In this document: positions 1-10,428 of the stretch, piece by piece | Numbering within the stretch: position 1 is the stretch's first letter | How the letters are laid out: every line of letters begins with the position of its first letter | IMG/VR virus record: IMGVR_UViG_3300037245_003639 | Strand: one strand, 5' to 3' | Origin: a virus | DNA: 10,428 nucleotides | Program-made: the position numbers and the translations under genes | The notes under the pieces: model-generated | Database searches by the model: none | What the model saw: the letters and a program-made list of their open reading frames with translations, nothing else | Told to the model about the DNA's origin: nothing

Positions 1-605
1 CCGTTGTCTAATCGATATTCAATGCCTTCTATATTGACCCTGACTCCAATAAGTCGGTTGCGAGCCTCGGGAATACCTTGTTCAAATAACTTACGGAAGG
101 CCCGATCAGATTCACTCTGCTGACCCGCTATCGCAGCAATTTCCTCTTCGGTTAGCTCTGTGGTAATATCTTCTTGAGTATCTGTGACTGCAATGGCTTC
201 AAAAACGTATTCGCCTACATCAATTTCGACCACACCCTCATTAGCTCCAGCTTCATCAAACTCCGCTTGAGTGAGTATATGGGCGGCATTTAGCCTATTA
301 GCTGTACGAGCAAAACTGATTACAATACGACTGGAAGGAGTGAAGATATCCGACTGGATGGAAAAAGCGCCGGTAGCCGTAAAAAATCCCAAAAGGGGTA
401 GACCGAACGTTTCTCCAGGAGTGATAACGGGAGGCTGAAAGCTATAGTAACCTTGGGCAGACGCATGCCATATTGTTCTTCTGGTGGGTAGAAACTCCGA
501 AGGATATGTACCTATACGCGGATTTATATCGATACTCGACCATGCAATCTTACAGGGCCGAGGATTTCCTCTTCCACATATACCAAAGAACTCGGGTAAT
601 GGCAT
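1..605 (-). CDS. 5' part (~201 codons, no stop through window edge) of a gene immediately downstream of the tape measure gene. Probably a tail structural protein at the position usually held by the distal tail protein, but not recognised by sequence.
   Basis: Manual translation of the minus strand from ATG at 605..603 gives MPLPEFFGICGRGNPRPCKIAW...EYRLDN with no stop down to position 1. The ATG lies 6 nt after the TMP stop (TAA ATA TTC ATG). The six-frame track omits it because it runs off the window. Confidence 0.5.
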   Translation of the reverse strand, partial: MPLPEFFGICGRGNPRPCKIAWSSIDINPRIGTYPSEFLPTRRTIWHASAQGYYSFQPPVITPGETFGLPLLGFFTATGAFSIQSDIFTPSSRIVISFARTANRLNAAHILTQAEFDEAGANEGVVEIDVGEYVFEAIAVTDTQEDITTELTEEEIAAIAGQQSESDRAFRKLFEQGIPEARNRLIGVRVNIEGIEYRLDN

Positions 606-611
606 GAATAT

Positions 612-3600
612 TTATCCGGTGTTCATAGCGTTTCCGCCACCCACGGCAGCAGATCGGTTGTATTGGACGCCTTGATCTTCTGATGTAAATTCATCAATTT
701 CATCAGCGACAGAGATGAGAGCTTTAGCGGCTTTCTTTAGAAGCACGGCAGCATCGACTACTTTATCCCCCGTAGTTCCCATGCCTGTCCCCCCACCAGC
801 AGCGGCTCCACGTCCACCTTGGCCGCGAGTTAGCTTCCGTGCTGTTTCTTGCTGGGCTTGGGTTTTGGCTTGAGCCTCTTTCTGCTTTGCGATTATAGCC
901 TCGTCGGCGGGGCTCCAAGGCATTTGTGAAGTCGCTATATTATGCCGTAGCATAGCCTCTCTCATGACTTTATTGAATTGTTTGAATTCAAGCTCCCGCT
1001 GTGCCGGGTCATAGAGTTTAGCGTTTTCTTTACGAGCCCGTTCAATCTCCTTCTGGGTTCGTTTTTGTTCTCTTGCGGTGCCACCCCTGCGACCCACGAG
1101 GCTGAATGCATAACCAGCTTTCCTGCGTAAGCCACTCTTCTGTTTTCGGGCTGCTCTTTTGACGTTCTCTGCCATGGAAACATCTTGAGCAGTTAATTGA
1201 GGAAAACCCAAATTTTGTTCAATTTGTTTCTGTGCTGCTGGAGTAACTGCTGCACCAGCAGGCGGAGCAACCGCTCCTGCTGCACCAGCAGGCGGTTTAG
1301 TCTGGGCTTCGGCCTGTGCTTTTATAGCTGCCCACACCCGGCTGCCGAATCGCTTCAATTTGACTTTATTCTCTCGTTTCGACTCTTCAGCAGCAAGAGT
1401 ACGAAGTTCCCCTTTTAATCGTCCATATTCCCCTAGTTCTTTAGCAACATTGTCCCGTAAGCGTTGAATATTCTCTTTCTCATGTTGTTCAACAACACCC
1501 CATCCTTTCTCTCTGCCTACCGGATCAAATATCGCTGTTTTAACTCTCCGGAACTTACGACCCAGACGTGATTCGTTTTCTCGGTCACCCCTTTCCAGCA
1601 GAGCCTCAGAAAGCGCCTTAGTATTATATTGCCATCGACCTTTGATTCTATCCCTCTCCTGTTGAAGACCGGCACGCTTCCTTTGTAGCTTGCTCCATGC
1701 AGCAGCATCTTTACCTCCTGGGCCTGCGGCAGCGGCAGCGGCAGCGGCAGCGGCAGCGGCATGGGCAGGGGCGGCACGGGCAGCAGGGGCAGCAGGGGCA
1801 GCAGGGGCTCCGGGTCTTCCTGGGAATTGAACTGTTCTTCCGCCCGTAACAACTCCAACTGGCAGTCGGGTTCTTAACCCACGAGCTGCTCCCCGAGCTG
1901 CTTCGCCTGCTATTAATCCCTCGTTCACTCCGCCTCGAACTCCACCAGCCACGGCTGTGCGGACAGCAGCCCGACCAGCGTAGTCACCAAGAGCATCAAT
2001 AGAATTTACAATTCTATCGGATGTTTCATAAATAGCATCAACCTGTGTTTCAGCAGAGTCATGGATACCCATAACAAGATCCATAGACTCCTTAGTGGCT
2101 TGTCGTTGGGCATCGTCCTGGATATTGGCTAAAGCAGAGCCCATTCGCTCTGCAATTTGCTCCCGACCGAATGCTCCTCCGCCAGTTCGCTGAAGCTCCC
2201 CATAGCCACCCGCTCCAAAACGATATGACGCCGCGTCGGCTCGATTAGCAGCTTCACCGACTTGACCAATCAAATAGTTGGCCTTAACAAGGCCCTTATC
2301 AAGAGCCATTCCAAGATTCTTTTCCTGGTCGATGATAATCTTCTCGAATTCACCCGTAGCAAAAGCTTGAGCCTGGACGGCATCGAGATATCCATCTCTC
2401 AGTTCTTTGACCATGTTTAGTTGGTCAGCCGTAATGCGTTTGATTTGATTCGCTAAATCTCGCTGTTGTTTGAGATATCCACGCGAAGCTCCCTCTTCGG
2501 CAATCCGCTGATTAACGATATCCAACTGGTTTTGCAGTAATCCCTTTTGCTGTTGCAGCTCTCTGGTAACTCGCAGCATTGCCTGGACACCAAGCGCGGG
2601 AGTTCCATAAAGGGCTTTACTAATGTCTAGGTCGGATTTGTGCAAATCTACAAGTTGTTTACTTAGGCTGGTATCGAGTTGAAGGCTCGCGAGTCTCGTC
2701 TCTAGGATAGTAGCTCTAAGAGCTTCAGCTTGAGCGATCTGGTTAAGTGCTTCGCCGATTTTCTTGTGGGCTAATAACTCTTCTGCCCTATTCTTGGCCA
2801 TTGCCAGATCTATCTCAGCCGTCTTAAGACTTTGATCCGCTAATTCTCGCATGAGCGGGATCGTCTTGGCCAAATTATCAGCGATTCGGTCAGCAAGTTC
2901 GGCGCCGCCTGCCAGCCCTCTAATGTCGAGATTAAATCCAAATTCTAATAGACTTTTCAGGCTCTTCACCTGAGATGTTAGCCCTTCTACTCCTTCTCTT
3001 AGCTTCTTGACTCGCTCTTGTAGCTGTCTCCATCTAACCAAATGTTCAGCTTCAACTGCCGGCGTTTTAGCTGAATCCTTTTTCGCATCTATTACATCTT
3101 GTATGTTCTTCCTGACAGCTTCAATAGCGTCAGCGTGGGCTTCTCCTGCCTTTATATCTTTATCGTCATCTCCCCATATAGCGAAGCCTGCAACTAGTGC
3201 GCTAACTGCTCCAATTCCCGCGATTACCCAACCGAGTGGTCCCATCATGGCCTTCCAGAATGAGGAGGCAGCTACTTTGGCTACCGCGAGTGCGCCGCTC
3301 ATACCATGAGTAGCAATTGTGGTAGCAACAATTTGAGCGGCCACCGTAGTAAAAGACTGGATGATGCCTTTTATGGCACTACCTACCCCTGGGAACAATA
3401 ACAAAGCCCCCACGATCTTCAATGGCGCGGGCAGGGCCACGATCCACTTAACTACCTCTGTCAAAAGCTTTCCGAGTGTTTCGAATGTCGAAAGTATTGG
3501 ACCTGAGTTATCTGTGATCCATGTAATAAACTCTTGCATTCCAACAGTTAGCGCTGGTAATATGTCCGAGGAAATATATTCCATTGCATTTTTGATGTCA

Positions 3601-4448
3601 GACCCAAAAGATGTCATAATTGCGGTCGCAGCATTCTGACCCACGGTTCGTATTTGTTCCATTGCTTGGGTCCAGGCCATGGATGCCTGCACATTGGCAT
3701 TCATCACATTTGGCAGGTTGGTCATAATACGAGTCATCTCAACTGCTACTTGTATTGAGTCAGGAGCCCAGAATTCTACTGCTTGAAACATTTGCATAGA
3801 ACCGAATTGACCTTCAAACTCTTTTATAATACGGGCGAAGGCAGCGCGATCAGTAAACCCGGTTGCGAATTCGTTGATCATCTTTCTGGCTTCTTCTCGG
3901 CCCACAACACGAGTGAGTTTGTCTGTTAGACTAGCAAGCGAATCCGAAACGCCAGAATCTAAAGCCGCAGCAGCAGTGAGGCTCTGTTTGGCAAAGTCTG
4001 CAAGGACATCCGCGACAGATTGCATCGAAGCAGCCATTATCCCGGCCTTTTCTGACACGTTAAGATATGATTGGCCTAAATCGCCTAGTGCTTGATTGGC
4101 GTTACGAGTAACGTAAGCAAGTTTCACATAACTCTGATTGTACTTGACTAATACTTTGATGGCCAGACCAACACTCCCGACCAGCCCTGAAATAACGCCA
4201 GTACCAATGGCCACTCCTTTAAAAAAGGCGCGAGTTGATTTGACAGTTTTCCAGATGCTTTTGTTTAGTTTGCCTAGGGATTTGTCAGCTTCTGTCGTCG
4301 CTTCTTCAAATTCTTCCAGGCCGCTGCTTGCTTCGCCCGCAACCTTTTTTATCTTCACTAAATACTTGAGCGCAGCTCCCACATTCTTGAGACTTTCTTC
4401 TATGGAAAGAAGAAGTTTAGTGTCTAGTTGGGTAGGAGCATCGGGCAT
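612..4448 (-). CDS. Tail tape measure protein (1278 aa)
   Basis: It is by far the largest ORF. The protein is Ala/Leu/Gln/Glu-rich with long predicted coiled-coil stretches (e.g. AEELLAHKKIGEALNQIAQAEALRATILETRLASLQ). It has internal glycine-rich hydrophobic segments (PLKIVGALLLFPGVGSAIKGII..., GPLGWVIAGIGAVSALVAGFAIWG) and a highly charged K/R/E-rich C-terminal third with a poly-Ala/Pro linker. ATG 4448..4446 overlaps the upstream stop (TAATG). It sits in a structural operon between small proteins and a further structural gene. Confidence 0.8.
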   Translation of the reverse strand: MPDAPTQLDTKLLLSIEESLKNVGAALKYLVKIKKVAGEASSGLEEFEEATTEADKSLGKLNKSIWKTVKSTRAFFKGVAIGTGVISGLVGSVGLAIKVLVKYNQSYVKLAYVTRNANQALGDLGQSYLNVSEKAGIMAASMQSVADVLADFAKQSLTAAAALDSGVSDSLASLTDKLTRVVGREEARKMINEFATGFTDRAAFARIIKEFEGQFGSMQMFQAVEFWAPDSIQVAVEMTRIMTNLPNVMNANVQASMAWTQAMEQIRTVGQNAATAIMTSFGSDIKNAMEYISSDILPALTVGMQEFITWITDNSGPILSTFETLGKLLTEVVKWIVALPAPLKIVGALLLFPGVGSAIKGIIQSFTTVAAQIVATTIATHGMSGALAVAKVAASSFWKAMMGPLGWVIAGIGAVSALVAGFAIWGDDDKDIKAGEAHADAIEAVRKNIQDVIDAKKDSAKTPAVEAEHLVRWRQLQERVKKLREGVEGLTSQVKSLKSLLEFGFNLDIRGLAGGAELADRIADNLAKTIPLMRELADQSLKTAEIDLAMAKNRAEELLAHKKIGEALNQIAQAEALRATILETRLASLQLDTSLSKQLVDLHKSDLDISKALYGTPALGVQAMLRVTRELQQQKGLLQNQLDIVNQRIAEEGASRGYLKQQRDLANQIKRITADQLNMVKELRDGYLDAVQAQAFATGEFEKIIIDQEKNLGMALDKGLVKANYLIGQVGEAANRADAASYRFGAGGYGELQRTGGGAFGREQIAERMGSALANIQDDAQRQATKESMDLVMGIHDSAETQVDAIYETSDRIVNSIDALGDYAGRAAVRTAVAGGVRGGVNEGLIAGEAARGAARGLRTRLPVGVVTGGRTVQFPGRPGAPAAPAAPAARAAPAHAAAAAAAAAAAAGPGGKDAAAWSKLQRKRAGLQQERDRIKGRWQYNTKALSEALLERGDRENESRLGRKFRRVKTAIFDPVGREKGWGVVEQHEKENIQRLRDNVAKELGEYGRLKGELRTLAAEESKRENKVKLKRFGSRVWAAIKAQAEAQTKPPAGAAGAVAPPAGAAVTPAAQKQIEQNLGFPQLTAQDVSMAENVKRAARKQKSGLRRKAGYAFSLVGRRGGTAREQKRTQKEIERARKENAKLYDPAQRELEFKQFNKVMREAMLRHNIATSQMPWSPADEAIIAKQKEAQAKTQAQQETARKLTRGQGGRGAAAGGGTGMGTTGDKVVDAAVLLKKAAKALISVADEIDEFTSEDQGVQYNRSAAVGGGNAMNTG
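1247..1295. repeat. Two copies of a 19-nt direct repeat (ctgctgcaccagcaggcgg) with a 30-nt period inside the TMP gene. It encodes PPAGAAGAVA / PPAGAAVTPA.
   Basis: The copies at 1247-1265 and 1277-1295 are read directly from the sequence. Confidence 0.7.
1728..1761. repeat. Hexanucleotide microsatellite (GGCAGC) x 5.7, encoding the poly-Ala run (AAAAAAAAAAAA) of the TMP
   Basis: ggcagcggcagcggcagcggcagcggcagcggca is read directly. On the coding strand this is GCTGCC = Ala-Ala. Confidence 0.9.
1782..1808. repeat. 9-nt tandem repeat (AGCAGGGGC) x 3, encoding the PAAPAAPAA segment of the TMP
   Basis: agcaggggcagcaggggcagcaggggc is read directly, adjacent to the hexamer repeat. Confidence 0.85.
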
Positions 4449-5164
4449 TATCTAACCTTTGGTGTAAAACGGTTTCGGCGGCGGCCAGGAACACGAGGGA
4501 AAAATTTCCTAAGAGCCCGCGTGGCCCAACTATTGGGTTTGGGAAATTCTAGGCCTCTATCGTAATATCTGCTCCGCCATTCTTCGGCGGACATACCGAT
4601 GGGAGTGTCCATGGCTCCCCAAAACACTTCAACAGGATTGGGCTGGTTTGATCTGGGTGCTGGAGTAGTAGGTTCTGTCTTTGGCTCTCGTGATCTCATT
4701 TTGTTTAGTGTCGCAGGTGAGAACTCTGCTGTTTTTGTGCTAACTCCAGATTCTATGGCGTGTTGAGGACAAAGCAGAGCCCCTCTTCCTCGACCCGCAA
4801 GATTCTCTGTATCCTTAGCGCATTTACCTGCTGTCCCACAAACAGCACAAGCACCCTGGACGAGAGAGTCTTTATTCTGATTAAGCCACTGATTTCGCGC
4901 AACAGATTGTTGGACTCTTTTGGCTGGACCCTCAACGAGATTACCTACATTGCCTTCAAATACGTCCGTCAGCAATCTTTCTGTCGCTCGACCAGCTTGT
5001 CCAGGTGTTGGAGGAGTTTTGGGGAGTCGGCTACCCCTGCCTGGGTAACCCATGCCTCTTCCCGAATATCCCATGCCTCCAGGCATACGTTGAGAAATAA
5101 TTTTTAGCATAGTGGAACTCCGTCTATTTATATTCCACAATTTTGTCAAAATTCCCCTTGACAT
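4448..5164 (-). CDS. Arg/Gly-rich protein with a Cys4 (zinc-ribbon-like) cluster, translationally coupled to the TMP. It occupies the position where a tail assembly chaperone is normally found. Function unknown.
   Basis: ORF of 238 aa. The more likely start is ATG 5110..5108, preceded by GGAG plus a 7-nt spacer (220 aa). The ATG at 5164 has no SD. Features are a GMGYSGRG/GMGYPGRG tandem repeat, C-x2-C-x5-C-x16-C-P-Q-H (GACAVCGTAGKCAKD...LLCPQH), and a very basic C-terminus (RKFFPRVPGRRRNRFTPKVR). Its stop TAA shares the A with the TMP ATG. Confidence 0.65.
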   Translation of the reverse strand: MSRGILTKLWNINRRSSTMLKIISQRMPGGMGYSGRGMGYPGRGSRLPKTPPTPGQAGRATERLLTDVFEGNVGNLVEGPAKRVQQSVARNQWLNQNKDSLVQGACAVCGTAGKCAKDTENLAGRGRGALLCPQHAIESGVSTKTAEFSPATLNKMRSREPKTEPTTPAPRSNQPNPVEVFWGAMDTPIGMSAEEWRSRYYDRGLEFPKPNSWATRALRKFFPRVPGRRRNRFTPKVR

Positions 5165-5184
5165 TCTTGAGCACTTGCTATATT
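5158..5184 (+). promoter_or_regulatory. Sigma70-like promoter candidate for the plus-strand moron: -35 TTGACA (5158-5163), 15-bp spacer, -10 TATATT (5179-5184). Alternative -10 TATTGT with a 17-bp spacer.
   Basis: Perfect -35 hexamer. The -10 hexamer is 5/6, but the 15-bp spacer is short for sigma70. The predicted TSS is ~3-5 nt before ATG 5194, giving a near-leaderless mRNA. The -35 is the right arm of an inverted repeat TGTCAA-N8-TTGACA (5144-5163). Confidence 0.35.
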
Positions 5185-5193
5185 GTTATCAGT

Positions 5194-5517
5194 ATGTGGG
5201 CTATCATAGGCATTGTGGCTGTGGGAGCATTGGTCTCTCTCTTTTTTCGGAGTTTGTCTAAACCTACTGCCGTAGAAAATGCTGCACAGAGCGGAGATAA
5301 AGCGGCTACTCTTGCAATGCTGATCCATCTCCTCTCAGCGGTTACGGCAGCCACCTGGATGTTCTGCTGGTGTATGCAAAGAGCAGGTAGCAAAATCAAT
5401 GCGATTGAGGTTACTGCCGCATTGTTAATGAGTACATTTGCCGCAGGCGTCGGCTACTGTTTGGGTATCTTTCTGTGGATGCTTATACTCTTCTCTTGGT
5501 GGATGGAATGGCTTTAG
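5194..5517 (+). CDS. Small integral membrane protein (107 aa, three predicted TM helices) encoded opposite to the surrounding operon. Moron-like accessory gene (candidate superinfection-exclusion or other membrane effector).
   Basis: Protein MWAIIGIVAVGALVSLFF...AATLAMLIHLLSAVTAATWMFCWCM...AIEVTAALLMSTFAAGVGYCLGIFLWMLILFSWWMEWL has three clean hydrophobic spans separated by short polar loops. It fills a 349-nt gap that has no credible minus-strand ORF. It has a promoter-like element immediately upstream. The listed TTG start at 5143 would lie upstream of that promoter, so ATG 5194 is preferred. Its stop TAG 5515-5517 overlaps the stop of the convergent 123-aa gene. Confidence 0.5.
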   Translation: MWAIIGIVAVGALVSLFFRSLSKPTAVENAAQSGDKAATLAMLIHLLSAVTAATWMFCWCMQRAGSKINAIEVTAALLMSTFAAGVGYCLGIFLWMLILFSWWMEWL

Positions 5518-5885
5518 ATAGCAATCTTACCCATGATGCCCGCAATAGCGGCTCTGGTCAAAACAGGATTCAGCTCTGACAGGCGTTGAGCCGTCATTTG
5601 ATAAACTTCGTCTCCATCATGCATTTCCAATAGAAGTGTTCTTATAACAGCATCATTGAAAGCGATAGGATTTACATCATTCTCGCTTTTGATCTCTGCG
5701 GCCCCCAGGATATAGTTGCTATCCCGATAAGAGGGCTTTCGGAATACAAACTTCAGCCTTTTGGGCTCGGGCTCTATATCCGGTGGAGCATCCTTTTCGT
5801 CGGGAGATGCCTGCAAATTGCCATCGACTTCCCAGGCCCATATATCCACGCTAATCTTTTCACTTTTTTTGACAAATAGTTCCAT
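5514..5885 (-). CDS. 123-aa acidic protein. Hypothetical, possibly a gpG-like tail assembly chaperone or head-tail joining protein.
   Basis: ATG 5885..5883 is preceded by TAGGAG plus a 7-nt spacer. The previous gene's stop TAG is part of the SD. The protein is acidic with a helical C-terminus (EVYQMTAQRLSELNPVLTRAAIAGIMGKIAI) and sits a few genes upstream of the TMP. Confidence 0.6.
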   Translation of the reverse strand: MELFVKKSEKISVDIWAWEVDGNLQASPDEKDAPPDIEPEPKRLKFVFRKPSYRDSNYILGAAEIKSENDVNPIAFNDAVIRTLLLEMHDGDEVYQMTAQRLSELNPVLTRAAIAGIMGKIAI

Positions 5886-5895
5886 TGGGGAACTC

Positions 5896-6135
5896 CTAAT
5901 CTACGTCTACCCATTGTCCAGTTGCTGGATCAATTCTTCGGTTTTGTGTAAATCTACCTCTCTGCCCTTTCTTGAATCCACTGAGGATTTCATCGGCTTT
6001 GGGGGCTTTCTTCTTCGGCTTATTAGCATCTGCTTCTGCTTCGCGGAAATACAAGAGCAGCCGCAGATGAGTTTGGAAATCGCCGTTATCCATCGAGCGA
6101 ATATCTTCCAGACTCATGCTTGTATGTTGCAGCAT
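5896..6135 (-). CDS. 79-aa Lys/Arg-rich small protein, hypothetical
   Basis: ORF from ATG 6135..6133 with a weak SD (GAAAG). Composition is basic, KPKKKAPK...KKGQRGRFTQNRR. Its stop TAG is fused to the SD of the next gene. Confidence 0.45.
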   Translation of the reverse strand: MLQHTSMSLEDIRSMDNGDFQTHLRLLLYFREAEADANKPKKKAPKADEILSGFKKGQRGRFTQNRRIDPATGQWVDVD

Positions 6136-6209
6136 GTAACTTTCGTAGATCCACGGGAGCAGGTCGTCATCTATATGCTTCCCTGCATAGAAATTATGAG
6201 CTGCCCCCT

Positions 6210-6734
6210 TTAGCCTTTTAGGTCGTCTTCTGTAGGCTCGGTTACTTTCTCGAAGTTAGTAAGTAGTTCCTGAGCTACAACGGGGTCAAGCATGTCGATG
6301 ATATCATACGTTACTTCAATAGCATTTCCTTGCTCATCGACCAGACTCCATTTCTTCAAACACATCTTCAGCTTCAAGTCTCGATATCTAACACCATCGA
6401 GTTCGTTTATGGTCTTGCCATCAGTCGTCGTAATTGTTTTCAAAGAGCGTGAAATGATGGTGTTTTGGTCTTTCCAGTTAGGTTTCGTCCAGTGGGTCAC
6501 AAGTTTGCTAATCATTTTCTTTGGATCTCGAACTTGCTTTATGTCTGGACGGCTGCCCGGTGTTGGAGATGGTTGTTCTTCTCCTTCCGACCAGTAACCT
6601 TTTTTCTTCCATTCGTCAAAATCGTCTTTACTCCGAATGAAGTGAAATAACGAGTTACCGTGCATTTTCACATCTTCAATGTAAAAGAGTTCAATTGCGA
6701 TAAATCGCTTAGTCGGGTCAAGTAATATGCCCAT
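6210..6734 (-). CDS. 174-aa protein, hypothetical. Candidate tail tube, connector or chaperone. Probable start ATG 6734, not the GTG at 6827 given in the ORF track.
   Basis: ATG 6734..6732 is preceded by the strong SD AGGAGG (6746..6741) plus a 6-nt spacer. The upstream 31 codons of the open frame overlap the terminator hairpin and the -10 element, so they are unlikely to be coding. The C-terminus is acidic (VTYDIIDMLDPVVAQELLTNFEKVTEPTEDDLKG). Confidence 0.6.
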   Translation of the reverse strand: MGILLDPTKRFIAIELFYIEDVKMHGNSLFHFIRSKDDFDEWKKKGYWSEGEEQPSPTPGSRPDIKQVRDPKKMISKLVTHWTKPNWKDQNTIISRSLKTITTTDGKTINELDGVRYRDLKLKMCLKKWSLVDEQGNAIEVTYDIIDMLDPVVAQELLTNFEKVTEPTEDDLKG

Positions 6735-6759
6735 AGTCAACCTCCTAGGTGGGTGTGCC

Positions 6760-6765
6760 ATTATA
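6760..6765 (-). promoter_or_regulatory. Exact TATAAT -10 hexamer on the minus strand, ~26 nt upstream of ATG 6734. Candidate internal promoter, but the -35 is weak (TGAACT at 18 bp).
   Basis: The minus strand reads ...CCCAAACTGTATAATGGCACACCCACCTAGGAGGTTGACTATG. No good TTGACA is present. It could be activator-dependent or fortuitous. Confidence 0.3.
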
Positions 6766-6789
6766 CAGTTTGGGATGGAGAGGAGTTCA

Positions 6790-6831
6790 TAAGAAGGAGA
6801 GGAGAAGGGGTGGGACCGAAGTCCCACCCCT
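6790..6831 (-). terminator. Intrinsic terminator / attenuator candidate. It is an 11-bp GC-rich perfect stem (AGGGGUGGGAC ... GUCCCACCCCU) with a C(UUCG)G tetraloop on the minus-strand transcript, followed by the U/C tract UUCUCCUCUCCUUCUU.
   Basis: Plus 6806-6831 is aggggtgggac cgaa gtcccacccct, a perfect inverted repeat. On the minus-strand RNA the loop is UUCG closed by C:G. It lies 12 nt after the stop of the 404-aa gene. The trailing tract is pyrimidine-rich but not a pure U-run. Confidence 0.6.
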
Positions 6832-6842
6832 CGAATATACCT

Positions 6843-8057
6843 TTAAGACCAAGCAGGATAAGCGCAGGACGTTGGGCTACCTGACTGGTCAGCGATAGCC
6901 TCGTAGTTGAATTGGTCGTTGCCCATGGCCAGATAATTGACCGTGGTCGTGTACAAATCATTAGTCAACGACATTTCTTCAATACGGAACACAACACCTG
7001 TCAAACGGCGACCAAAGATCGGATCTACCGGCCAGTCTGCGATGCCCGCTCGCCAATCTCGGGAATCAAATGAAGGACGAACACCCGGAACGACAACATC
7101 CGGCAATGTATCTTCACCGATAAAGAAGGCAAAGCGAATTTCGTTCTTCTCTGTGAAGCGGTCCTGGTTACTTTCAGCCAACTCACGCAACCTATTTTGA
7201 AGGCCCATCAACTGGAAACTGCCAGTCACTTCACGTTTCCCAACGTTGATATCAATTGGGAAGAGCGAACCCTGCATGCCATAGAACCGATCAGCGTTAT
7301 TGTTGATTTCAAGATTAAACTCTTGAACCTGGTTCGAGTAGAATAGGTCATGACCCTGACCACCATAGCAGCCCTGAATACCATTGACTGTAAAGTCATT
7401 CCATGTCAAAACACGGGCAGGTGACAAGAATTCACTAATCTCAGGTTCTGCCAAAGGATCATTTGGACGAATACGAGTGCGAGCGATTACGTTTACATCG
7501 AAGGTGATTGCCTCTTGCTGGGTTACAGTGAAACCTAAAGTATTCACAACAGCAGAGTCAAACGTAAACGCTGAGTGGTTAGCATACCGAACGTCTAATT
7601 GCATATCGTCAAATAGCAAACGACCATGGTTTCCACGGGCTGTAGTCCAGCACCAAAGGTTATTCAGAATACCACCGGCAGTCGTAAGATCAGCGACTTC
7701 GGGACAGCCACATGCGCTGCCAATACAATAAAGGTCAGGATCATCTACATCAGCCACGATAGGCAGACTAAGAGTTCCTTCGACAAGCTTCGGTCCCAAC
7801 TGATAGACCGTCTTATCGATACGGCCATCAATGACATCTGGGAGTGTGATTTCTTGAGAAAGGTTGATATCAGCGGATGTGACACGGAGAATATTGTTAG
7901 CACCCAGCTTATTACTCCGCATAATAACGAAGCCGACCCATCCCATGTTTGCAAAATGCCCCGTAAGGTCTGGATTGGAATTAGGGAAGGCGGTTACCGT
8001 CTGATCCGTTGAGGTCAGCCCTTCGCAAGTTGAGATTGCACCTGCTGAACAAGGCAT
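6843..8057 (-). CDS. Major virion structural protein, 404 aa. Candidate major capsid protein, or tail sheath if the module is P2-like (sheath, tube, small proteins, TMP). Not resolvable from sequence alone.
   Basis: ATG 8057..8055 has SD GGAGA plus a 6-nt spacer. The protein is Gly/Thr/Asn/Asp-rich and looks beta-rich. It is followed by the strongest hairpin in the window, typical of the most abundantly expressed structural gene. It contains 8 Cys, including C-x7-C and C-x4-C-x-C clusters. Confidence 0.55.
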   Translation of the reverse strand: MPCSAGAISTCEGLTSTDQTVTAFPNSNPDLTGHFANMGWVGFVIMRSNKLGANNILRVTSADINLSQEITLPDVIDGRIDKTVYQLGPKLVEGTLSLPIVADVDDPDLYCIGSACGCPEVADLTTAGGILNNLWCWTTARGNHGRLLFDDMQLDVRYANHSAFTFDSAVVNTLGFTVTQQEAITFDVNVIARTRIRPNDPLAEPEISEFLSPARVLTWNDFTVNGIQGCYGGQGHDLFYSNQVQEFNLEINNNADRFYGMQGSLFPIDINVGKREVTGSFQLMGLQNRLRELAESNQDRFTEKNEIRFAFFIGEDTLPDVVVPGVRPSFDSRDWRAGIADWPVDPIFGRRLTGVVFRIEEMSLTNDLYTTTVNYLAMGNDQFNYEAIADQSGSPTSCAYPAWS

Positions 8058-8070
8058 AGTTTTCTCCTAC

Positions 8071-8553
8071 CTAAGAGATTCTCGAACTGGTAATCGGGTA
8101 GCCAGCTTGACTAGAAATATCGGCAAATTCCTGCGGCACAGTGATTTTGACATCCTGGCTGTCATTGTAACGACCGTAAATATCTGGATCGGTATCTTCA
8201 TCTGTTACCCCGGGAACATATCCGTCACTTCCAGAGCTGTCTGACTCCAACCAATAGTTAATGTTGGTGTATCTTGTTGCGTTATCCTGAGTACGGGCTT
8301 TCGAAAGAACATGAGCCTGTAGCGAGCCTATAGCGCCAACGACCGCAGCGGGCGTCTGAGTATACAACGCCTGCACAGCCGTATACGCCGTATAAAATGG
8401 CTGCAAGAGGTCAAGCTCAGGATCGAAAACCTGCATTAGGACGATCTCATATGCCGCATCGTAATAGTAGTCGGCCACACCCGCTATCTGAATCTGCGCG
8501 TTAGCGTAGAGAGTAGAAATCGTCTCGTACTGTGATGATTTGATGGCTGCCAT
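8071..8553 (-). CDS. 160-aa acidic protein (Tyr/Asp-rich), hypothetical. It is co-transcribed between the glycosyltransferase and the major structural protein.
   Basis: ATG 8553..8551 has SD AAGGAGA (TAAGGAGAGACTGATG), and the previous stop is embedded in that SD. Its own stop TAG is embedded in the next SD (TAGGTAGGAGAAAACTATG). Confidence 0.6.
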   Translation of the reverse strand: MAAIKSSQYETISTLYANAQIQIAGVADYYYDAAYEIVLMQVFDPELDLLQPFYTAYTAVQALYTQTPAAVVGAIGSLQAHVLSKARTQDNATRYTNINYWLESDSSGSDGYVPGVTDEDTDPDIYGRYNDSQDVKITVPQEFADISSQAGYPITSSRIS

Positions 8554-8563
8554 CAGTCTCTCC

Positions 8564-9811
8564 TTACAGCGTTTCTAGTGAAAGCACTTCGTTTGAAGTC
8601 TCCAACGTTTTGATCATCTTCGCCAGAACTTCTATAAACGCCTGCTTGCTGTCCTGTTTTGAAAATACGGAGAGTTCTTCTCTGTATCCTTCCATCTTTT
8701 CGCGATTTTTGTGCATCCATAATAATCTCTTCTTTAACCCTACAGGATTAGATACTGTGAGATATGTCTCACCTACTGTCATTAGTTTGATACCGGGAAC
8801 CAGCAGAGAATCCCTGCTAAATTCCGTTATCTCTTTCTTTTCGAGCTTTTCAACCAAATCCCTGTTCGAACCACAGTCGCTCATGATAGGAAAACAGCCC
8901 GATGCCATTGCCTCCCAGACCGACATAGAAGTTGCGGAAACCAATGGTATTGATACAAAAACATCCGCTTTAGCATATTCCTCGGCCAATTCGTCAGTTG
9001 AGATGCCCTCTACCAGAGACACAAATTTGTCAGGGAAGCGAATAAACTCATTATCAGGGTCAAATCTTTTACGAACAGTTTCAAGATTGTATTCTCCTTG
9101 GTCACAAATATTAGCGTGAATGTATAGCTCAAGTTCAGGTATCGCCTGTCGCAATTCGGAACATACTTCCATTATCATCGGAAGGTTGTCCGCTTGAGAC
9201 GATTTGCCTAGTGCCATCACTCGGAATTTATTCAGGTCTCGCTTTTCTTCTCTGAAAAATCGCTCATCACAATCAACAAAACTAGCCTCTATATAGGGCT
9301 TCTGAAAAAACTGTTCAATCTCATCACGAGCTAAGTGACTTGCACACAGAACTCCATCCATGTAATCCATAAGTTCAGATAATTCATCCGAAATCGGATA
9401 TTGGGATTGAGCCAGCACGGCCATCCATTTGAATGGTTTAGAAACGAACGTTTTGACAGCTTTCATAAACGCTGCTTCTACCAAATTTCCGATGGTAATT
9501 ACAATATCAGGCTCTAGTAGATTGATAGCCTCATAGATAGGCACAGGATCTGAAAGCCCCTTCAAAAGAGGCATCACCGGAATCTTGTATTCACGAGGAC
9601 TTATTGGTCCATCTGTATCATTAGGCGAGATGGCCTCAAAGCAGTAGTAATATTGTTCATCAACATCTGGGACATGATACGAAATATCATGAGCCCAAGA
9701 AAGACTTATGACAGAGTGTCCTTCAAACAAAAAATGCTTCAGCATTGAAGCGTGAAGCCGACTAACAGATGTAGTGTTATACGGCGACATTCCAATCGTT
9801 ATCACTTTCAC
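8564..9811 (-). CDS. GT-B fold glycosyltransferase, GT4/GT1-like (415 aa), GTG start
   Basis: The N-terminus MKVITIGMSPYNTTSVSRLHASMLKHFLFEGHSVISLS fits the first Rossmann domain pattern of GT-B enzymes (MKI..I.....GG......L...L...GH.V.V). The C-terminal region ...ADVFVSIPLVSATSMSVWEAMASGCFPIMSDCGSNRDLV matches the conserved donor-binding helix (S.xEgfg...lEAMAxGxPvIat..gg..e.v) of retaining GT4 enzymes. GTG 9811..9809 has SD AGGAGA plus a 6-nt spacer, whereas the first in-frame ATG (codon 8) has no SD. Confidence 0.6.
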   Translation of the reverse strand: MKVITIGMSPYNTTSVSRLHASMLKHFLFEGHSVISLSWAHDISYHVPDVDEQYYYCFEAISPNDTDGPISPREYKIPVMPLLKGLSDPVPIYEAINLLEPDIVITIGNLVEAAFMKAVKTFVSKPFKWMAVLAQSQYPISDELSELMDYMDGVLCASHLARDEIEQFFQKPYIEASFVDCDERFFREEKRDLNKFRVMALGKSSQADNLPMIMEVCSELRQAIPELELYIHANICDQGEYNLETVRKRFDPDNEFIRFPDKFVSLVEGISTDELAEEYAKADVFVSIPLVSATSMSVWEAMASGCFPIMSDCGSNRDLVEKLEKKEITEFSRDSLLVPGIKLMTVGETYLTVSNPVGLKKRLLWMHKNREKMEGYREELSVFSKQDSKQAFIEVLAKMIKTLETSNEVLSLETL

Positions 9812-9821
9812 ACTCAGTCTC

Positions 9822-10428
9822 CTAAAAAGTCAAAGGGTCAACATAAGGAACAAGGCGTCTAACCTCTTCTTCGGCGGTATATGAAATCTGAGCCGCTTTG
9901 AGCATTGTTCCTTTATTTACAGTTCCATAATTAGTTGTGTGTGGTATCGCATTAAAAAAGTGACGTTGCGGCATAATCACCGTATCACCAACAGAGAAAC
10001 TTTGGGCCAATGGCCTGAGTAATTGCAGAGTTCCCCCACCCATATCTTCGATAACACGATTGGGGATTAGGTGATCTTCGCTTTCCAGGAAAATCCAACT
10101 GCCATGCGTGCAGGATGTAAAATCAGGATCGGTTACTTGAATTGTCGATTCACCAGCCGCAGCATCCTCAATAAGAGTTGTGCTGAAATAAGGTTGGACC
10201 AAAGGATATAATGAACGAAACAAAGACCTGCGGATCGCTTTTACATAAGCGTGCATTAGTGCATACTGGGATTCGTAATAGGCTAATCCGTCGATATAGA
10301 CTGTGATATCGATCTCAAATTTCTCTCTGGTGGATTCGAGTGTCAACCATTCGCTGCTTAGACTCTTGGCATCTACAGTAATAGCGGGGTACTGCTGGAT
10401 AACAGCAGGGTCTCCCAAGTAAACTGCC
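9822..10428 (-). CDS. 3' portion (>=202 codons) of a gene whose start lies beyond the window end. Hypothetical.
   Basis: The frame is open from the window edge. The M at 10418 in the ORF track is actually a TTG codon, and the reading frame continues upstream (...AVYLGDPAVIQQ...). Stop TAG 9824..9822 is fused to the glycosyltransferase SD (TAGGAGACTGAGTGTG). Confidence 0.55.
   Translation of the reverse strand, partial: AVYLGDPAVIQQYPAITVDAKSLSSEWLTLESTREKFEIDITVYIDGLAYYESQYALMHAYVKAIRRSLFRSLYPLVQPYFSTTLIEDAAAGESTIQVTDPDFTSCTHGSWIFLESEDHLIPNRVIEDMGGGTLQLLRPLAQSFSVGDTVIMPQRHFFNAIPHTTNYGTVNKGTMLKAAQISYTAEEEVRRLVPYVDPLTF

What the first reader, a model, noticed from the sequence alone, without database searches (positions are those of the whole stretch)
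5111..5517. Opposite-strand three-TM membrane protein moron with its own near-consensus promoter, inserted between the tail genes
The only large gap in an otherwise gap-free operon (349 nt) has no minus-strand coding capacity. Instead it encodes, on the plus strand, a 107-aa protein with three clean TM helices. Upstream is TTGACA-15-TATATT, placing the TSS within ~5 nt of the ATG, so the mRNA would be leaderless. The gene is divergent from the Cys4 protein/TMP unit and converges tail-to-tail with the 123-aa gene, with the stop codons overlapping at 5514-5517. This is the architecture of a phage moron. A prophage-expressed membrane protein here may serve superinfection exclusion, injection blocking or host-envelope modification. 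The -35 is also one arm of the inverted repeat TGTCAA-N8-TTGACA (5144-5163), a possible operator.
Basis: partly seen in the sequence, partly recalled or inferred. Interest (0 to 1): 0.6.

Follow-up and report, generated by a model that had tools for sequence, protein, structure and literature searches.

The report
Reverse-strand membrane gene beside tape-measure gene
A small three-helix membrane protein gene, with its own strongly conserved host-type promoter, sits backwards inside a phage tail operon next to the tape-measure module; it is real and kept in all six close relatives where the slot was recovered, and it most likely blocks DNA injection by rival phages, as the unrelated HK97 gp15 does from the same slot.

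Summary
Window 5194-5517 (+) encodes a 107-aa protein with three hydrophobic helices, preceded by TTGACA-15-TGcTATATT (or TTGACA-17-TATTGT). The ATG lies 7-9 nt after the -10, and the stop overlaps that of the convergent 123-aa tail gene.

Comparative data make it a real gene. All six diverged relatives with sequence at this slot carry an opposite-strand ORF there: five with three hydrophobic segments (100-114 aa) and one cut down to the third helix (58 aa). All seven loci (window included) have the same promoter. Three (window, L006, L009) are leaderless; four have a leader with a GGAGG-type Shine-Dalgarno.

The protein is only 14-49% identical between loci, while neighbours are 62-91%. Its similarity tracks the downstream pre-TMP/tape-measure module, not the upstream 123-aa gene. 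A more distant relative (tube 56% identical) lacks the gene.

No homologue exists outside this small clade, and no Pfam, PHROG, PADLOC or fold match was found.

The "moron" label is only partly right: own promoter yes, but no conserved terminator, no GC deviation, and fixed across the clade. The proposed operator repeat is not conserved.

Best functional reading, inferred and untested: a host-polymerase-expressed inner-membrane superinfection-exclusion protein acting on tape-measure-mediated DNA entry. It is an analogue, not a homologue, of HK97 gp15.

The parts
5194..5517 (+). Coding sequence of the 107-aa three-helix membrane protein (ATG 5194, TAG 5515-5517). The third helix carries an invariant GxxxG (G87, G91).
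   Evidence: Searches give the sequence, hydropathy and helices. Searches show syntenic ORFs of 100-114 aa in L002, L004, L014, L006 and L009, and a 58-aa remnant in L013; codon-usage odds are +0.20 in this frame and negative in the other five.
5158..5163 (+). -35 hexamer TTGACA
   Evidence: All six bases are identical in 7 of 7 loci although synonymous sites between the loci are saturated. The motif occurs once per locus, always at this gene.
5176..5186 (+). Extended -10 region: TGc-TATATT (5176-5184, 15-nt spacer) overlapping TATTGT (5181-5186, 17-nt spacer). The expected transcription start is about 5191-5194.
   Evidence: Relatives have TGC-TA(T/C)nnT at 16-17 nt in 5 of 6; L014 has TACATT at 17 nt without the TG.
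5148..5157 (+). Conserved A-rich tract plus CCCC immediately upstream of the -35. Possibly an UP-like element.
   Evidence: positions -11 to -1 relative to TTGACA are conserved in 5-7 of 7 loci.
5128..5134 (.). Conserved TTATATT box between the pre-TMP Shine-Dalgarno and the -35. Function unexplained: a regulator site, a translational enhancer, or a -10-like element for the pre-TMP strand.
5514..5885 (-). 123-aa tail-module gene (g123), convergent with the membrane gene. Their stop codons overlap.
4448..5110 (-). 220-aa 'pre-TMP' gene with CxxC...CPxH, divergent from the membrane gene. Its true start is 5110 and its end overlaps the TMP start (ATGA at 4448).
612..4448 (-). Tape-measure protein, 1278 aa. 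This is the presumed target module.
   Evidence: phrog_58, phrog_1533..
5896..6734 (-). Tail assembly chaperone pair. G is 6210-6734. The T extension is in the -1 frame, open from 6255 to 5898. A conserved CTAAAAG-type slip site lies near 6215-6222.
5771..5798 (+). Terminator-like hairpin plus T-run, 254-279 nt downstream of the membrane gene's stop and inside g123. It is not conserved in relatives.

Best explanation
Window 5194-5517 is a real, monocistronic gene for a small inner-membrane protein. It has three hydrophobic helices, and the third is long and carries a conserved GxxxG.

Its own strong sigma-70-type promoter (TTGACA, extended -10) transcribes it against the direction of the tail operon. 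In this phage the transcript has little or no leader.

Because the host polymerase can read this promoter without phage late factors, the protein would be made in a lysogen or immediately after infection, and would insert into the cytoplasmic membrane.

Most likely it acts as a superinfection-exclusion (injection-blocking) protein, interfering with the channel that the incoming tape-measure protein forms. That would explain three things: its position next to the tape-measure module, its fast evolution, and its co-inheritance with that module.

Shown: the gene, its topology pattern, its promoter, its synteny, its rate and its mosaic linkage.
Inferred: membrane location, timing of expression, the exclusion function and the tape-measure target.
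For: Gene reality:
- The ORF is open for 115-138 codons on this strand in all six full-length loci, against 57-91 codons on the other strand.
- Synonymous sites are saturated even in the conserved neighbours.
- Codon usage fits only this frame.
- Three hydrophobic segments sit at matching positions in six proteins.
- The alignment shows invariant M1, G87 and G91.

Promoter:
- TTGACA is identical in 7 of 7 loci; TGC-TAnnnT follows 15-17 nt later in 6 of 7 (L014 has TACATT without the TG).
- The ATG lies 6-9 nt after the -10 in the window, L006 and L009.
- The other four loci have a 17-29-nt stretch between the -10 and the ATG carrying GGAGG or AGGAG, which fixes the orientation and the start codon.

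Fast evolution and linkage:
- Membrane protein identity is 14-49%. The tube is 82-91% and g123 is 62-83%. Pre-TMP is 31-60% and TMP 27-58%.
- Membrane protein similarity correlates with pre-TMP (Spearman 0.48, naive p 0.026) and not with g123 (-0.05). For example, L009 and L013 are lowest in g123 but highest in the membrane protein, pre-TMP and TMP.

Slot:
- It lies between the G/GT chaperone pair and the TMP.
- HK97 gp15 lies in the same place and blocks genome injection from the inner membrane in a tail-dependent way.
- TP-J34 Ltp exclusion is escaped by TMP changes.

The outgroup L015 lacks the gene.
Against: - There is no sequence, profile or fold similarity to any known exclusion protein. 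The hhalign probability against gp15 is 0.5%, and PADLOC, Pfam, PHROGs and BFVD gave nothing.
- No expression or phenotype data exist.
- Lifestyle is unknown. The only hint of a prophage is that the same protein is recorded on a 403-kb contig that I could not retrieve.
- Fast divergence could simply reflect the loose sequence constraints on small membrane proteins.
- Co-variation with the TMP side could be plain physical linkage, and it rests on 6-7 taxa.
- One contig (L011) carries a frameshift in a T-run, and L013 keeps only one helix, so the full protein may be dispensable.
- The 15-nt spacer in this window is suboptimal.
Confidence: 0.45

Rival explanations
1. A host-polymerase-transcribed small membrane protein with another role unrelated to exclusion. 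Candidates are host takeover, envelope or transport modification, or lysogenic conversion. Its position beside the TMP would be a historical accident of insertion.
For: The same structural facts apply: conserved promoter, membrane topology and own transcription unit. No similarity to any exclusion family was found. Many phage early genes and morons encode small membrane proteins of unknown role.
Against: It does not explain why similarity tracks the pre-TMP/TMP side, nor why it occupies the same slot as gp15. The GT1 glycosyltransferase nearby is also present in the outgroup that lacks this gene, so there is no functional pairing with it.
Confidence: 0.3
2. A holin-like or other lysis-timing membrane protein (class I holins have three membrane helices and about 105 aa).
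For: Size and three hydrophobic segments match, and the likely topology is N-out, C-in with positive residues after the first helix.
Against: Five of the six full-length members lack the charged cytoplasmic C-terminal tail. No endolysin is adjacent in the window or in the relatives. The gene is antisense to the late operon and sits behind a consensus constitutive promoter, which would be lethal for a holin. There is no PHROG holin hit.
Confidence: 0.07
3. The main function is regulatory. The conserved strong convergent promoter drives antisense transcription into g123 and the chaperone genes, giving transcriptional interference or antisense control of the tail operon. The ORF would be secondary.
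For: The promoter is far better conserved than the coding sequence. No conserved terminator follows the gene, so transcripts should run antisense into g123. L013 lost two thirds of the ORF but kept the promoter.
Against: The ORF stays open and keeps its topology and GxxxG in six saturated lineages. Start-codon contexts are maintained, either leaderless ATG or SD plus ATG. Even L013 keeps a strong SD, an ATG and a membrane helix.
Confidence: 0.1
4. Not a gene: a chance ORF and chance promoter in a non-coding spacer.
For: In the single window the ORF length alone is only about p = 0.01. Promoter-like hits are at the chance level window-wide. There are no database homologues outside the clade.
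Against: Everything comparative argues against it.
Confidence: 0.02

Closest known systems
HK97 gp15 moron (YebO-like inner-membrane superinfection-exclusion protein)
   Same: Both are small membrane protein genes inserted in a siphovirus tail operon between the G/GT tail assembly chaperones and the tape-measure gene. Both are independent transcription units. gp15's exclusion depends on the incoming phage's tail/TMP region.
   Different: There is no homology (hhalign probability 0.5%). gp15 is 62 aa with one hydrophobic helix, is co-oriented with the tail genes and has its own annotated terminator. The present gene is 107 aa with three helices, is reverse-oriented, has no conserved terminator and is separated from the TMP by a pre-TMP gene. 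It is fixed throughout its clade rather than sporadic.
Other injection-blocking membrane or lipoproteins of siphophages (TP-J34 Ltp, Tuc2009 Sie2009) and T4 Imm
   Same: These are small envelope-located proteins made before or independently of late genes that block DNA entry. Ltp is escaped by TMP mutations. That T4 Imm is an early membrane protein rests on my own knowledge.
   Different: They are unrelated in sequence and lie in the lysogeny or early regions, not inside the tail operon. Ltp is a lipoprotein, and no conserved lipobox is present here.
HK97 gp23 'reverse moron'
   Same: It is an opposite-strand small gene embedded among tail genes, with its own signals.
   Different: It lies at a different position, downstream of the tail tip genes. 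It has an annotated terminator. No relationship was tested beyond the annotation.
Leaderless prophage transcripts such as lambda cI from PRM (own knowledge)
   Same: The ATG is at or within about 3 nt of the predicted transcription start and no Shine-Dalgarno is present, in the window, L006 and L009.
   Different: The start site here is predicted, not mapped. Four relatives use a leader with a Shine-Dalgarno instead, so being leaderless is not a fixed property of the family.
Class I holins (lambda S type)
   Same: About 105 aa with three hydrophobic helices.
   Different: There is no charged C-terminal tail, no lysis cassette context, and a constitutive-type promoter antisense to the late genes.

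Membership tests
Moron (Juhala/Hendrix sense, as summarised in PMC3594210) | Own promoter, independent of the surrounding operon | tested here: met
   TTGACA in 7 of 7 loci with TGnTAnnnT 15-17 nt later in 6 of 7 (L014: TACATT without the TG), oriented toward the ORF.
Moron (Juhala/Hendrix sense, as summarised in PMC3594210) | Own terminator | tested here: not met
   No conserved hairpin plus T-run within 420 nt downstream in the 7 loci. The window alone has one, at +254 to +279 inside g123. The stop codon overlaps the convergent gene, leaving no room.
Moron (Juhala/Hendrix sense, as summarised in PMC3594210) | An obvious addition: absent at the same site in related phages | tested here: inconclusive
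   Present in all 6 close relatives with sequence at the slot. Absent in the single distant relative L015, where g125 is followed after 38 nt by pre-TMP. With one outgroup, gain and loss cannot be told apart.
Moron (Juhala/Hendrix sense, as summarised in PMC3594210) | GC content or codon usage differing from the neighbours | tested here: not met
   GC is 0.481 against 0.42-0.50 in the neighbours. Codon-usage odds are +0.20 against 0.14-0.31.
Moron (Juhala/Hendrix sense, as summarised in PMC3594210) | Expressed from the repressed prophage | not testable with these tools
   No transcript data. Lifestyle unknown. The 403-kb contig that carries the gene could not be retrieved.
HK97 gp15 / YebO family | Sequence homology | tested here: not met
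   hhalign probability 0.5%. No Pfam hit.
HK97 gp15-like function (injection-blocking exclusion) | Located between the tail chaperone and the tape-measure gene | tested here: met
   G/GT pair at 5896-6734 and TMP at 612-4448. HK97 layout.
HK97 gp15-like function (injection-blocking exclusion) | Inner-membrane protein | tested here: inconclusive
   Three hydrophobic segments in six members and three helices in a low-confidence model. This is prediction only.
HK97 gp15-like function (injection-blocking exclusion) | Blocks DNA entry of the same or related phages; escaped by tail/TMP changes | not testable with these tools
   Needs plating, DNA-entry and TMP-swap experiments. The only indirect hint is co-variation with pre-TMP/TMP.
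Class I holin | Three membrane helices, about 100 aa | tested here: met
Class I holin | Charged cytoplasmic C-terminal tail; late expression beside an endolysin | tested here: not met
   The C-termini end in WWMEWL, GWDMT and the like. No lysin is nearby. The promoter is sigma-70-type and antisense to the late genes.
Leaderless mRNA | Transcription start at or within a few nt of the AUG, no Shine-Dalgarno | tested here: inconclusive
   The spacing from the -10 to the ATG is 6-9 nt with no SD in the window, L006 and L009. The start site is not mapped.

The most novel reading that the evidence does not exclude
The membrane protein and the tape-measure module form a co-evolving 'lock and key' cassette fixed in a whole phage lineage. 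A conserved promoter and a conserved g123 3' end would act as recombination boundaries between which hypervariable exclusion alleles are exchanged together with, or matched to, TMP and pre-TMP alleles. Each phage type would then exclude its own kind and escape others. The third helix with its GxxxG, which is the only part retained in L013, would be the minimal TMP-interacting unit.
Probability: 0.2. Interest if true: 0.6.

Novelty: new member of a known kind. Interest (0 to 1): 0.35.

Why it matters
If the function is right, this is a second, unrelated protein family that has settled in the same genomic slot as HK97 gp15. It comes from an uncultured siphovirus lineage with no isolate relatives.

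Its comparative signature is unusually clean: an invariant promoter, a hypervariable protein, and linkage to the tape-measure side. That makes it a tractable natural series of allele pairs for asking how membrane proteins block tape-measure-mediated DNA entry, a mechanism still unknown for gp15.

It also shows that small reverse-strand ORFs in tail operons, which gene callers missed in 3 of the relatives' contig sets (L006-L008, L010, L011), can be real genes.

Tried and rejected
1. Frameshift extension of g123 into the gap, as the T part of a G/GT chaperone. Rejected: the -1 frame has stops at 5529, 5427 and 5337, the +1 frame has many, and the zero frame has stops at 5516 and 5456. The real G/GT pair lies upstream.
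2. The minus-strand ORFs in the gap (73 aa TTG at 5399-5178; 60 aa at 5328-5146). Rejected as antisense shadows: negative codon odds, and broken in relatives.
3. The inverted repeat TGTCAA-N8-TTGACA as an operator. The left arm is absent in all six relatives.
4. A divergent sigma-70 promoter for pre-TMP using the left arm as its -35. The spacing to the TATAAA-like box is 11 nt and no -35 is present in relatives, so this was not accepted. The TTATATT box remains unexplained.
5. Homologue searches all returned only clade members or low-complexity noise. These were the single sequence against 5.8 billion proteins, exhaustive HMMER against 1.8 billion representatives and a 7-sequence profile.
6. 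Pfam, PHROGs and PADLOC gave nothing. Rfam gave nothing in the window.
7. AlphaFold plus Foldseek against BFVD gave a low-confidence model and no hit with E below 1.
8. Searches for more loci:
   - The viral-contig scans with single proteins and both genome-contig scans found nothing.
   - The metagenome scan returned only two loci already in hand.
   - The tube-profile scans found only L015.
   - A promoter-pattern scan of viral contigs returned 3 chance matches.
   - INPHARED phages gave no DNA or tube-protein match.
9. dN/dS was not informative because dS is saturated.
10. Host identification. TnpB in L005 is at best 42% identical to Nostoc or Oscillatoria plasmid copies, which is only a weak hint.
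11. My first version of the family alignment (A4) contained a hand-typed L013 tail that was wrong. It was discarded and replaced by A5, built from coordinates.
Full report
**Context**

The window is the minus-strand tail module of an uncultured siphovirus-like element. In transcription order it carries:
- a 198-aa protein (9822-10418);
- a GT1 glycosyltransferase (8564-9811);
- a 160-aa protein (8071-8553);
- a Phage_tube_2 tail tube protein (6843-8057);
- a 174-aa protein (6210-6734);
- a 79-aa ORF (5896-6135);
- a 123-aa protein, g123 (5514-5885);
- the gap;
- a 220-aa protein, pre-TMP (4448-5110);
- a 1278-aa tape-measure protein, TMP (612-4448).

Head genes lie upstream in an overlapping contig. 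Nothing similar exists among isolated phages, by DNA or by tube protein.

**The observation**

The + strand ORF 5194-5517 encodes 107 aa. It has three hydrophobic segments, at residues 3-21, 40-58 and 82-100. AlphaFold, run with a 5-sequence alignment, gives three long helices (2-21, 35-64, 70-103) at a mean pLDDT of only 65.

Upstream lies TTGACA (5158-5163). After a 15-nt spacer comes TATATT (5179-5184), preceded by TG (5176-5177). The overlapping TATTGT (5181-5186) has a 17-nt spacer and was the best promoter-like hit in the window. The ATG is 9 or 7 nt beyond the -10, with no Shine-Dalgarno, so the predicted leader is 0-3 nt.

The TAG stop overlaps the TAA of g123 on the other strand (5514-5517). 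The repeat TGTCAA-N8-TTGACA is present at 5144-5163.

All stated features are therefore real. Taken alone they are only mildly improbable: 46 of 5000 shuffles give an open frame of at least 124 codons, and promoter-like hits are at the chance level window-wide.

**Two corrections**

The downstream minus-strand gene starts at 5110, not 5164. The GGAG Shine-Dalgarno at 5118-5121 and the N-terminus MLKIIS match relatives. The gap is therefore 403 nt.

The minus strand is not devoid of open frames. A 91-92-codon frame lies exactly antisense to the ORF. It has negative codon-usage odds (-0.26, against +0.20 for the + frame and 0.14-0.31 for neighbouring genes), and it is broken in relatives.

A G/GT-style frameshift extension of g123 into the gap is excluded by stops in the -1 and +1 frames.

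**Comparative evidence**

The ORF has no detectable homologue by single-sequence search. The adjacent g123 does, with seven homologues at 62-75% identity. Their contigs gave six independent loci that contain the slot.

- L002, L003/L004, L014, L006-L008 and L009-L012 all carry an opposite-strand ORF of 100-114 aa. It ends at or overlaps the g123 stop and has three hydrophobic segments at matching positions.
- L013 has a shorter gap and a 58-aa ORF that corresponds to the third helix only.
- Gene callers had missed the ORF in L006-L008, L010 and L011.

The alignment has only M1, G87 and G91 invariant, which gives a GxxxG in the third helix. Pairwise identities are 14-49%.

Synonymous sites are saturated even in g123. 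An ORF spanning 115-138 codons on this strand in six lineages cannot be neutral. The other strand is open for only 57-91 codons.

One near-identical contig (L011, compared with L009) has an extra T in a T6 run that frameshifts the ORF. This may be an assembly error or a population variant.

**The promoter**

Anchoring the divergent intergenic regions on TTGACA shows the hexamer identical in 7 of 7 loci. It is preceded by a conserved A-rich tract plus CCCC. TGC-TA(T/C)nnT follows 15-17 nt later in six loci; L014 has TACATT at 17 nt without the TG. The motif occurs once per locus, always here.

- In the window, L006 and L009 the ATG follows the -10 by 6-9 nt with no Shine-Dalgarno.
- In L002, L004, L014 and L013 a 17-29-nt stretch separates the -10 from the ATG. 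It carries AGGAG, GGAGGA or (L004) a weaker GGAAAGGAAG, 3-9 nt before the ATG.

This alternation is what one expects if transcription really starts about 7 nt after the -10 and the annotated ATG is the start codon. The leaderless reading is thus well supported by sequence, though unmapped.

A separate TTATATT box (5128-5134) between the pre-TMP Shine-Dalgarno and the -35 is conserved and unexplained.

No conserved terminator follows the gene. Transcripts should therefore run antisense into g123.

**Evolutionary pattern**

Identity drops sharply at this gene.
- Upstream: tube 82-91%, the 174-aa protein 69-87%, the 79-aa ORF 58-81%, g123 62-83%.
- From here on: membrane protein 14-49%, pre-TMP 31-60%, TMP 27-58%.

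Similarity of the membrane protein correlates with pre-TMP (Spearman 0.48, naive p 0.026, 21 pairs) and not with g123 (-0.05). For example, L009 and L013 are among the least similar in g123 (66%) but the most similar in the membrane protein, pre-TMP and TMP.

So a mosaic boundary lies at the g123/membrane-gene junction, and the gene travels with the tape-measure side. L006 suggests another boundary at the conserved promoter. The sample is small, and physical linkage alone could explain the correlation.

The only more distant relative found (L015, tube 56% identical) has g125 followed after 38 nt by a 100-aa pre-TMP and then TMP. It has no reverse gene and no promoter motif. The gene was therefore either gained at the base of the clade or lost in L015.

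GC content (0.48) and codon usage do not differ from the neighbours.

**What it is like**

The 174-aa and 79-aa genes are a classical G/GT tail-chaperone pair. The 79-aa frame is the -1 frame of the 174-aa gene in all seven loci. It is open across the last 13-46 nt of that gene, which hold a conserved CTAAAAG-type site (T_TTA_AAA in L005). The residues upstream of the annotated ATG are conserved, and they are fused in a 201-aa protein in L015.

The membrane gene thus sits between the tail chaperones and the TMP. This is the slot of the first described moron, HK97 gene 15. Its product inserts in the inner membrane and blocks genome injection in a manner that depends on the incoming phage's tail and TMP region.

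In the HK97 record gp15 is 62 aa, co-oriented with the tail genes, followed by its own terminator, and directly upstream of the TMP gene. It shows no profile similarity to the present family. TP-J34 Ltp exclusion is likewise escaped by TMP changes.

No Pfam, PHROG, PADLOC, Rfam or fold match was obtained.

**Mechanism**

With about 0.95 confidence this is a real, separately promoted small membrane-protein gene.

With about 0.45 confidence it is an exclusion protein, made by the host polymerase in a lysogen or early in infection, that interferes with TMP-mediated DNA entry. This reading explains the slot, the host-type promoter that opposes the late operon, the fast divergence and the linkage to the TMP module.

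The rivals are:
- a membrane protein with another early or conversion role (0.3);
- a primarily regulatory convergent promoter (0.1);
- a holin-like protein (0.07, disfavoured by the uncharged C-terminus, the context and the promoter type);
- chance (0.02).

Lifestyle is unknown. The protein is recorded on a 403-kb contig, which suggests a prophage in a chromosome, but I could not retrieve that contig. TnpB in L005 weakly hints at cyanobacteria.

**Verdict**

The 'moron' interpretation is partly supported: the own promoter, the gp15-like slot and the absence from an outgroup fit. The lack of a conserved terminator, the lack of compositional deviation and the fixation across the clade do not, and the operator is not supported.

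It is a new, clade-restricted protein family of a known kind. Interest is moderate (0.35).

Noticed in passing
window 5896-6734 (minus); slip site about 6215-6222: The 174-aa gene and the '79-aa' ORF form a G/GT-type tail chaperone pair joined by a programmed -1 frameshift. The 79-aa frame is the -1 frame and is open from 6255. It overlaps the last 13-46 nt of the upstream gene in all 7 loci, across a conserved (C/T)(C/T)TAAAA(G/A) site. Residues upstream of the annotated ATG are conserved, and in L015 they are fused in a 201-aa protein.
   Followed up: yes
window 5128-5134: A TTATATT box lies between the pre-TMP Shine-Dalgarno and the membrane gene's -35. It is conserved in most of the 7 loci (5-6 of 7 per position). 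On the pre-TMP strand it reads AATATAA, 5-9 nt upstream of GGAG. It has no matching -35, and its function is unexplained.
   Followed up: partly
window 4448-5164 (minus): The 'Cys4' pre-TMP gene starts at 5110 (220 aa), not 5164. It carries CxxC...CPxH, varies from 100 to 220 aa among relatives, is 31-60% identical, and its stop overlaps the TMP start (ATGA at 4448).
   Followed up: partly
window 8564-9811 (minus): A GT1-family glycosyltransferase is embedded in the tail module between structural genes. It is conserved in all relatives, including the outgroup L015. It may glycosylate the virion.
   Followed up: no
L005 6698-7903: A TnpB / IS605 OrfB gene (401 aa) is inserted between the T-frame ORF and g123 in one relative. 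Its best plasmid matches are Nostoc and Oscillatoria at 37-42% identity, which is a weak host hint.
   Followed up: partly
L011 about 2350 (equivalent to L009 2397): A single extra T in a T6 run inside the membrane gene frameshifts it in one otherwise 99.96% identical contig. This is either an assembly error or a natural knockout or phase variant.
   Followed up: partly
L013 606-782: This is a deletion variant. The membrane gene is reduced to 58 aa (the third helix with its G-rich motif), and it overlaps the g123 3' end by 48 nt. The promoter and a strong GGAGGA Shine-Dalgarno are retained.
   Followed up: partly
window 612-4448 (minus), TMP residues about 830-870 and 1010-1040: The tape-measure protein contains long Ala/Pro low-complexity tracts (for example PAAPAAPAARAAPAHAAAAAAAAAAAAGPGG). 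TMP length varies from 1054 to 1881 aa among relatives.
   Followed up: no
L018 1974-3089; L002 993-2078: A 361-371-aa protein in the head module carries a precomputed hit to PF25216 (Volactin). This is odd for a phage structural region, and it may be the capsid protein or a spurious hit.
   Followed up: no
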